Positions 1 through 56,082 of a stretch of 56,082 bases of DNA are shown one piece after another. How positions within the stretch are numbered: position 1 is the first letter of the stretch; every line of letters starts with the position of its first letter. A program made the translations under genes and the position numbers. A model generated the notes under the pieces. It saw only the letters and a program-made list of their open reading frames with translations. It had not been told where the DNA came from and did no database searches. Source of the stretch: a virus (taxonomy: Duplodnaviria > Caudoviricetes); the IMG/VR virus record IMGVR_UViG_3300011417_000011, positions 1 to 56,082 of that record. One strand, given 5' to 3'.

Positions 1-1
1 G

Positions 2-547
2 GTTGTCGTCAATTAGCGCGCTGTAAATGAACTGAACTTCCTTCGCCTGATTGATTGCGTCTAGGAGCGCAACATGCGGGTTTTCCATCTTAGGGACTTC
101 GATTGCTCTCATCCTTGCCATGTCCCGTAGCGTTCGGAGGCAGCGAGTATGGTTGTACTTCCAGGGTCGTTCATACCCAAGCTTAAAGTAAGCGTTCTCA
201 AGTATCGCGATGTCAAAGCTAGGAGCGCTGGCCCAGAGGAGGGCCTCTGGGCCGACTTGCGTTCGAAACATCTCAGAGAAGATGGAGAGCGCCTCTTCAA
301 TGGCCTGTGGTGACTTGAACAGGTTTACTCTGGCTTGGCCAGTCTGCCCCATCCACCATTCGATCGTGTCACCGTCCATTGTTAGACCAGAGCCGATAGC
401 CGAGTCAATTTTAATGTTAACCTGACCCTGGTCTCCCATCCTATCCGAGAACGGGTCAAAGACACACCAGCCCAGGGACGGAAAGACGGAGGTGGGCGCG
501 CGGCCTAGAGTTTCCAGGTCGATCATCACGTGGCTGAATTCAGGCAT
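2..547 (-). CDS. DEDDh 3'-5' exonuclease (Rv2179c/DUF5051-like), runs off the left edge
   Basis: Not in the ORF track. Manual translation gives MPEFSHVMIDLETLG...TIEWW...SFDIAILENAY...RCLRT...HVALLDA, with ExoI/II/III motifs. The ATG overlaps the upstream gene end. Confidence 0.85.
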   Translation of the reverse strand, partial: MPEFSHVMIDLETLGRAPTSVFPSLGWCVFDPFSDRMGDQGQVNIKIDSAIGSGLTMDGDTIEWWMGQTGQARVNLFKSPQAIEEALSIFSEMFRTQVGPEALLWASAPSFDIAILENAYFKLGYERPWKYNHTRCLRTLRDMARMRAIEVPKMENPHVALLDAINQAKEVQFIYSALIDDN

Positions 548-869
548 TAGAGTTATCCCGATGCGTTGACTTGGCCGACATCGCTCCCTGGGCGCGCATC
601 TCTGCCTCGACGAGCATCAGGTAGCGACGAAGGTCGCGGATGTCGTCGATGATCCCTTCGGCACGGGTATCTTCTTCAATCGCAACAAAGATGTCATAAT
701 TGAAATTCTTTGCTTGAAGTTCCAATCTGTCCATCTTTCTGGCCAGCATCATGAAGGCACCAGTACCGCCACGCTTCTTCCAGGAGTCCCCATACGACTC
801 TTGGGCCTTTTTCAATCCAGCGGCATCTTCCGCGCCGATCTCAGAAAGATGGTCGATGTAGTCGCTCAC
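540..869 (-). CDS. Nucleotide-modification-associated all-alpha protein (Nmad1/DUF1599-like, MazG-related)
   Basis: KK..SYGDSW...RKMDRLE...DDIRDLRRY pattern; GTG start overlapping the HD gene stop (GTGA); modification-cluster context. Confidence 0.65.
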   Translation of the reverse strand: MSDYIDHLSEIGAEDAAGLKKAQESYGDSWKKRGGTGAFMMLARKMDRLELQAKNFNYDIFVAIEEDTRAEGIIDDIRDLRRYLMLVEAEMRAQGAMSAKSTHRDNSNA

Positions 870-1402
870 GGTCGATCGCTCCCCCTCTTCCATGTCGTCA
901 TGTCCGTCAAGGACTTTACGACTGGCTTCAATTCGTCTGGGACGCGAGACCAGCTCTCACGAAACCAGCTTTTGAGCTCTTCGATGATTCCTTCAATATG
1001 GCGATTACCAAAGGCTAGCTGGTCCCTTGCCCAGAGGAATAGCTCGAGGCGGTCGGCTGAGTTAAGCCAAGCCTTCTCGTCTGCAGGAAGTTCAAGCATG
1101 ATCTCGTGCTTCTTCCGAAGGAGATCCCGTAGACCATGCTCTGCTTCCTTTAGCTCAGGAGAGGACCACCGTGCTGGAGCCGGAATATCACCCGTCACCC
1201 TCTCGTGGACATCGTGAAGAAGCACAGCTTCAAGCACCGCTAAGGAAGGTGACGGGTGATACGTTAGAACGATCATTGCCATTTGGAACGAGTGCTGGGC
1301 GATGCTATACGATCCGTGATGCGGACACGCATGTGACCGTTCCACAGCACCCGCTTCTCTTAGAAAGAGGAGCTTCTCAGCCTTCTTTTCTGGTGACAGC
1401 AT
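866..1402 (-). CDS. HD-domain 5'-deoxynucleotidase-like hydrolase (YfbR-like)
   Basis: SIAQHS...LLHDVHE..TGDIP...ADRLE; AAGGAG RBS before ATG at 1402. Confidence 0.85.
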   Translation of the reverse strand: MLSPEKKAEKLLFLREAGAVERSHACPHHGSYSIAQHSFQMAMIVLTYHPSPSLAVLEAVLLHDVHERVTGDIPAPARWSSPELKEAEHGLRDLLRKKHEIMLELPADEKAWLNSADRLELFLWARDQLAFGNRHIEGIIEELKSWFRESWSRVPDELKPVVKSLTDMTTWKRGSDRP

Positions 1403-2426
1403 TGGCTCTCCTTTCGTGAATGAAGTCCCTGCACGCAAGAGCCCAATCAGACGCTGCGCACCGTCCTAGCGCTTCAAGAGCGCTATCGAAGCGGTCCTCG
1501 CTCTTTTTCTTAAATAGAGCCCAGGCTGCTCTGAGAGGAGATGCAACTTCATTAAAGAATCGAGTCACGTAGATTGAAGGCTCGTTCTTCATGAACTGGC
1601 TGAGGTCGTTGCGCCAGTCAGAAGCTGACTCCCCATTCTTCACCATGGAAATGATTTCGCCAGGACGCACAACGTATGGATCCGTCTCCTTAATCTTGCT
1701 AGTCTTCCAGGTTTTCTCATCGCCGAATAGACCTACCTCTGAAGGTAAGTCATTCAGCAACGAAAAGTGCCGCTCGTAGATGTGCGTGTTCATCGAGACC
1801 TGGTAATACTTTCCAACCGGCACGCCGATGCGCGCAGCCATGAATTCCAGCAGCATTGAAAAGTGAACTACGTTTGAGCCATAGGTTCCCCAGATCATGT
1901 CATTGGACCTATTTGAAACGAACAGGTCCAACGATCCAGACGTCCCAACCTGGAAGTAACAGTGCGTATTGCACGGCACATCCTTGCTGGCAAGGCCCAG
2001 GTCCAATCGAGCGTCCCACATTGTGAGAACTTGACGACGGTCGTCCTTATGCTCAGCTAGGGCGCTGGCGATACGTTCTAGTTGGTCATAACCAAAATGG
2101 CTGCGCCAACGAGCACCATAAGCGCCGTTGAACGTCAGTCCATCGTCGCTGAACTGGCCGAAGGTCGAGTTGTAGAACTCGATCCAGGATACGTCCTTAC
2201 GCCCATCCAGCATCCAGAGAGCTTCGAAGAAGTGAAAGAACGGGTTAGCTTTTCTGCTTTTCGAAAAGATAACACGTTCTTGCGGCCGCTCGTATACCGT
2301 TGTGACTGGATACGGGAAGACCTTCACCTTCCCGTTCCGGCTTTCGCGTTCCACGCCGTACAGCTTCATGTGCTGGGCAACACGCGGAAGGATCTGTTGT
2401 GCATTCCTTCCTTGGAAGACGTACAT
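1377..2426 (-). CDS. Thymidylate synthase-fold enzyme, probable dUMP hydroxymethyltransferase
   Basis: NPFFHFFEALW, GAYGARW, catalytic DVPCN, RSND, uracil-specifying Asn in GSN, HIYE; sits next to hypermodification genes. Confidence 0.85.
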   Translation of the reverse strand: MYVFQGRNAQQILPRVAQHMKLYGVERESRNGKVKVFPYPVTTVYERPQERVIFSKSRKANPFFHFFEALWMLDGRKDVSWIEFYNSTFGQFSDDGLTFNGAYGARWRSHFGYDQLERIASALAEHKDDRRQVLTMWDARLDLGLASKDVPCNTHCYFQVGTSGSLDLFVSNRSNDMIWGTYGSNVVHFSMLLEFMAARIGVPVGKYYQVSMNTHIYERHFSLLNDLPSEVGLFGDEKTWKTSKIKETDPYVVRPGEIISMVKNGESASDWRNDLSQFMKNEPSIYVTRFFNEVASPLRAAWALFKKKSEDRFDSALEALGRCAASDWALACRDFIHERRANAVTRKEG

Positions 2427-2435
2427 TGGGTTCTC

Positions 2436-2699
2436 CTAAGTGGTAGTGAGTTTAAACGGAATTCTGAACTTCCAGTCTGAAGGGAACAGGAGGTACTCCC
2501 CGTTCATTAGTAATCTCGAAACGAATGACAAAAGGGGGTTACCTTTCTCGTCAACAACTTCGACTAGAAGACACTTTCTTTTGTAAGTATCTTGAGCCGT
2601 AATTCTGACATTTCCGACAAATTCCCCTTCTGCCGGGAATTTGCCTTTAAGGTACTGCTGCTTAACGTAATCGCTAAGCCTTACTCCATTCTTTTCCAT
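2436..2699 (-). CDS. Hypothetical protein
   Basis: Fills the gap in a tightly packed operon; start chosen by GGAG RBS. Confidence 0.5.
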   Translation of the reverse strand: MEKNGVRLSDYVKQQYLKGKFPAEGEFVGNVRITAQDTYKRKCLLVEVVDEKGNPLLSFVSRLLMNGEYLLFPSDWKFRIPFKLTTT

Positions 2700-3618
2700 A
2701 CCACGCTGCTCCGTGAAACATAGAACGCGGTCTTCCCTCCCCATGCTTCACTCTGAGGTACTTATCGACTTCGCAGAGGCTATGCTGGATATCCCGCATT
2801 TCCAGGCGCGGGAACCACCTAGGAAGGTTCCGGGGGGCCTCCTCTAGGAGCCTCTGCATAAGCGGTAGAGCCTCGGCTCTAGAGACCGTGGGCGAGGGTA
2901 CTCCCCGTAGACGGCCGTCCTCTCGTAGGAGCCGACGGAGCCCTCTGATGGCTCCAGGACCTGCATTAGCCCAGGAGTCAATGTCGGGCGAACAACGGAG
3001 GAGAGAGGTCCATCGAGCGTCCGTAACAAGCTCATAGGACATGAACGGTCCCCACCCAAGAAGCTTATTCGTACGCATCCAGGACCAAGCACCTTCAAGT
3101 GGAAGCGGAGAGTCGCTAGAATGACGGAATGGGCAGTCGCGTCGCCTTGCGAAGAGGCCACCAACCACTCCTTCTGCGATGTAGGCCTGCTTCGACTGGC
3201 CGAACCACAGGTTACTTGGGCTGCTCGGTGCGCTAATCATGTAGGCACCCGTATAGATCTTACGACCTTGATCCTTACGCTCCTGCGTCAGTTTCGTAAC
3301 GGCGCGAGAATCAAAAGCGCGCGAGATAACCGGCCACGTCTCAGGTCCACCGTCAATGAGAGCTTGAAGTGTCTCTGGGAGGTTGTAGATTCTAGCCATG
3401 CCGAGCATCACAAACAAATTTGGATGCTTGTCATAGGGCTCTCGAATGTTTTCACGGATCCAAGTCGTAACGCGATCATGCTCCCGGAACACATTGCAGA
3501 ACTTAAAGGTCTGCAAGATAACGTCCTGCGTAAACGGAGGGCGTATTCCTGCCATTCGGTTTTGACGGATTTTCTCACGCTCCGTCATCCAGTACCAGAG
3601 CGGTTCAGGGTAGAGCAT
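2674..3618 (-). CDS. aGPT-Pplase1 family protein (5-hmdU DNA kinase helical domain)
   Basis: ERE.IR...D.IL..FKFCNVFREHDRVT, GPFMSYE...D, NAGPGAIRGL, IQHSLCEVDKY.R motifs. Confidence 0.85.
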   Translation of the reverse strand: MLYPEPLWYWMTEREKIRQNRMAGIRPPFTQDVILQTFKFCNVFREHDRVTTWIRENIREPYDKHPNLFVMLGMARIYNLPETLQALIDGGPETWPVISRAFDSRAVTKLTQERKDQGRKIYTGAYMISAPSSPSNLWFGQSKQAYIAEGVVGGLFARRRDCPFRHSSDSPLPLEGAWSWMRTNKLLGWGPFMSYELVTDARWTSLLRCSPDIDSWANAGPGAIRGLRRLLREDGRLRGVPSPTVSRAEALPLMQRLLEEAPRNLPRWFPRLEMRDIQHSLCEVDKYLRVKHGEGRPRSMFHGAAWYGKEWSKA

Positions 3619-4189
3619 TGACCGCCATCTCACAGTCCCAGAGATACTTCACGAGCGTCTGATACTCTTGACCTGCTGGAAGATCTAGAACCTTGACTCG
3701 TTGGCTCTGCATCGCCTTCCGCCTCGTTGAGCGAACGGCGTCATGCTTGTGACGAACATTCTTCTCTTGGAAGGCCTTGCCACCGTTCCTGGCGTAGATC
3801 CTTTTGACACACTCTTCAGGAGAAGTTTCGAGGTAAGCCCAGGTGGTTGGGAATTCAGCAGCGAATTCGTACCACGAGGAGAAAAGACCGGAGGCAAGAG
3901 CTCCTTCCGCGAGGACGTGCTTAACGCCATCTGTTTTGACTGCAAGACGGATGGCGTCCCTTTGGGTGTCGGTGCTCTTGATTGAATCAAGACCACCGGA
4001 CATCATCTTATAGCTGCCAATCACACAGATCCCATCCCCAGTCACGTGCCCTGGGATGATAACCGACTTCCCACTTAAAGGGCAGATAAGCGGTCCTAGG
4101 TCCAGCACCCTAACCGCTTGCTCGAGAAACTTTCGAGCAAGAGTCGTCTTTCCTGAGCCGTTGGTGCCGCGAATATTAACGAACATCAC
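3605..4189 (-). CDS. P-loop nucleotide kinase of hypermodification clusters
   Basis: NIRGTNGSGKTT Walker A; IGSY...GGLD; EG; lid R..ARN. Confidence 0.8.
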   Translation of the reverse strand: MMFVNIRGTNGSGKTTLARKFLEQAVRVLDLGPLICPLSGKSVIIPGHVTGDGICVIGSYKMMSGGLDSIKSTDTQRDAIRLAVKTDGVKHVLAEGALASGLFSSWYEFAAEFPTTWAYLETSPEECVKRIYARNGGKAFQEKNVRHKHDAVRSTRRKAMQSQRVKVLDLPAGQEYQTLVKYLWDCEMAVNALP

Positions 4190-4476
4190 ACTTTCCTCAG
4201 AGTCGGAGCGATCTTATTCCTGATCGCTTCGAATTCTCTCTGCTCAGACGCTTTCTTAGAATTCGCTCGATCAACAGAGTCCTTCGTCCCAGCAGCGATC
4301 AGGACAGAAGCAATGCCAGCAAGAGAATTAGCAATCGTCATGAGATGATTACCAATTGTGAGAGTGGCGCAGCCCTTACATGGGGCAGTAGCCTTCTTTT
4401 CGCCGTAGTAGTGGTTCTTACAGCCACAATCAAGTTCTTCAATCTTGTCCGGCTGCTGCTCCTGCTGATCCGTCAT
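4186..4476 (-). CDS. Hypothetical protein, possible Zn ligands
   Basis: CGC..H...PCKGC; translationally coupled on both sides. Confidence 0.55.
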   Translation of the reverse strand: MTDQQEQQPDKIEELDCGCKNHYYGEKKATAPCKGCATLTIGNHLMTIANSLAGIASVLIAAGTKDSVDRANSKKASEQREFEAIRNKIAPTLRKV

Positions 4477-5558
4477 TTCCTTCTCCAGAATTTGCGGAGG
4501 CGAGAAGGCTCCCCATCCGCGTTCCTAACGCCATCGTTAAAGCTATTCTTGAAGCACTCGTGCTCTATATCCATCATAATCGGCTGACCCGTGCGTAGGT
4601 AGTGGTTCTGCTTGACGGGGACACAGCCAGGATCGGACAGAGTATCTTCCAACCTTAGATAAGAGGGAAGATACTTTGTCCGAGCCTCCCAGAACACCGA
4701 GAAGTCTATCTCGGGCCATGAATACTCGGCAGCACAAATACGATCGTGCATGAGGTCGTTGTAGACGTTTGGATACCTACGATTCAGCCGATGCCAGCTT
4801 TTGTACGTGCATAGAGCGCTCTCAAGGGTGAAGAGGTTCGCATCCTTACTACCCATAGCACCTCGCTCATGTACCTCAGCCAGTATTTCATCTGCCTCTT
4901 GGATAAGTGTCTCCACCAGACCCGGCGGATAATCGCCTCCGAACATTGGATTTGAATGGTGCCAGTCATACTCATCTCTCCCAGTAACGATGCAGAGACC
5001 GTTCCTGTGCGACTTACTACCGCTCATATCGTGAAGGAAGAGTGTGTCGCAGTCGAATTTGACACCAGCGATTTTAAGGTATTCGCTGTATGAGAAGGCT
5101 GAGAGTCGGCCAAAGGTGTAGACAGAAGTCGCCGCGTCCCAGATGGCGGAGAAACCACCATCTGCAATTTGGTCCAAGAACTTCTTCTGACTATAATCTC
5201 CAAGGAGATTATAATACGACGCCAAAGACTCCATAAGGAAAGGTTTATGGTGCCGTCGATCGGTGTCGTACTGAAGACGGCCATAGTTCTCCTCGTAGAA
5301 CTTCTTCAACGATCCAAGATCATCCTTGCCTGCATTGAAGAGGAGCCAACTTGTAACTGGGTTCTGCGTGTTACCGTTGAGGAAACAGAAGAAGAGCGTC
5401 TGCTCATCATCCCACTTATACCGCTCTCGAAGGAATGGTATTAGATAGTACACACCACCGGGATGGGACTTGTACCGAAGATGAAATTCATAGAACCGAA
5501 GGAATGTTTCTCTTCGGTATTCCTTCTTCCGGAAGTCGAGCCCAGGTGATAGGGTCAT
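4473..5558 (-). CDS. aGPT-Pplase2 family amino acid:DNA transferase
   Basis: DFR..EYRRE.F..FY.FHL.Y.SHPG, YDTDRR, FGRLSAFSY.EY, TLESALCTYK, RRYPNVY. Confidence 0.8.
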   Translation of the reverse strand: MTLSPGLDFRKKEYRRETFLRFYEFHLRYKSHPGGVYYLIPFLRERYKWDDEQTLFFCFLNGNTQNPVTSWLLFNAGKDDLGSLKKFYEENYGRLQYDTDRRHHKPFLMESLASYYNLLGDYSQKKFLDQIADGGFSAIWDAATSVYTFGRLSAFSYSEYLKIAGVKFDCDTLFLHDMSGSKSHRNGLCIVTGRDEYDWHHSNPMFGGDYPPGLVETLIQEADEILAEVHERGAMGSKDANLFTLESALCTYKSWHRLNRRYPNVYNDLMHDRICAAEYSWPEIDFSVFWEARTKYLPSYLRLEDTLSDPGCVPVKQNHYLRTGQPIMMDIEHECFKNSFNDGVRNADGEPSRLRKFWRRK

Positions 5559-6322
5559 CTCTGGGCCACCAGAAGAACTTTGCCGGTTAACTTCCGACCG
5601 GCCCAGCGATATGCTTTGAGTCCGTATCGGCGATCAAGATCCAAGCCATGAGGTGGATCATCTCCTGGCTCTGACATCTCGTTCAGAACATAGTCATCAT
5701 GAATAATATGCAAGTTAGAGCCGCTGATCTGAACGCCAAGATCTACAGCTTCCTTTATGATCTTCTTGCGGTAGTGGTCTAGGAAGCCGGAAGTTGGCTT
5801 ATGGCTTAGATACGCACAAACAGTGAAAGCAAAGGGCATATTCCTGAATATAAGCGAAAGAAGGGCAGAGACCGCCCTCCCTGAGTCGTCTTGAACCAGG
5901 ACATGACCATATGTCCCAAACATGTCAGGATGGGTAAGAAGCCGCTCCCGGATCGTCTTCGTTATCTCTAGGCAGTCGCTCCAGTCCCAGAGAATCAGGC
6001 TCTCGCCGATGCCGTTCTTCTTAATGAAGAACCGGACGATTGCTTCTTGTTCACTGAGCTTAGCGCGCTCAATCAACATCGGGATCGCGCCGTGTGCCGC
6101 GGCTTCGGCGTGCCGTGACTCTGGGCCGCCAGAAGTAAAGAAGAGGCACTGCCTTTCCCTAGCTTGGCACGCTTTAGCAAGAGAAAGAGAGAAGGTCGTG
6201 TAAGATCTTTCGATCGTCGAGATCGTAATAAATTTAGGAATCCGATTCAACATCTCGAATAGGCCAGCCTCCTCGGGTTCTGTGCCTAGGGTTATAACCG
6301 AAATGTCGATCTTGCCCGCCAT
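5555..6322 (-). CDS. Divergent fold-type II PLP-enzyme-like protein
   Basis: LAKACQ...CLFF segment, DSG glycine-loop remnant, C-terminal LDRRYGLKAY.W...KVLL resembling LDxxYxxK; adjacent to the amino acid:DNA transferase. Confidence 0.45.
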   Translation of the reverse strand: MAGKIDISVITLGTEPEEAGLFEMLNRIPKFITISTIERSYTTFSLSLAKACQARERQCLFFTSGGPESRHAEAAAHGAIPMLIERAKLSEQEAIVRFFIKKNGIGESLILWDWSDCLEITKTIRERLLTHPDMFGTYGHVLVQDDSGRAVSALLSLIFRNMPFAFTVCAYLSHKPTSGFLDHYRKKIIKEAVDLGVQISGSNLHIIHDDYVLNEMSEPGDDPPHGLDLDRRYGLKAYRWAGRKLTGKVLLVAQR

Positions 6323-6334
6323 CGCCAATCCCCC

Positions 6335-8851
6335 TTAGTTGCAGTCTCGACGGCCAGTAGCCGGATCGAACGCGCAGGATGAAGGCTCAACGTCCTTCAA
6401 AATCGGTGCGCGTTTCCCTTCCATCTGAAACGTCGTACAACCTTTACAGCCATTCTTCCAAGCCTGGAAATAAAGATTCTTGAAATCTTCCCATTTTGTG
6501 GAAGCTGGGACGTTGCAAGTCTTCGACACGGAGGAGTCTACGTGTTCAGAGGCAGCGACGAGCACGGCAAGATGCTCGTCTATACTTACATCCGCCGCCT
6601 TCTTACCGAACACGCCAAAGTTCTTAACGCCATAATCCTCGACCGTGATTTTACGAGGTCCTTCGAACTCGATGACGGTCCGTTCTGTCTTGTGAGAAAA
6701 GACAGGTTCGATTCCGCTAGAGACGTTATCAGCGCACAGGCTAATCGTGCCAGTCGGGGCGATAGACGTCAAGTGCGAGTTGCGAATACCGTGTCGTTTA
6801 ATTCCAGCACGAGTTTCTTCGCTGAGACTTCGAATGAACTGCCCATCGAGATACTCATCCTCATACTTAGGGAAGGAACCTTTCTCCTTTGCTAAGTCGA
6901 TGGAAGCTCGGTAACATCCTTCCTTGATTATTCTTAGGATGGTTTCAGTCAGGCTAATGAATTCAGGAGTTCCATATTTAAGGCCCTGTGCTTCACACGC
7001 ATTCGCGAGACCCGTTACGCCCAGACCCATCCGTCGCTTACTCCGCGCTTCTTTCTCCTGCTCATAGAGCGGATAGACAGCGCGGTCTACGACATTATCC
7101 ATCGCGCGAACAACATGCGGGATGTCCTCCTCAAGCATGCCGAGGCGGAACGCGTTATTATCATTCTTATCAACGTATTTGGCGAGGTTAAAGGAGCCAA
7201 GTAGACAAGCACCATAAGGAGGTAAAGGTTGCTCCCCGCAGTTATGTACGAGGACGCCGTCGTTCTTGCCGGTTTGGATGAAGAAACGATTAGTTTCTTC
7301 GACAGTTCCACAAAAGACATCTTCTACTTCTTCGAGGAATTCGACAGAGATGACCTTATGGTTAGCCGTCTTGATCCGATGCTGAACCGTGTACTTCGAG
7401 CAACCAACTTGCTTCGCAATTTTGTTGAAGCTAAGACCAGACCCACGAAGCTCAAGAATTTTTTCCGTGGAGACTTCATCTCTCCAACGGCCATTCTTTG
7501 GCCCTCGTGTGCAATCTGGGAAAAGCTTCATTGGGTTTCTGCCCGGCATCCTTCTTAAAGGATTAGAGTCACCAGACATATGAAGACGCTGGTGCTCAGT
7601 AGAGTCGATGACCTCTAGATTCGAAGGCCTGTTATCGCCTTTCTTGCCGTTGATATGATGGGTATGGACTTTAGATCCAAGACCCTTAATTCCTTCAAAC
7701 GGGACATGATGTTCAAGTGGGTGAACAATTCCGTTCAAAAGGTTTAAGTACCCTTTCGAATTGGCCTTATGCCTATAGACGGATGCCAAAGAATCCTTAG
7801 GCTGTAGATCCTTTGCTTTGCACTCACTACCATCACGCATATAGAAAACGTGATTAGGAGTACAACGAATCTCGCCACCATTATCAAGCTTAATCCTAAC
7901 TAACTTTGCTTTGGTCGCAGTCCGACGAATGTTAGCCATTTTTCGATAGACAAGTTTACCATCAGGAAGCTGTGTTAGGACGAGGACACTTTCCGGGTTA
8001 GCCTCAGCGAGAGTCGAGAACTGGACAGGTCCATACTCTGCTGTCCATACATGAGTATCACCAGTGAAACAGGGATTCGTCGCAGCGATCTGTTCGCAAT
8101 AGTACAGGTTATTCATGCGGTTGATCGCGTCGATGAATAGGACGCCAGGTTCCGCCCAGTCCCAAGTCGAGCGCATGATTTGTTCCCAGAGAGCGCGAGC
8201 ATCAATCTCGCGGTAGTTCTCTCCAGCAAACTTCAGCATGAACGGGGTGCCACTCTCGACGCACTGCATGAAGCCGTCAGTCACGGCGATCGAGATATTG
8301 AATCCCGTAAGGCGCGTCCCATTTTGCTTCGCGTGGACGAATTCCTCGATATCTGGGTGATCAACGCGGAGAACACCCATCTGGGCTCCGCGCCGGTGCC
8401 CAGAGGAGGCGACGCAACGGCAGATAGCGTCGAAAATATCCATGAAGGATATCGGACCAGAGGACTTGGAACTCAGCTTGCGGATCAGAGCGCCGCGTGG
8501 GCGGAGCGTGCTGAAGTCGTAACCGATTCCACCTCCCATCCTCATCGTAATCGCCGCTTCCTTCGCACGCTCCATGATAGAGCCGTGGCCATCGACGAAG
8601 GAGTCCTCGATGGTTCCACTGACGAAGCAGTTGTACGGCGTCGTTCGCTTGGAGGACCCAATCGCTGACTGGATCCTACCACCTGGCAAGAAGCGCATCC
8701 CGAGAAGGATGTCGCGTGTCTTGAAGTAATGCTCGTCGTTGTCTTTGAGCGCCGAAGCGACCCGGTTCATTGCCTCCTTGAATGTCTCCCCACCGTGTCG
8801 GTACTTCTCAGCGTGCAGCGTGTCCGAAAACTCTAGTTGCGGCCCTTCCAC
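6335..8851 (-). CDS. nrdJ: Class II (B12-dependent) ribonucleotide reductase with intein
   Basis: FLPGGR, NCFV, GGGIGYDFS.LRP, RRGAQM, EPGVLFID, TNP|CGEQ, ACLLGS, SIAPTGTIS, VSKT, KGCTTF; no beta-subunit gene nearby. Confidence 0.92.
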   Translation of the reverse strand: MEGPQLEFSDTLHAEKYRHGGETFKEAMNRVASALKDNDEHYFKTRDILLGMRFLPGGRIQSAIGSSKRTTPYNCFVSGTIEDSFVDGHGSIMERAKEAAITMRMGGGIGYDFSTLRPRGALIRKLSSKSSGPISFMDIFDAICRCVASSGHRRGAQMGVLRVDHPDIEEFVHAKQNGTRLTGFNISIAVTDGFMQCVESGTPFMLKFAGENYREIDARALWEQIMRSTWDWAEPGVLFIDAINRMNNLYYCEQIAATNPCFTGDTHVWTAEYGPVQFSTLAEANPESVLVLTQLPDGKLVYRKMANIRRTATKAKLVRIKLDNGGEIRCTPNHVFYMRDGSECKAKDLQPKDSLASVYRHKANSKGYLNLLNGIVHPLEHHVPFEGIKGLGSKVHTHHINGKKGDNRPSNLEVIDSTEHQRLHMSGDSNPLRRMPGRNPMKLFPDCTRGPKNGRWRDEVSTEKILELRGSGLSFNKIAKQVGCSKYTVQHRIKTANHKVISVEFLEEVEDVFCGTVEETNRFFIQTGKNDGVLVHNCGEQPLPPYGACLLGSFNLAKYVDKNDNNAFRLGMLEEDIPHVVRAMDNVVDRAVYPLYEQEKEARSKRRMGLGVTGLANACEAQGLKYGTPEFISLTETILRIIKEGCYRASIDLAKEKGSFPKYEDEYLDGQFIRSLSEETRAGIKRHGIRNSHLTSIAPTGTISLCADNVSSGIEPVFSHKTERTVIEFEGPRKITVEDYGVKNFGVFGKKAADVSIDEHLAVLVAASEHVDSSVSKTCNVPASTKWEDFKNLYFQAWKNGCKGCTTFQMEGKRAPILKDVEPSSCAFDPATGRRDCN
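7241..8071 (-). mobile_element. Intein (277 aa) with HNH homing endonuclease in RNR
   Basis: Starts CFTGDT, block B CTPNH, HNH HHINGKKGDNRPSNLE, HTH-like segment, ends VLVHN followed by Cys+1; removal restores TNPCGEQ. Confidence 0.93.
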
Positions 8852-8860
8852 CTAGATCTC

Positions 8861-10075
8861 CTAAGATCTTGCCAGCGTAACCCTATTAGACGCTCTAGTA
8901 ATTGCCGTATACAACCAGCGTTGTGCTGTGTCACGGAAACAATAGGATTCATCAAACACAAGGACCGATCCCCATTGTGATCCTTGCGACTTGTGAACCG
9001 TCAACGCATAACCGTAGTCGAACTCTTCCGCTTGGCCATGCTCCCAATGTCCTAGCTCACGTCCTTCGAATGCATGCCGATAGACTGGGATTTCGAGCGG
9101 GGGATCCTCCTTAGACTGCTCTGGGCGAAGAATGGACATCGCAAGCATTTCATCGTCGATCACGTTACTGCTAACGACAACCCAGAGTTCGCCGTTTAAG
9201 AGTCCAAGTTCATGGTTGTTCTTGAGACAAACTATCTTGTCCCCCGCAACCGGAAGAAGGTCCTTCCTGCCCAGGATCTCGCGGCATCGACGGTTAACGC
9301 TCTGCCGCGTCGAATTACGACCGACGAGAATCTGATCATACTCCATCACCTTCTCTGGCGTCAGCTCACGCCGAGGAATGACTAAGGATGTTCCGTAGGT
9401 TCCGTTACTGAGGTACTCCCCAAGTCTGACTTTAGTCGCCAGGTCGATGATCGGCGAACCCTCGGCCTGACGGTGAATCTCCGTCAGCATGATATCGGGG
9501 GTCCCCTCGGTGAAATATCCGCAGCCTCTTACCGGCGGCAGCTGGGCAGGGTCACCCAAGACGAGGATTGGGCATTCAAAGGACAAGAGGTCCTCCCCCA
9601 TCTTGCGGTCGACCATCGAGCATTCGTCAATGATTACCAGCTTTGCCCTTGAGAGATCGCTGGCTTCTTTGCACTTCAAGGAGAAGGACGGCTGTTTCAG
9701 CCTCTTCTCCTCGTCTAGGATCTCTTTGGTGAGGCGAGAAACTTCCGTGAGAGATTTTTCGTCTTTCTTCTCATTCTCCTTCACCAGCATGTGCTTCAGG
9801 TCCATAAGCCGAAGCTTCGACTTCTCAGCTGGGTTGTAGATCAGCTTATGGATAGTTGTGGCGTTAAGGCATCCTTTGCTTCGAAGCACCGAGGCAGCTT
9901 TGCCTGTGAAGGCTGCGAATAGCGCAAGACCTTCAATGTCCGCAGAGAATCCCTTCGCCAGCGTTGTCTTTCCTGTTCCGGCATAGCCGAAGAGCCTGAA
10001 GAGAGGCTCTATTCCAGCTTCGAGCCACGCTCGAACGGCGAGGAGAGCTTCTTTTTGCTGAGGCGCGAGTTGCAT
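8861..10075 (-). CDS. SF1B Dda/RecD-like helicase
   Basis: GYAGTGKTT, AFTGKAA, IIDECSMV, GDPAQLPPV, YALTVHKSQGSQW, LYTAITRA; start at MQLAPQQ. Confidence 0.9.
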   Translation of the reverse strand: MQLAPQQKEALLAVRAWLEAGIEPLFRLFGYAGTGKTTLAKGFSADIEGLALFAAFTGKAASVLRSKGCLNATTIHKLIYNPAEKSKLRLMDLKHMLVKENEKKDEKSLTEVSRLTKEILDEEKRLKQPSFSLKCKEASDLSRAKLVIIDECSMVDRKMGEDLLSFECPILVLGDPAQLPPVRGCGYFTEGTPDIMLTEIHRQAEGSPIIDLATKVRLGEYLSNGTYGTSLVIPRRELTPEKVMEYDQILVGRNSTRQSVNRRCREILGRKDLLPVAGDKIVCLKNNHELGLLNGELWVVVSSNVIDDEMLAMSILRPEQSKEDPPLEIPVYRHAFEGRELGHWEHGQAEEFDYGYALTVHKSQGSQWGSVLVFDESYCFRDTAQRWLYTAITRASNRVTLARS

Positions 10076-10081
10076 AGCGAT

Positions 10082-10157
10082 AAAACCCCCTGCGATGGCT
10101 AACGGAGACGGCGGTTTGGGGAGGGGAAAGACTCCGCCAGCCACCGCAGGGAGCTCT
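10082..10157 (-). promoter_or_regulatory. Long RNA stem-loop (20-26 bp) covering the helicase RBS
   Basis: 10088-10107 pairs fully with 10132-10151 on the minus strand (three G-U pairs); 24-nt pyrimidine-rich loop. Confidence 0.6.
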
Positions 10158-10160
10158 TTC

Positions 10161-11015
10161 TTAGAAGAGCTTGTCGGCGTTCGCGCCGCTCGACTCACCA
10201 CTGACAGCACCAGCAGCGTGATCAGCGCCACGCGCACCCTGAGCAATTTGCTCGCTCAGTGCAGCGCACTCTTCGAGCAATGGATTCGGGGTCTTCCCGT
10301 CCTCAAGAACCGGCGGCAGTAGGGACTTCGCCGTACTGTCGTCGATGGCGGGACCAACCGCGAAGTTGAAAAAGTCGCCCTGGGCGTTCTTATCAGGCAC
10401 CGAACGAAGTAGCAGTCGATGCGCAAAGAGCGGGGGCTTCCCCTTGTACGAACGAAGAACCTGCATGAACCGCTTGTAGACTTTGATCTTCGTGCTGGTG
10501 AAAGCGACGCAGACGGCCTCCACTCCTTCCGTAGAATCGGGGGCTGCGAGCCGGATACCGAAGACGTAGAAGGTCTCAGTCAGTTCATTGCCTTCATCCG
10601 TCTTATAGTCCCCGAACTCCTTCGAAGCATTCTTCGCAGTCGTGACGATATCAGAATCAACGGGGTGCACGCCCTGGAACCCTCCGCCCTGGGCACGCGG
10701 CCGGAACTCGACGAAAACGTGCTGGGTAGCGCAGGGGATGAAGTAGACGCCCTTGACACCGTCGATGATCTCGCGAGTCACCGAATTGATGAGCATTCCA
10801 GGCTTTGCCTTGTCGTCGTACTTCGGCTTACCCTGGATCACTTCCGGACTGTTCGACTGAATCACGCCGAGAAACGGGAGAGCAAAGTCTGCCTGACTCG
10901 TGCCCTCAAAGCCCTTGCCCTGGTGCTGGCCGTAGTCATACTTCACCGGCAGCTGGGACTCCTGGGCAGCTGGCTCTGACGAGGGCGGGGGTGATGCGTT
11001 GCGCTTGCGTACCAT
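10161..11015 (-). CDS. Putative ssDNA-binding/replication protein
   Basis: DFALPFLGVIQSNSPEV, PGMLINSVT, acidic flexible tail ending in F; replication-module context. Confidence 0.55.
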   Translation of the reverse strand: MVRKRNASPPPSSEPAAQESQLPVKYDYGQHQGKGFEGTSQADFALPFLGVIQSNSPEVIQGKPKYDDKAKPGMLINSVTREIIDGVKGVYFIPCATQHVFVEFRPRAQGGGFQGVHPVDSDIVTTAKNASKEFGDYKTDEGNELTETFYVFGIRLAAPDSTEGVEAVCVAFTSTKIKVYKRFMQVLRSYKGKPPLFAHRLLLRSVPDKNAQGDFFNFAVGPAIDDSTAKSLLPPVLEDGKTPNPLLEECAALSEQIAQGARGADHAAGAVSGESSGANADKLF

Positions 11016-11069
11016 TCTTAGGTTCCTTGTTCTTAGTTCATCCCTGTAACTTTACCGCCTCAGGGACAA

Positions 11070-11618
11070 TCAGGCGGGAACTTCTACCTTGGCCTTCTTG
11101 ACGGCGCCGGCACCAAAGAGTTGCATAGGGAAGGGTCGCCCCTCTTCAAGCTCCTCCGCGATGTGGGCGCGCATTGTTGAAGATTCAACGTAGCGGTCAA
11201 TCTTCACATTCGGGAACGCCTTCTTCAGGATCAGAAAGAGAGCCATCGCCTCAACTTCCTCCTGCTGGGTGAGGGAGACAAGAACTTCTCTCTTGATCAT
11301 CCCGCCCTGCTGGTTGTCAATCAGCCACTGCATCGCTTCTTCCTTCTTTTCCTTCGGAATCGAGCAGTAGATGGTGGATCTGACTTGGATCTTTAGACCT
11401 TCCTTGGTCTTAAATGTCTCGAGCCCAATTCGTTCCATCTCATTCGGAAGGAGCTCTTCTGAGACGGTCTCTAGGGCTTCCTTCGCTTTCTTCAGAGCGA
11501 TCTCTGCCTTTTCGACCTCTACCTCAGCTTCGACCTGTCTCTGCGCGAGCGATCGAAGCTGTTGCATATCCGTTGCCGGTGGATCCTTTCTGTACCGTGC
11601 GTAAACGTCCTCAGGCAT
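11070..11618 (-). CDS. Conserved phage replication-module protein
   Basis: N-terminal coiled coil, LP..M..IG...F, A.QWL.DN..G.MIK pattern. Confidence 0.55.
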   Translation of the reverse strand: MPEDVYARYRKDPPATDMQQLRSLAQRQVEAEVEVEKAEIALKKAKEALETVSEELLPNEMERIGLETFKTKEGLKIQVRSTIYCSIPKEKKEEAMQWLIDNQQGGMIKREVLVSLTQQEEVEAMALFLILKKAFPNVKIDRYVESSTMRAHIAEELEEGRPFPMQLFGAGAVKKAKVEVPA

Positions 11619-11973
11619 GAATCACTCCCACCCCTGGAATTGTTGCGGCGGCAACTTCGTAGCTCTGGGTCCCGCCTGACCAGTACAGGCAGCGAACTCG
11701 GCCACCATTATGCTTTGCTGCAATCGCAACGGCCCAGCCGATGAATACTGGATTGCCAATTAGGAGTAGCGAGTCTTTGTCGCTGTAATCAGACAGAGAA
11801 CGTTCCATTAGACCGAGAACCTCTGGAATGTTTTCTAGAGTCGCTCGGGGCGGCAGAACGAACTTAAACTCTCCAAATTTTTCTGCTGGGCTAATGTCAT
11901 ACTTCGGGACCAGGTCGCCTCTGTTCCGGTCATAACGAAGATGATTCTGGACTACGAATACTCGTGGTAGCAT
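11611..11973 (-). CDS. Hypothetical phage protein
   Basis: Small alpha/beta protein; start immediately after the SNF2 stop. Confidence 0.6.
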   Translation of the reverse strand: MLPRVFVVQNHLRYDRNRGDLVPKYDISPAEKFGEFKFVLPPRATLENIPEVLGLMERSLSDYSDKDSLLLIGNPVFIGWAVAIAAKHNGGRVRCLYWSGGTQSYEVAAATIPGVGVIHA

Positions 11974-11974
11974 G

Positions 11975-13531
11975 TTAGACCCATTCTGCGAGGTTATCGC
12001 CGTTGACTTCACTGGCGATTCGCCGCTTTGTTCTGAGCGCGTTGAGAATTTTTTCGTCTACAGTGTCCTCGGCAACGATGTCGATGTAGAGAACTTGGTT
12101 GTCCTGCCCAAGACGATGGGCTCTATCTTCAGACTGAAGCCTATGCTTGAGACGAAAAGTGTTATTGTAATAAATAACAGTTCTCGCCTCAATCAGCGTA
12201 AGCCCAGCACCACCAACCGATGCCTTCGATACGAAGGCCCTGGCCTCTCCAGAGTGGAAACGGTCCTCTTCCCGATGGCGATCGTCTGGGGCAACTTTGC
12301 CGTCATAACGAGCGAAGGTGATTTTCATCTGACCAAGAAGGTCACAGATCAAATCTATGTCCCGCGTGAATTTGGCCCAGATAATGAGCTGGCCGTTCGT
12401 CTGCTCAAGAATTTCTCGGAGGCATTCAAGACGGGGGTTACTTGCGTCTGGGTGAAGATTAAGGAACTCGTTCTTAACAAGATTCGATTTTGTCTCAAGT
12501 ATGTCGGTATAGAATTCCTCTAGATCCTCTGGATCATAGTTTGCAGTAATCTTGTCTCCCCAGTCGACGGTTGCAGTCGTGGGCACGAATCCAGAAGTAA
12601 TCTGCTGGAACCGCGTGAGACGGACCATGGCGAGAACCGCAGTAATCGTCTCGCCGCTATGAATCGTGGACTCGTATTCGTTCTTAAGGTTCTCGTAGAC
12701 CCTGCACTGCTCAGCGGTCATCGAAAAGTATCGCTTCTGGTAGAGCTTCGGTGGGAGCTTAAGTGTGCCATTCTTCGTGACCCGGTTCGAGGTAGAGCTA
12801 ATCACTCCTTTAAGAAGCTCAAGATTCCGATAACTAATGAGCTGTGGATAGGCCCTACCGTCTTGGCCACCAATTCTTCGCTCCTCAAAGATGCCGAAGA
12901 ACGATTTGAAGGCCGCGAATCCCTTACAGCCAATCTTCTCCCAGATTCCGGAGTCGAGGAATTTGAGCTGGGAGTAAACATCAAAGGGACTCTCGTCTAC
13001 GAGAGTCCCTGTAAGGATCCGTCGGTAGACTGCATACTTGCTGGAGGCTAAAACACGAATCGTTCTCTTCGCCTTCGGCGACTTGACGTTATCCGATTCG
13101 TCAAGGACGTAGAGACACTTCCTCTTCGTAAGAAGGCCCTTCACGAAGTCCCCGCCACGGTCTGTCATCAGAGAATCGTATGATATTGCGACACAAAGGA
13201 GACCTCCTTTGTGTCGCTGGGCGATTGCTGCGGCGAGAGCATGCTTCTGCGTGGACGACTTCTGCCCAGACCAGGAGAAGGTCCACACGTCTCCACATTC
13301 AGGGAGATGTGCGGGAATTTGGTCGCTAATCCACCGTCTGTGAACGCCAGATGGCGCGACGATAAGAAGAGTGTCGATTACGCTCTTGTGGTAGAGATAC
13401 GCTGCGGTATCAAGAGTGGGCTTGGTCTTCCCGGTTCCCTGCTCCCACAAAAGACCCCACGCTGTGAGGTCTTTCGTACGATCAAACCACTCCGCCTGAT
13501 GCGGGAACGGCTCCGTCTTCATGACGAACAT
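11975..13531 (-). CDS. SNF2-family helicase/ATPase
   Basis: EQGTGKT, VLDES, ILTGT, GAGLTL, QSEDRAHRLGQ. Confidence 0.92.
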   Translation of the reverse strand: MFVMKTEPFPHQAEWFDRTKDLTAWGLLWEQGTGKTKPTLDTAAYLYHKSVIDTLLIVAPSGVHRRWISDQIPAHLPECGDVWTFSWSGQKSSTQKHALAAAIAQRHKGGLLCVAISYDSLMTDRGGDFVKGLLTKRKCLYVLDESDNVKSPKAKRTIRVLASSKYAVYRRILTGTLVDESPFDVYSQLKFLDSGIWEKIGCKGFAAFKSFFGIFEERRIGGQDGRAYPQLISYRNLELLKGVISSTSNRVTKNGTLKLPPKLYQKRYFSMTAEQCRVYENLKNEYESTIHSGETITAVLAMVRLTRFQQITSGFVPTTATVDWGDKITANYDPEDLEEFYTDILETKSNLVKNEFLNLHPDASNPRLECLREILEQTNGQLIIWAKFTRDIDLICDLLGQMKITFARYDGKVAPDDRHREEDRFHSGEARAFVSKASVGGAGLTLIEARTVIYYNNTFRLKHRLQSEDRAHRLGQDNQVLYIDIVAEDTVDEKILNALRTKRRIASEVNGDNLAEWV

Positions 13532-13564
13532 TGGGTTCTCCGGGGTTCTTTCGCTCGGGCGGCA

Positions 13565-13593
13565 ACTTTACCCTTCCGGGGTGGCCTACGCTA
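13565..13593 (-). promoter_or_regulatory. Putative promoter TAGCGT-N17-TAAAGT
   Basis: Same layout as 17132-17160; ~35 nt upstream of the SNF2 start. Confidence 0.45.
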
Positions 13594-13626
13594 GGACGTG
13601 CTGGAAAGAGCACTTTTACTGGGGTT

Positions 13627-14799
13627 CTAGAAGCCTCCCACCGTCGTCTCGTCGTCGATGATCGCTCCAGTGTTGTTGCGAATCTGATCCATGATTCTCT
13701 GATTGTGAGAATCTCGACCTGGCTTCGTCGCGCCGCAGTTAGCGAGTATGCAGTCCTTAAGCTTGTCAGGATCAGTCATTCGGACCTCTGGCGCAGCGAA
13801 CGGGGCGTCGAGTCGATGCCCCGTTTCGGGCGGCACAGTACCGTTTCCAAGTCTCACGAAGTTCCACTGATTGAAGCCAGGCGCGCCACCACTATTCAGG
13901 ACTCCGTCGCAAGGGCCACGGCACTGATCGATGAAGAGTTTACCGTTGGCGTTATTGGCGAGAATAACAATGCCAGGGTGAAGGGGATAGGAATTTGGAC
14001 CAGGATCATAGACAGCACCGACAAGGTTAATCTGCTTATCCGCAATGCCTTCAAATTCGAATGGAGCGCCAGGTTCTGCTGTACCGAAATTACCATAATT
14101 ATAGACGTAAAGGTTACGAACATCGACGAAGTCAGCGTTGTCGATCTGAATATTACGCTGATTAGAATTAGCAACCGCGGTACGAATGACTGAGACGTAC
14201 TTCGTTGGATTCAATGGGTCGGCGCTACTGATTACCAAGCCCATCGAGTGGCCCTTGAACGGTGGGCCGACAGTCTTAGGATGAACCGAGTGCCAGAGCG
14301 GCTCGCCAATCAGCGTATCGCTGATCGTCATATACTGGGCACCACCCCAAGCTGCAAAGCACTCATCCACAGACCAGAGAAGGTCACAGTGATCAACGAC
14401 GATGTGGTGGATGCCAGAGCCACCATCCGTGTTCATGCAATCGCGGTCGTCAAATGTGTCCCGTGCTGGGACAATATGCCCCGCGTGATGACGCATGTGG
14501 CGAATGACGATGTCGTGAGAGCGGAAACGTAGTTCTTCTCCGCGAAGAGTTACGCCACCGGGCGGAGCAAGATAGCCAGCAATTGTGCAATAGGGCTGGT
14601 TAATCGACAATGGAGTGTTGAGTGTGATCACCCCGGCATACTCGAACACGACGATGCGGGGGTAAGGTTCCTTTACTGCCCAGCGGAAGCTGCCTGGGCT
14701 GCCGTCGTCGTTCCCGTTCGTAACGCGGAGGATTTTCCCTCCAAGGCCACCAGGAGTATCAGTTCCGTAACCCTGGGCGCTGGGGAACGCGATTGCCAT
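13627..14799 (-). CDS. Pectate lyase, polysaccharide lyase family 1 (beta-helix)
   Basis: AFPSAQGYG..T.GG.GG....VTN, GSFRWAV, PRIVVF...G.I.L, TIAG..AP, VDHC...WSVDE, R-N in NQRN; no signal peptide. Confidence 0.88.
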   Translation of the reverse strand: MAIAFPSAQGYGTDTPGGLGGKILRVTNGNDDGSPGSFRWAVKEPYPRIVVFEYAGVITLNTPLSINQPYCTIAGYLAPPGGVTLRGEELRFRSHDIVIRHMRHHAGHIVPARDTFDDRDCMNTDGGSGIHHIVVDHCDLLWSVDECFAAWGGAQYMTISDTLIGEPLWHSVHPKTVGPPFKGHSMGLVISSADPLNPTKYVSVIRTAVANSNQRNIQIDNADFVDVRNLYVYNYGNFGTAEPGAPFEFEGIADKQINLVGAVYDPGPNSYPLHPGIVILANNANGKLFIDQCRGPCDGVLNSGGAPGFNQWNFVRLGNGTVPPETGHRLDAPFAAPEVRMTDPDKLKDCILANCGATKPGRDSHNQRIMDQIRNNTGAIIDDETTVGGF

Positions 14800-14902
14800 T
14801 AGTCATGCTCCTATACCTACGGTCGCGATTGTACCGACCGAGTGCACAGGCGCAGGCAAATAGGACAGGAGTTACAACGCAGAGGATAAGATAGATTTTC
14901 AT
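14759..14902 (-). CDS. Small membrane protein
   Basis: MKIYLILCVVTPVLFACAC; AGGAG RBS. Confidence 0.45.
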   Translation of the reverse strand: MKIYLILCVVTPVLFACACALGRYNRDRRYRSMTNGNRVPQRPGLRN

Positions 14903-14906
14903 GCTT

Positions 14907-15137
14907 CTAGACTCCTGGTTGTGGTTGTGATCCTTGTTTGAGGACCTGACTCGTAACTTCTTCGCTGAGTCCAAGAATTGCGGCGAGATCCTTCACGCAA
15001 TCCTCACATACTTGAGGATTCTGTTCCTCCCACTCCTTTGAGTTAAGGAATTTATGAGCCAACCCAGCACCGTCGTCTGTTCGTTCGATCTTGAATGAAC
15101 AGACTGAACAAAATCCTTCGATGTCTTTGGTCCTCAT
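14907..15137 (-). CDS. Small Zn-finger protein
   Basis: CSVC...CEDC; ATGA coupling. Confidence 0.5.
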   Translation of the reverse strand: MRTKDIEGFCSVCSFKIERTDDGAGLAHKFLNSKEWEEQNPQVCEDCVKDLAAILGLSEEVTSQVLKQGSQPQPGV

Positions 15138-15220
15138 GGCGACATCAGATAAGTCCATGCAGCGAGGACGAGCATCGCTGCGACGCAAATGACCCAGACC
15201 ATACTGGCAAGGCGCTTCAT
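15134..15220 (-). CDS. 28-aa membrane peptide
   Basis: MKRLASMVWVICVAAMLVLAAWTYLMSP; AAGGA RBS; coupled to the next gene. Confidence 0.4.
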   Translation of the reverse strand: MKRLASMVWVICVAAMLVLAAWTYLMSP

Positions 15221-15296
15221 TTCCTTGGCTCCGCGTTCAACTTCGCCACCCTCAGCGACTTCTAACGCTAGGACAAAAATCGTGAATTTTGACCCC

Positions 15297-15839
15297 CTAG
15301 GCAGTCGCAGATCGCCCAGAAGGAATGTCGGGGAGGTAGCCAAGCGCGTTACCCCAGCGGTAGGCTGCGGCGACGTCGGTGCCGAGGTATCGCCTCGCGA
15401 TGGCGTCGGCGATGAGGTCAAGGGTCCGGATGAACGGATCCCCACTGACAACGCACGATGCTGTGACTGGCATCGTGACATCCTTCCCACCGTGGAATCT
15501 GGCCATGCGCCACACATAGTAGCAGCGCGCATCCTTGTTCGATCTGTAGCTCGAGCGAAGATGTCCCTTGAACGTGACAGCATCCTCGATCATGAGCGAG
15601 TCCGGTGGGAAGAACTTGCCTGTTGTGCGGCAAGAATGACATGGAAGGTCAGGGAGCTTGGTGTCGGGGATGAGCGAGGACCAGCTGATGATCCCGGTTC
15701 CTTTGCATCGAGTACATGAAGCCCACCTTGGCTTCATCCCTCGCCGATCGCGGTATTGATCGGCGACCATAGAGAGGGTTTCGACAAGCTCTTTCTTTGG
15801 AGCAGCCCGGAAAGCGGAGGCGAGCTTGGCCATGATCAT
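15297..15839 (-). CDS. Hypothetical protein with DnaJ-type Zn finger
   Basis: CTRCKGTG...CHSCRTTG. Confidence 0.65.
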   Translation of the reverse strand: MIMAKLASAFRAAPKKELVETLSMVADQYRDRRGMKPRWASCTRCKGTGIISWSSLIPDTKLPDLPCHSCRTTGKFFPPDSLMIEDAVTFKGHLRSSYRSNKDARCYYVWRMARFHGGKDVTMPVTASCVVSGDPFIRTLDLIADAIARRYLGTDVAAAYRWGNALGYLPDIPSGRSATA

Positions 15840-15981
15840 GCTCAGTCGGAATGAGATTTCCGGGGGTTATCGAGAAAATGACGCCCCTGGGAAAGATTCT
15901 TCTGAATTTTCCACTAGTAGCGGGGGTTAGAAAGCCGTAAGGTTGTTGGTGTTACGAGAGAACCCAACTGTGGAGCTAGCC

Positions 15982-16257
15982 ATGACTACGAAAGCTCGCC
16001 AAATCCTACCGCGAGATGGCGTCATGAAGGGGAAGGACAAGATCCAGATCTCCGGGATCACACGCCGTGATGGCGAGACGGCTATCGAATTCGTCGAGTT
16101 CCTGGACTACTGGCAGACGTCGGCCATACCAAGTATCTACATGGCAGCTGGGGCCTTCTGCGAGGATCGTAGGTACCCAGCCGCAAGGACGTACAAGTTC
16201 TTTGACCTCGTCCACATGTACGTTCATAAGGTGCTCCGCCATGCTCCAAGAGACTGA
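15982..16257 (+). CDS. Hypothetical protein
   Basis: GGAG RBS; candidate promoter TAGTAG-N17-TAAGGT at 15915-15943. Confidence 0.55.
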   Translation: MTTKARQILPRDGVMKGKDKIQISGITRRDGETAIEFVEFLDYWQTSAIPSIYMAAGAFCEDRRYPAARTYKFFDLVHMYVHKVLRHAPRD

Positions 16258-16447
16258 TCCTGAGAACCGTCCCTTCAGGAAGGGCGACGTAGTCTTCCTG
16301 GAGGCGGAGGTCAACGGAGAAGTTATCGAACTCCGTGCGACAGTGGACGAGGACGAGAAACCGATGGCCGAGATGATCCACGTAGCCCTTGGCTCGCGAA
16401 GGATCGACGTTCCGCTCGAGAACCTATGTCTCGTTGAGGAGGAATGA
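16241..16447 (+). CDS. Small SH3/KOW-like protein
   Basis: PFRKGDVVFL...ATV...IHV...VPLENL; overlaps the previous ORF. Confidence 0.5.
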   Translation: MLQETDPENRPFRKGDVVFLEAEVNGEVIELRATVDEDEKPMAEMIHVALGSRRIDVPLENLCLVEEE

Positions 16448-17090
16448 CGATGGTCTCCGGGGGCTCGGCGAGGCGAGCCTCGGGTGAGGTCGGTAAGGCC
16501 TTTACACCATCGAGCCTCCCCAACGCGGCTTGGGCCGAGAGTCTTCGCCCTTGGTCCTGGAGGGCTAAAATCCGCTCCGGCGACAGGCTCCGAGGGGGCG
16601 TGTACCGCACCTTAAGCGCGCGAAACGCCCTTCGGAGGTCGTTTCGCGCGCTCCGTCCGATGAACCGGCTTACCAACCTGACGTACACGTTTGCGAACGG
16701 CCAGGAGTGACCGCACACGTAGCCTGTGGCTACGTGTGCGAGCTCATGAAGGATGACAGGCAGCGTGATCATCAACGTCCCGAACTTAAGACCGTCACGA
16801 GAATCCGCGCTCGCGCCTTTCTTCTGTGACTTGATGAGCGTCACGCGGAACTGTCCTTCGTAAGGGGTGACGTTGAACTCACGAAGGATCGATTTCCAGG
16901 TCTTCGACCTACGAACGCGCCGAATGACCTTTTGGATTCCGCGTTCATCTGGGCGATCAAGAAGAACGTCGAAGGCCGAATCGAACGCGTTACGCTCGGC
17001 TCGGTACAGCCTCTTCCTTTGACTATCCCTTCTGGGCAGTCGGTAGACCGTGGTGACGTTCTTGACTGTCCTTCTCACAGCTACAGCCAT
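16323..17090 (-). CDS. HEXXH zinc metalloprotease-like protein (SprT/Rv0185-like)
   Basis: RDSQR.RLYRAE, VILHELAH....GH..PF; AAGGAG RBS. Confidence 0.75.
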   Translation of the reverse strand: MAVAVRRTVKNVTTVYRLPRRDSQRKRLYRAERNAFDSAFDVLLDRPDERGIQKVIRRVRRSKTWKSILREFNVTPYEGQFRVTLIKSQKKGASADSRDGLKFGTLMITLPVILHELAHVATGYVCGHSWPFANVYVRLVSRFIGRSARNDLRRAFRALKVRYTPPRSLSPERILALQDQGRRLSAQAALGRLDGVKALPTSPEARLAEPPETIVIPPQRDIGSRAERRSFASQGLRGSSRPSVSRPRPLSHGVR

Positions 17091-17131
17091 CTTCGCTCTC
17101 CTTGGGTTCTGTGGGTTCTAGCCAAAGGATG

Positions 17132-17160
17132 AGTTTACCGTCTCATCGCCCTTCGCGCTA
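17132..17160 (-). promoter_or_regulatory. Putative promoter TAGCGC-N17-TAAACT
   Basis: Matches 13565-13593; AT-rich tract upstream. Confidence 0.45.
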
Positions 17161-17199
17161 CATAAAAATTACGGCACTGGATGGTTTTGGTCTTTCCCG

Positions 17200-17482
17200 G
17201 GGCGCGGTCGGCCGCCCGTCCCTCTCCCCTGCACCTGCCCACCCGCACGCCAAGGACCGCGCTACGCGGCGCGATCGCGTGGTCGAGGTGCTGCATGCGC
17301 TGAAGGCCGCCGGCCCCACGCAGATCACCAAGGCGATTCAGAAGCGGTGGGGCGAGGACGCCGCCAACGTGGCGAACGTGAACGACATCCTCCGCACCGA
17401 CAAGATCGCCGAGCAGGTCGGCGATGGGACGTGGAAGTTGACCGCCATCATCGGCGACTGGAAGCCGTTCGCGGTGACCTGA
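17200..17482 (+). pseudogene. 5'-truncated winged-helix-like ORF (IS cargo)
   Basis: RRDRVVEVLHALK..GPTQITKAI...VNDILR.....EQVGDGTWKL; no credible start inside the element. Confidence 0.45.
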
Positions 17483-17567
17483 TCGACGCCGAGAAGGGAG
17501 AGCGCGATGCTCAGGAAAGTTGAGGCGCCGATGACTCGGCGGCGCCGTGACTAGTAAGTCAGAAGCC

Positions 17568-17612
17568 GGGGAGCGGCGGTAGCATCTTCGCGGGACGTTT
17601 CCGCCGCTCCCC
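17568..17612 (+). other. GC-rich stem-loop upstream of tRNA-Asn
   Basis: Perfect 12-bp stem GGGGAGCGGCGG / CCGCCGCTCCCC. Confidence 0.55.
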
Positions 17613-17626
17613 TCCGAGCTTTCAAC

Positions 17627-17699
17627 GCCCCCGTAGTTCAGTGGCATGAACAGCGGATTGTTAATCCGCCTGTCGCGGGTTCGAACCCCGCCGGGGGCG
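17627..17699 (+). tRNA. tRNA-Asn(GTT)
   Basis: Acceptor GCCCCCG/CGGGGGC, D arm GTTC/GAAC, anticodon arm GCGGA-TTGTTAA-TCCGC, T arm GCGGG-TTCGAAC-CCCGC, G73; followed by CCT rather than CCA. Confidence 0.92.
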
Positions 17700-17752
17700 C
17701 CTAAAGCGTCGTCTATTTTGACGTAGTGGGTACACACTGGAGAAGCCCCCTC

Positions 17753-18090
17753 TTAGGAGAGAAGCTCCAGGATCTCCCATCTCCGGTGCTCGATACCAGC
17801 ACGTTGAGCTGGTGTCTCCCCCTTCAACGTGATGTGCGGGCGGCAGTAATTGTGGTGGGCGTAATGCAGCGCCATTGCCGCTCGTAGGGCGTCCGCGCTC
17901 TTGGAGAAGTTGAGCGTGAGTCTGGCGAACTGGGACGATCCCATGCGCAGGGACAGATTCCAGCGCGAAGCAGCAACTTCGTCACCGACTCGCGGTCCAC
18001 GTCGCACAGGCGCGCCGTCGAGCGCATGCTGTTGCCCTCGACCAAGGCGGAGAGGATCAACGCCTGCTTTTCCTGCTTCAGAACGTTCAC
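17753..18090 (-). pseudogene. Internally deleted IS1-family transposase
   Basis: N-terminal HTH (LVEGNSMRSTARLCDVDRESV..LL) joined out of frame to the C-terminus (NLSLRM...RLT..FSK...HNYCRPH.TL..TPA..AG...W); DDE core missing. Confidence 0.8.
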
Positions 18091-18192
18091 GATCTGTTCC
18101 CTTCGTCGCGCCAAGGTGGCGCACCGCGACAGCCTACTTATGCGTGGTTCAACGAGGACAACCTTCCCCGGCAAAACCAGCCACTATCAAAA

Positions 18193-18468
18193 TTACAGCT
18201 TCACTTTCACTTCCCCCTCAAGCTTTTCATTCATCCGGCTAACCGCGTTTTCGAGCTCTTGAAGTCTACTTACCTTACGGGTGTTGAGCTCGATCTGCCT
18301 CTGAATGTCGTAGATCTTTTTGAGCATCCGAATAAGAGCCCTATCCTTACGTGTGGACTCTTCCATCCTTCGCATTATCGCTGGAACGAGTCTTATCATC
18401 AGGATGACAACTGCCGTTGCAAGACCGATTACACCGGCAGGAGGGATAGGTATTTCTTCGCTTAGCAT
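18193..18468 (-). CDS. Holin-like single-TM protein
   Basis: N-terminal TM followed by coiled coil; last gene of the tail operon. Confidence 0.45.
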   Translation of the reverse strand: MLSEEIPIPPAGVIGLATAVVILMIRLVPAIMRRMEESTRKDRALIRMLKKIYDIQRQIELNTRKVSRLQELENAVSRMNEKLEGEVKVKL

Positions 18469-21398
18469 TATGACTTATAGAGTAACGCAAAACCATCCTG
18501 CCCCGTACTAGGAGCGTCCATCGAAATGAACCGCTCTTCCCCGACAGTAGCGTCATTATGCTTAATGACGACCGTGTCTCCGATTACAACTCCTGCGAGA
18601 TTTCCTGTCGTCTGCCCAGCACCGACCAGCGTCGTGAAGGAGCCACCGTTCTTCGAGACCTGGACAATCGCGCCGCCGGAAAGGGCGCTGAACAAAGTGA
18701 AAGAATACGTTCCAGCGACCGTTGCCGTATAAATATTCGAGGAAACCCCGTCATCAAGTGCACCGAATACGAACTGGCCAGTCAAAGCAGTAGTGACGTC
18801 ACAGATCCACTTCGTCTGATTAAACTGGAAATAGGTTACGCTCTTGAACGTATGCTTCGCCTCGATCTTTATTCCGATCTGGGCCGGGATCACTCCGTTA
18901 GTAAACCTAAGAACATGGTCTCGCAGGAGCGTCGTCGTTTCCGATGAAGATTCTGCGAGCGTAAAGAGTAGCGTGTCAACACCAAGCGGATCAGCGTACA
19001 CGCTCACGATGTACTTCGTGCTATTAACAGACGGGAAGTCAGGATAGGTGAAGACAGCGTCGATCGTCAGTACGTCAACTTCGTTACCGCCTCGGAAGTC
19101 ACGACGAATGAACAAGAGTGCGACGCCAAGTCCATCGCCTGCCCCGGTTCCTTCAAGTGAGGAGACCACACTTCCCTCGACGCCGTTTATTGAAATGGCG
19201 CCGGGAGAAAGTGGCCTCCTCGACCGATCATTCATCGAAACCCTAATCGGTGTCACATCGCCAGGATCGGCAGTTTCTGTCTTGTTGTAGGGCCGGAGAT
19301 AGAAGTCATAATCAGCTCCCGCCTTCAGGTTGATACCGTTAAGACGTCCGCCACAGAGCGTGATTTCATCCCTGCCGATTCCATTAACGAAGAAGACCTG
19401 CGTTCCAGCCGGATGAACACGCGGCTGAGCCGTGTCCATGATCCCACGATACAGTCCTTTTATGATGACGTCATTACCAGAGCCTGCTTCAATAGTGTCA
19501 AATAGGAGGAATTCATCCTCGATCATAAGCATATGATACAGCTTATTGCCAATGTCTCTTGGATCCGCTGGCTGCCCAGCATTAGAATCAATGATCGTCT
19601 GTTTGGCGAAAGCTGAAACAGTTGTGACTGTGATCGTGCCCCCAATCGCGGGGCCTTGAACAAGATTGTCCTTCAACGGTGCATTGAGAGCGAAAATCCC
19701 GATATTACCATCATTGTATAAGTCAGTAAATCCAACATCTGCGATGTCATCGATTGTTTCAAGATATCCGATAGCGGACGCAATTCGAACCGTTCCAAAC
19801 CACACATGGTCTACTGGGCCATAGATCGGATTCCAGTTTGTATCCCGGATATCAAGAGCGTATGGTGCCTCTATCGCAAAGGAGAAGGCAAATTCCTGTA
19901 GCCCAGAGGTCGGGGAGACCCAAAGAGTGGGGGGCGGGGCTGCGCCGGAGGAAGGGTAAGTCGCGGTAAGGTCGTCGATCGCTTCGATCAGGATCTCTCC
20001 CTTGTCAATACGAGAATAGTCAATTCGAGAAACGCGCATCGCAAACTTATTGATGCCGTGCTCAGTGTTCGTGTAGACAAATGCATCACCAAGCTTGAGC
20101 GAGTATACGTCGCGCGTGCACACGAGCGTCGTGGAAGTTCTCGGTACAGAGAGATTTCTGAGATCCCTCCACACTAAAGAATTCGCAAGATCAGCATTCT
20201 TCACGCCAGGATATTTGACGCTCGCACGAGAATTCTTCCCGCTAGTGACCGTCAGATTCCCCTGCATCTGGGCGTTGGCCATATCCTGAGCCCAGGCGAC
20301 GACCTCCTTATAGCTTTGCTCGCGGTCATTGAAGGAGAGCGTAACGAGATTCTTCGTGTCCGCCCAGGTCTGACGGAAGAAGCGATCGACCTTCGTGATG
20401 TTCTTGCTGGCCGAAAGCTCCATAATGTCATCGACGTCGTAGTCCGCCCGAAGAAGCTTACAAACCCAGAGCCCCGAGGTATGGTCGATGAAGATAACGC
20501 CACCGATCTGGCGCTCGATCTCCTTAAGAATGTCGTCGTGCGATGTGATCGTATCGAGCAGGAAGGAGAAACCGTTGCCTTCCGTCGCAAGTGTTTCGGC
20601 AGCAGCTGTAAAACTCGAGACGTCGATCATCGACGAAGGCCACTTCATCCCCCAGTCATCGTCGGTAATGATCTCGTGAGCAACGTTCATCGGGTTGCAA
20701 TCATTACCGTCATTCAACTTAGCGACATCATCCGGCAGGCCAAGACCGTTAGGAATTCTCCGAACTACGACCGACGGGAATTTAAGAAACGTACTGTTAC
20801 CAAGATAAAAGTCTTTCAATACGATCCCAGCATAACCCTTATAGGCGGAGGTCTTGTCCGTCCCAACGAGTGTCTGCTGATACTGGGCAAGATAGGGATT
20901 GATCTCCTGGTCCTGGCCACCGTAGAGGATATCGATCTCGCCGTTGATTCCGCCAGAGCCGATATTGTTACCGCCGAACAAGTTCAAGAATCGCGAGACC
21001 GTGATCGTACTTGTTGGCCCAGAGGGGGGATCGTCGATGTCCTTATCCCAGACCTCAACCTCACCCCACGATATCCCAACGAGTTCATCGAATTTATGGC
21101 AGAGTCCAAGGTGAATTCCAAGGAAGTACTGGAATCCAATGGTCACATACTCAGTATTAAAGAGACTGTACCTGATCTTCTTTTCGATCGGAAACTGAAT
21201 TAGGTTCCCGTACCACATGACGTTCCCACCGTTAATCTTCACAGTCCCCCAAGCAATCGGGACTGCCCGGGAGGATGAAGTCGTTGGGAAAGAGAAGTCG
21301 CCCATTCCTGCTGGACGAGCATTCTCAGTCTTCGGCTTTGGAGCAAAAAGCTGAGACAGAAGGAACAGGACAACAATTATCAGGACTTGGGTAAGCAT
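18468..21398 (-). CDS. Tail tip / central fibre protein (Phage-tail_3, J-like)
   Basis: FSFPT....RAVPIAWGTV, YFLGIHLGLC, NPMN..HEI.TD..WG; follows the BR0599-like gene. Confidence 0.85.
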   Translation of the reverse strand: MLTQVLIIVVLFLLSQLFAPKPKTENARPAGMGDFSFPTTSSSRAVPIAWGTVKINGGNVMWYGNLIQFPIEKKIRYSLFNTEYVTIGFQYFLGIHLGLCHKFDELVGISWGEVEVWDKDIDDPPSGPTSTITVSRFLNLFGGNNIGSGGINGEIDILYGGQDQEINPYLAQYQQTLVGTDKTSAYKGYAGIVLKDFYLGNSTFLKFPSVVVRRIPNGLGLPDDVAKLNDGNDCNPMNVAHEIITDDDWGMKWPSSMIDVSSFTAAAETLATEGNGFSFLLDTITSHDDILKEIERQIGGVIFIDHTSGLWVCKLLRADYDVDDIMELSASKNITKVDRFFRQTWADTKNLVTLSFNDREQSYKEVVAWAQDMANAQMQGNLTVTSGKNSRASVKYPGVKNADLANSLVWRDLRNLSVPRTSTTLVCTRDVYSLKLGDAFVYTNTEHGINKFAMRVSRIDYSRIDKGEILIEAIDDLTATYPSSGAAPPPTLWVSPTSGLQEFAFSFAIEAPYALDIRDTNWNPIYGPVDHVWFGTVRIASAIGYLETIDDIADVGFTDLYNDGNIGIFALNAPLKDNLVQGPAIGGTITVTTVSAFAKQTIIDSNAGQPADPRDIGNKLYHMLMIEDEFLLFDTIEAGSGNDVIIKGLYRGIMDTAQPRVHPAGTQVFFVNGIGRDEITLCGGRLNGINLKAGADYDFYLRPYNKTETADPGDVTPIRVSMNDRSRRPLSPGAISINGVEGSVVSSLEGTGAGDGLGVALLFIRRDFRGGNEVDVLTIDAVFTYPDFPSVNSTKYIVSVYADPLGVDTLLFTLAESSSETTTLLRDHVLRFTNGVIPAQIGIKIEAKHTFKSVTYFQFNQTKWICDVTTALTGQFVFGALDDGVSSNIYTATVAGTYSFTLFSALSGGAIVQVSKNGGSFTTLVGAGQTTGNLAGVVIGDTVVIKHNDATVGEERFISMDAPSTGQDGFALLYKS

Positions 21399-22237
21399 TA
21401 CTCTAGTCCGAGCTCGAACAGCGGTCGCCCAGGCACGTACTGAGCGCCATTGAAAGACTTAACACGATCGAAAACGTTAGAACAGTCTCCGGTTAGCTTC
21501 TTATCGCACCCGGCAACAAGCTTTATCTGCCGCCCCACTGGGCTAACTGGAAAGGGCTGGAGAAGAAGGACGTCATCCGTTGTTGCGATCTGTGAGATCA
21601 CCATCCGGAGTTCGGAGTCCTCGCCGACTATGGCCGCGAAGCCTCCGGCAAATTTGTGGCCGGAGGCTTCGCTCCCGGTAATCGTTATCTTATTCCCTGA
21701 CGGGGCATTCTCCATTGCCGTGCAAGGACCAATAAACGTATGCGCGGCAGGATTAGCCCCGCAGAACTTATCGTAAATCTGGTTGCTGCAGAGGCTCGAG
21801 TACGTCCTTCTGGGAAGAGACTCAGATTTCGCTCCGTCTGCTGAGAGAAGTCCGATCTTCGCAAGATTAAAGTCCGTGTCGAACTGAACTCCTCTCACGA
21901 ATCCAATGAACATGACCTGTCGGATTGGCGTTGGAGTCTCATCAAGCTGAAGACGGATGATCTTACCCATCACCTGCCCAGATTGATTAACGCTGATGTA
22001 CCGCTTCGCAAATTCCGTCTCGGCTGGCATCGTTACCTTGACGATTTTAGTCCGTTCGTCAAGACTGTATGAAATTGGATCGTGTGAGATGGCGATCGGT
22101 TCGTAAGTTTGTCCAAGATTGACGAACTCACTTTCAGTCGAAGCATAGCGATAGGTGATAGTCGGTGTCACGAACTCATAGAGTTCAATCGGCCGTGAGC
22201 CTTGCGTGCTACGTTCAAGGGTATCGAAGTCGCTCAT
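21398..22237 (-). CDS. BR0599-domain tail hub protein
   Basis: RPIELYEF, C...YD..CG, AGCDK....C...F.....FNG..YVP. Confidence 0.85.
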   Translation of the reverse strand: MSDFDTLERSTQGSRPIELYEFVTPTITYRYASTESEFVNLGQTYEPIAISHDPISYSLDERTKIVKVTMPAETEFAKRYISVNQSGQVMGKIIRLQLDETPTPIRQVMFIGFVRGVQFDTDFNLAKIGLLSADGAKSESLPRRTYSSLCSNQIYDKFCGANPAAHTFIGPCTAMENAPSGNKITITGSEASGHKFAGGFAAIVGEDSELRMVISQIATTDDVLLLQPFPVSPVGRQIKLVAGCDKKLTGDCSNVFDRVKSFNGAQYVPGRPLFELGLE

Positions 22238-25089
22238 CCGTCATCCTCAACTGCGAGGATCGGGACCGTAGCCCGAGCTCTACCAATTCCACGATGCTGG
22301 ATTTTGACCTCGTCAGAGTCAAAACGTACGAGATTGATCCATTCCACTAAGACGATCTGACTGATTGTCTTAGTGGAAGGCCACGTAGCATCGAGAGTTA
22401 GAAGTTCTTCAGTCTCGCTCAAAACCTCAGACGCCGTGATCTTACGAATAAGGCTAGTCTCATCTGAGAAAGTGATCTTGAAGATATTTCGACCTTCCTT
22501 GCCATTTGCATACTGCGTATAGTTATTATTCCTAACGGTAATTGTATCGTCGCCGTTCGTCAAATCCTGAGTAGCCTTCAAGTCAACAGCAATCTGAGGG
22601 CAATAGAAGGAGATCAGTTTCCCCTTCAGAGCTAGGATGAGATTTCGGAAATCTCGGAGCTCTGCGCGATTCCGGGTTAAGAACCCAAAATCGCGCAGGT
22701 CCTTATTTCGATCCCAGGAAGCGAACTGCTGACGGACTCCTGAGAGGCTGTCATAGCCTTCGACTTCTTGAATGAAAGCCTCCGCCTTCGTTGATCCATT
22801 CATGAAGTTATTCTGATCGAGTATCAGCCTACCGTTATAGGTACTGAAACCAATCAGAGAACCATCTGAAGCTCCAGTATCGTTATCGACAGATAGACAT
22901 TGGATGACATACGAAGCAACACCGACAGGGTTCCTACCGTTCCTTGGAGCCGACGTAATATTAACAAACCTGATTGGCATAACTATGTCGCCAATCGCAT
23001 AGGAATTAAGGGTTACCGACGTCACGACGATGGAATTGCTCGAAACAGACTCAATCTTAGCGACGTCGTAGTAGGAATCTGACTTACGGATCATCAAATA
23101 CCCACCCACACGAAGATCAACTCCAACCGTCGTGCTCACAGGAATCGTAACAGAGTCTCCAACCGTTACAAGAGCCCCGTTAATGGAGACTGACTCATGC
23201 CAAAGTGGGAGGGCGATAACCTCTGACTGTCTACCAAACAGGAGGTTATTGATCTCTCGTCGAGGATCCCCGTCGATATCGAAGAGATAAGGAACTTCAA
23301 AGTACTGACGAGGGTTAACCCGATACGAGATCCTCTGTTCCTTCCCACGGAGAATCCTCAGAACGCTTGTTCCAAACTGAAGATTCTCAGTAATATTACC
23401 GCTTGGCTTCCACGGAATAATCGGGACTCTAAGCCCAAGAATCTCGGCAAATACCTGATTACCGACAGAGAAGACGAACCCGATCTGGTCGTCAAACTTA
23501 AGAGGCCCGTCCTCGGAGGTTCTAATAGAAACTCCAAGGAGCGACGAATATGGAAGAAGTTTATACGGGAGTGTCGGAAGATCCTCGACAGTCACTCCCG
23601 GATCAAGAGGATTATTAACCTCCGTCAATTCCGTAGACTGATTGAATGCATTGAAAATCTCGATCGTCTGTTGCTGTGGAGTAATAAATCGTTCGAAGTT
23701 AATCGGCGTCCTAGGCAGGATGTGGATTCGATTGAACCAGTTAGCACCAATCGTAAAGTCAACAAGGACACAAGGACGGTCGATCGGCCCAGAGCCACCA
23801 GGCGGCGAGACAAGACCGGGTGCCCAGGCACCACCAAAGCCAATTGGAAAGAGGATCGGTCGCGATTTCCTCTTAGGCATCGGAAGGCCGATTCGCCCCT
23901 TCCTTCCTCTGGGCAGCGGGCCAGGAATGAGCTTCTTCGGCATGAAAAAGGCTTTACGGTCGGTTACGAGTGCAATTCCAAAGCCGTCGCGAGTGACTTC
24001 TGGCTCTTCAACGCGCTCAGAAGAAGCAATCCCAGTTGGTTGGATGAAGCCTGCCGTCGCAAGGTCACCGCCGACGATTGTATAGGCACCTGTCTCAGCG
24101 TTGAGAACTCTATTCCATAGCAGGGACGTTCCCGCCCCCGCGAGCGTGAAGGCACCCGTTGCTGCGCTGAGTAGACGGTTCCATAGCAGGGACGTGCCTG
24201 CTCCTGCTATGGCAAAGGCTCCGGCTGCAGCAGAGAGAACTCTATTCCATAGCAGGGACGTTCCCGCCCCTGCTATGGAATAGGCTCCACTTCCGGCAGA
24301 CAGGACTCGCTTCCACAGGAGGTTCGTTCCCGTGGAAGCGATGGAGAAGGCCCCGGTGCCGGCAACAAGAGTGTAATGCCGAATTTCACGAAGAACGTAG
24401 AAAACGGTCGCGCCAGCTGGATTATTCGTTGCGCTACCGCTTGCGGTCATCGTAAACGTAATCGTTCCGGTAGAAGCTCCAGCTGTTACAAAGGCATCAG
24501 CGACCACGGTCCCAACGTCGTCACCGTTTGTAACAACGTTATCAACGCGCTCATTAACTGTTCCAAACGTACAGCCTGAGCATGACATCGCCTCCGCGCT
24601 ATATGTATAAAGGTCAGTATTAATTCCTGAGCAGCAAACGATAAGGTCATCAACCAGGATATTCGGATCCGTGGCTGACGTTGCAGACCAGGAGGCTGTG
24701 CCGCCAGTATTCTGAGACGCGCTTCTACAGTGAGGAGTATCCCACGTACTCGTTGCATCAATCGAGTATTGAAGAATAATCCCCATCGCCGAGTTGCCGA
24801 TCGGGATAGAGACAGACTGTGTCCCTGTCTCGGTTCCGTCCGAGATCTTATAGTATACCGAGCAATAGACCTGCCCAGTGTCAGCGCCGCTGGACCCTGA
24901 CCCGCCCGATTTTTGGGCGTTCGTGATCAAAGTCCAGCCAGAGGGGGTTGTCGGTGCGTTTGTTGGGTACTTATTCGTCACTACGAGGAGAAGTATATTC
25001 CCTGAAGTGACTACAGGAAACGACGGCGTGATCGTGGTGGTCCCGCCGGATCCTGTACCTTTGTTAACAAACGCGATCGACGTAGACAT
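22234..25089 (-). CDS. Large tail protein: N-terminal beta domain, 22-aa repeats, distal-tail-like C-terminal half
   Basis: C-half has WFNRIHILP, E.L.F.T.V.....GKEQR...R.NPR, L..LKG....FY.P, VRFDSD. Confidence 0.75.
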   Translation of the reverse strand: MSTSIAFVNKGTGSGGTTTITPSFPVVTSGNILLLVVTNKYPTNAPTTPSGWTLITNAQKSGGSGSSGADTGQVYCSVYYKISDGTETGTQSVSIPIGNSAMGIILQYSIDATSTWDTPHCRSASQNTGGTASWSATSATDPNILVDDLIVCCSGINTDLYTYSAEAMSCSGCTFGTVNERVDNVVTNGDDVGTVVADAFVTAGASTGTITFTMTASGSATNNPAGATVFYVLREIRHYTLVAGTGAFSIASTGTNLLWKRVLSAGSGAYSIAGAGTSLLWNRVLSAAAGAFAIAGAGTSLLWNRLLSAATGAFTLAGAGTSLLWNRVLNAETGAYTIVGGDLATAGFIQPTGIASSERVEEPEVTRDGFGIALVTDRKAFFMPKKLIPGPLPRGRKGRIGLPMPKRKSRPILFPIGFGGAWAPGLVSPPGGSGPIDRPCVLVDFTIGANWFNRIHILPRTPINFERFITPQQQTIEIFNAFNQSTELTEVNNPLDPGVTVEDLPTLPYKLLPYSSLLGVSIRTSEDGPLKFDDQIGFVFSVGNQVFAEILGLRVPIIPWKPSGNITENLQFGTSVLRILRGKEQRISYRVNPRQYFEVPYLFDIDGDPRREINNLLFGRQSEVIALPLWHESVSINGALVTVGDSVTIPVSTTVGVDLRVGGYLMIRKSDSYYDVAKIESVSSNSIVVTSVTLNSYAIGDIVMPIRFVNITSAPRNGRNPVGVASYVIQCLSVDNDTGASDGSLIGFSTYNGRLILDQNNFMNGSTKAEAFIQEVEGYDSLSGVRQQFASWDRNKDLRDFGFLTRNRAELRDFRNLILALKGKLISFYCPQIAVDLKATQDLTNGDDTITVRNNNYTQYANGKEGRNIFKITFSDETSLIRKITASEVLSETEELLTLDATWPSTKTISQIVLVEWINLVRFDSDEVKIQHRGIGRARATVPILAVEDDG
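24064..24375 (-). repeat. 66-bp (22-aa) coding tandem repeat, ~4.5 copies
   Basis: TTCCA(T/C)AG recurs at 24113, 24179, 24245, 24311; LLWNRVLSAxxGAFxIAGAGTS. Confidence 0.9.
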
Positions 25090-25512
25090 TTACGTGATCG
25101 TAATAATCCCGCCGGTCTGATCGGAATCGACAGTGAAGTTCTCATCGTTGAGAAGGGTGATGTCGGCACCGTAGTCCCACCAGCCGATCAGAGGATCCGC
25201 AGGCGAAGTTGGCGTGTCATTGTACAGGACAGCATAACGGAAGGTCGCAACCGAACCGCCAGACGCCGTCAGAACAAGGTCTGCCAGGACTAGCTTCAAT
25301 ACCCCAGATGCCTGGGCACACGACGTAATCGAAAAGACTCTTGTCGAGAGATTTGTATACGAAATCTGAGTTAGATTGGTGAGAATCGAATTTGTTGCGA
25401 CAGGCGCATTAGCCGCAGCGCACAGGGCAACAGTAAGAGCATCTGAGCCAAGATTATGAACTTTCTTGGCGAGATCTTCTGAATACTGATTGAATTTATT
25501 GAACGTAGCCAC
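25090..25512 (-). CDS. Small virion/fibre subunit
   Basis: ATFNKF...HNLGSD.L.VAL; ADLVLTASGG...FRYAVLYNDT...PLIGWWDYG. Confidence 0.7.
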   Translation of the reverse strand: MATFNKFNQYSEDLAKKVHNLGSDALTVALCAAANAPVATNSILTNLTQISYTNLSTRVFSITSCAQASGVLKLVLADLVLTASGGSVATFRYAVLYNDTPTSPADPLIGWWDYGADITLLNDENFTVDSDQTGGIITIT

Positions 25513-25524
25513 AGTATCTCCTGA

Positions 25525-26529
25525 TCAGGTCAGTGCGACCCGGTAAGCAATCCCTGAGTAGTAAGTGCTTCCCGTAACGTTATCCCCACTCTTTTTCTTA
25601 GTTGGGAAAACATACCAGGTATCCGCACCTATGAGCATTGTGTCGCCAAGTTCATAAGCTTGGATGTTCATGCCACCAACATCGTTTATCTCACCAAGAA
25701 TTCGAATCACAGCGTCAGCCTCTGTTAAAGTTGCCGCTGCGATCGGATAGATTGGAACAAGGCCGAGTTGGTTATTCGAGCCGATTCGTCCAAAGGCTCG
25801 AGCAATCGCTCCCCCACGGAATCCGCCGAGAGTCTTAGTTCTAGCCGTCGCCCCACGATCAGTCCCCGCGTTAGCGCTGGCGAAATTACCGACAACACCC
25901 CACTTCCCTACCGCCTGCCCAGGAATCCCCTCAATATGGAGGGACGCGCGGAACGGAGCGCCGCTGGACGAGTCACAGAGACCGTCGAGGAGGTAGGAGG
26001 AGTCAGAATTGACGGCAGAGCCGTGGGTGTCCGTGGCTTTGTATGCACTCCCGTATGCGTACTCGCCTCCAGTCCAAAGGTCTCCGACCTTAGAGATGGC
26101 GCCGAATCCGAAATGGACGCACTCTCCGTCTGCTACCTGAGCGACACAATGTATGTAATGCGTGGCCGCGTTGGCATCAGACTGAAAGAACCAATAAGGC
26201 ATAGGAGCATTAGTAAGTTTTGCATGGCGTCCCGTCCCAATCGTTGCATTGGTCCCGCTAATTACTCCCTGACCGGAGTCGTTAGTATGGCTACCTGGAG
26301 CCGTGGAAGAATTGATGTACCCCAGCGCGTGATAGATTCCAACATACTGCGGTGCACCAGAATCCCACCTGAATGAAGTATAGCAGGTCGCGCTCGCCGT
26401 GTGGTGAAGGAAGAGCCTCTCGGTGTTGACTCCCGACGAGTCCTTCGTCCAACCGTGTGCCTGGGCGAAGGTCGCCAGCTGTGTGAACAGGTCTGGGATA
26501 TCGTTAGCCGTTCCCGTGCCAAGTGGCAT
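25525..26529 (-). CDS. Virion structural (tail) protein
   Basis: GTA....L...L..FA...GWT, HFGFG...K, TGGEY, GD...IG.DTW.VFP; post-TMP position. Confidence 0.7.
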   Translation of the reverse strand: MPLGTGTANDIPDLFTQLATFAQAHGWTKDSSGVNTERLFLHHTASATCYTSFRWDSGAPQYVGIYHALGYINSSTAPGSHTNDSGQGVISGTNATIGTGRHAKLTNAPMPYWFFQSDANAATHYIHCVAQVADGECVHFGFGAISKVGDLWTGGEYAYGSAYKATDTHGSAVNSDSSYLLDGLCDSSSGAPFRASLHIEGIPGQAVGKWGVVGNFASANAGTDRGATARTKTLGGFRGGAIARAFGRIGSNNQLGLVPIYPIAAATLTEADAVIRILGEINDVGGMNIQAYELGDTMLIGADTWYVFPTKKKSGDNVTGSTYYSGIAYRVALT

Positions 26530-28145
26530 TAGAATCCCTCTTGCATACAGAACCAGGAGTAGCCCAGGGTTCTAGAACCGTTAGGGAAAACTCTAAAGAC
26601 GGACTGAGTTGGACCGACAGTGAAGGTAAAGGTATCTTCAGGAGCGATCGAGGAGCCGTCTTCCTTAATTCCGCTGACCCAGTAGATGTTCTCGAGAGCG
26701 CAGAGGAAGGCGCCACTGGCAGCAAGAATCAGACAGGCCGGATGGACTGTCTGGGCATTGCCGCCAGAGTAGGGAGTTGGCTTCAGACTAAGTGTTGCTG
26801 GACTTCCACCGTCAGCCCTACAAAACGACCCATACGAAGCCCATCCACCATTTTCAACAATATAGTCAGCCTTCGTGTCATCCGTCTGATTCAATGGCTT
26901 CCCGACCGGCCACATCACATTAGACTGGCTGATCGTAAACGGAGGCGAGCCGCTCGCGGCACTTGAATTGAAGAACTCAACCCACGACGTTGTCGCCTGG
27001 CTCCAGAAGTAGAAGGGACCAGCCCGACCGCTGTTCTTGAAGCACTCCGTCGGCCCAGAGATGTCAAGCTGGGAGTTGGAGTCTGCAGCGATCGCGACGC
27101 TACTAGCAGAGCCGAAGAGGACGAACGGCGCAGGATTCTCAGTGGCCGTACCGAACGGCTGCTGGGCTCCATAGCCTGCCGCATGGTAGACCGTCGTAGT
27201 CCCGCCATCCGCGCGTGAGACAATTCGAATCGCACGGCCAGAGCAGGAGAAATAGCACTGAATCGAGGAACTAGCAGGAAGAATTGGAAGATAGGTTCCG
27301 GCGCTTGTCGAAGGAACCGGATTTAGGATGTTTAGCTGTGTGTCGTAAGAGGATAGACCGTTAAAGTCCGTCATTGGGCTAAATGCAAGGAAATGGCGGA
27401 GACTTCCGCCAGACCCGTTAGTTCCTGTTCTAATACCAAGGATCGGGGCTTCCTGCCCCGTCTGGGCCGTTCCGAAAAGAACGATCTCCTTCTCGTCGTT
27501 AACGGTATTCAGCGAATAGTTGTTGACTGAACGGAGCACAGTCCAGCCAGAAGAAGTAATTGTTCCGCCGAAGGTCCCACCAGATCCAGTTCCGCCAGTA
27601 GGCACTATCCCGATCGGGATCAAGATCGCCTGCATCGTGATATTGACTGTAAGGCCAGTACCAGAACCAGTTCCAATGAAGCGCGTTGTTGGGCACGCTG
27701 TTAGGTTAGGAGCGCCCGAGCCAGTCGAAGCAGCGTAGGATCCGCCTCCTTCAAAGATACTGACCCCCGTAACGACCCCACTTGAAACAGACGTTACAAT
27801 AAGTTTCGCTGGCTCGCTCGCAAGCCCAGTGAGAATTCCTACGACGTCGTTAACGGCATAGCCTGTACCGCCAGCATTAACTGCAGCAGAGGCGACTCTA
27901 TTTGCGAAGCATCCTCCGGTGATAATCCGCTTGATGCCTACAATTACGCCACCGGAGACGTTAACCGCGAAGGTGCAGGGGAAGACCCCAGACGCGTGGC
28001 TGATCGTGAGAATATCGCCGTCGGTATATCCAGAACCACCATTGGTAACACCAAGACCGCCAGTCGCGAAGGACCCCGAAGTCGCCAGCTGCACCATCTT
28101 CTGGGAGACGTCTCGATACCCAGAGGCTACAAAGGGTTGCCACAT
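26529..28145 (-). CDS. Virion structural (tail) protein with two GxGY modules
   Basis: First gene after TMP; C-terminus VSG.....PEDT...VFPN. Confidence 0.7.
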   Translation of the reverse strand: MWQPFVASGYRDVSQKMVQLATSGSFATGGLGVTNGGSGYTDGDILTISHASGVFPCTFAVNVSGGVIVGIKRIITGGCFANRVASAAVNAGGTGYAVNDVVGILTGLASEPAKLIVTSVSSGVVTGVSIFEGGGSYAASTGSGAPNLTACPTTRFIGTGSGTGLTVNITMQAILIPIGIVPTGGTGSGGTFGGTITSSGWTVLRSVNNYSLNTVNDEKEIVLFGTAQTGQEAPILGIRTGTNGSGGSLRHFLAFSPMTDFNGLSSYDTQLNILNPVPSTSAGTYLPILPASSSIQCYFSCSGRAIRIVSRADGGTTTVYHAAGYGAQQPFGTATENPAPFVLFGSASSVAIAADSNSQLDISGPTECFKNSGRAGPFYFWSQATTSWVEFFNSSAASGSPPFTISQSNVMWPVGKPLNQTDDTKADYIVENGGWASYGSFCRADGGSPATLSLKPTPYSGGNAQTVHPACLILAASGAFLCALENIYWVSGIKEDGSSIAPEDTFTFTVGPTQSVFRVFPNGSRTLGYSWFCMQEGF

Positions 28146-30229
28146 TAGCCTTGGATCCTTGAGAGCGAAGTACGGTTCTCATAGAGACGGTTCAGAATAA
28201 CCTTATCCGCCTGGCCACTCTGTAGGAAGTCGCCGATCTTTCTTTCGTCATCAACGTTCACAATCGTAATGTGAACCTCGCTTCCACCAAGAGCTTCATT
28301 CGGAACGATCTTACCATTGGTCTGCGGAACGAAGAGCTCGGTCCCCCTCTCACCAACCTTGATCGGCCGCATGGCTTGGGCTGGGCCACCTTCAGCGAAT
28401 TCAGGAGCAGGGCTACCGCCTGCATATGAGCCAGCAGAAAAAGCAGCGCCTGCGCCGCTAATTGCTTTAAGAACAAGCTGACTAAGGATGATACGCTCTA
28501 TCTCTTGAATCGCGTCATTAGCGATCGTCTTCCAGCTCTGACGGTTAGCCGAGATAAGGTTGGTTAGAAGATTCGTGAAGCCACCAACAGCAACACCCAT
28601 AACGTCTTGAACGACCTTAGACGAGTTCTCTGCCTCAAGAGCGATCTTGTCAAACGCGATCGTGAAGCCATCGGCGGCCTTAGTCGAGGACTGAAGACCA
28701 GCAATCTCCATCTCAAGATAAGCACGCTTGATCGTGTCCTTTTGCTCGTCAGTAATAGTCATTGAACCAAGCAAAACATTAATCGCTTGCTGCTCAGTCT
28801 TGAACTTATCCTGGGCCTCAAAGATCTGCTTATAGACCTTGAGCGCATTCTGGTCGGTGATGTCGGTAGGCCCGCCAATTCCGACCGTTTCATTCTTAGC
28901 TGCAAGAGAACGCGGGTCGAACGGCGTCCCTTCAGTCCTAGTATTCTTATTCAGAGCCTCAAGTTCTGCCGTCTTCTTAGTAATTCTCTCAAGAAGGTCG
29001 TCAACGCTCTTAGGAATTTCTGGAACTTCAGAAAGACGGTTGGCTAGATCCTTAACCTCGGTAACTAGACCAAGAATTGAGGTTCTAGTCCCACCGAGGC
29101 CGAGCATCGCATCGCGAGCTTCGTTCGCTTTAATCTTATTCGCTTCAAGTCCTTCCGTGATCTTATCGATTGTAGCCTTAACAGCGCCAGACTCATCCAG
29201 TGGAATATTCTTCCAAACTCTAAGAGCTTCCTGGCTCTCCCTAACTGCTTCTGTGGCTTTGCTAAATGCTTCAACCTCTGGGCCAGTGATCTGCTCAAAC
29301 CCTAGCTTACTACCAATATAGGACGTTGAAAGCTTCGCAATCAAGTTGAGAAGGATTTCGAAACCTTTTTGGGCGATATCGAAGAAGATCTTGAAGGACG
29401 ACGCTGCAACGTCCAAGCTCGCCTTGAAGACTCTGCCAAATAGATCCTGAAACTCTCTCTTATTCTCTGATACGAAGACCGTCAGCTTATTGATGGAGTC
29501 GCCAACAACTATGAAGAAAGCCTTGATGAAGGAAGACTCGTTAAGGACACGACCTAGCTCTTCCCTAAGTTCGGAGAAGGCTTTCTGTGAGGCAAGAATA
29601 TCATCCTGGAGATCCTTTCCGATCTTGATCTTCTCAAGTTTAGAAAGAACTTCCTCGGTCTTGGTCGCTGCGTCTCCGGCAGCGGAGAGAATGACTGGGT
29701 ATCTGCCCAGGATAATGGAGCCGGTCTCTAGAGACCGTGCGACCTTGACAACAGCGCTATCGAACGATACCCCCATGAATTGCGCATACTTCACGGAGAC
29801 AGCGATCAAGCGATCGAGCGCGTCACCCTGCTTGCCGTAGAGAACGGCAAGTTTCTCGCCTTCAATAATTGCATCGTCCTCGAAGCGGGACGTAGAGGCA
29901 AGATTACTGGCGAGGTCGATCAGGTGATCACTAAGTTCCTTACTATATTGCCCAGAGAGTAGCAGAGCGGAGTTCAATCGTTCTTCTGCGAGGAACGCGT
30001 CATCATATTCGGAAGAGAGGTCCTCGACTAGACTCTTAATCTCCAGAAACTGATCAATCGGCGCTTCAAGGACAGTTCTTAGCGCGCTAAAACCCTTCTT
30101 GAGTAGTTCAAGACTTTGGTTCGCTTCGGTCGCAGAATTGTCAATTTCATTAAGAGTGTTGACGACTTTCCCGCCACCGTCAGTCGCTCCTGACGGGTCG
30201 ATCACTATTCTGATTACGTATTCCGCCAT
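28145..30229 (-). CDS. Tape measure protein
   Basis: Helical 694 aa; C-terminal FAEGG...VGERGTELFVP...GKIVPN; follows the chaperones. Confidence 0.88.
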   Translation of the reverse strand: MAEYVIRIVIDPSGATDGGGKVVNTLNEIDNSATEANQSLELLKKGFSALRTVLEAPIDQFLEIKSLVEDLSSEYDDAFLAEERLNSALLLSGQYSKELSDHLIDLASNLASTSRFEDDAIIEGEKLAVLYGKQGDALDRLIAVSVKYAQFMGVSFDSAVVKVARSLETGSIILGRYPVILSAAGDAATKTEEVLSKLEKIKIGKDLQDDILASQKAFSELREELGRVLNESSFIKAFFIVVGDSINKLTVFVSENKREFQDLFGRVFKASLDVAASSFKIFFDIAQKGFEILLNLIAKLSTSYIGSKLGFEQITGPEVEAFSKATEAVRESQEALRVWKNIPLDESGAVKATIDKITEGLEANKIKANEARDAMLGLGGTRTSILGLVTEVKDLANRLSEVPEIPKSVDDLLERITKKTAELEALNKNTRTEGTPFDPRSLAAKNETVGIGGPTDITDQNALKVYKQIFEAQDKFKTEQQAINVLLGSMTITDEQKDTIKRAYLEMEIAGLQSSTKAADGFTIAFDKIALEAENSSKVVQDVMGVAVGGFTNLLTNLISANRQSWKTIANDAIQEIERIILSQLVLKAISGAGAAFSAGSYAGGSPAPEFAEGGPAQAMRPIKVGERGTELFVPQTNGKIVPNEALGGSEVHITIVNVDDERKIGDFLQSGQADKVILNRLYENRTSLSRIQG

Positions 30230-30557
30230 TATCTTCTTCGTTCTTCTTGGCTAGATACGCATTATCCATCCGCCTAATGATTTCTATGAAATAGCTTAGA
30301 ACGTCATCATCTAGGCCAAGGATTTCACCGTATCGAAGAGCGTCTCGCCACGGAATAGGACCGAGAGAGAATCCAATCTGCCTACAGCTTGCGAGCTCCT
30401 CAAAAGCTTTGAGGAAGATGATCTCTTCCTCGTGAACCACAGGGGCATCGGTTATCCAGGCTGGAACAGACTCGCCCTTAGCTTCTTTGACAAGCTTTAT
30501 GACTTCGCCTGTTTCCTTGTACTCAATCTCCCAGAGTAACCGACTGATCAGTTTTTT
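30180..30557 (-). CDS. Tail assembly chaperone, -1 frame extension (gpGT-like)
   Basis: Open from the slippery site (KLISRLLWEIEY...) into F.EL..CRQIGF..GPIPW...MD.AYL. Confidence 0.8.
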   Translation of the reverse strand, partial: KKLISRLLWEIEYKETGEVIKLVKEAKGESVPAWITDAPVVHEEEIIFLKAFEELASCRQIGFSLGPIPWRDALRYGEILGLDDDVLSYFIEIIRRMDNAYLAKKNEEDNGGIRNQNSDRPVRSD

Positions 30558-30973
30558 GAGGCGGACTCCGCATCGAGAACATCTTCGTCAGCATTAAGGA
30601 AGTTCTCCTCAGTTCTACAGAAAGCACGAAGACGGTCGAACAGCCAGTCAGGAAGAGCATTCAGAAGATTGATCGCTTCGTCCTTCGTGTACTCCACTGG
30701 CTTGTTAGTGGAGTCCACAATGCCTTCCCACCCAATAATTGCATGTTCGGCATAGAGAGATTTCTCATCTTCACGGAGGAGGTCAATCGACTTCGCCGAG
30801 GTCGATTCGGACCGTCGCGAGGACAACTTCAGTCTTGCGTTCAAGTATCCGCGATTCGACTGATTCGTGGGTTTAACTTCGAGGAAGGCCTTCGTAGCGA
30901 TCTGCGGGAGATGAAACTTAGCCGTCTTCCCCTTCAGTTCAAGATTCGACAGCTTCGAAAAATCAGCAGACAT
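30548..30973 (-). CDS. Tail assembly chaperone (gpG-like)
   Basis: IIGWEGI, LPDWLF..L..F....NF; ends TCA AAA AAC TGA. Confidence 0.82.
   Translation of the reverse strand: MSADFSKLSNLELKGKTAKFHLPQIATKAFLEVKPTNQSNRGYLNARLKLSSRRSESTSAKSIDLLREDEKSLYAEHAIIGWEGIVDSTNKPVEYTKDEAINLLNALPDWLFDRLRAFCRTEENFLNADEDVLDAESASKN
30551..30557 (-). promoter_or_regulatory. -1 ribosomal frameshift heptamer A AAA AAC
   Basis: X XXY YYZ immediately before the stop; -1 frame open. Confidence 0.8.
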
Positions 30974-31001
30974 TTGTTTTTCCTTGGTTATTGGGGGTTC
31001 T

Positions 31002-31035
31002 CGTAGCCCAGGAGGGTATGCCCTCCTGGGCTACG
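31002..31035 (-). terminator. Perfect 15-bp hairpin (terminator or processing site)
   Basis: CGTAGCCCAGGAGGG-tatg-CCCTCCTGGGCTACG; no clear U tract. Confidence 0.6.
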
Positions 31036-31054
31036 TTAAATGATCTTGGAACTA

Positions 31055-31615
31055 TTAGCCCACACCCAGATCAACATACACGAGGTCGAGGCGACCCGTG
31101 AACGTTGCAGTACCAGTACCGGACGTCACAGGTTGGGCGATGTTCAGGAACAGTTGGTTTGACGCACCAGCCGCAATCGTGACGTTCGAGCCAAGAGCGC
31201 CGCCAATAGTGCCGGTCGCGCCAGCACCGACGCCAGTCATCGAAGCGATGATGTTCTTCTCACCAGCGTTCGCGAAGGTCGTCGAGGCAGTCGTCACCGT
31301 ACCGATCGCAGCGATCAACGAGGTACAGGCCTGAGTCGTCATGCCCGCGATCGTAACGGCACACGACAGGTAAGCACCGAGGATCAAAAGGTTCGTGTTA
31401 GCGAAAGTGAGCAGCGAGGTGCCGCCGAAGTCGCTCGTTGACACGTCGTTGACGAGGAAGCTCGTTAGAACGAGACGCGTTCGCCGAATAACCGCGCCGA
31501 AGCGTTCACCGATCGCAACACCAGTGCCTGGCGTTAGCAGGTCACCCTTGAGAGCAGCGGCATCGCCCTCAATGTAGTTTGGGATCATAATAGAAGTGCG
31601 AATCTTCTCGACCAT
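31055..31615 (-). CDS. Putative virion beta-sandwich protein
   Basis: Gly/Ala/Thr-rich; lies between the tail tube gene and the hairpin. Confidence 0.55.
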   Translation of the reverse strand: MVEKIRTSIMIPNYIEGDAAALKGDLLTPGTGVAIGERFGAVIRRTRLVLTSFLVNDVSTSDFGGTSLLTFANTNLLILGAYLSCAVTIAGMTTQACTSLIAAIGTVTTASTTFANAGEKNIIASMTGVGAGATGTIGGALGSNVTIAAGASNQLFLNIAQPVTSGTGTATFTGRLDLVYVDLGVG

Positions 31616-31632
31616 GGCTTAGTTTCTCCGGA

Positions 31633-33141
31633 TTACGGCAGATACTGGAATAGGCTGATGCCGATAGACGTCCCAAGACTATCGTCCTGATGCGCATTAG
31701 CAGTGATGTCCATCAGAACAGACTTGTCCTGGGGATACGTCCTGCCGCCACCAGAGAACTTAAGAGAAGGAATATCAACTGCGATTGCACCGTTCTCATT
31801 CCTGAGGAGGAAGTCCATGGTGCAGGTGACGTTATTGCGGATGTTCGTAATAATGTCAGGTCCAGCGAAGATTACATTCGACTGAATCTCTACCTTGAAC
31901 CGTCCCATGTCGATGACAGCAGCACCGAGTCGACCAAGGACCTTCTCGGGTGAAGCATTATTGTTAATCTTAAGGGATAGCGACTTGAAGTAGGTGTCCG
32001 AGGCTGCAAGGCCAGTCGTACGAAGATTCACGATGTTCGTGGAGGTATTGAACGCCGTCCTACCAATTGGCATCGTTGGTGTTGCAGCGTTCGTCTTCCT
32101 AGTCGAAGTCGGGTTCTCCGTGTCAATTCCGATGAAGCTACAGTCAAGAACCGCCTTAGACGTCAGCGGAACGTTGAACGACAGACTGTTGAAATAATTA
32201 CCAGGAGAATACTGATATCCATGAGTTCCAACGCCATAAGCATCAGGCAGGAAGAGCTCAAATGTGTAAGTCCTCTCAACATACCGCTTATCATCCGCAT
32301 TCTGATCAACATCCACATTACGGATAAAACGACCATAATACAGATCAACTGTCACACCAGCTGCGGTATCAGTAATAAGAGCCGCAGACAGCTTATCGCC
32401 GGTGATCGTTCCTGCCACGATTGAGGTAACGCGCAAATAGCCTTCGCCCAGCGGGAACTTGGCATAGATGAATTGCCCAGCAGTAATGCCGATAGTCGTG
32501 AAGTCAATCGCCGTTCCACCACCATGGCCAGACGTGATCGTTGCGACCCCAGCGGAGACGACAATCTGAAGGTCGGCTGTGTTCGCGCGGATGCCCGCGA
32601 GAGCGATGTATGCGTTGGTGGGAGGAGTCTCGTCAACGAGAGTTCCTGAGACCGCAAGAGCCGTTCCCGAAGTTCCCGTGTCCGCAGCGAGGACCTTCAA
32701 GCCATTATTCGTTGCGTTCGCATAGCCAGCTGCGAAGAGCAATGTCTTCGGCCCAGTGGCCCCGTACTGGAGCTTGCCGGCCTGGCTCGTGGTCGCGCCT
32801 GGAATCGTGTAAGTCGCGCCAGAGGCAACAGCAGGACGAGCCAGGAAGTAGAGATTGAGGTTTACAGCTTCAGCGCCAACGAAGCCTTCCATCAGCTTCG
32901 TAATCGAATCAGTCGTAAGATCGTGCTCGAACTCGACCGAGCTATCAAGATCAACGATCGTTCCTGGCTGGCTCTGCCGAGTAATGTCGATCGGTTCGCG
33001 CGTAACGCTCTTAATTACCGCGCCGAAGGTCTTAATGGTATTCGGCTGAAGCCGGAACCATTGAGGCGACCCAGGAAGAACGCCAGGGGAAGACTCAGGC
33101 GAGAAGGCGAGCGCACTCTTGTTAGTAAGAACACGGGCCAT
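31633..33141 (-). CDS. Major tail tube protein
   Basis: ESSPGVLP, R.PI...RQ, YTFE, SLSL.INNN, AIAVDIP; upstream of the chaperones. Confidence 0.85.
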   Translation of the reverse strand: MARVLTNKSALAFSPESSPGVLPGSPQWFRLQPNTIKTFGAVIKSVTREPIDITRQSQPGTIVDLDSSVEFEHDLTTDSITKLMEGFVGAEAVNLNLYFLARPAVASGATYTIPGATTSQAGKLQYGATGPKTLLFAAGYANATNNGLKVLAADTGTSGTALAVSGTLVDETPPTNAYIALAGIRANTADLQIVVSAGVATITSGHGGGTAIDFTTIGITAGQFIYAKFPLGEGYLRVTSIVAGTITGDKLSAALITDTAAGVTVDLYYGRFIRNVDVDQNADDKRYVERTYTFELFLPDAYGVGTHGYQYSPGNYFNSLSFNVPLTSKAVLDCSFIGIDTENPTSTRKTNAATPTMPIGRTAFNTSTNIVNLRTTGLAASDTYFKSLSLKINNNASPEKVLGRLGAAVIDMGRFKVEIQSNVIFAGPDIITNIRNNVTCTMDFLLRNENGAIAVDIPSLKFSGGGRTYPQDKSVLMDITANAHQDDSLGTSIGISLFQYLP

Positions 33142-33554
33142 TACTTAGTCTCCAGGTATTCGAACTCAGTCTCTACGCTCGTCTGCACCCATTTCTCAGT
33201 TGGCCCAGTCGATCGGGGCGTCGAATTCCAGCACTGAAGTCCGGTCGCGATCGCCTTTCCTTCGAAGATGTCTTGGACCTTCTTAGCCAGCTGAGAGCTC
33301 AGTCGAGTTCCTTCATTCATTGCCGTATAGATTTGGACGAAGATGCTTCCAACTCTACGGTAATCTGTGTTTCCCTCGCCTCCTAGGTTATGTTGCTCTG
33401 AAGTGAAGACCCTTACAGTAATACGGCACCAGGGTTTATCTTCCTTAGGCACCGTAAAAGCTTTGTTCTCATAGGCGACTGGGCAGGTCTTGCCCCATTC
33501 AGAAGCGAACTTCTGATAGATCCTTTCAACCGCCTCCTCGAGAACCATTGCCAC
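33141..33554 (-). CDS. Tail terminator
   Basis: YEN..F..P...PW.R, G...VQIY.....G. Confidence 0.78.
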   Translation of the reverse strand: MAMVLEEAVERIYQKFASEWGKTCPVAYENKAFTVPKEDKPWCRITVRVFTSEQHNLGGEGNTDYRRVGSIFVQIYTAMNEGTRLSSQLAKKVQDIFEGKAIATGLQCWNSTPRSTGPTEKWVQTSVETEFEYLETK

Positions 33555-34017
33555 CCTTCAGAAGCTCCTGCGTTAATTCGTATTCCTTCGCTAGATCCTT
33601 TTCGATTGCCTTAGCGATTGCTAGCTGTACGAATCCAGCAGGAGCTTGCTGCGAATGTCCTTCGTTAAGAGCTAGGATGTAAGGCACGTTATTCGAGATG
33701 AAGACCCTACCCTTCTCTAGCTTGTATTGAGTTGCTACCTCGGCGATTCCACGTTCTGCAGCTTCCGTTGAAACTGGATGGCTTAATTTCCCTAAGAGCC
33801 TCTCAGGCCTTGTTCCCTGCTCTTCCTCTACTGGAGCTCCAATAGACGCAACCCAGTTCGCCCGAGCGTGCCCAGTGTCAACCGGGGTGCCACCTTCCTG
33901 CGGCTGGGCGACGAGGTTCGCTCTCGTGTCAAGGGTAATCTTCTTAATGATCTGTTCTGCTAGATCGGTGACCGTGTTGATCAGCACGCTGATCGGCGGT
34001 CTTTCGACACTAGCCAA
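33526..34017 (-). CDS. HK97 gp10-like tail completion protein
   Basis: TPVDTG.ARANW, ISNNVPYI..LNEGHSQQAPAGFV. Confidence 0.85.
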   Translation of the reverse strand: MASVERPPISVLINTVTDLAEQIIKKITLDTRANLVAQPQEGGTPVDTGHARANWVASIGAPVEEEQGTRPERLLGKLSHPVSTEAAERGIAEVATQYKLEKGRVFISNNVPYILALNEGHSQQAPAGFVQLAIAKAIEKDLAKEYELTQELLKGGNGSRGGG

Positions 34018-34255
34018 CTGGATCCTGCCTCTGAATCAGCGAATTGAACCACATTCGCCGAAGAGTCGGCTCGCGGAACTTGGTCTTATCAACGACCGTC
34101 CCAGCTTGGACGGTCTCACCGTCAACATTAGTGTCGCGGCTGTAGACGAAGTCCACAGTTGCGTCCCACTTCTCCTTCCAGTGTCGCCGACGGCGGACGA
34201 AAGGCTGCGGGTCAAGCAACACTGCCGAGTCATTCTGATTCTGTCGGCGAGCCAT
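34010..34255 (-). CDS. Hypothetical protein
   Basis: AAGGA RBS; overlaps the downstream gene start. Confidence 0.55.
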   Translation of the reverse strand: MARRQNQNDSAVLLDPQPFVRRRRHWKEKWDATVDFVYSRDTNVDGETVQAGTVVDKTKFREPTLRRMWFNSLIQRQDPVG

Positions 34256-34277
34256 GAGTCCTTCTCTCTACTAAGAC

Positions 34278-34322
34278 CCATGGAGAGCGGGGCGCTGATA
34301 TTCTATGCCCCGCTCTCCATGG
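34278..34322 (-). terminator. 16-bp hairpin after the major capsid gene
   Basis: CCATGGAGAGCGGGGC / GCCCCGCTCTCCATGG. Confidence 0.65.
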
Positions 34323-34336
34323 CCCCAGTATGAGGA

Positions 34337-35332
34337 TTACGCCACAATCGAGGAGAAGAAGTAACCGAGGTCAGCAGCCACGAGCTTCTGGTCGAAGCTC
34401 ATGTCCATCTCAACGCGGTCAGACCGCAGATGGACCATCGGGAACTTCAGGATACGACCACCAAACGCGTTCGAGCCCATCAGGCCCGTCCACGCGAAGG
34501 TGTAGCCAGCCGACGCCGTCATGATGCCCGGCGCAGGCGCGACGTAGGCAAGAAGGGCACCCTTACCGCCGATGAAGGAATGTGCTGCAGTCTGCCCTTC
34601 CTTCGCCGTGTTCTGAATCGCATCCATAACGAGGACCTCTTCAAGCTCGAAGAGGTCTGCCAGAATGCGGCGGTTCGCAATCGCTGGGCCACCCGTCTGG
34701 CCATGGTCAATTCGGCCAATGATGTCAGGATGGTCCATGAGGGCATCGAACACGTAACGCTGCAGAGCAAGCTTATTTGGGAGCTTGCCCGTGCTCTCTA
34801 GGACCACGCGCTTGCCCGTGCGAATATCCTGGATCGGGTTGGAGTTCGCGACATTCCAGCGGAGGACCTGGTTCGACCCAGGGGCCGAGTTAACGCCAGT
34901 AATGTCGGTCGTCCACTTGCCGGTCGTGAAGTACTTCGAGGCGAAGAGGACCTCTCGCTTCAAAAGACCCTTCATCGTAATGTAGAGGGTCGCTTCACGG
35001 TCAGGATCGAGCGGATCGTCCGCGTTCGCGCGGATCTGCTCGTCGATGTCGCGGTGAAACGCATACGTGTCACAGAAGTAGTTCGGCGTGGAATCGATCG
35101 TGTAGCTGCCACCCGCGGACTCCGTCGAAGGAGCACGCAGACGCATCTCGTCGCGATTGAACTCGCCGCGCTCATAAGTGAAGTAGCGATCACTCTGCTT
35201 GGTTACAGGGATCGTAGGGAACATACCATCCGCAATGAAGGCGCCAGCATCCTGAATCATGGCCAAACTCATATTATTGAGCGGCCGATTCACATGGACG
35301 TCAGCGCGTGAGGGCTGAACTGGACCGGGCAT
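34337..35332 (-). CDS. Major capsid protein
   Basis: DVHVNRPL.N.S, FIAD..FP.IPV.KQS, PN.L.L, HPDI..RI, GYTFAW, DLGYFF. Confidence 0.88.
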   Translation of the reverse strand: MPGPVQPSRADVHVNRPLNNMSLAMIQDAGAFIADGMFPTIPVTKQSDRYFTYERGEFNRDEMRLRAPSTESAGGSYTIDSTPNYFCDTYAFHRDIDEQIRANADDPLDPDREATLYITMKGLLKREVLFASKYFTTGKWTTDITGVNSAPGSNQVLRWNVANSNPIQDIRTGKRVVLESTGKLPNKLALQRYVFDALMDHPDIIGRIDHGQTGGPAIANRRILADLFELEEVLVMDAIQNTAKEGQTAAHSFIGGKGALLAYVAPAPGIMTASAGYTFAWTGLMGSNAFGGRILKFPMVHLRSDRVEMDMSFDQKLVAADLGYFFSSIVA

Positions 35333-35374
35333 TCTTTATCTCCTATGTATTCTAGTTATGGACCCGTGGTCCAG

Positions 35375-35761
35375 TTACGAGCCACCGCCAACGTCAGCGG
35401 CGAAGAGTTCAATCGTCACGATGTCGTTATTCGCGCCATCCGTCACGAAAATACCAACAGCGTTGTTTCCAACGGCATCGACCCAGGCAATCGCCTTGCC
35501 GTTCGCGTCAGAGGCAACCTTGCCTCCAGCCGTAACGCTCGCAGCGCACTTGACCTTGACCTTGCCGCCACCGCCCAAAGGCCAGAAGGGGATAGCGCGG
35601 TTCGCCGCATCAACACCTTCTGCCGAAACACCTACGATCGAGCCCTGCGCAGTCGTATTGACGGCCAGATTACCGCTCGAGTCGTAGACAAGGAAGAGGT
35701 ATGGATCAATCGCCGCCGCCGACTTCCCCGACTCAGGATAAGCACGTTCAACGTAAGACAT
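35375..35761 (-). CDS. Capsid decoration/cement protein (DUF2190-like)
   Basis: V.AGG.VASDANGKA, GIFV..GA..DIV.IEL; directly before the capsid gene. Confidence 0.75.
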   Translation of the reverse strand: MSYVERAYPESGKSAAAIDPYLFLVYDSSGNLAVNTTAQGSIVGVSAEGVDAANRAIPFWPLGGGGKVKVKCAASVTAGGKVASDANGKAIAWVDAVGNNAVGIFVTDGANNDIVTIELFAADVGGGS

Positions 35762-35802
35762 GTCTCAAGACTCCAGTATTTATTGTATGTGGGGAAGAAG
35801 GG

Positions 35803-37320
35803 TTAGACGCCAGGAGTGGCGTTCGGGATCGCGGCGCTGACCTCGCGATAGAGAGCCCTGCCCTCCTCCGTCGAGAGAACCGCGTTGTACGACTTCGCGA
35901 AGGTCTTCTTCGGGTCAGCACTCTTCTCGAGGTGGGCCTTCGCAAGAATGTTGAGCTTTTCCTCAGCGCCGGCAGCACCAGGGTTGGAGTTACCCCCTCC
36001 CATCACGCCGATCGTCTCCATGTTCTTCTTGAAGCCGGCATCGGTCGCATGGAGAGAATCGAGCGCGCTCTTGCGCAGCTTCTCGTCCTTGATCCCGTCC
36101 ACCGACTTGAGAAGCGCGACCTTCGTCGCCTCATCGCCAGGCGAATGCGAGAGCTCCTCCTTCGCGCGCTTCGCGTAGGTGGCCGTCTCGGTCTCGCTCT
36201 TAGCCTTAGCCAGCTCCACCGCCTGCTCATCGGCCCGCTTCGCCATCGCGGCGAGGCGCGGATCGTCGTTCTTGCGGAAGACCTCACCACTGACCGACTT
36301 GTAGACCTCCGGATTGAGGTCAGCGCACTTCTTGATCTCTCCCGAACGATCCACAGAAGCCATCTTCAGGAACGACTCCGCGGCCTCGCCGCTAAGCGTC
36401 TTGAAGTAGGACTTCTCAGCATCGTTCAGCTCAGCGATCCGATTGGCACGATCCAGTGCCTTGCTGAGCTTTTCGATTTCGGAATCAGGCATTGAATCGC
36501 CTCCATTAGTTTCAGAGTCGTTGAATGACAACTCAGTGTAATCGTTGTCGTCGGACTTTCTAACACCGAACAATGGCCCAGCCTTTTTCTGAGCATCTGC
36601 TGCGCCATAGACATTCATATTCGCGTTATGTCTAACAATATCGCTGGCGGCTCCAGCTACTCTCCGATAGTGGGAAGCAATCTCAGATTGCTTCCGAGAA
36701 TTGTACTCTTCACCTTTCTTTTGAGCGACTTCCGCCTTCTTTTCGTGCCGCGACGCCATCTTCTCAGCTTTAGACTTAGCGTCTTCAGCCCCGCTCGAAG
36801 TCCACTGTCCGTCCTCGCCACGATCCTGATCCGGATCATACTTATCGAATCCAGACCCCCAGGCCTTCCGTGCCGACTCCATCCGCATCCCTTCATCTGG
36901 GCAGTGCGCGATGATGTCCTTATCGGCCATGTAGCGGGCGATGAACTGCTCCTTGGTCTCATTCTCCTGAGGAACAGGGCGACCAGCCTTCTTTACCGAA
37001 CGGAAGTACTCAACCTCCCGCTCATGCGTCTCGGCCTCTTCCTTAGTATTAAACGTGCCAAGATTCTTGGTATTATCCTTCGACCTAAGCTGATACTTAC
37101 CGTTATCGAGCTTGACTACATGCTTCTCGATGACCTCGTACTTCTTCACGCTCTTAGGGCACTCTAGACCTGGGTGCTTTTCCCCGCAGGTCTCACATGT
37201 CTGAGAATCATCCATAGGAGAAGCTCGCTTCATAATAACCGCACGAGCGTCCTTCTGGGCGGGGAAGTCAACGCCAGAAGTTTCGTCGATCCGGAACCCG
37301 CGCATGATGAACTTACTCAT
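35803..37320 (-). CDS. Scaffold-like protein with protease-associated N-terminal motif and inserted mini-domains
   Basis: IDETSGVDFPAQ..A....KR; charged coiled-coil C-half ending in T.EG..LY. Confidence 0.7.
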   Translation of the reverse strand: MSKFIMRGFRIDETSGVDFPAQKDARAVIMKRASPMDDSQTCETCGEKHPGLECPKSVKKYEVIEKHVVKLDNGKYQLRSKDNTKNLGTFNTKEEAETHEREVEYFRSVKKAGRPVPQENETKEQFIARYMADKDIIAHCPDEGMRMESARKAWGSGFDKYDPDQDRGEDGQWTSSGAEDAKSKAEKMASRHEKKAEVAQKKGEEYNSRKQSEIASHYRRVAGAASDIVRHNANMNVYGAADAQKKAGPLFGVRKSDDNDYTELSFNDSETNGGDSMPDSEIEKLSKALDRANRIAELNDAEKSYFKTLSGEAAESFLKMASVDRSGEIKKCADLNPEVYKSVSGEVFRKNDDPRLAAMAKRADEQAVELAKAKSETETATYAKRAKEELSHSPGDEATKVALLKSVDGIKDEKLRKSALDSLHATDAGFKKNMETIGVMGGGNSNPGAAGAEEKLNILAKAHLEKSADPKKTFAKSYNAVLSTEEGRALYREVSAAIPNATPGV

Positions 37321-37714
37321 CGATCACAGGCTCCAGAGTTCCATGCTCTCCGCCAATGGAGAAGCCGGTGTAGGTCTTATCCTTGAACTTTGCGAGAAGC
37401 CCAGGAGATGGGCTCATCGCCAGCAGCCAGCCGGTCTTGGTCGTAGCAATGCCCAGCGACTTCGCGATCTCCCCCGTAAGAGGATAGGAATGCACGATCG
37501 AGCCGACCACCTCGCCCGTATGCATGTCCTTCGCATAGCGACGGTGCTTCATGAAGTCCGTTACCGCCGCCAGCATCTCATTCTCAGGGATGTGGTGGCC
37601 TTGGCTATCGTAATATGGCTCACCGTTCTCCGTGCAGATAATGCCCCAGCCCAGGACAAGGCCAAGGTCAGAGTCAACACGTTCAACGGGGATAGCTTTA
37701 GTAAAGAATTCCAT
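37313..37714 (-). CDS. XkdF-like prohead serine protease
   Basis: LVLGW, YYDSQG, MH, GWL, YTGFSIGG. Confidence 0.85.
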   Translation of the reverse strand: MEFFTKAIPVERVDSDLGLVLGWGIICTENGEPYYDSQGHHIPENEMLAAVTDFMKHRRYAKDMHTGEVVGSIVHSYPLTGEIAKSLGIATTKTGWLLAMSPSPGLLAKFKDKTYTGFSIGGEHGTLEPVIDE

Positions 37715-37754
37715 ATCACCAATTTCTTACTATCTGAGCTGGCGAAAGAACGAA

Positions 37755-38822
37755 TTATTCCTGCTCTTCGTCCGAAGCTTCAGAAATAACACCAGTAGTC
37801 TGGGCTGCCGCAGTCTCAAACTGTGGCAGATCAAAGTATATCCTTGTTCCAACCGCACACCTGCATTGAATAGAATCCGAAGCAGGAGCGTCTGGATCGC
37901 AGGGGTATCTAATAAGATTACCCTCCCCCGATTCGAAGGGCTCTCCAAAGGGACGTTCCTGTCCCTGCATCGCTTCGTGCGAATCGCGAACCCTAGTGTC
38001 CCCCGCCGTATTCCACTCCCTTACGATCTGCTTCGGATCAAGATCACCCTTATCAATCGCCTGCTGATAGATTGCTTCAGAGCCTTCATGCGCAGCGCGA
38101 AGGCTCTCAGTCCGTGCGATAACTTCGGCACGATATGCTAACATCCTATTAGCATATCGTTCGACCATTTGGTCGATCTGCTCAGTAGTCAGCGGAGTTT
38201 CTGTGTCGATCGCGCGCTGTACCGTCGAATCAAACCGCTTATCCCGTAGAGCACGGTCAAGAGCGTCGCTTGTTCCCGCCTCAAGAGAGTTCCTATAGTT
38301 ACTTACGGCGTTCCATTGATTCTCCGTCAGTCCTATGGATTGACGGAGGTCTCGAGCAACCTCTCGCGGATTCGTTCCATTCTCAACACCGTTCTCAAGG
38401 ATCGATTTAACGACTTTCGTCTGCTCTTCTGTGAAACCCTTGACCTTATCAAGTGAATTCTGACGGATCGCATTAAGCGCTCCCTCATTGACCTGATCAA
38501 ACGACACATCCAACCGTGTCGCTTCCGAAAGAGCCTTCGCTGCCGACTGGGCAGATTCAATATAAGCGGTCGTCATCTGAGCCGCGAGAGATTCTCCCGC
38601 GCGCTCGATGATCTCTGTGACCTCATCAAACCGTCCTTCTGCAAGGAGAGCCATGAGATTCACACCGAAGGGACCTTTACCTGCGTCGATCTCATTTTGG
38701 ATTGCAGAAACAGTATCAAGAAAGGCCCCCTGCAATTCCGGCTCAAGTTCGTCAATGAGATTCCAGATTCTATCTGGAATATCCTTGTAGACCCACTTCT
38801 TCGTCTTCGGATCGTACGGCAT
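37755..38822 (-). CDS. MuF / SPP1 gp7-like minor head protein
   Basis: RAEVIARTE, W.TAGD.RVRDSH, PF, YP.DP, IQCRC. Confidence 0.9.
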   Translation of the reverse strand: MPYDPKTKKWVYKDIPDRIWNLIDELEPELQGAFLDTVSAIQNEIDAGKGPFGVNLMALLAEGRFDEVTEIIERAGESLAAQMTTAYIESAQSAAKALSEATRLDVSFDQVNEGALNAIRQNSLDKVKGFTEEQTKVVKSILENGVENGTNPREVARDLRQSIGLTENQWNAVSNYRNSLEAGTSDALDRALRDKRFDSTVQRAIDTETPLTTEQIDQMVERYANRMLAYRAEVIARTESLRAAHEGSEAIYQQAIDKGDLDPKQIVREWNTAGDTRVRDSHEAMQGQERPFGEPFESGEGNLIRYPCDPDAPASDSIQCRCAVGTRIYFDLPQFETAAAQTTGVISEASDEEQE

Positions 38823-39196
38823 TATTCCCTACACTGGCAGGTGTACGTTGCGTTCGCTGGGTCGGAGGTCACTGGTCCTACGATCCGATATTCCTTCTCG
38901 AGGATTTGAATTTTATCCTGAGCTTCAGGAACCCGACCGCCATCAATAGTAGCAGCCAGCAGAGTAATCTTGCGATCCCCCGCCTTAACGAGCGAATTCG
39001 CAAGATCATATCTCGAATACTCCGAGATAACGCCCTTCGCTTTGAACTTCTTTTTGGATTTGGGGTCTTTGCCGGAAATATCGGTCGTGTCAATATTTCC
39101 GGCAAGTTCTTTTATTAGGGTGCAATCGAGAATACCACCCGCACTCTTGATAGAGTCTGCCGCGATCTTCGCAATATCTAGGCCAAAGAGTTTCAC
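38822..39196 (-). CDS. Head closure / head-tail joining protein
   Basis: V..GDRK...LA, P...D.I, DPA.ATY.CQ.R. Confidence 0.75.
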   Translation of the reverse strand: MKLFGLDIAKIAADSIKSAGGILDCTLIKELAGNIDTTDISGKDPKSKKKFKAKGVISEYSRYDLANSLVKAGDRKITLLAATIDGGRVPEAQDKIQILEKEYRIVGPVTSDPANATYTCQCRE

Positions 39197-39993
39197 GGAT
39201 AGCCTCTACTGCGATCGAACTGGTTGCAGTTCCTAAAGCTACTGGGCTCAGAGGCCCCAGTGGTTTCTGGGCCTCCGATCCCAGAGCTACTCCCCCCACC
39301 CATAAGCGGAAGAAGTAGTTCTTGGACAGAACTCGGGAATCGCCCAGTGTCCCGGAGGGGGTTGAAAAACGAAACGCTGACCGGCCCAGCGCTAACAGAA
39401 CTGATGTTGGAGTCCTGGTTAGCCTTCGTGAAGAGCTCAGGATTCTGACTTAGCTCATACGCCCCCTCAATTTGAGCGTACATCAGATTGAGCGGGTAGG
39501 CGTTGGGGTCGAGAGCAATACCTTCCTTGTCGGCCACACCCGTTCTAGGCCAGAGCGCGGTCTGCGTCTTGAACGTTGGCGTCAACTGCGCTCCCGTTCC
39601 AGTTCCGCCAGACAAATCTGCCGGGGCAGTTGGAGCGGTCGTATAGCCTCCGACATCCGTCGTCAAGAGCCCTGTGATCCCGCCCGAGCCGTCGATGCTA
39701 GAGACGAGGAATGTGGCTGCGGTTCCCGCTCCGCCGACCAGCGTGAGAACATCGCCAACGACGTATCCCGTTCCTACCGTCGCAATCACGAACGAAGACA
39801 GAATATTCAGCCCCGTCTTCGTTCCAATATAGTTCTGCCTCTCGAGCAATCTGAAGAAAGAGATCAGAGCGTTAATCTTCGTGTCGTCGTCCAAGTTGCT
39901 CCACTTCTCAGCCGCATCAATTCGCGCGGCGAGATAGTCGTCAGCTTGTGCGACGGTCACGTAGGAGTTCTGTCCAACAATAATGCTGGGCAT
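39193..39993 (-). CDS. Head-tail adaptor (DnaT-like) with inserted GxGY module
   Basis: NSYVTVA.AD.Y, Y.G.K...Q.ALWPR split by an ~80-aa insert, AQIE.A, GPVSVSF. Confidence 0.82.
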   Translation of the reverse strand: MPSIIVGQNSYVTVAQADDYLAARIDAAEKWSNLDDDTKINALISFFRLLERQNYIGTKTGLNILSSFVIATVGTGYVVGDVLTLVGGAGTAATFLVSSIDGSGGITGLLTTDVGGYTTAPTAPADLSGGTGTGAQLTPTFKTQTALWPRTGVADKEGIALDPNAYPLNLMYAQIEGAYELSQNPELFTKANQDSNISSVSAGPVSVSFFNPLRDTGRFPSSVQELLLPLMGGGSSSGIGGPETTGASEPSSFRNCNQFDRSRGYP

Positions 39994-39994
39994 A

Positions 39995-41776
39995 TCACAC
40001 CGTCCTTACAGTTCTATTGATCCCAGCTGGAAGAATCGTCTGGTAAGTAAGTTCGTATGTTCCAATTGCTACAGAACTTCCACGAATAAGATCAGCATAG
40101 TCCCTTGGAACCTCACCGAGCTTCTGGCCAGCGTTAAGGCAAGGACTATCAGCCTGGAACCTGAAGTCACCAGTTCCTCCGTTGATGAATTTAGGGTCTC
40201 GGAAGAATGAATGCTGATCATTTTTGTTCGAGAGCAGAGCTTTCCACTGGGAAAAGCTCTTAGTCACACCAGCAACGGCGCAGAAGTTCGCATCATCAGC
40301 ATCATTCGTTCCCCCAGAGCGGAAGAAGCAGCAATAATCCATGTCGATCGTTGACGCTGTTTCAACAGAGAAGAACGGCTCATTATCGTTACGGTAGAAG
40401 ACTATGTTACGGATCTTCGTGGCCGTGGCGTTAGAGTCGATCGTGAAATTGCGAATCCCCGCTCCAGGATCGTAAGAAACGCCGTGGTAGATTCGTGTAT
40501 CGTTCGCCTTATGCGTTGAGTCATAACCACGAATTACGATTCCGGTGTGGGCTCCAAAGAACTTGAAGTTCCGGAGGAGTGAGTTGTCATTATGGTTGAA
40601 GTCGATCGCGACGGCGGTATCGAGACCTGCGCGCGCAATTAGACGTTCGCCGAGCCAATTCGTTGAAGCTGCGAAGGTAGTTCCGTTACTACCAGGATAA
40701 TAAGCAGCGCCAGCGTTCCTCGTGTTCGAGACGTCGCAGTCCGCGACGTAGACGTAGCGCGAGGAGACCGAGCGCAGGCAGTCGTTCGCCTCGATCGATC
40801 CGATGACGATGAGCCGCCGGAAGCACCCGTGGTTGATGTCCGTGCCGTAGACCTGGTGCTCGGCGTTCACGCCGCCGAGGCCGTTGCCGTCGATCGTGAC
40901 GCCATCGAGCGCGGCCCAGTTGCATGCGACGTGGAGCCCGGTCGTCGCGCTCCCCGTGACGCGGCCGCCGACGAAGGCGCGCTTGAAGTTGCCCTGCAGC
41001 GCGACGCCGAAGTTCTCGAAGACGCAGTCGTCGTACTGCGAGCCTGGGATGTTCGACCCGACTCCATCGTCCTCCTGCGCATCCTTGAAGCAGCGCAGCC
41101 CCTTGAAGTAGACCGACCAGCCCCACTCGTCGGGGACGTGATGGTCGGCGAGGAACGCGATCCTCTTGCCCGTTCCGAAGTGGACGTTCGGGCGCGCGCC
41201 GCTGTCGTAGGCGTCAAAGACCAGCGGCCCGAAGTCGAAGTCGTCGTAGTGCCGCGGCGACGTGACGTCGTCGTTGTTGCTGGTCCAGTTGACCCCGTCG
41301 CCCGCCTTCGTGCGGACGCGGCCAGGCGTGTACCTGGAATGGGTGATGTCGCCCTCGAACCAGCGGTAGCCGCTGCGCTCCCAGCTCGAGTAGGCGTGCG
41401 CGTCGTCGACGCCGGTGTCGGAGTCGCTGCCCGCGCCCTTATGGTAGGTGTCCATCACGAGCGGCACGGACGGAAGGTCGATGGCGATGATGTCCTTCGT
41501 CGTTGAATTAGTCCCGCCGCCATCGCCAAGGATCACCATCGTTACGGTATGCGTCGCAACCGTAAGTGGTTTGTGGTAGACATGGCGACCACTATCAGTC
41601 CAGCCACAGGTGCAGGACCAACGCCAGTCAACGACCTTCGTATCGCCGCCACTAGCAGTTGAAAGAGCTCCGGAAAGCTGCTCGATCGTGTAGCCAGCAT
41701 AATGCAGAGAATCCTCGGTCCCAGATTCTCCAAGAGCCCCATCTTTCGGCATTGCGATGACTGGGCTAACGGACAT
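39995..41776 (-). CDS. PKD-like domain plus right-handed beta-helix (putative depolymerase)
   Basis: LSGALS....WRW....G..V.H...H.VT PKD pattern; parallel beta-helix repeats; DPKFIN...GDFR....SPC.NAG, IG.YE. Confidence 0.72.
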   Translation of the reverse strand: MSVSPVIAMPKDGALGESGTEDSLHYAGYTIEQLSGALSTASGGDTKVVDWRWSCTCGWTDSGRHVYHKPLTVATHTVTMVILGDGGGTNSTTKDIIAIDLPSVPLVMDTYHKGAGSDSDTGVDDAHAYSSWERSGYRWFEGDITHSRYTPGRVRTKAGDGVNWTSNNDDVTSPRHYDDFDFGPLVFDAYDSGARPNVHFGTGKRIAFLADHHVPDEWGWSVYFKGLRCFKDAQEDDGVGSNIPGSQYDDCVFENFGVALQGNFKRAFVGGRVTGSATTGLHVACNWAALDGVTIDGNGLGGVNAEHQVYGTDINHGCFRRLIVIGSIEANDCLRSVSSRYVYVADCDVSNTRNAGAAYYPGSNGTTFAASTNWLGERLIARAGLDTAVAIDFNHNDNSLLRNFKFFGAHTGIVIRGYDSTHKANDTRIYHGVSYDPGAGIRNFTIDSNATATKIRNIVFYRNDNEPFFSVETASTIDMDYCCFFRSGGTNDADDANFCAVAGVTKSFSQWKALLSNKNDQHSFFRDPKFINGGTGDFRFQADSPCLNAGQKLGEVPRDYADLIRGSSVAIGTYELTYQTILPAGINRTVRTV

Positions 41777-41948
41777 GAGAAATCATCCTCTCGAGCAGCT
41801 TCTTAATAGCAGAGGGAAGGAGCAGCAAAGAGATAAAAGAAAATTCGACGAGTAGCGTTAGAAGGATTAGCCCACGCATTCCTGGCATCAGGAAGAACGC
41901 CACTAGACGAATCATCACGGAAAAGAGATATAGGCCCTGAACTGGCAT
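41766..41948 (-). CDS. Small two-TM membrane protein
   Basis: Two hydrophobic segments; fills the operon gap. Confidence 0.45.
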   Translation of the reverse strand: MPVQGLYLFSVMIRLVAFFLMPGMRGLILLTLLVEFSFISLLLLPSAIKKLLERMISHVR

Positions 41949-41951
41949 GCG

Positions 41952-44900
41952 CTACTCGATGTTGACCGCTACAGTTACATCGCCAACAGCCACGACATCG
42001 CTCTTATTGGATTGGTCGAAGAGCTCGAGCTCTGCGTGGTAATCGCCGCGTAGAGCTCGAGTGTCCGCACTCCGAAGACGGACGAGTACGATTCCGGGAG
42101 CGATCCTAAACCCCAGCTTCAGGATTGCTCCTACGCCCGTCCCGCCCCTACACCCAGCGACCGTAGATGGGCGTTGGATATAAGAGCCAGGAGAGAAAAT
42201 GCTAACCAGAGTAACTCCACCGAATGAATTCGTTGCGGCCACTCTTATGAGTCCGCCCAGACCAGATCCTCCCGTGATCGATAGAATGTCCCCAACGCTG
42301 TATCCTGATCCGTTAGTCGCGACGATAGCGCTACTGATCTCAGAGATAGATACCGAAACGTCAGGTGTCTTCTTATCGACGGACGGTGTAGAGGCATAGT
42401 TAGAGAACGGCATCGACTTCGTGAGAGACCACTTAGCGCTGACTCCTGTAAGGTCAAGTAGGGTGCTTCCTGAGGCATCGGACCTCATGTCTGAAATCTG
42501 GTATCTAAGAAACATCGAGTCGCCAGCGAAGATTGTGAGCGGTTCCAACTCCGTCGCCATGACATCGAACGCGATGTCGTACCTCGCTGGGATTGCAACA
42601 GAGTTCGGAACCGGGATCGGTGTGAACTTAATAAAGACCGTACTATACGCTGGTAGATCTGTTACAGTAATCTGCCCCGTCGTAAGATCAAAATCAACAT
42701 CTACGGCAGTCGTTGGATTCCCGTAGTAGTCAAGCACCGAAACGTTAACTCCATTTCCAACGAGTAGTCCGTAGGAATCAACGTCGATCGTCCCAGACCA
42801 GTCACCTGTGACTTCAGTCCAATTGACAAAGAAGCCAGCGACTGCCCCCGTGAAGCGGTCACGGTGGAAGGCGCTGATGATTCGAGGGGTGCTGTTATGG
42901 TCATAGATGACGTCGTAGGAGTAGTACCTGAAGCCAGTATACAGAGTGTTAGCTAGACTCGTTGTGAAAGAAGTTCCAGTAGGGCTAAGGACAGGAGGGC
43001 TAAGAAGATCGCCATAGCGCAGATAAGGAGTAGCCCATCTTGTCTCTGCGATAGCCATCTGTACCCAGAGGTCACGAATTTGTTTAACTTCATCGTTAAC
43101 GGTGCCCCCGCCTGAAAAGTAGTTAGCATCATCGAAGAGGTTAAGCTCGGCTCCGTCAACGTCATCTGCATAGAGTGAAAGAGTTGTCGCTGTGAGTCCA
43201 TACGGCCATTCGACGCACATCTCATACGCAAGCGTTCGATGCAGCAGGCTATCAGCCCGATAAGCAGGCTTAATGGTAGCGCTGCTGAACTCATGGTTCA
43301 AAGCACGACCGAACGTTCGCCCAGCGTGTACGACGGCAAAAAGTGGAACGGCCTTAAATCCGTCAGAGGGCTGAACACCGTTGCGCCAGAGTTCTCCGGA
43401 CGAGAGCGTGTGCCAACAGAAGTCCATCCCACGCATCATTGTCTCATCAATGTCCTCGCATGAGAACATATGCGCGACTTTGTTCGCCACGCTCTGCTGG
43501 GCAGCGCGAACAAGATCCCGGCTAGACTCAATGAACTGAGTCATCGCTTCCGTATACCACGAGCCTCCGCCAAGAGGATGTTGCTGATAGGACGCATCGA
43601 TTCGGGACCAAGTTCCGTGATCCCGATAGCAGGACATGTTGTAGACGAGCGGCTGGAAGTGATTCGGCTCTGAGAAGACGTCGAAGTAGGTATGGCAGTT
43701 CCTGGCAACCCTGAATCGTCCCTCAGCGTAGTTCAGCGAGAGTTCTGTGAGGAAGGACTGTGCGTGGATGACCGCATGTGGACAGAAAAATGCGGTCGTT
43801 TCGATGTCTGAAGAAGAGACAACGAGTTGGTCGCCGGGGACCGGAATGACATTTGTTCCGGTCCCGTCCGTTGGAATAGACGAGCAGTGAACAGCATTAG
43901 CAGAGATCGACGCAACAGTGACCTGAGCAAGACGAGCGTTCGCAGCAGGCTTTAGGGTTGCAATAAGAGCCTGGATAAAGAATTGAGCTTCGAGCGAGGG
44001 GTCATCGTCAACGAAGATTGTGTTCGTCAGAGAATCCCAGCCAGTGACGTTGTAGGTTCTCTCGTGGTAGAAGCTCTTATTCCTCTTCTCACAAAGACTA
44101 TCGTTCTCGCCACCACACGCGACGTCTGCGACTTCGATGCGTCCTCTCCTAGACATTATCATCGAGCCAACGAAGTCTTGGTCCTGCCAGACATTCAAAA
44201 CATCGTTCGCCCAGCGATACTTCGACATCAGTTCTGGGCCGACATTGAAAGGAGTCCATTTTCCAAGAAAAATGTTCTGATCGAAGAGGAGGGGGAGGGT
44301 CTGCCTAAGATCCCCGACCTCGTCCTCCCACATTGTTCTGAAGTTATCAAATGTTGCCTCGATGGTCCCGAAGACTGGGGTTTCGGTGCCGACCCCTACC
44401 GCGGCTCGCGCTGAGTTTATTAGCGCAAGGATCGGAGCAGTTGTTCCAGTGTATCCAACGTGAGAGACGTCGATGAAGAGGTAAGGACGCTTCTCAAGAT
44501 CCGAGTTACCTGGGCGCTCGTTTCGTCTCTCGACCAGCCATGGAGGATTAACTGCCTCAAGACGTTGCTTATACTGGGAGGCGATGTCCCACCAGCCGTG
44601 CTCGGCGGTCGTCCCAAGCGGCATCAGGCACGTTGAGACAACTTCTAGGCTCCGATTATTATTCCCCGGCTGAATGTTATCCTCCGCCGGGAAGTACATC
44701 TCGTTCAGGATATTCTCGCCGTCGGACTGGAATGTACAAGCAAGGAGGGACTTATCCCAGCGCTCGTTCCAGATCATCCATGCTTCATTGGAGAGCGTTT
44801 CGTAATAGCCCCAGAAGCACATGTTCCAGCCACGACCAGAAGGATAGAACCAGTTATTATGAAGAAGGGCTGCGAATGTCGCAGCTGTTCTTCCATTCTG

Positions 44901-45515
44901 AGGGTCCCAGCGAAGATTAGTGACTGGGTCCTTAGACGTCATGCCAAACGTAATAGGCATTACCGCGAAATCGTTGCCACGATTCTTTGGGGCGACACGG
45001 ACTGGAAGTAGGCACACTGAATCGACAGCGTATTGAACAGCAGTTCCGACCCAGGACACCGTACAAGAAGCACGGAGGAAGTCCTCGCCAGCCCTAAGTT
45101 CGAGCGAGACGCGAACATCTAAGACGTCAGTGCCTCCGACCGAGACGCTCGGCCAACGCAGAACGATCTCGGTCGGGGTAGCCGACGGGGCGTCCATGAG
45201 AGCGGCCGTCGGTAGGAGCGTAGAGGTGGCGAGAGCGTCCCTCTGGTTGGTGTCGGTGATGATCAGCCGCCAGAGATTCTCTTCGACGTTCGTCCAGGTC
45301 TTAAGGTTGTCGTCCTCAGCTTTGCGAGAAAATTGGACGAGACGAAATCCACCAATCTCGTCCTGTGCGAAGACAAACTGCGAATGCTGGTTCTCAAGAG
45401 TGTACGTTGCAAGGTCGGTTGAGCCAGACACGCAGCCAGAGGACTGCGTGCCTGGCTTATCGGACGGAGTTCTTAGGAAGAGGTCTAGCTGACCGTCAAC
45501 ATCAATCTCAATCAC
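41952..45515 (-). CDS. Large putative glycoside hydrolase-like protein (DUF6259-like) with C-terminal BppU-like anchor
   Basis: Beta-supersandwich N-terminus (FYPSG..W.M.F), WWDIA..Y, YFD, CY..H...HP.GGG.W, SCE, PLF..VH; C-terminal GD...L...DLTG.SAKW...Y..ELE. Confidence 0.55.
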   Translation of the reverse strand: MIEIDVDGQLDLFLRTPSDKPGTQSSGCVSGSTDLATYTLENQHSQFVFAQDEIGGFRLVQFSRKAEDDNLKTWTNVEENLWRLIITDTNQRDALATSTLLPTAALMDAPSATPTEIVLRWPSVSVGGTDVLDVRVSLELRAGEDFLRASCTVSWVGTAVQYAVDSVCLLPVRVAPKNRGNDFAVMPITFGMTSKDPVTNLRWDPQNGRTAATFAALLHNNWFYPSGRGWNMCFWGYYETLSNEAWMIWNERWDKSLLACTFQSDGENILNEMYFPAEDNIQPGNNNRSLEVVSTCLMPLGTTAEHGWWDIASQYKQRLEAVNPPWLVERRNERPGNSDLEKRPYLFIDVSHVGYTGTTAPILALINSARAAVGVGTETPVFGTIEATFDNFRTMWEDEVGDLRQTLPLLFDQNIFLGKWTPFNVGPELMSKYRWANDVLNVWQDQDFVGSMIMSRRGRIEVADVACGGENDSLCEKRNKSFYHERTYNVTGWDSLTNTIFVDDDPSLEAQFFIQALIATLKPAANARLAQVTVASISANAVHCSSIPTDGTGTNVIPVPGDQLVVSSSDIETTAFFCPHAVIHAQSFLTELSLNYAEGRFRVARNCHTYFDVFSEPNHFQPLVYNMSCYRDHGTWSRIDASYQQHPLGGGSWYTEAMTQFIESSRDLVRAAQQSVANKVAHMFSCEDIDETMMRGMDFCWHTLSSGELWRNGVQPSDGFKAVPLFAVVHAGRTFGRALNHEFSSATIKPAYRADSLLHRTLAYEMCVEWPYGLTATTLSLYADDVDGAELNLFDDANYFSGGGTVNDEVKQIRDLWVQMAIAETRWATPYLRYGDLLSPPVLSPTGTSFTTSLANTLYTGFRYYSYDVIYDHNSTPRIISAFHRDRFTGAVAGFFVNWTEVTGDWSGTIDVDSYGLLVGNGVNVSVLDYYGNPTTAVDVDFDLTTGQITVTDLPAYSTVFIKFTPIPVPNSVAIPARYDIAFDVMATELEPLTIFAGDSMFLRYQISDMRSDASGSTLLDLTGVSAKWSLTKSMPFSNYASTPSVDKKTPDVSVSISEISSAIVATNGSGYSVGDILSITGGSGLGGLIRVAATNSFGGVTLVSIFSPGSYIQRPSTVAGCRGGTGVGAILKLGFRIAPGIVLVRLRSADTRALRGDYHAELELFDQSNKSDVVAVGDVTVAVNIE

Positions 45516-46273
45516 GCGCCGAACCTCACAGCGACTGGGATGCGAGTTTCATAGCTAAGAATCGAGAGACCAGCGCGAACCGCATGGTTAAACTTCAAGG
45601 TAGCGGAAACAACTCTAGCTCCGGTGATCCCAAGAACGGTTTTGGAGAAGTAGATGTTCCCGTCGAAGGTGTTTTCGACGAAGTCCGTGCCAGAAACGAC
45701 GATTAAATTCGTGTTAGCGGCCCTGTCCGTAACGGCCAGGGACAGGTTCGAAATCACACTCGCTGTTCCATCTGGGCGATTCGTTGCAGTGAGTGGCGAG
45801 AAATAATGCTTATGATCCCACCAACGGTGAATCGAAATGCACCCAGAGATCTGCGGAGCGCTCGATGGCCCAGGGAGATAGGAGAGGCCGAGTTTGACGT
45901 CGAAATCTGGTCGAACTTCGTACATCATCGCGACAGGAATGAAGTCTCCAGGAGTGGTAGGATAGATCTTCAGGCCGCAGAGCCCAACCTGCGCAAGATC
46001 GACGTCATGCCCACCAATCTGAGGCTCTCCCCACAGAGCGAGACGGTAGAATCCGTCCCCACCCAGCGTAAGGGTATTAGCCGGAGGAGAAGTATGCTTA
46101 TCGTGGATCGAACCGTCTGGGAAATAGACTGTGGCCTTTACGGTAGTGCCAAGAACACCACCACTAAACGGTGCCCCATCCTCCTGAACGAGACGGAATA
46201 GGACGGATTCAACCCCGATCCCGTATCGCTTAGTCCCAGCATATTGGGCACTACCTGCAGAAGTCGTAGCCAT
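45512..46273 (-). CDS. Hypothetical beta-rich virion protein
   Basis: Coupled within the late operon. Confidence 0.55.
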   Translation of the reverse strand: MATTSAGSAQYAGTKRYGIGVESVLFRLVQEDGAPFSGGVLGTTVKATVYFPDGSIHDKHTSPPANTLTLGGDGFYRLALWGEPQIGGHDVDLAQVGLCGLKIYPTTPGDFIPVAMMYEVRPDFDVKLGLSYLPGPSSAPQISGCISIHRWWDHKHYFSPLTATNRPDGTASVISNLSLAVTDRAANTNLIVVSGTDFVENTFDGNIYFSKTVLGITGARVVSATLKFNHAVRAGLSILSYETRIPVAVRFGA

Positions 46274-47526
46274 TAGACATTCACCACATTACGGAGGACT
46301 GCGAAGTCTCCAGCACCAACGACCACAGTCTCTCCGTCCTCATCCACGAATTCTAGTTCTTGGTGGAAGTCACCAAAAAGCTTTTCTGTGTCTTTCTTCT
46401 CGATAGAGACCAGAATGGTTCCGATTGCGTCGCGTATCGTGAGGCTAAGTCTAAGTCCAGAACCAGATTCACCTTGAAGGCCGACGTCCGCAGAAGGAGC
46501 TGTGAAATAAGCTCCCCTATTAAGGAGTTGCACCTGAGCCACAGCTCCTTCTGCGGACGCGGATAGCACCTTCACCGCACCCGGAGCACCAACCCCACCT
46601 GCGATGGTAAGAATTTCCCCAACGTTGTAACCGAGACCCGCGTCTAAAATACTAACCATAGCAATCTCAATGCTGCTGACAGATGCAGCCTTGGTTACGA
46701 TGGCGCGCTTGTTATACTCTCCGGCCGTCTCTTTACTTAGTGCCCAGCGAGCACTAAACGCACGGATATCAACGGGGAAGTCTCCAATCTCATCGAGAAT
46801 CACAAACTTCTGGACGCGCGCGTTGCCTGCATACATCTCGACAGGGTCGAGCAGTCTCTCATTTGGAGAGAAAGTAATATTGTGGACATCGAGGAGTGTA
46901 AGCTCGATAGGGAGTGGGATGCTTGGGCGACCAAAACTTTCATGTGAAGCAAGCCCAGACATTGCGACCGTCTGGTCCTGCTGTATTACAATCCTCGGGA
47001 CCCCTCCACCCGAGTTCGTCCGAATCCTTGGAACCTTGATCGTCTGATTAAGCTTGAGCCCAACGCTGAATCGCTCCGTTGTCCCAATACTTGATGGGGA
47101 GATTGAGTAGACAGAGATGTTCGAAAGAGTCGGAGACCCGAACCCCTCGTGAGAAGCAATCCCGATCGCTCCGATTGGAAATCCGACCTGCGCCCGACCG
47201 AACGCTGCAAGGGATCCTGGGCTAGCGGAGAATGAACCAGGAATTCCGGCCGGCAGGACGTTCTGTTGCACTGCTGGAGAACCAAGTCCTCCAACTGGCT
47301 CAATTCCAGTCGGTTGAAGTGTGTGCGACGTCGTGTTCGATAGAGTCGGAGACCCCGCCAGGAAATAGGAACTGATCCCAAACGGTTTAACCGTTAGGAT
47401 GATCATTAAGCCAGCGCCGGATCCACCGGAAAGACCGGAGGATCCGGCGAAGGCAGATCCCTTAATCCCTGATGGCTTAACCTTCAGCGCGAGACTAGGG
47501 ATGCCGATAGCATCCTGGTCAGACAT
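46273..47526 (-). CDS. Repeat-containing virion protein with BppU-like C-terminus
   Basis: Repeated PxGIxSxExFGxPxL-like units; C-terminal ~180 aa resembles that of 41952-45515. Confidence 0.65.
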   Translation of the reverse strand: MSDQDAIGIPSLALKVKPSGIKGSAFAGSSGLSGGSGAGLMIILTVKPFGISSYFLAGSPTLSNTTSHTLQPTGIEPVGGLGSPAVQQNVLPAGIPGSFSASPGSLAAFGRAQVGFPIGAIGIASHEGFGSPTLSNISVYSISPSSIGTTERFSVGLKLNQTIKVPRIRTNSGGGVPRIVIQQDQTVAMSGLASHESFGRPSIPLPIELTLLDVHNITFSPNERLLDPVEMYAGNARVQKFVILDEIGDFPVDIRAFSARWALSKETAGEYNKRAIVTKAASVSSIEIAMVSILDAGLGYNVGEILTIAGGVGAPGAVKVLSASAEGAVAQVQLLNRGAYFTAPSADVGLQGESGSGLRLSLTIRDAIGTILVSIEKKDTEKLFGDFHQELEFVDEDGETVVVGAGDFAVLRNVVNV

Positions 47527-47529
47527 TGG

Positions 47530-48201
47530 TTACAGCATGAAGATCCGGAAGCGACCGTTATCCCACTGGATCTGGATGTCAGCGCCATTCGGCGTGACAG
47601 GCAGCCCAGTTGCTGTGTCAATGAACGCGATGAGCGGCGAGGTCGAGGCGGTCCCAGTGTCCTTGAAGATCACAACTGCCTCACACGGCGATCCCGCAGG
47701 GACCGACGAGAACGTCACGTCAGCAGCATCGAATACCCCACCACGCGGCGAGTTAGTCGTCTTGCTGGCAAGGTTACCAGACGCAGACACGCGCGCGCCA
47801 ATCGGAATGTCCGACAGGAACACGTGCACGGTCAGGTTGACCGTATGCCCACCGCTGGTGTAGGCGCCGTTGCCAGTGATATTCGCAAGTGTGTTCTGGT
47901 CCTGCAGCGAAAAGGTCGTCGAGCTCAGGACCGTAATGCTGAAGACGCCGTTCGCATTAGTGTTACCGCCAACGCCACTGATTGTGACGATGTCGCCAGT
48001 AGTGTAACCGTGTGCCGACGGAGTAGTGATTACGATCGGCGCAACGCCGTTGCCAGTACACCCGCTGACTGCAACACCATACTGGTCCAGGTCGATCAGA
48101 CCACACTTGATGTTGTTCGCATTGATGTCGAAGGAAGTAGAATTAGCGTCCTTCGCATCAAGGATCATCCGACGCCCAGACTCATAGAGAGCAGAACCCA
48201 T
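47530..48201 (-). CDS. Small virion subunit with inserted FCCH-like beta domain
   Basis: PIVITT..AHGY.TGD.V.ISGV.GNT.ANG insert; core FDAADVTF...PLIAFID...PNG.DI...WD. Confidence 0.7.
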   Translation of the reverse strand: MGSALYESGRRMILDAKDANSTSFDINANNIKCGLIDLDQYGVAVSGCTGNGVAPIVITTPSAHGYTTGDIVTISGVGGNTNANGVFSITVLSSTTFSLQDQNTLANITGNGAYTSGGHTVNLTVHVFLSDIPIGARVSASGNLASKTTNSPRGGVFDAADVTFSSVPAGSPCEAVVIFKDTGTASTSPLIAFIDTATGLPVTPNGADIQIQWDNGRFRIFML

Positions 48202-48216
48202 TATCGTATCTCCTGA

Positions 48217-48414
48217 TTACTCGACGACTTCGATCATCTTCGTGTTAATCGAACTGATCGATTCCTTCCGCCCTCCCTCGTCGGTTGGCATAGGAACGTC
48301 GAAGTCTACTTGACAGTTACAGTACTTTTCTCCAGGAGACACGCTACGCACGGTCCCTCGGATAACGACTTTATCTCCCGGCTTAACGATCTTCCCGTTT
48401 ACATCGTGGGGCAT
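48217..48414 (-). CDS. Small SH3/KOW-like protein
   Basis: MPHD.NG....PGD.V; AGGAG RBS. Confidence 0.6.
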   Translation of the reverse strand: MPHDVNGKIVKPGDKVVIRGTVRSVSPGEKYCNCQVDFDVPMPTDEGGRKESISSINTKMIEVVE

Positions 48415-48417
48415 GAG

Positions 48418-49872
48418 TTATTTCTCCTTAGGTGGCGGCGGAGCAGCTTTCTTAGGCGCCAGCAAAGCCAACATCGCCGGGGTCATCTTCTTCGCATCAG
48501 GCAGCCCAGCGAGACGGCGGAACTCGTTGATCACTTCATCGTCCGGAGATAGGACAGCGCCGGACGTCGCAAGATTACGGATCACGTTCGACATCTCAGT
48601 CATGTCGCGTGACTGGACACTCTCAGCCATTGGAGTCGGCATCATCTCTTCCGGCCAACCGTTCATCATGAAGAGAGGCTTGATCAAGTCTCTCTTGATA
48701 CCGCACCCAGTTTCGTAAAGAGCCCCGTCAACCCTAAGCTCAAACGCTTGACTCTTGCTCTTCGCCAGGGCATAGGACCCAACGTCACCACTGCCCAGCA
48801 GGATGTGCTCGGTTCCCATTACTATGGCGATCTCGTTCGTCAAACGGGAAATCGTTGCGGCGAGCTCTGCCTCCCCGGTCGAAGCTCCTTGGAGAAGCTC
48901 AAAGCTCCAGAGCGGGGTTCCCGTAGGGGTCTGATTTGGATCCTCAGAACGGACCAGGTCAGAATCAAGGAGGATTGAGATATCGGGATTACGGACGTGG
49001 TTCGATAGGAGATCTTTGAGAGGGCGAAGGATCTGCTTATACTGTTCCTCTGTGATCTTACCGTCCTGAACCATCTGCTTGAGCTTCGAGAGTGGCGCGC
49101 GTCCAAGAGGGACACCACGCAGATTCATCTCGAAGCCAATTCCTTCAAGCTGCTGGTATCGACGAAGACGGGTACCAGTTTCAATTACGTGGCGTAAGAC
49201 TCCAAGTCCTGTCGGTGCGTCGTCAATAACATCATCGACGAGATAGAGAAGCTTCGCACGGGGAAGAACAAGCTCCTTCCCAGTATTCGGATCCCGTTGC
49301 GATACCGCTACAAGCTTCCCGCGTTCGACCCACCATCGTTCGATGGTGATCTGAGGACGTGGTTCGATCGACGCGAACCCAATCGTTCCATCCTTACGGG
49401 TCTTCGACGTCCACTCATGCAGGGAGAAGCCATACATTCGGAACATAGAAGCACGCTTCACGACTTTCGGAAGCGGGATGTCCGTGTCCTCCATAACTTC
49501 TTGAGTCTTCTCAGCAAGCTGCTTCGCTTGAGAAGAATCATCCGCAGGAGCAAACTTCCACTTCGCCTTACCAACCAGGTTGAGGTAGTAATGCAAGGAA
49601 GCAGCGACGATCGACAGATTCGCGATTAGGTTCGAATAGGTACGGAACTTCTCAGTCCCACGGGCACGAGGATCCCGTTCCTCCTCGACAATATAACCAC
49701 CGTAGATAACGGTGCCACCCACGCCGACCTGGACGTTCGTTGGGACTGAAGTATTAGCAACAGAAGAAGGGACGCCAGCGGACGCCAGCGTCTCCTCGTC
49801 AGCTTCGACAGCAATCTTCTGCGCCTGCGAAGGCTTAGTAGTAGTCGCCTTGCTCGCCTTCCGTTTCGCCAC
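48418..49872 (-). CDS. Portal protein (DUF935-like)
   Basis: Follows TerL; MYGFS.HE, PRPQ.TI..W, P.GLG.LR, GSYALA.SK. Confidence 0.88.
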   Translation of the reverse strand: MAKRKASKATTTKPSQAQKIAVEADEETLASAGVPSSVANTSVPTNVQVGVGGTVIYGGYIVEEERDPRARGTEKFRTYSNLIANLSIVAASLHYYLNLVGKAKWKFAPADDSSQAKQLAEKTQEVMEDTDIPLPKVVKRASMFRMYGFSLHEWTSKTRKDGTIGFASIEPRPQITIERWWVERGKLVAVSQRDPNTGKELVLPRAKLLYLVDDVIDDAPTGLGVLRHVIETGTRLRRYQQLEGIGFEMNLRGVPLGRAPLSKLKQMVQDGKITEEQYKQILRPLKDLLSNHVRNPDISILLDSDLVRSEDPNQTPTGTPLWSFELLQGASTGEAELAATISRLTNEIAIVMGTEHILLGSGDVGSYALAKSKSQAFELRVDGALYETGCGIKRDLIKPLFMMNGWPEEMMPTPMAESVQSRDMTEMSNVIRNLATSGAVLSPDDEVINEFRRLAGLPDAKKMTPAMLALLAPKKAAPPPPKEK

Positions 49873-51397
49873 CGTTATCTATTCCGATTAGTTCTGGGGC
49901 AGCGACCGAACGACTCGTACCCTTGAGCCGCAGCAGCGCAGCATACATTCTGCTGGCGGCGTCAATCTGGTCCTTGTACACACCGTTCGGGAAGACGCAG
50001 GCTTCATTCAAAAACGCGTCGTTCCACTCTGCTTGAACAAGATATACGTTACCGCCTTCCACCTGAGCGGCTAGAGGTTTTGCTCGATCTTCTTTCGAGC
50101 CAGATTCAGGGGAGAACCAAGCAGTAAAACCATGAAGAAGGTGCAAGATTGCAGACTTCTGCGAAACACCTGCCTGCCCAGGATCCTGGGGGAGGTCCTG
50201 AATCACAGACGTTCCGTCCTTCGTCGCGCAGTCTAGGATCATGTTCTCAACGTCTAATGGAGAACCTTGGATCCTATCGACGTCAAGGATATAGACGTCT
50301 CCTCTGTTTGAGAGTCCTCCCTTACAGCAGGCAGTAAATGCTCCCCCATCCTTTGTGGCAGCAAGGTCCCAACCACGAACTCGAATGAGATTCTGCGGAA
50401 CATCCTTCGAGCCAACGACCTTAAAGTCCTTCTTCTTAAACATCCCGCCGCCACGCGGCGCAGGTCTCTGCTGCAGCTGCCCGGCGATCGCATAATTCCC
50501 ACCCCACGAGGATAGAACAGGCTTCAGTTCACCATCAAGATAATCCTTCGGGAATCGTTCAGGCCAGAGAAGAGTGCCGGGCTCGATTCTCGGATCAACG
50601 AAGTTAATGATCGAACGGCTCTTATGTGGGTGATCAGGCTCATACTCCATAGGAAGACAGAGCAGATCGTAGTTCAATTCCTTCGCGAGAATATGCCCAG
50701 AGACGTCTCGCTCATGGACACGCTGCATAATAACGACAATCGCAGAACTCTTCGCGTCAATAATCCGAGTCGGAACTACTTCGGTGAACCATTGAAGAGT
50801 TGAATCCCGAATAACCTCCGACTCCGAATCCTTCACGTTATGAGGATCGTCAATGATGAACCGATCTCCGCGCTCGCCAGTTCCAAGACCACCAACAGAG
50901 GTCGCAATCTTGAATCCGGTCTTATCAGTATCAAAGCGCACCTTCGCGCTTTGGTCCGAGGCGAGAGCATATCTATGGCCGAATGCCCGCTGGTAACGCT
51001 CAGATTGGATTAGAGAACGGCATCGTCTATTGTCGCGGATCGTGAGCGCCTCAGAGTAAGAGGCGCAGACATATCTCATGTCCGGACGATTACGTGGTCC
51101 CCACTCCCACGACGGCCAAAAGACGTTCGTCGTTAGACTCTTCATGCAACCAGGCGGGACGTTCATCAGAAGCCGACGAATCTGCCCGTCTGTCACTGCC
51201 TGCAAATGCTCACAAATCGCACCAACTGCCCAACCGTTGATGAACTTACGGCCAGGCTCGAGGCAGTCCCAATACAGCGTTATGTAGTCGAGAAGCTTAT
51301 TCGCTGATTGGAGACGGTCTAGGGATGCAAGTGCAGACTGCTTATTAGATAGCAGGAACTGCAGCTGTTCCGGAGTCAATCCCTGCTGGAGCATCAA
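49835..51397 (-). CDS. terL: Terminase large subunit
   Basis: NVPPGCMKS, FIIDDPH, IMQRVHE.D, nuclease WDLA and DQIDA. Confidence 0.95.
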   Translation of the reverse strand: MMLQQGLTPEQLQFLLSNKQSALASLDRLQSANKLLDYITLYWDCLEPGRKFINGWAVGAICEHLQAVTDGQIRRLLMNVPPGCMKSLTTNVFWPSWEWGPRNRPDMRYVCASYSEALTIRDNRRCRSLIQSERYQRAFGHRYALASDQSAKVRFDTDKTGFKIATSVGGLGTGERGDRFIIDDPHNVKDSESEVIRDSTLQWFTEVVPTRIIDAKSSAIVVIMQRVHERDVSGHILAKELNYDLLCLPMEYEPDHPHKSRSIINFVDPRIEPGTLLWPERFPKDYLDGELKPVLSSWGGNYAIAGQLQQRPAPRGGGMFKKKDFKVVGSKDVPQNLIRVRGWDLAATKDGGAFTACCKGGLSNRGDVYILDVDRIQGSPLDVENMILDCATKDGTSVIQDLPQDPGQAGVSQKSAILHLLHGFTAWFSPESGSKEDRAKPLAAQVEGGNVYLVQAEWNDAFLNEACVFPNGVYKDQIDAASRMYAALLRLKGTSRSVAAPELIGIDNGGETEGEQGDYY

Positions 51398-51941
51398 TTA
51401 CCGCCTCAGTAAGAAGCTGTCGTGCGAGCTCGATCTGCCCAGGAGTAAGTGAGGCAAAAATAGCGTCAATCTCAACGTTTACGTTAATATTCGCCTGATT
51501 ATTGATCTGCAACATCTGCGGCACTTCATCCTTATACTCTTTAATGTGCCGCTTAGCGAAGAACTTCAGGAGATCGTCTGACTTTCGGACGCATGTGACT
51601 ACAGTTCCATCCTTCGTCACGCGCTCTGAGATCACGCCCTCAATCGCTCTCCGTTCAACCTCGCGCTCAATCCCATCCTTATAGTGATCGATTGCATAGT
51701 CGCATGCCCGCTGGAACTCCGGATGCTTGTTCCGGTACACGACCATGTCGGAATGATTGACCCCGGCAAACGCAGCAGCATGGGTATAGCGCGCAGACTC
51801 TGCGAGCTTGACCAGGAAAGCGGCCCTCTCGGCAGCAGTCGGGGTCCAGGAGAACCCGGGGACCACGTTTGGCAGAGCCCCATTAACCGGGGCAGGAGAT
51901 TCCCTGGGGAAGCCCCATACGGACTGAGTTTGGACTTCCAT
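51345..51941 (-). CDS. terS: Terminase small subunit
   Basis: FL..LA......AA..AG HTH, E.E..RRA.EG, SD.LL; directly upstream of TerL. Confidence 0.8.
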   Translation of the reverse strand: MEVQTQSVWGFPRESPAPVNGALPNVVPGFSWTPTAAERAAFLVKLAESARYTHAAAFAGVNHSDMVVYRNKHPEFQRACDYAIDHYKDGIEREVERRAIEGVISERVTKDGTVVTCVRKSDDLLKFFAKRHIKEYKDEVPQMLQINNQANINVNVEIDAIFASLTPGQIELARQLLTEAVIDAPAGIDSGTAAVPAI

Positions 51942-52065
51942 GGTGCTATTTACTGTAGCTTAGAACCAAGACTGGGCATAGAACATTCTACACCACCGAA
52001 CAGGCTTCTACTCTCGGCCGAGGTAGAACCCCCACCCACACGGTAAGGCCTACGGCCCAGCTAGG

Positions 52066-52393
52066 ACGCTAAGTCCTTAGAGGCCCTTTAAATCCTTCCT
52101 CCAACCTGAGGTTCCAGCGCCCTTTGAAGTTCGATTCTCTAAGTGTTTGCCTCTACTGCTCTTATCCAACCTACTAACCTACTACAACCTAAATATAGTA
52201 AGTAAAGGTAAAGGGCACCTAAGCCTATGTCCGATATAGGCATTGCTATAGGCCACAGGGCTTTCCTGTGCCAACATAGGCCCCAACAGATTTACTTCGG
52301 GGCGTGAAAATGCTGGCTTGAGGTTCTGAGGTTGGATAAACCCCGCGCTCTACGGGACTTAGAGCGTCTAACTTCGCCTCAACTGGAAGGAGG
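52066..52393. repeat. Non-coding region with inverted repeats and AACCT motifs
   Basis: TTATCCAACCT at ~52162 is inverted at ~52329-52339; GACGCTAAGTCC vs GGGACTTAGAGCGTC. Confidence 0.5.
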
Positions 52394-52627
52394 CAAGTTA
52401 CAGTAGGTGTGATAACCAGCTAAGAGGACGGAGCTTAGAGCAGCAGTTTATAGAGTTGGTAAGGTCCCAACCCCACACAGCACTGCCTAGCATCTGCCCA
52501 GCGGCCGTTGACAGGGAGTAGGGGACAATGGGCGAGCCTACAGCGGCCCAGCGACCACGAGACGCCACTTTTACAGGATATACAGAGTCCACGTCGATTA
52601 CTTTACCGCCCGCCCCGAAAATCCCAC

Positions 52628-52921
52628 TTACATCTTCTCTCTACTCTTCCAGCGGGAACAAAGGAACATTACGGTAAACAGCATATCCGCTTCTCGACCT
52701 TCTGGATCCAACCCACTAATCATACAAGTCTTATCAACCTGTTCGTCAACCTTAGCCACGAAGTCGCATCTTCCAACCATTGTACACAACACATCGATTC
52801 GCTTAACGAGGTGGTCAACCAGACCATCCACTTCAAGCGCATCAGGCAGGTCACTACTAATAAGGACCTGCCTCACATCTTCTTCAATACTCATGGCATT
52901 ATACTTCATCTTTGGCAACAT
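52628..52921 (-). CDS. Hypothetical protein
   Basis: ORF in operon orientation. Confidence 0.45.
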   Translation of the reverse strand: MLPKMKYNAMSIEEDVRQVLISSDLPDALEVDGLVDHLVKRIDVLCTMVGRCDFVAKVDEQVDKTCMISGLDPEGREADMLFTVMFLCSRWKSREKM

Positions 52922-53384
52922 CGATTCCGTCCGGAAGATGATCGCTTAGCACTTCAGCAACCCGACCTCTCCTCTCAGCCGTGTCTCCCTCGCCAGCTAG
53001 AAGTCTTGCAACCCCGACTGCCAGCTGCCTCAAATTCTCCCCATTCCTAGCCTCAGCGTTCTTATCACCTTTCCGCGCAGTCGCGGCAGCACCGACCGCA
53101 GTCCCAATCCCAGTCAGTCCAAACAGGATCTCGGTCCAGGACAGGTTCCCCTCGCTTTTCCCAGTCTTTTCCAGCTGGGCAAACCGGCGCTCAGACGCTC
53201 TCATCCAAGCCGCAGCCACAGATCCAACCTCGCCAGCCCCCGGGACGACAACGCTTTCAGCGAGGTCGCCAGCCAAGCCGGTCCCGTTCCGCCATCCGGC
53301 GGCAGTGCATGAAAACGCGACCCATGACGCGAAGCACGTCACGAGCATGGAGTACCAGAGGTTATTCCGAGTCAGATACTTCAT
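52899..53384 (-). CDS. Putative lipoprotein/membrane protein
   Basis: Signal-like N-terminus with VAFS-C; second hydrophobic segment ILFGLTGIGTAVGAAA. Confidence 0.55.
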   Translation of the reverse strand: MKYLTRNNLWYSMLVTCFASWVAFSCTAAGWRNGTGLAGDLAESVVVPGAGEVGSVAAAWMRASERRFAQLEKTGKSEGNLSWTEILFGLTGIGTAVGAAATARKGDKNAEARNGENLRQLAVGVARLLAGEGDTAERRGRVAEVLSDHLPDGIDVAKDEV

Positions 53385-53512
53385 TGGAGAGTCCTAGAAA
53401 GAACCAGCACAAACACCACCGCGGTAACTACACAGAACACGAACAGGCGCATTGCTACAACGGTAATGCACCCGAGGATAAGCCCAGTTAACCCTGTCCA
53501 GCGCCGTCTCAT
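53381..53512 (-). CDS. 43-aa membrane peptide
   Basis: MRRRWTGLTGLILGCITVVAMRLFVFCVVTAVVFVLVLSRTLQ; ATGA overlaps at both ends. Confidence 0.55.
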   Translation of the reverse strand: MRRRWTGLTGLILGCITVVAMRLFVFCVVTAVVFVLVLSRTLQ

Positions 53513-53865
53513 CTCAGCACCGCCGCCATATCGGGACCCTTCCATCCATCTGGTTTAACAATGGAGGTAACGAGGACACCCTCCTTCGCCATATTAGCGC
53601 GATGGACCTCGGCCCAGCACCGATCAGGGTCTATCCCAAGTTCCACGAACATGCCCAAAACACTATAGATTACATCAACACCTTCTTGGGCAAGTTCCTC
53701 GCGCTTCCAGTCCTTCCTTCTCAGTGCGTCGAGTAGTTCACCACACTCTTCCTCGATTCGGCTAGCACGCGACTTGAGAAGATCTCGATCCCTTCGCAAT
53801 TTCTCACCGAAAGGGCGAAGTGAGAATTTCTTATGGAACTTAAGGACATCGAGAGGCCAGTTCAT
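53509..53865 (-). CDS. MazG-like/PRA-PH family NTP pyrophosphohydrolase
   Basis: V.KFH.KF, IEEE.GEL, E.VD..Y, EVHRANMAK, KP.GW..PD. Confidence 0.85.
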   Translation of the reverse strand: MNWPLDVLKFHKKFSLRPFGEKLRRDRDLLKSRASRIEEECGELLDALRRKDWKREELAQEGVDVIYSVLGMFVELGIDPDRCWAEVHRANMAKEGVLVTSIVKPDGWKGPDMAAVLR

Positions 53866-53980
53866 TCAATCACCGTCACTACAGCACCGTAGCACTTGAA
53901 GCCTGGGAACTGAGAGCTCTCCGACGTAATGAAGCCAACACAGAAGGAGTTAGCTGGAAATCCACTATCCACGGACACGT

Positions 53981-54274
53981 CTATTCCGGTCCAATCCCGC
54001 GCTTCGCCAACGCGGCCATAAGACTCTTTCCCCACAGCCTGAACGGTTTCTTCTTGTTGTCAAACTTCACGATCTTAGCCCGACAGCGCTGCCCAGAATC
54101 GTCGCGGATATTGACGAAACGAGCGGTCACCGCCACACAGTGAACTGGGCACACGGCCACCAGTCGCCGCGCTCTCTTTTCCGTCACAGGTCTACCTACT
54201 CGAATCCGATACTCATCGGTCGTGCCAAGGACCTCATTCTCATAGGTTCCATGACGGTAGATGTTGTACCGCAC
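53981..54274 (-). CDS. Hypothetical basic protein
   Basis: GTG start with GAG-rich RBS. Confidence 0.45.
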   Translation of the reverse strand: MRYNIYRHGTYENEVLGTTDEYRIRVGRPVTEKRARRLVAVCPVHCVAVTARFVNIRDDSGQRCRAKIVKFDNKKKPFRLWGKSLMAALAKRGIGPE

Positions 54275-54296
54275 TCTCTCATCTCCATTCTAATGA

Positions 54297-54371
54297 TCTA
54301 GCCGACAGGATTTGAACCTGCGACCTCCTGGTTCCAGGCCAGGCGCTCTAGTCAAGCTGAGCTACGACTAG
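54297..54371 (-). tRNA. tRNA-Pro(TGG), atypical
   Basis: Acceptor CTAGTCG/CGGCTAG, D stem GCTC/GAGC, anticodon arm CCTGG-CCTGGAA-CCAGG, T arm GCAGG-TTCAAAT-CCTGT, A73; has C33, A37, no D-loop GG, and ends TCA. Confidence 0.75.
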
Positions 54372-54389
54372 ATCTTTCGTTCAGCCGGC

Positions 54390-54821
54390 TCAGTCTTGAA
54401 CGCGACGCCGCGTCGCGTAGTCGGCCTGATACGTCACCTGGAACGTGCCAGCAGGAATGCGATGCGCCGCGTGCTCCGGGTGCGTCAGCAGCCACGGCTT
54501 GGCCGCCACGACCACCGGCCCGAGCAGATCCCCCTTCGCGCACCACTCTGGCGCCTTCAAGTACGCCGGAAGCTGCTCGCCCTCGAACACCTTGAGCTCG
54601 CCCTCGGCGATGTGCCGCGAGCCGACCGTGGTCCCGACGGCAACCTGCCGCGAGCCGCGCTCCACGCCGCGCGGATGGTCCGCCGCGACGCGATGCAGGT
54701 ACACGTCACCCTGATGGACCGTCTTGCCGATCGCGAGTCTCTCCGTCACGCGCTCGGCCGGGTCGGACCGATGCTCGATCACCTTCTGGATCTCTGGCGC
54801 GATCTTCGTCTGCACGGGCAT
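54390..54821 (-). CDS. His-rich partner protein of DUF6745-like gene
   Basis: HQGDV, VA.G...GSRH, LTHPEH....IP.G.F.V..Q; AAGGAG RBS. Confidence 0.7.
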   Translation of the reverse strand: MPVQTKIAPEIQKVIEHRSDPAERVTERLAIGKTVHQGDVYLHRVAADHPRGVERGSRQVAVGTTVGSRHIAEGELKVFEGEQLPAYLKAPEWCAKGDLLGPVVVAAKPWLLTHPEHAAHRIPAGTFQVTYQADYATRRRVQD

Positions 54822-54828
54822 CTCCTTG

Positions 54829-55683
54829 TTAGGACTTCGAAACGATTCGCGACTCATCGAAACCGCAGAGCGCGCGGTGCGCCTCTGCGCATGTCTTCGT
54901 ATTCGGTGGCACCTCGTTGTGATAGACGCGGCCGGTGGAACCGTCCGTCCATACCACAAAACGTCTCCCTTCGTCATCCTCTTGCAGCGCACGCGGGGCA
55001 GACCCGACGATAGCGCCTTCCACGTCGGCGTCGATCAGCTTGGCGCCGATGTCCTCGAGATAGCGCCCCTCGCCGTAAATCTCGCGCATCACCCGACGAA
55101 CCTCGGCGTTCTCCTCTGCCTTGATCTTCTTCAAGGTGATTTGGTCGTGGTGGAGGATAACCCAGTCTGGAACCAGGGTGCCGTGATACGCGAATAGAGA
55201 GAACCCGTCTGGGTACTCGCACGCCGGTCCATCCTCGCAGTGTAGGTTGCCTTGGTCGTCCAGCTTGAGCATCGAGGTCCGCTCGCAAGCAAACGCCTCT
55301 TGATCGTAGAACCATACCCATCCGCATGTTTGTGCAAGGCGGATCAGCGCGTCAAGCTCTTTCACTTCCTCTGTGAGTCCGACGACCTGCCCCATGAAGT
55401 CGTAGAACGACAGCCACGAAGCGTCATGTTGCCCGTACGCAGACGAAGACCAAGACGCCTCCTTGTCGATCTTTCGGACAGCAGTAAGCGCCGCGAGGGG
55501 TGATTGGTGCCAAGAGATAACCTTGGGCGGTGGGAGGTTGTCTGTGGCGTAGGCGTCGCGGATTGCAGCCTCGGCTAGCGTACGATTCGCCGGATCACAG
55601 CAAAGGCCAATCTGGATCCACTTTTGGAAAAACTCCTCCTCACGCGCCATCTGCTCTTCCGTGAGGAATTCAATCCTGTTCAT
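54829..55683 (-). CDS. DUF6745-like protein
   Basis: I..LT.EQ, SPLAA, YGQHDA.WL.FY, CGW.W, LHCEDGPA.EYPDGF...A.HG, I..E.NAEVRR, DGSTGR.Y; AGGAGG RBS. Confidence 0.78.
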   Translation of the reverse strand: MNRIEFLTEEQMAREEEFFQKWIQIGLCCDPANRTLAEAAIRDAYATDNLPPPKVISWHQSPLAALTAVRKIDKEASWSSSAYGQHDASWLSFYDFMGQVVGLTEEVKELDALIRLAQTCGWVWFYDQEAFACERTSMLKLDDQGNLHCEDGPACEYPDGFSLFAYHGTLVPDWVILHHDQITLKKIKAEENAEVRRVMREIYGEGRYLEDIGAKLIDADVEGAIVGSAPRALQEDDEGRRFVVWTDGSTGRVYHNEVPPNTKTCAEAHRALCGFDESRIVSKS

Positions 55684-55994
55684 CGCAGCCTCCTTTTTCG
55701 TGCGTTTGTCCACTGGAGCTCCTCCACGACGCGATCCCTGACACGATCCCAGACACGATTCCGGACGCGAGCCCAGACACAATCCCGGACACGATCCCAG
55801 ACGCGATCCCCGACACGATCCAGGACACGATTCCGGACGCGATCCCCGACACGATCCCGGACGCGATCCCAGACACGATCCCAGACACGATCCCAGACAT
55901 GATCCTCGACGTGATCCTCGACGTGATCCTCGACACGAGCCCGGACACGATCCCCGACACGATCCCAGACACGATCCCAGACGCGAGTGCTCAC
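55680..55994 (-). CDS. Tetrapeptide-repeat protein (21 x V-x-D-R)
   Basis: GTG start; stop overlaps the DUF6745-like ATG; synonymous third-position variation supports this frame. Confidence 0.65.
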   Translation of the reverse strand: MSTRVWDRVWDRVGDRVRARVEDHVEDHVEDHVWDRVWDRVWDRVRDRVGDRVRNRVLDRVGDRVWDRVRDCVWARVRNRVWDRVRDRVVEELQWTNARKRRLR

Positions 55995-56082
55995 TGGATT
56001 CTCTACCCGACACGATCCAGGACACGATCCGCGACACGATCCCAGACCCGATTCCGGACGCGAGCCCCGACACGATCCCGGA
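55727..56082 (-). repeat. 12-bp tandem repeats (consensus GTC TGG GAT CGT) in two blocks
   Basis: Directly visible; interrupted at ~55985-56005; continues off the window edge. Confidence 0.92.
56003..56082 (-). CDS. Second tetrapeptide-repeat ORF (3' end only)
   Basis: ...RDRVGARVRNRVWDRVADRVLDRVG-TAG. Confidence 0.5.
   Translation of the reverse strand, partial: RDRVGARVRNRVWDRVADRVLDRVG

Follow-up and report, generated by a model that had tools for sequence, protein, structure and literature searches.

A tRNA-Asn gene within the probable remnant of a passenger-carrying IS1-family transposon in a siphophage

The window analysed here, i.e., the whole 56,082-nt stretch of viral DNA, contains a 1016-bp block that we interpret, with a probability of roughly 0.7, as a non-autonomous remnant of a passenger-carrying IS1-family element that transposed together with its tRNA cargo. 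As judged from sequence comparison, the tRNA most likely arrived in the phage as part of the transposon, because all twelve complete relatives of the element have exact target duplications and four of them hold a tRNA gene inside. The original prediction of an IS1-derived, tRNA-carrying transposon is supported in that the full-length homologues of the transposase remnants best match the IS1 family, and in that the relatives share the ends and the duplication.

Boundaries and contents of the insert

By direct reading, the insert spans positions 17173–18188 and is flanked by two copies of AAAATTAC, the left at 17165–17172 (also recovered in the repeat search as family D9) and the right at 18189–18196, neither being assigned a strand. 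Terminal inverted repeats lie immediately inside these copies: E1 (GGCACTGGATGGTTTTGGTCTTTCCCGGGG; 17173–17202, plus strand) is distal to the transposase start and pairs with E3 (GATAGTGGCTGGTTTTGCCGGGGAAGG...; 18159–18188, minus strand) on the transposase-start side. The reverse complement of the right end (GATAGTGGCTGGTTTTG-------CCGGGG) matches E1 at 13 of 17 positions and, after a 7-nt gap, at 6 of 6. Ends of the form GGnnnTG and duplications of 8–9 bp are given for the IS1 family in Table 8 of PMC10425158; E1 begins with GGCACTG and fits this formula, and E3 begins with GATAGTG, a single departure from it. Relative to the end of the closest relatives, GGTAGTGGGTCATTTTG, E1 has 5 mismatches in 17 and E3 has 4 in 17. 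Imperfect inverted repeats and an intact 8-bp duplication around a 1016-bp element had been proposed beforehand, and this is borne out between the two AAAATTAC copies. The GC fraction is 0.585–0.725 inside the insert versus 0.45–0.55 in the flanks (about 53% in the phage overall), and the 17–18 kb bin is the richest in GC of the entire window.

The right duplication copy holds the TAA stop of a 91-aa phage ORF (18193–18468, minus strand) with one membrane helix and a coiled coil, located directly after the gene of a 976-aa tail protein whose counterparts in Xanthomonas, Xylella and Pseudomonas siphophages are 28–30% identical to it. The position of this stop is as predicted, but the description of the gene as holin-like is unsupported, since the ORF has no family match above threshold. 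On the other side, a 255-aa ORF resembling HEXXH-type metallohydrolases (16323–17090, minus strand) starts 74 nt beyond the left copy; it matches TIGR04338 with E 6e-5, below the cutoff, and its homologues in Caulobacter and Brevundimonas phages are 30–32% identical. A putative -35 element had been placed against the left copy and was not recovered, a promoter scan of 16900–18500 giving 0 promoter-like sites.

Within the insert, a class I tRNA-Asn with anticodon GUU is encoded on the plus strand at 17627–17699 according to Rfam (RF00005) and at 17627–17701 according to ARAGORN. The Rfam match is full length, with all four stems paired, and reaches 67 bits where the gathering score is 29 (E 5e-14), in agreement with the predicted tRNA-Asn(GTT). 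The tRNA has a G1-C72 pair and discriminator G73, and the gene continues with CC and then T, such that CCA is incompletely encoded. G73 and the GUU anticodon agree with the identity rules of AsnRS, and the G1-C72 pair departs from the U1-A72 usual in bacterial tRNA-Asn. The tRNA is unchanged in contigs of four sequencing runs and in one further contig of the same phage (L002), and carries one deletion and one substitution in another (L004). Among viral contigs, the exact 73-nt sequence is confined to the same phage, and it was not found in species-representative genomes; best identities of 76–82% in 401 sampled Pseudomonadota genomes and 73–77% in five MAGs name no host. Cultured phages resemble the element only at the level of tRNA-Asn. 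A further tRNA gene of this phage, for tRNA-Pro(UGG), has ordinary phage surroundings.

A strong hairpin (inverted repeat I2; 17568–17612, plus strand), also foreseen, lies 14 nt upstream of the tRNA. Its 19-nt arms are 84% complementary, and it is present in both the MFE and the centroid fold of 17483–17760 (z-score -3.15), with no credible Rfam family. Just upstream of the hairpin, after position 17523, a 17-bp tandem duplication is polymorphic among variants of the phage.

Further upstream, a small ORF is read on the plus strand, in its 117-aa form from 17129 to 17482, with the ATG in the phage flank and the frame passing through the duplication and E1. A winged-helix fragment had been predicted here; the ORF is present in the element, but its winged-helix identity is not confirmed and the signals are weak. 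The intra-element part (17174–17482) has a winged-helix-like signal of this kind, Atlas leads (0.88–0.90) point to a Rok winged-helix domain and HARE-HTH, and the AF2 model (pLDDT 58.6) has a helix-helix-helix-strand-strand order for which the best Foldseek match, the Rok DNA-binding domain, is not significant (E 0.76). Pfam and NCBIfam gave nothing, the only database match is the cluster of the ORF itself (P0158, 117 aa), and 301 Chloroflexota genomes contain weak matches only, to the low-complexity N-terminal part.

The transposase is represented on the minus strand by 72 N-terminal and 70 C-terminal codons. The N-terminal, HTH-containing fragment (17959–18174), with its true start likely the GTG at 18090, ends at LLLRAG and is 73% identical to the N-terminus of a 277-aa homologue (P0001). 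The C-terminal fragment (17753–17965), identified by tblastn with full-length relatives and by alignment A2, consists of 70 codons and a stop and starts at RWNLSLR. The two meet at a deletion junction at about 17960–17965, with a change of frame; in alignment A2 the N-terminal fragment ends at column 72 and the C-terminal fragment begins at column 261. Columns 73–260 are missing, and with them the DE(x)W, STD and VE(R) motifs, i.e., all of D, D and E, which confirms the predicted loss of the DDE core. With the same full-length relatives, tblastn located no further transposase-like sequence elsewhere in the window.

Relatives and distribution of the element

The transposase remnants have 2917 database homologues at E ≤ 0.001. 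One of them, a 94-aa protein on a 26,085-bp JGI contig (P0002), is 96% identical to the C-terminal fragment and retains TSHVE before RWNLSLR, which points to a possible further copy on that contig. A close full-length parent was not found: the nearest complete transposases are 39–58% identical among the matches listed, and those from a genome scan dominated by one Anaerolineales MAG are 39–44% identical among the matches listed.

Relatives of the whole element were sought in bacterial genomes and metagenomes with scripts that looked for homologous transposase genes enclosed by a pair of inverted repeats of the GGTAGTG... type. Fourteen such pairs were obtained, twelve with exact 8-bp duplications and two (L158 and L172) without. 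The twelve complete relatives (L005, L006, L052, L142, L145, L147, L148, L152, L157, L164, L180 and L182) are 1053–3190 bp long, and every one contains DNA beyond the transposase gene. Passengers identified in the relatives are GNAT, P63C, a proteasome-like protein and NYN; a SocA/Panacea passenger is found in L008, which is cut at one end and stands outside the twelve. The passenger is downstream of and convergent with the transposase in L005 and L157, the same arrangement as in the phage element.

A tRNA gene lies between the ends of four of the twelve (L148, L157, L164 and L180; Rfam 44–56 bits), while ordinary bacterial tRNA density would give about 0.3 tRNA in the 28.7 kb of relatives. 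Six of the nearest relatives (L005, L006, L008, L009, L031 and L052) contain no tRNA-like RNA within the element at E ≤ 1. The tRNA is upstream of the transposase on the same strand in L148, L157 and L164, and upstream on the opposite strand in L180; none of the four has it downstream, unlike the phage element. L157 and L164 share the order ORF, tRNA, transposase on one strand, and in all four the tRNA adjoins a small ORF. These tRNAs are odd, with class II-like bodies and Ala(UGC) or Pro(AGG) anticodons in L164 and L157; that of L180 has a class I body with Ser(GCU). The L164 ORF has no database homologues and its C-terminal half folds with pLDDT < 50. By BLASTP, the small ORF of the window has no significant similarity to the tRNA-adjacent ORFs of L157, L164 and L180, nor do the small ORFs resemble each other significantly; a winged-helix-plus-tRNA module common to them is thus no more than a lead. 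Full-length tRNA-bearing copies had been expected to indicate the host: tRNA-bearing relatives exist, but this search recovered neither a close full-length copy nor the host.

The element is fixed in every sampled genome of its phage. The insert region is present in all 24 runs listed, a fraction of 0.84 or more of the words sampled from 16300–19050 being recovered in each, and contigs of four runs span both junctions in three runs and, in the remaining run, the left one. L002 and L004, which are further contigs of this phage, have the element at the same site, and the ORF of the deleted transposase is on record on 33+27+2+1+1+1 contigs. Among the matches listed, the insertion is known at one site, in one phage lineage. 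The phage lineage marked by the element occurs widely in metagenomes of groundwater and sediment.

An empty site with a single AAAATTAC had been proposed as a check, and none was found in viral contigs or in the 24 runs. Matches to the tail protein, the 91-aa ORF or the 255-aa ORF in viral contigs were confined to the same 10-kb contig and three unrelated coiled-coil sequences. Contigs of the four runs have no empty-site joint, although absence is not shown thereby, since contigs lose rare variants. The pre-insertion phage sequence is accordingly a reconstruction, no empty site having been seen in related phages or runs.

Origin of the insert

In the reading that we prefer, an IS1-family DDE transposase would have joined the two ends, E1 and E3, to the intergenic DNA that separates the 91-aa and 255-aa genes of a siphophage, and filling in of the staggered cut would have produced the 8-bp duplication, the chemistry being that of the family. 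The tRNA-Asn(GUU), the hairpin and the small DNA-binding-like ORF would have been carried opposite to the transposase strand, in the interval that runs from the transposase stop to the far end. Loss of about 160 codons together with a frame shift, with short GCGCTGG repeats as the probable deletion endpoints, would have eliminated the catalytic residues. Since all three are deleted, the element is immobile unless a related transposase acts in trans. The predicted course of insertion followed by immobilisation stands in so far as the copy, with its DDE core deleted, cannot move by itself, but the two events may have come in either order, since transposition in trans could also have brought in a copy that had suffered the deletion beforehand. 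The intact tRNA gene would most likely supply an Asn-accepting tRNA during infection.

Against this reading stand the failure to find an empty site in related phages or runs, the frequency of the repeat-plus-ends signature in shuffled windows (see below), the diverged ends, the lack of a close full-length copy, a tRNA position unlike that in the relatives, the negative promoter scan and the two changes in the tRNA of L004, and an internal end-like sequence, E2 (CGTAGTGGGT...; 17722–17749, plus strand). E2 lies 31 nt beyond the transposase stop and agrees with the terminal motif of the family, GGTAGTGGNT, in 9 of 10 letters and in the correct orientation; it may be a relic inner end or a chance match. 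Were it a genuine end, the original IS would have extended only from E2 (17722) to E3 (18188), and the 549-bp segment with the tRNA and the ORF would be adjoining sequence, perhaps the leading part of another element of this family in opposite orientation, mobilised when the transposase paired E3 with the farther E1, as happens in composite transposons or in 'transposable modules' mobilised by a single IS. We consider such a three-ended structure unlikely, although it accounts better than a single element for an end-like sequence between transposase stop and tRNA. The stop is likewise 9–36 nt from the outer end in several relatives (L142, L141/L144/L147, L164 and L180), an element of the L157/L164 type truncated after its tRNA would resemble 17173–17721, the resemblance between E1 and E3 spans two blocks, and the mobilisation of adjacent DNA by an IS is a class described in section 5 of PMC9330008. 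However, E2 lacks the second conserved block of the family ends, (G/A)TTT(T)G, and matches of 9/10 letters to the motif number 11 in the whole window versus 6.9 expected, so that one within the 580-bp passenger region is not rare. Convergent passengers between stop and far end also exist within single elements, as in L005 and L157, and tblastn detected no transposase remnant on the plus strand beyond the tRNA. Far less probable still, in our estimate, is that no transposition took place, with a GC-rich block containing a decayed IS gained by recombination and with the 8-bp repeat and the similarity of the ends due to chance. An 8-bp repeat with IS1-like 7-mers just inside both copies was found somewhere in 52 of 200 shuffled windows (26%), so repeat and ends are weak evidence by themselves; a second such pair in the window (24797/27610), inside tail genes, is clearly chance. 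The case rests on the coincidence of repeat and ends with the transposase remnants, the GC step and the relatives: the two repeat copies directly adjoin the two ends, and between these ends lie the sole transposase remnants of the 56 kb; the GC content steps at the same places on either side; and the duplication length of 8 bp is that of all twelve complete relatives.

Within its family, the element may carry a tRNA recurrently, so that the tRNA would not be a chance capture from a host. A rival reading appears doubtful to us, in which the tRNA works together with the small ORF as a built-in component of such transposons, serving for instance to control the element's own expression or to act in a conflict system, and is a leftover without benefit in the phage. 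It draws on the four of twelve relatives with a tRNA beside a small ORF, on the odd bodies and anticodons of these tRNAs, and on the reported link of irregular tRNAs to transposable elements and toxin-antitoxin loci (PMC5389517). The phage tRNA-Asn, however, is regular and scores highest in Rfam among these tRNAs; a private decoding role is difficult to envisage for codons as common as AAC and AAU; significant similarity is lacking among the small ORFs, that of the window included; and the tRNA is unchanged in the four runs and L002, yet the transposase is destroyed. Tentatively, and with the balance of our judgement against it, we also raise the possibility that passenger-carrying IS1-family transposons are a general, undescribed tRNA vehicle used by phages, with the tRNA, perhaps also the ORF, selected here. 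Within that reading, the element would have delivered a regular tRNA-Asn into the phage and would then have been kept while its transposase decayed, and the tRNA, perhaps with its partner ORF, would therefore be under selection in the phage.

The preferred reading, that of a transposed and later or earlier deleted single element, ties the phage to a poorly described IS1 branch that often carries tRNA genes, some with anticodons unfit for their bodies. If the tRNAs of the relatives are active, transposons and phages would move decoding capacity between genomes. The element is, in addition, a marker of the phage lineage, and a full-length copy would indicate the host of the phage.

Comparison with known systems

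For five full-length relatives of the transposase (273–301 aa), the best NCBIfam model is NF033558, 'IS1 family transposase', with 57–72 bits (E 2e-15 to 8e-20), below the equivalog cutoff of 100 bits, and the homologue P0007 exceeds the threshold of Pfam DDE_Tnp_IS1 (PF03400; 28.4 versus 24.1). By its sequence, the transposase is a distant branch of the IS1 family. The element has in common with the family a transposase homologous to IS1 InsAB' and, as tabulated, short terminal inverted repeats of the GGnnnTG type together with a duplication of 8 bp. Classical IS1, known from enterobacteria, has two ORFs and a programmed -1 frameshift, whereas the relatives encode a single ORF with a longer C-terminal tail. 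The relatives also differ from IS1 in their length of 1.0–3.2 kb with passengers, and the phage copy in being non-autonomous, without a catalytic core. Single-ORF, passenger-carrying IS1 subgroups such as ISMhu11 are also listed in ISfinder; a literature search for ISMhu11 found no paper.

Transporter IS (tIS) are insertion sequences with passenger genes (PMC9330008, section 5; PMC7986276). Like the tIS of these accounts, the phage element holds non-transposition genes, i.e., tRNA-Asn and the small ORF, between one pair of ends (E1/E3), which would have travelled as a single unit; unlike them, its passenger is a tRNA gene, its replicon a phage and its transposase gutted. Of a tIS one would expect several copies with cargo at different sites; the phage element occupies one site among the matches listed.

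Mobile insertion cassettes and MITEs are transposase-less derivatives moved in trans. The phage element is like them in being non-autonomous and about 1 kb long, and in combining ends of the family type with a duplication of 8 bp and little cargo; unlike streamlined cassettes, it retains 142 transposase codons and is known from one insertion site. Because these codons are kept, it would be a recent deletion derivative and not a streamlined cassette.

A connection of irregular and allo-tRNA genes with transposable elements and with toxin-antitoxin loci has been reported (Mukai et al., Nucleic Acids Res 2017, PMC5389517). The present tRNAs resemble those treated there in being tied to a transposable element and, in L157 and L164, in having long arms and non-matching anticodons; the ordinary class I tRNA-Asn of the phage is unlike the irregular tRNAs in that account, whose sections on these genes do not describe tRNAs between defined IS1-type ends or in phages. 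A literature search yielded no paper that describes the acquisition of phage tRNAs by way of a transposon, or an allo-tRNA together with a transposase. To our knowledge, no other tRNA-bearing IS1-type transposon in a phage is known. Phage genomes commonly carry tRNA genes, and how these were acquired is rarely visible; unlike phage tRNAs in general, the tRNA-Asn described here lies in a probable acquisition vehicle that is still legible in its IS ends, its duplication, its transposase remnant and its foreign GC content.

The phage and the boundaries of the element

The window spans a 56,082-bp IMG/VR virus record with an estimated completeness of 83%. It encodes a 976-aa tail protein with 28–30% identity to homologues from Xanthomonas, Xylella, Pseudomonas and Sphingomonas siphophages, and its source is therefore an uncultured siphophage that lacks close cultured kin. 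The phage can be called common, since each of the 24 listed groundwater and sediment runs contains 84% or more of the words sampled from positions 16300–19050. No host was named by tRNA searches of species-representative genomes, 401 sampled Pseudomonadota genomes and 5 MAGs.

An 8-bp direct repeat, AAAATTAC, at 17165–17172 and 18189–18196 encloses 1016 bp, and imperfect inverted repeats lie immediately inside it: the left end, E1, reads GGCACTGGATGGTTTTGGTCTTTCCCGGGG, and E3, the right end, reads GATAGTGGCTGGTTTTG in reverse complement, followed by a 7-nt gap and CCGGGG. The original prediction of a 1016-bp element with such repeats, and of a gene stop within the right repeat copy, is borne out; the stop is the TAA of a 91-aa ORF. 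The left copy is separated by 74 nt from the start of a 255-aa phage gene. The GC content is 0.585–0.725 within the element versus 0.45–0.55 outside, and the 17–18 kb bin has the highest GC of all bins in the window. Of 200 shuffled windows, 52 contain at least one 8-bp repeat with an IS1-like 7-mer just inside each copy, and the repeat-plus-ends signature counts only together with the contents of the element. A palindromic 8-bp repeat with such 7-mers at 24797 and 27610, CCGATCGG, was rejected as a chance look-alike, since it falls inside uninterrupted tail-gene ORFs. An empty site did not turn up in viral contigs scanned with the tail protein and the 255-aa and 91-aa ORFs, in the 24 runs, or in contigs of four runs.

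Transposase remnant, tRNA-Asn and small ORF

A single transposase gene on the minus strand survives as two pieces that differ in frame: an N-terminal HTH piece (18174–17959; 73% identical to P0001, 277 aa) and a C-terminal piece (17965–17756; 2917 homologues). Comparison with full-length relatives places the end of the first piece at LLLRAG and the start of the second at RWNLSLR; approximately 160 residues are absent in between, including both D residues and the E, which agrees with the predicted loss of the DDE core. The junction letters GCGCTGG match either side and may point to a deletion that joined two short repeats; the 94-aa P0002 shows the upstream side as HVERWNLSLR. Four clustered C>T changes in the remnant (17862, 17875, 17876 and 17931, plus strand) are private to the window, with C at all four positions in L002 and L004, two other contigs of the phage, and in contigs of the four runs; three of the four are non-synonymous in the dead transposase.

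The tRNA-Asn(GUU) and the strong hairpin claimed for the element are both present on the plus strand, the former found by ARAGORN as a perfect cloverleaf (Rfam, 67 bits), the latter as an inverted repeat and fold. The supposed wHTH fragment exists as a small plus-strand ORF in the left part of the element (in its 117-aa form starting in the phage flank), an orphan in database searches whose winged-helix character is just weakly indicated. Between this ORF and the hairpin, the window lacks a tandem duplication of 17 bp (unit GGCGCCGATGACTCGGC; position 17523) that L002, L004 and a single one of the four runs possess. The tRNA-Asn sequence is constant across the four runs and L002; an unchanged tRNA beside a mutated transposase is the pattern expected of a decaying gene next to a kept one, but the counts are low.

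The window has a second tRNA, Pro(UGG), on the minus strand (54295–54372) between ordinary phage ORFs of the same strand, with neither IS ends nor a transposase remnant nearby. It adjoins a GC-rich block (0.59–0.62) reaching the contig end, and at 55600–56082, up to the record end, both strands have overlapping repetitive ORFs (GSC/GIVS-type peptides) that arise from short tandem repeats.

Complete relatives and their tRNAs

Relatives came from metagenome and genome scans and, by HMM search, from 206 genomes of Acidobacteriota, 301 of Chloroflexota and 301 of Planctomycetota; none of the conclusions depends on the three genomes flagged as unpublished (G632, G778, G677). The genome-scan matches are dominated by copies of a short IS1-like element, more than 60 of them, on one 6.4-Mb Anaerolineales MAG chromosome (OZ252150.1; L053–L121). 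Among the matches listed, 14 inverted-repeat pairs could be delimited around homologous transposase genes, with identical 8-bp flanks in 12 (not in L158 and L172), and no close full-length copy of the window's element was found in the metagenome and genome scans. The 12 complete elements are 1053–3190 bp long and start with GGTAGTG. All 12 carry extra DNA (GNAT, P63C, proteasome-like and NYN genes), and L005 and L157 share with the window a passenger downstream of, and convergent with, the transposase; the transposase branch is accordingly one of transporter IS. L005 is a deletion derivative too, retaining the transposase C-terminus alone. A thirteenth element with one end cut off (L008:1–2612), an IS1-type remnant, has a SocA/Panacea gene aboard and lies between a tmRNA gene with ssb and a tRNA Pro-Arg-His cluster.

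ARAGORN was run on 41 metagenome loci (L004, the phage itself, apart), on 25 of the 77 loci of the genome scan and, for the phylum searches in the order given above, on 9, 29 (of 30) and 12 loci. A tRNA lies between the ends in 4 of the 12 complete elements: L148 (anticodon UGC), L157 (1859–1945, Pro(AGG) anticodon), L164 (1153–1236, Ala(UGC) anticodon) and L180 (468–541, minus strand, in an IS1-type element at 15–2352). Those of L157 and L164 have a long, class II-like variable arm and are each flanked by a small coiled-coil ORF on one side and the transposase gene on the other, in elements with exact 8-bp duplications. The L180 tRNA is class I with a Ser anticodon, GCU, and without the long variable arm; its GCCCCCG acceptor strand and G73 recur in the tRNA-Asn of the window, and one letter separates its anticodon from GUU, which hints at a transposon-borne tRNA lineage with a drifting anticodon. 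In L190, an element whose ends were not found, a tRNA lies 83 nt upstream of the transposase gene, and in L008 and L179 tRNAs lie immediately outside the IS end (118 nt in L008). A small ORF stands beside every in-element tRNA; since none of them is significantly similar to another or to the ORF of the window, a common ORF-plus-tRNA module counts as a lead only.

Reading of the block and its family

The main rival reading is a three-ended structure with an inner end at 17722, where CGTAGTGGGT, 31 nt past the transposase stop, resembles such an end, and the stop is 9–36 nt away from the element end in several relatives; however, this sequence is without the second conserved block of the family ends. 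In the favoured reading the block is one transporter IS from the IS1 family that has suffered an internal deletion. It would have transposed into the phage carrying the tRNA, or have been moved in trans after its deletion; of the predicted arrival by transposon followed by immobilisation, arrival with the tRNA aboard is retained, whereas the deletion may have preceded insertion. The tRNA-Asn may be of service to the phage.

'IS1 family transposase' is the best NCBIfam match of five full-length relatives, at 57–72 bits, all below the curated cutoff of 100 bits, and one relative passes the Pfam IS1 DDE model. According to Table 8 of PMC10425158, IS1 elements make duplications of 8–9 bp and have ends of the form GGnnnTG; E1 matches this formula and E3 is off by one letter. 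The concept of transporter IS, insertion sequences with passenger genes between one pair of ends, is described in PMC9330008 and PMC7986276.

Follow-up and report, generated by a model that had tools for sequence, protein, structure and literature searches.

The locus analysed here raises the question of why a phage DUF6745 gene should lack the internal tetrapeptide tract carried by most of its viral relatives and should instead be preceded by a chain of small ORFs built from such tetrapeptides. Many phage accessory proteins carry hypervariable tetrapeptide tracts and, to our knowledge, Tweety gp54 is the sole protein of this kind with a phenotype, its mechanism being unsolved. The window comprises the whole 56,082-bp record IMGVR_UViG_3300011417_000011, from an uncultured freshwater phage; terminase, portal, head, tail, RNR and ThyX genes are present, all on the minus strand, and the DUF6745 loci of relatives are located in early or recombination regions.

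The repeat array is real. On the minus strand, a 12-bp tandem array occupies 55728..56079 (period 12, 28.9 copies, 77% matches in Tandem Repeats Finder), with the unit TGGGATCGTGTC, read as W-D-R-V. An 11-mer of this unit, allowing at most one mismatch, had 21 matches against 1.44 expected, all on the minus strand within 55728-56079, a number reached in 0 of 100 shuffles. The initial annotation had described at least two consecutive ORFs of V-x-D-R units here, and both were found. The complete one (55680..55994, minus strand) starts with GTG and encodes 104 aa, with 21 V-x-(D/A/N)-(R/H/C) units as counted by reading (x = W/R/G/E/L) and the C-terminal tail VVEELQWTNARKRRLR. Only the 3' end of the upstream one (56003..56080, minus strand) is on the contig, its 5' part lying beyond the contig end; 25 aa can be read (RDRVGARV...LDRVG) before a TAG at 56005-56003. 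A 26-nt inter-module junction (55983..56008, minus strand) holds the upstream stop, a GTGA, and the GTG start with three further codons. All V-x-D-R mini-genes share short fixed termini, the start being MNTT or MSTR.

The complete mini-ORF is directly followed by the DUF6745 gene (54829..55683, minus strand; 284 aa from the ATG at 55683, preceded by AAGGAGG), its TGA (55682-55680) overlapping the ATG (55683-55681) as ATGA. Hence the proposed coupling of the repeat ORFs to a repeat-less DUF6745 gene stands. The partner gene (54390..54821, minus strand, 143 aa) is not overlapped and starts 7 nt past the DUF6745 stop. An alternative GTG start at 55713, homologous to the module start, would give a 294-aa DUF6745 protein; homologues begin M-x-(I/L)-E-x-LT-x-EQ, matching the ATG start in the window.

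An array at the end of a contig could be a collapsed or chimeric repeat produced by assembly, and the behaviour of the available contigs is partly of that kind: the window and its sister contigs L003, L004 and L005 all end or start within the array, and in runs X1 and X2 the long DNA contigs break off at 55752-55761, the array being present there only as pieces of 51-113 nt. Summed depth of the array relative to the flank was 6-9x in X2 and 2.6-5.5x in X1, and in runs X2 and X20 loose ends of the junction occurred at no fewer than five different positions along the array; a 255-nt loose end at 55737 in X2 may mark the promoter side of the operon. However, the unit, the junction and the link to DUF6745 agree in the four contigs and in the Logan contigs of X1, X2, X19 and X20, and L003, a near-identical metagenome contig, crosses two whole junctions; we regard an artefact as extremely improbable. 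L003 also extends the array, with at least three serial repeat ORFs chained before DUF6745 (5'-open..159, 156-596 and 593-931; DUF6745 at 928). What is unreliable, since the contigs end inside the array, is how many units and modules there are and in which order they follow one another, and the unit numbers of the last module (14 in L004, 21 in the window, 23 in both L003 and L005) should be read with this in mind; its length differences among these orthologous contigs are multiples of 12 nt. Contigs from RNA libraries (X19, X20) span parts of the operon, with possible DNA carry-over; positions 53400-54030 had no coverage in these two runs, which is of no evidential use.

The identity of the DUF6745 protein was confirmed by a match to PF20530 (E 4e-38, 131.2 bits against a cut-off of 27, residues 83-270 of a 285-aa query), by 131.6 bits in the PF20530 genome search and by a match to phrog_31813 (E 7e-12). 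In alignments, an N-terminal domain (LT-x-EQ ... PA(D/N)R ... SPL) precedes the DUF6745 domain, in which W123, H149 and N193 are conserved, and the AF2 model of the protein had a pLDDT of 92.3. The initial annotation had placed such repeats inside many proteins of the family, and a period-4 tract was indeed found between the SP-L segment and YGQHD in 38 of the 120 homologues listed. The linker preceding YGQHD in the window protein is, as described, short and repeat-free (LTAVRKIDKEASWSSSA); in the core model, the tract of a fused relative would fall between residues 74 and 85. A survey of fused versus split loci placed the tract inside the gene in 78 of 80 viral loci (the best 80 of 214) and in 20 of 80 genome loci (the best 80 of 150); the 60 tract-less bacterial loci of these 80, mostly from Actinoplanes and kin, are not obviously prophage-borne.

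Comparison with fused relatives supports the view that the window array is the tract of the family itself, separated into a series of stand-alone ORFs. Internal tracts of relatives show x = W/R/G, from an NGG codon, and D/A alternation, as the window array does, on a period of four with a hydrophobic anchor. In L006, the nearest fused relative (51% identity), the internal unit equals the window unit at 10 of 12 nt. L006 and the fused protein of a Mycobacterium prophage (prophiGD102-1 gp38) have N- and C-domains as in the window protein, and the partner gene is adjacent in both. In these relatives the tract lies between the two domains of one polypeptide, whereas in the window a plain short linker takes its place and the tract resides in upstream chained ORFs. 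Microcystis phage Ma-LMM01, a cultured phage, provides a further arrangement: gp174 matches the DUF6745 C-domain (E 7e-9) and has a non-repetitive linker, no mini-gene array is annotated beside it, and gp175, directly upstream, belongs to the partner family (hhalign 99.4%, E 3e-21).

The partner is a true conserved companion, adjoining DUF6745 in dozens of loci, including Ma-LMM01 (gp175/gp174) and the sequenced prophage prophiGD102-1 (gp37/gp38). Described at first as His-rich, it has 8 His in 143 aa, three of them invariant in the family; an alignment of 20 sequences gave 13 invariant columns, with Q37-G38-D39, H70, H114-x-E116-H117, Q132 and D143 among the invariant residues, and the motifs QGDV, G-x-x-x-G-x-x-H, H-x-EH, Q-x-(E/D)-Y and a C-terminal D are all present. 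The window partner had no direct match in PHROG, Pfam or NCBIfam; phrog_27831 was matched by six of eight partner relatives (E 1e-14 to 6e-19), the nearest two of the eight, L016 and L007, not being among them. Its AF2 model is all-beta (pLDDT 84.4) and, by structure in the Atlas, recovered viral clusters labelled PF31129, while the Pfam copy used contains neither PF31129 nor any entry for the partner family. The same comparison returned a single DUF6745 cluster of 366 aa (TM 0.59) that may be a fusion, and a fusion of partner and DUF6745 occurred in none of the 293 proteins examined. Neither DUF6745 nor the partner matches a known fold or function among the searches made: Foldseek gave no match at E<=1e-3 for either (against the PDB for DUF6745), VIA gave best Z scores of 4.4 for DUF6745 (rmsd 3.5, 46 aligned) and 2.8 for the partner, the DUF6745 alignment profile had no match among PDB sequences, and the Atlas by features gave DUF6745 a best score of 0.76 with no family. 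A literature search did not find 'DUF6745' in any paper. With 8836 representative clusters at E<=1e-3 in the partner family, DUF6745 and its partner constitute a large, conserved and wholly uncharacterised phage/prophage module.

The array could be untranslated DNA, either a decaying remnant of a displaced internal tract or a recombination-prone simple repeat, with the ORFs as by-products. All three minus-strand frames are open across it, as is always the case for a stop-free 12-bp array, and this counts against the V-x-D-R reading. Moreover, in the frame that reads G-I-V-S, the commonest variable base (unit position 1, where all four bases occur) falls on the third, silent position of TCN codons, and the remaining changes are for the most part conservative; taken alone, this variation would favour the G-I-V-S frame. 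The mini-ORFs are also missing from the protein collection (0 of 7 candidate ORFs from the three frames in an exact look-up; the window's mini-ORF absent among the 8 matches of a search), and a promoter/terminator scan of the operon part on the contig gave no signal above shuffles and no promoter-like site.

Against these observations stand the junctions. The start codon of each mini-ORF is a GTG that forms part of a GTGA overlapping the stop of the ORF before it, with a GGAG-like site about 8 nt upstream. The junction length of 26 nt equals two units plus 2 nt, and the reading frame therefore steps by -1, so that successive mini-ORFs are each shifted by -1 while all still read V-x-D-R. Five inter-module junctions were found (one in the window, two in L003, one each in L004 and L005); despite sequence variants, all five retain the V-x-D-R-frame stop and a GTG that opens the following V-x-D-R frame, and the length is 26 nt in all four complete copies, that of L004 being cut by the contig start. 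These copies are not independent because they descend from one duplication. In the window itself, the GGAG-like site at the junction is weaker and the TAG comes earlier. The exact 26-nt pattern had no match in viral contigs, and single-protein queries retrieved no close relatives in genome contigs or viral contigs. That the frame so delimited always yields the family's tetrapeptide also argues for translation, as do stand-alone V-x-x-R-type small proteins elsewhere (for example P0137, P0139 and P0142), which are more degenerate.

A contig with equal design and different sequence weighs in the same direction. L168, an IMG/VR viral contig, carries the partner, a tract-less DUF6745 gene and eight mini-ORFs of x-x-S-L units in this order, again with GTGA overlaps, -1 steps and fixed caps (VIPLGKPL and SLREDLTP). 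Its build is that of the window, whereas its unit and caps differ and its arrays lie on both sides of the core; it is a second, independent detached lineage, unrelated to that of the window. When all loci were scanned for period-4 repeats at the protein level, flanking chains appeared in L168 only. Other period-12 arrays outside DUF6745 genes (L103, L147, L153, L123 and L072) were rejected as mini-gene chains, since they belong to other proteins, G-x-G-Y-rich or gp54-like. With the kept junctions, the kept tetrapeptide and this second lineage on the other side, an untranslated array is unlikely.

The regular frame step also raises the converse scenario of one long product, in which a -1 shift or readthrough at the junctions would yield a poly-tract protein, perhaps fused to DUF6745. 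Modules lie exactly -1 from their predecessors, and, as had been pointed out, the array contains no stop in the DUF6745 frame, which runs on to the contig end (417 aa in the window, 534 aa in L003). However, no X-XXY-YYZ slippery site was seen at the junctions by reading, homologue starts resemble the window ATG, and cluster members of the window DUF6745 are 284 or 294 aa, none of them fused. The suggestion that fusions would need only small changes likewise did not hold, as the DUF6745 frame reads G-S-C-x/G-I-V-S and a fusion in it would put the tract ahead of the N-domain instead of at the inter-domain site. L016, which reads one array in three frames within a single ORF, could be taken as a precedent, but its shifts come from single inserted bases within homopolymer runs and are probably errors of long-read sequencing, and we rejected this tract as a natural mosaic reading. 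A single long product is very improbable.

Variation was assessed over 127 units and affects the first and second codon positions, three of the four third positions being fixed: unit positions 3, 6 and 12 are invariant, positions 1, 2, 4, 5 and 8 are variable, and position 9, also a third position, is T85/C41/G1. The variable positions carry C/G/T/A, A/C and T/C, not the adenine-only changes of a diversity-generating retroelement, and no reverse-transcriptase family was found in a scan of 36 of the 59 large ORFs on this incomplete contig.

Among the matches listed in a literature search on phage tetrapeptide repeats, the Tweety line alone was relevant, and searching from the anti-defence angle added none; no description of a detached repeat mini-gene array was found. 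In one report (PMC9262239), Tweety gp54 is a tunable counter-defence protein against Phrann gp29/gp30, changes in tetrapeptide number tuning the effect. Another (PMC2884959) describes third codon positions of gene 54 as frozen while first and second positions vary, and a copy number that differs between relatives (48, 26 and 15; Che8 gp57 and PMC gp51 are relatives of Tweety gp54) in a non-essential accessory gene. The window array shares with gp54 a 12-nt unit encoding a tetrapeptide whose variable codon is of NGG type (G/W), first- and second-position variation, frozen silent positions (in the window, all third positions but position 9) and copy number differing between relatives. The two differ in placement, the A-A-x-x tract of gp54 being internal and that of the window detached. 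Tweety gp54 has no Pfam match and scored 0.15% probability in hhalign against the DUF6745 profile, hence it is not homologous; the look for a partner-family member in Tweety was by Pfam, on gp53, gp55 and gp56. A further phage case cited in PMC2884959 is variable region 2 of Bordetella phage BMP-1 bbp36, a short in-frame DNA repeat whose copy number varies and whose gene is non-essential; its 24-bp element and unrelated protein set it apart from the window.

Overall, we favour, with a probability of about 0.6, a detached-tract operon in which variable mini-proteins act in trans to serve a host-conflict core. The locus would be the promoter-distal end of a phage accessory operon, where the hypervariable inter-domain tract of DUF6745 has probably been detached into a chain of small free-standing genes. 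Translation of the chain by termination-reinitiation would produce several tract variants at once, and unit slippage together with unequal crossing-over between the repeated junctions could alter unit number, unit order and module number. DUF6745 and its partner would form the core of a host-conflict module, probably for counter-defence by analogy with Tweety gp54; since gp54 is not homologous, the DUF6745 locus may have such a role by analogy only. The free mini-proteins would provide the variable surface of the core in trans, by docking to it or as decoys, and one core might in this way acquire several specificities. The idea that the repeats serve as cassettes or donors for diversification was not borne out, as there is no acceptor here, the window protein having no tract.

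Another use of serial small proteins would be as RiPP-like precursors with repeated cores, substrates of a DUF6745 and/or partner enzyme that in fused relatives would act on a substrate in cis. Serial precursor-like genes do lie beside two conserved proteins with invariant H, E, D and Q (Q37, G38, D39, H70, H114, E116 and H117 in the partner; W123, H149 and N193 in DUF6745). However, no known enzyme fold or family was matched, neither a leader/core pattern nor a protease or transporter was noted next to the array, and tract-less bacterial members keep the partner, all of which makes substrates very unlikely.

Within the favoured reading of a core served in trans, a stronger form is conceivable though doubtful, namely a combinatorial repertoire in which an invariant two-protein core is armed by many co-expressed, reshuffled mini-proteins. 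If so, one operon would cover many host targets, such as variants of a defence sensor, and the stop/start junction would be both a translational coupler and a recombination site shuffling the library. Irrespective of function, tiny-gene chains joined by GTGA stop/start overlaps with a regular -1 frame step are an unusual gene architecture. As tract and core are here separate genes, the function of the tract becomes directly testable; and because gene callers miss such mini-ORFs and assemblers break on the arrays, the feature is probably under-counted in phage genomes.

Directly downstream of the partner, on the same minus strand, lies a tRNA-Pro (TGG) at 54295..54372 (ARAGORN; Rfam RF00005, 59.9 bits), which was all that an Rfam search of the region found; it is a neighbour, and membership in the system is not implied. 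A prophage junction at this tRNA was considered and rejected, as no repeat of the tRNA region of 14 nt or more occurs elsewhere in the window. G+C content climbs to 0.60-0.62, a rise that is not specific for a prophage junction.

In this phage, the homologue of a tetrapeptide tract that usually lies inside phage DUF6745 (PF20530) polypeptides is detached as chained, frame-stepped ORFs with overlapping stops and starts, placed ahead of a tract-less DUF6745 core and a conserved partner. On the minus strand, the 3' end of one V-x-D-R ORF (25 codons read, stop TAG at 56005-56003) leads through a 26-nt inter-module junction containing GTGA (56008-55983) into a complete mini-ORF (55994..55680; GTG start, 104 aa, 21 tetrapeptide units), whose TGA shares an ATGA overlap with the DUF6745 ATG. 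The DUF6745 gene (55683..54829, minus strand) encodes 284 aa, or 294 aa from a GTG at 55713; 7 nt past it lies the partner ORF (54821..54390, minus strand, 143 aa), followed by a tRNA-Pro on the same strand (54372..54295).

Tandem Repeats Finder placed 28.9 copies of the 12-bp unit at 55728-56079, and an 11-mer of the unit had 21 matches versus 1.44 expected, a number reached in 0 of 100 shuffles. The initial annotation had considered that the array might be an end-of-contig assembly artefact, and every assembly does break inside it: the window ends there, three near-identical sister metagenome contigs (L003, L004 and L005) begin there, and among contigs of public sequencing runs a 3146-nt one from run X1 stops at 55761 and a 31910-nt one from run X2 at 55752. 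However, in all three sister contigs the array is joined to the same set of genes: DUF6745 (99-100% identity), the partner and those downstream. The array is also present in Logan contigs from four public runs. Summed contig depth was 340-523 over the array versus 56.8 over the flank in X2, and 21-44 versus 7.97 in X1, and the junction sequence formed a loose end at at least five distinct array positions in Logan contigs. Given the shared contigs, the breaks, the excess depth and these loose ends, the array is genuine, and its true length probably far exceeds that in any assembly; the artefact explanation stands only for the number and order of units, which are unreliable in any single contig. 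In run X2, a 255-nt loose end departs from the array at 55737, one unit from its DUF6745-proximal edge, and on the minus strand carries ATG and then module-start-like codons among its first letters; this loose end may mark the distal (5') boundary of the complete array, or may belong to a variant that has another gene upstream.

A homologue search returned 136 DUF6745 sequences; of the 120 listed, 38 had a tract of tetrapeptides separating the N-domain (…SPL…) from YGQHD, judged simply by a period of 4. This bore out the initial statement that family repeats often lie between SP and YGQHD, in a segment that is short and repeat-free here. Tract types included V[WRG][DA]Q, SV[RWG][AD], AT[WR][AD], L[WRG][DG]Q and SL[GR]D, among others. 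The suggested survey of fused versus split repeats was carried out on the best 80 matches per scan, with 5-kb flanks: the tract was fused in 78 of 80 viral loci (best of 214 matches) and split in one, L168, while an internal tract was present in 20 of 80 genome loci (best of 150; one of them, L048, is a questionable open frame of 1286 aa). The 60 tract-less bacterial genes were mostly from Actinoplanes and other Micromonosporaceae. Nine of ten non-identical metagenome loci also had the tract, the tenth having no match. In the window protein, a short plain linker joins both domains, predicted as a loop (residues 74-85 of a 285-aa query, the gene plus one extra codon) between helices 63-73 and 86-102 (pLDDT 92.3, pTM 0.82). 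Among non-identical relatives, L006 is the nearest (51% identity), with some 20 V[WRG][DA]Q units inside the protein. Its DNA unit equals that of the window array at 10 of 12 positions; by this sequence match, the detached array and the internal tract are homologous at the DNA level.

The tracts had irregularities of their own. Twenty-four of the 80 viral contigs (L097-L176) begin inside the DUF6745 ORF, in or adjoining the tract, so tracts often break viral metagenome contigs. In L016 (1829-2268), one DUF6745 ORF reads a 12-bp array in three frames (VWDQ, GPSL, SGAK, VRDQ) because single bases are inserted in three homopolymer runs; these insertions are probably long-read errors, but they net +3 and leave the gene open. 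In L141 (4944-6139), the N-domain and tract are in one frame and the C-domain in another, which reflects either a frameshift or misassembly within the tract.

The initial reading of serial stand-alone repeat ORFs was extended by L003, in which three such ORFs (5'-open..159; 156-596, 146 aa; 593-931) precede DUF6745 at 928. A full module starts with GTG-AAC-ACC-ACC (MNTT; MSTR in the window) and ends with V-G-E-K-I-Q-TGA, its GTG lying within a GTGA that overlaps the preceding stop, about 8 nt past GGGGAG. Since the 26-nt junction exceeds two units by 2 nt, successive modules step by -1, and a rival, improbable reading takes the chain as one long frameshifted product; despite these steps, the frame bounded by a module's own start and stop is always V-x-D-R. 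Sequence varies among the five inter-module junctions seen, but stop and start are kept in all five, and the length in the four seen whole. The last junction is a diverged copy: its TGA has become TGG, so that the ORF continues into the ATGA where DUF6745 begins, and its GTG provides the alternative start of DUF6745. Unit counts in the last module are 21 in the window, 23 in L003, 14 in L004 and 23 in L005, and module length differs among them by multiples of 12 nt.

Across 127 units, positions 3, 6 and 12 (third codon positions) were invariant, as were 10 and 11; position 1 varied (C43/G38/T36/A10, giving W/R/G), as did position 5 (A108/C18/G1, D/A) and, silently, position 9 (T85/C41/G1). On variation alone, a G-I-V-S frame looks better conserved, position 1 becoming a silent TCN base and most remaining changes conservative. 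However, only V-x-D-R is bounded module by module by starts and stops, the same NGG and D/A variability occurs in tracts whose frame is fixed by flanking domains, and an unrelated lineage repeats the mini-ORF design; for these reasons, we prefer V-x-D-R as the coding frame.

That lineage is L168, which with L115 is the only one of the 80 best viral loci to lack the internal tract. Its partner (4621-4968) and tract-less DUF6745 (4971-5915) are accompanied by eight mini-ORFs, two upstream and six downstream of the core, the last cut by the contig end. They consist of x-x-S-L units between an N-cap VIPLGKPL and a C-cap SLREDLTP, start at GTG in a GTGA overlapping the preceding TGA or the DUF6745 stop, and step through frames 1-0 and 1-0-2-1-0-2. 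The architecture is that of the window, whereas unit, caps and core all differ, which is our strongest reason for regarding the chains as functional genes and weighs against an untranslated remnant. Gene-caller records in the protein collection contained none of the predicted V-x-D-R mini-ORFs, and the RNA-library contigs covering partner, DUF6745 and array (runs X19 and X20) may be DNA carry-over. No further flanking chain was found within 5 kb of DUF6745 in the other surveyed loci.

Partner relatives lie directly downstream of DUF6745 in L016, L006, L008 and L007 (E 1e-40 to 5e-17), and in dozens of other loci the gene immediately upstream of DUF6745, in the same orientation, encodes a related protein of about 105 aa. 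An alignment of 20 sequences had 13 invariant columns, including Q37-G38-D39, H70, H114, E116, H117, Q132 and the C-terminal D143. Six of the eight relatives tested matched phrog_27831 (function not assigned) and none matched Pfam. Among 1.84 billion representatives, the partner profile gave 8836 matches at E≤1e-3 and 5279 at E≤1e-10, mostly of 100-120 aa in the best 150 of the 8836. The partner/DUF6745 pair is gp175/gp174 in the cultured Microcystis phage Ma-LMM01 and gp37/gp38 in the Mycobacterium prophage prophiGD102-1, where gp38 has about 50 L-x-x-Q units. In a 4029-aa representative, P0144, at least 22 tandem stretches about 107 aa apart match the middle of the profile; it is a giant repeat protein made of a partner-like beta unit.

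Structure and profile searches matched neither DUF6745 nor the partner to solved folds or named families. DUF6745 relatives lie in phage early/recombination regions (YqaJ, RecT, ERF, HNH, integrase, S24 repressor, methylase), and in Actinoplanes the DUF6745 gene adjoins a Ser/Thr kinase and a PP2C phosphatase. Our literature searches found no paper mentioning DUF6745 and, for tetrapeptide repeats in phages, only the work on Tweety, whose gp54 was the sole characterised phage protein we found with such a build. According to PMC2884959, gp54 has 48 A-A-[G/W/Q]-[S/Y] units between unique N- and C-terminal parts (26 in Che8, 15 in PMC), and gene 54 has frozen third codon positions and is dispensable. 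PMC9262239 maps mutants that escape the Phrann gp29/gp30 defence to gene 54, where they alter repeat number, a change interpreted as adjusting how the two end domains are positioned relative to each other. gp54 had no Pfam match and no profile similarity to DUF6745; it is an analogue rather than a relative. Hypervariable tetrapeptide-tract phage proteins are known in print. Near fused DUF6745 genes (within 5 kb), L072 (5971-6708, plus strand) and L123 (150-878, minus strand) encode proteins in which a Cys-bearing N-domain, resembling the gp54 N-terminus by eye, precedes a distinct Ala-rich repeat of short period; repeat-tract proteins of two types may spread together.

Coupled translation of the chain would yield several tract variants simultaneously. 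The 14-, 21-, 23- and 23-unit variants and the many junction contexts suggest that slippage and unequal crossing-over at units and junctions could change the array rapidly. By analogy with gp54 and from the gene neighbourhood, the variable mini-proteins might cooperate with the core in trans, or serve as decoys, in host conflict; an improbable rival reading makes them RiPP-like substrates.

The record itself (56082 bp, linear, 83% complete by CheckV) represents a tailed phage whose genes lie almost all on the minus strand. A scan of 36 of the 59 large ORFs found both terminase subunits, portal, major head, tape measure and tail proteins, ribonucleotide reductase, a thymidylate synthase and helicases. 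The ribonucleotide reductase large-subunit ORF (6335-8851, minus strand, 838 aa) also matches HNH endonuclease families at residues 388-504, which may represent an intein or homing-endonuclease insertion. A second tRNA (Asn, GTT; 17627-17701), on the plus strand and so opposite to nearly all genes, sits within the most G+C-rich kilobase (17001-18000, 0.619). Among the small ORFs that lie downstream of tRNA-Pro, the 31910-nt X2 contig has 365 letters more than the window at 53989/53990, an indel polymorphism between phage variants.
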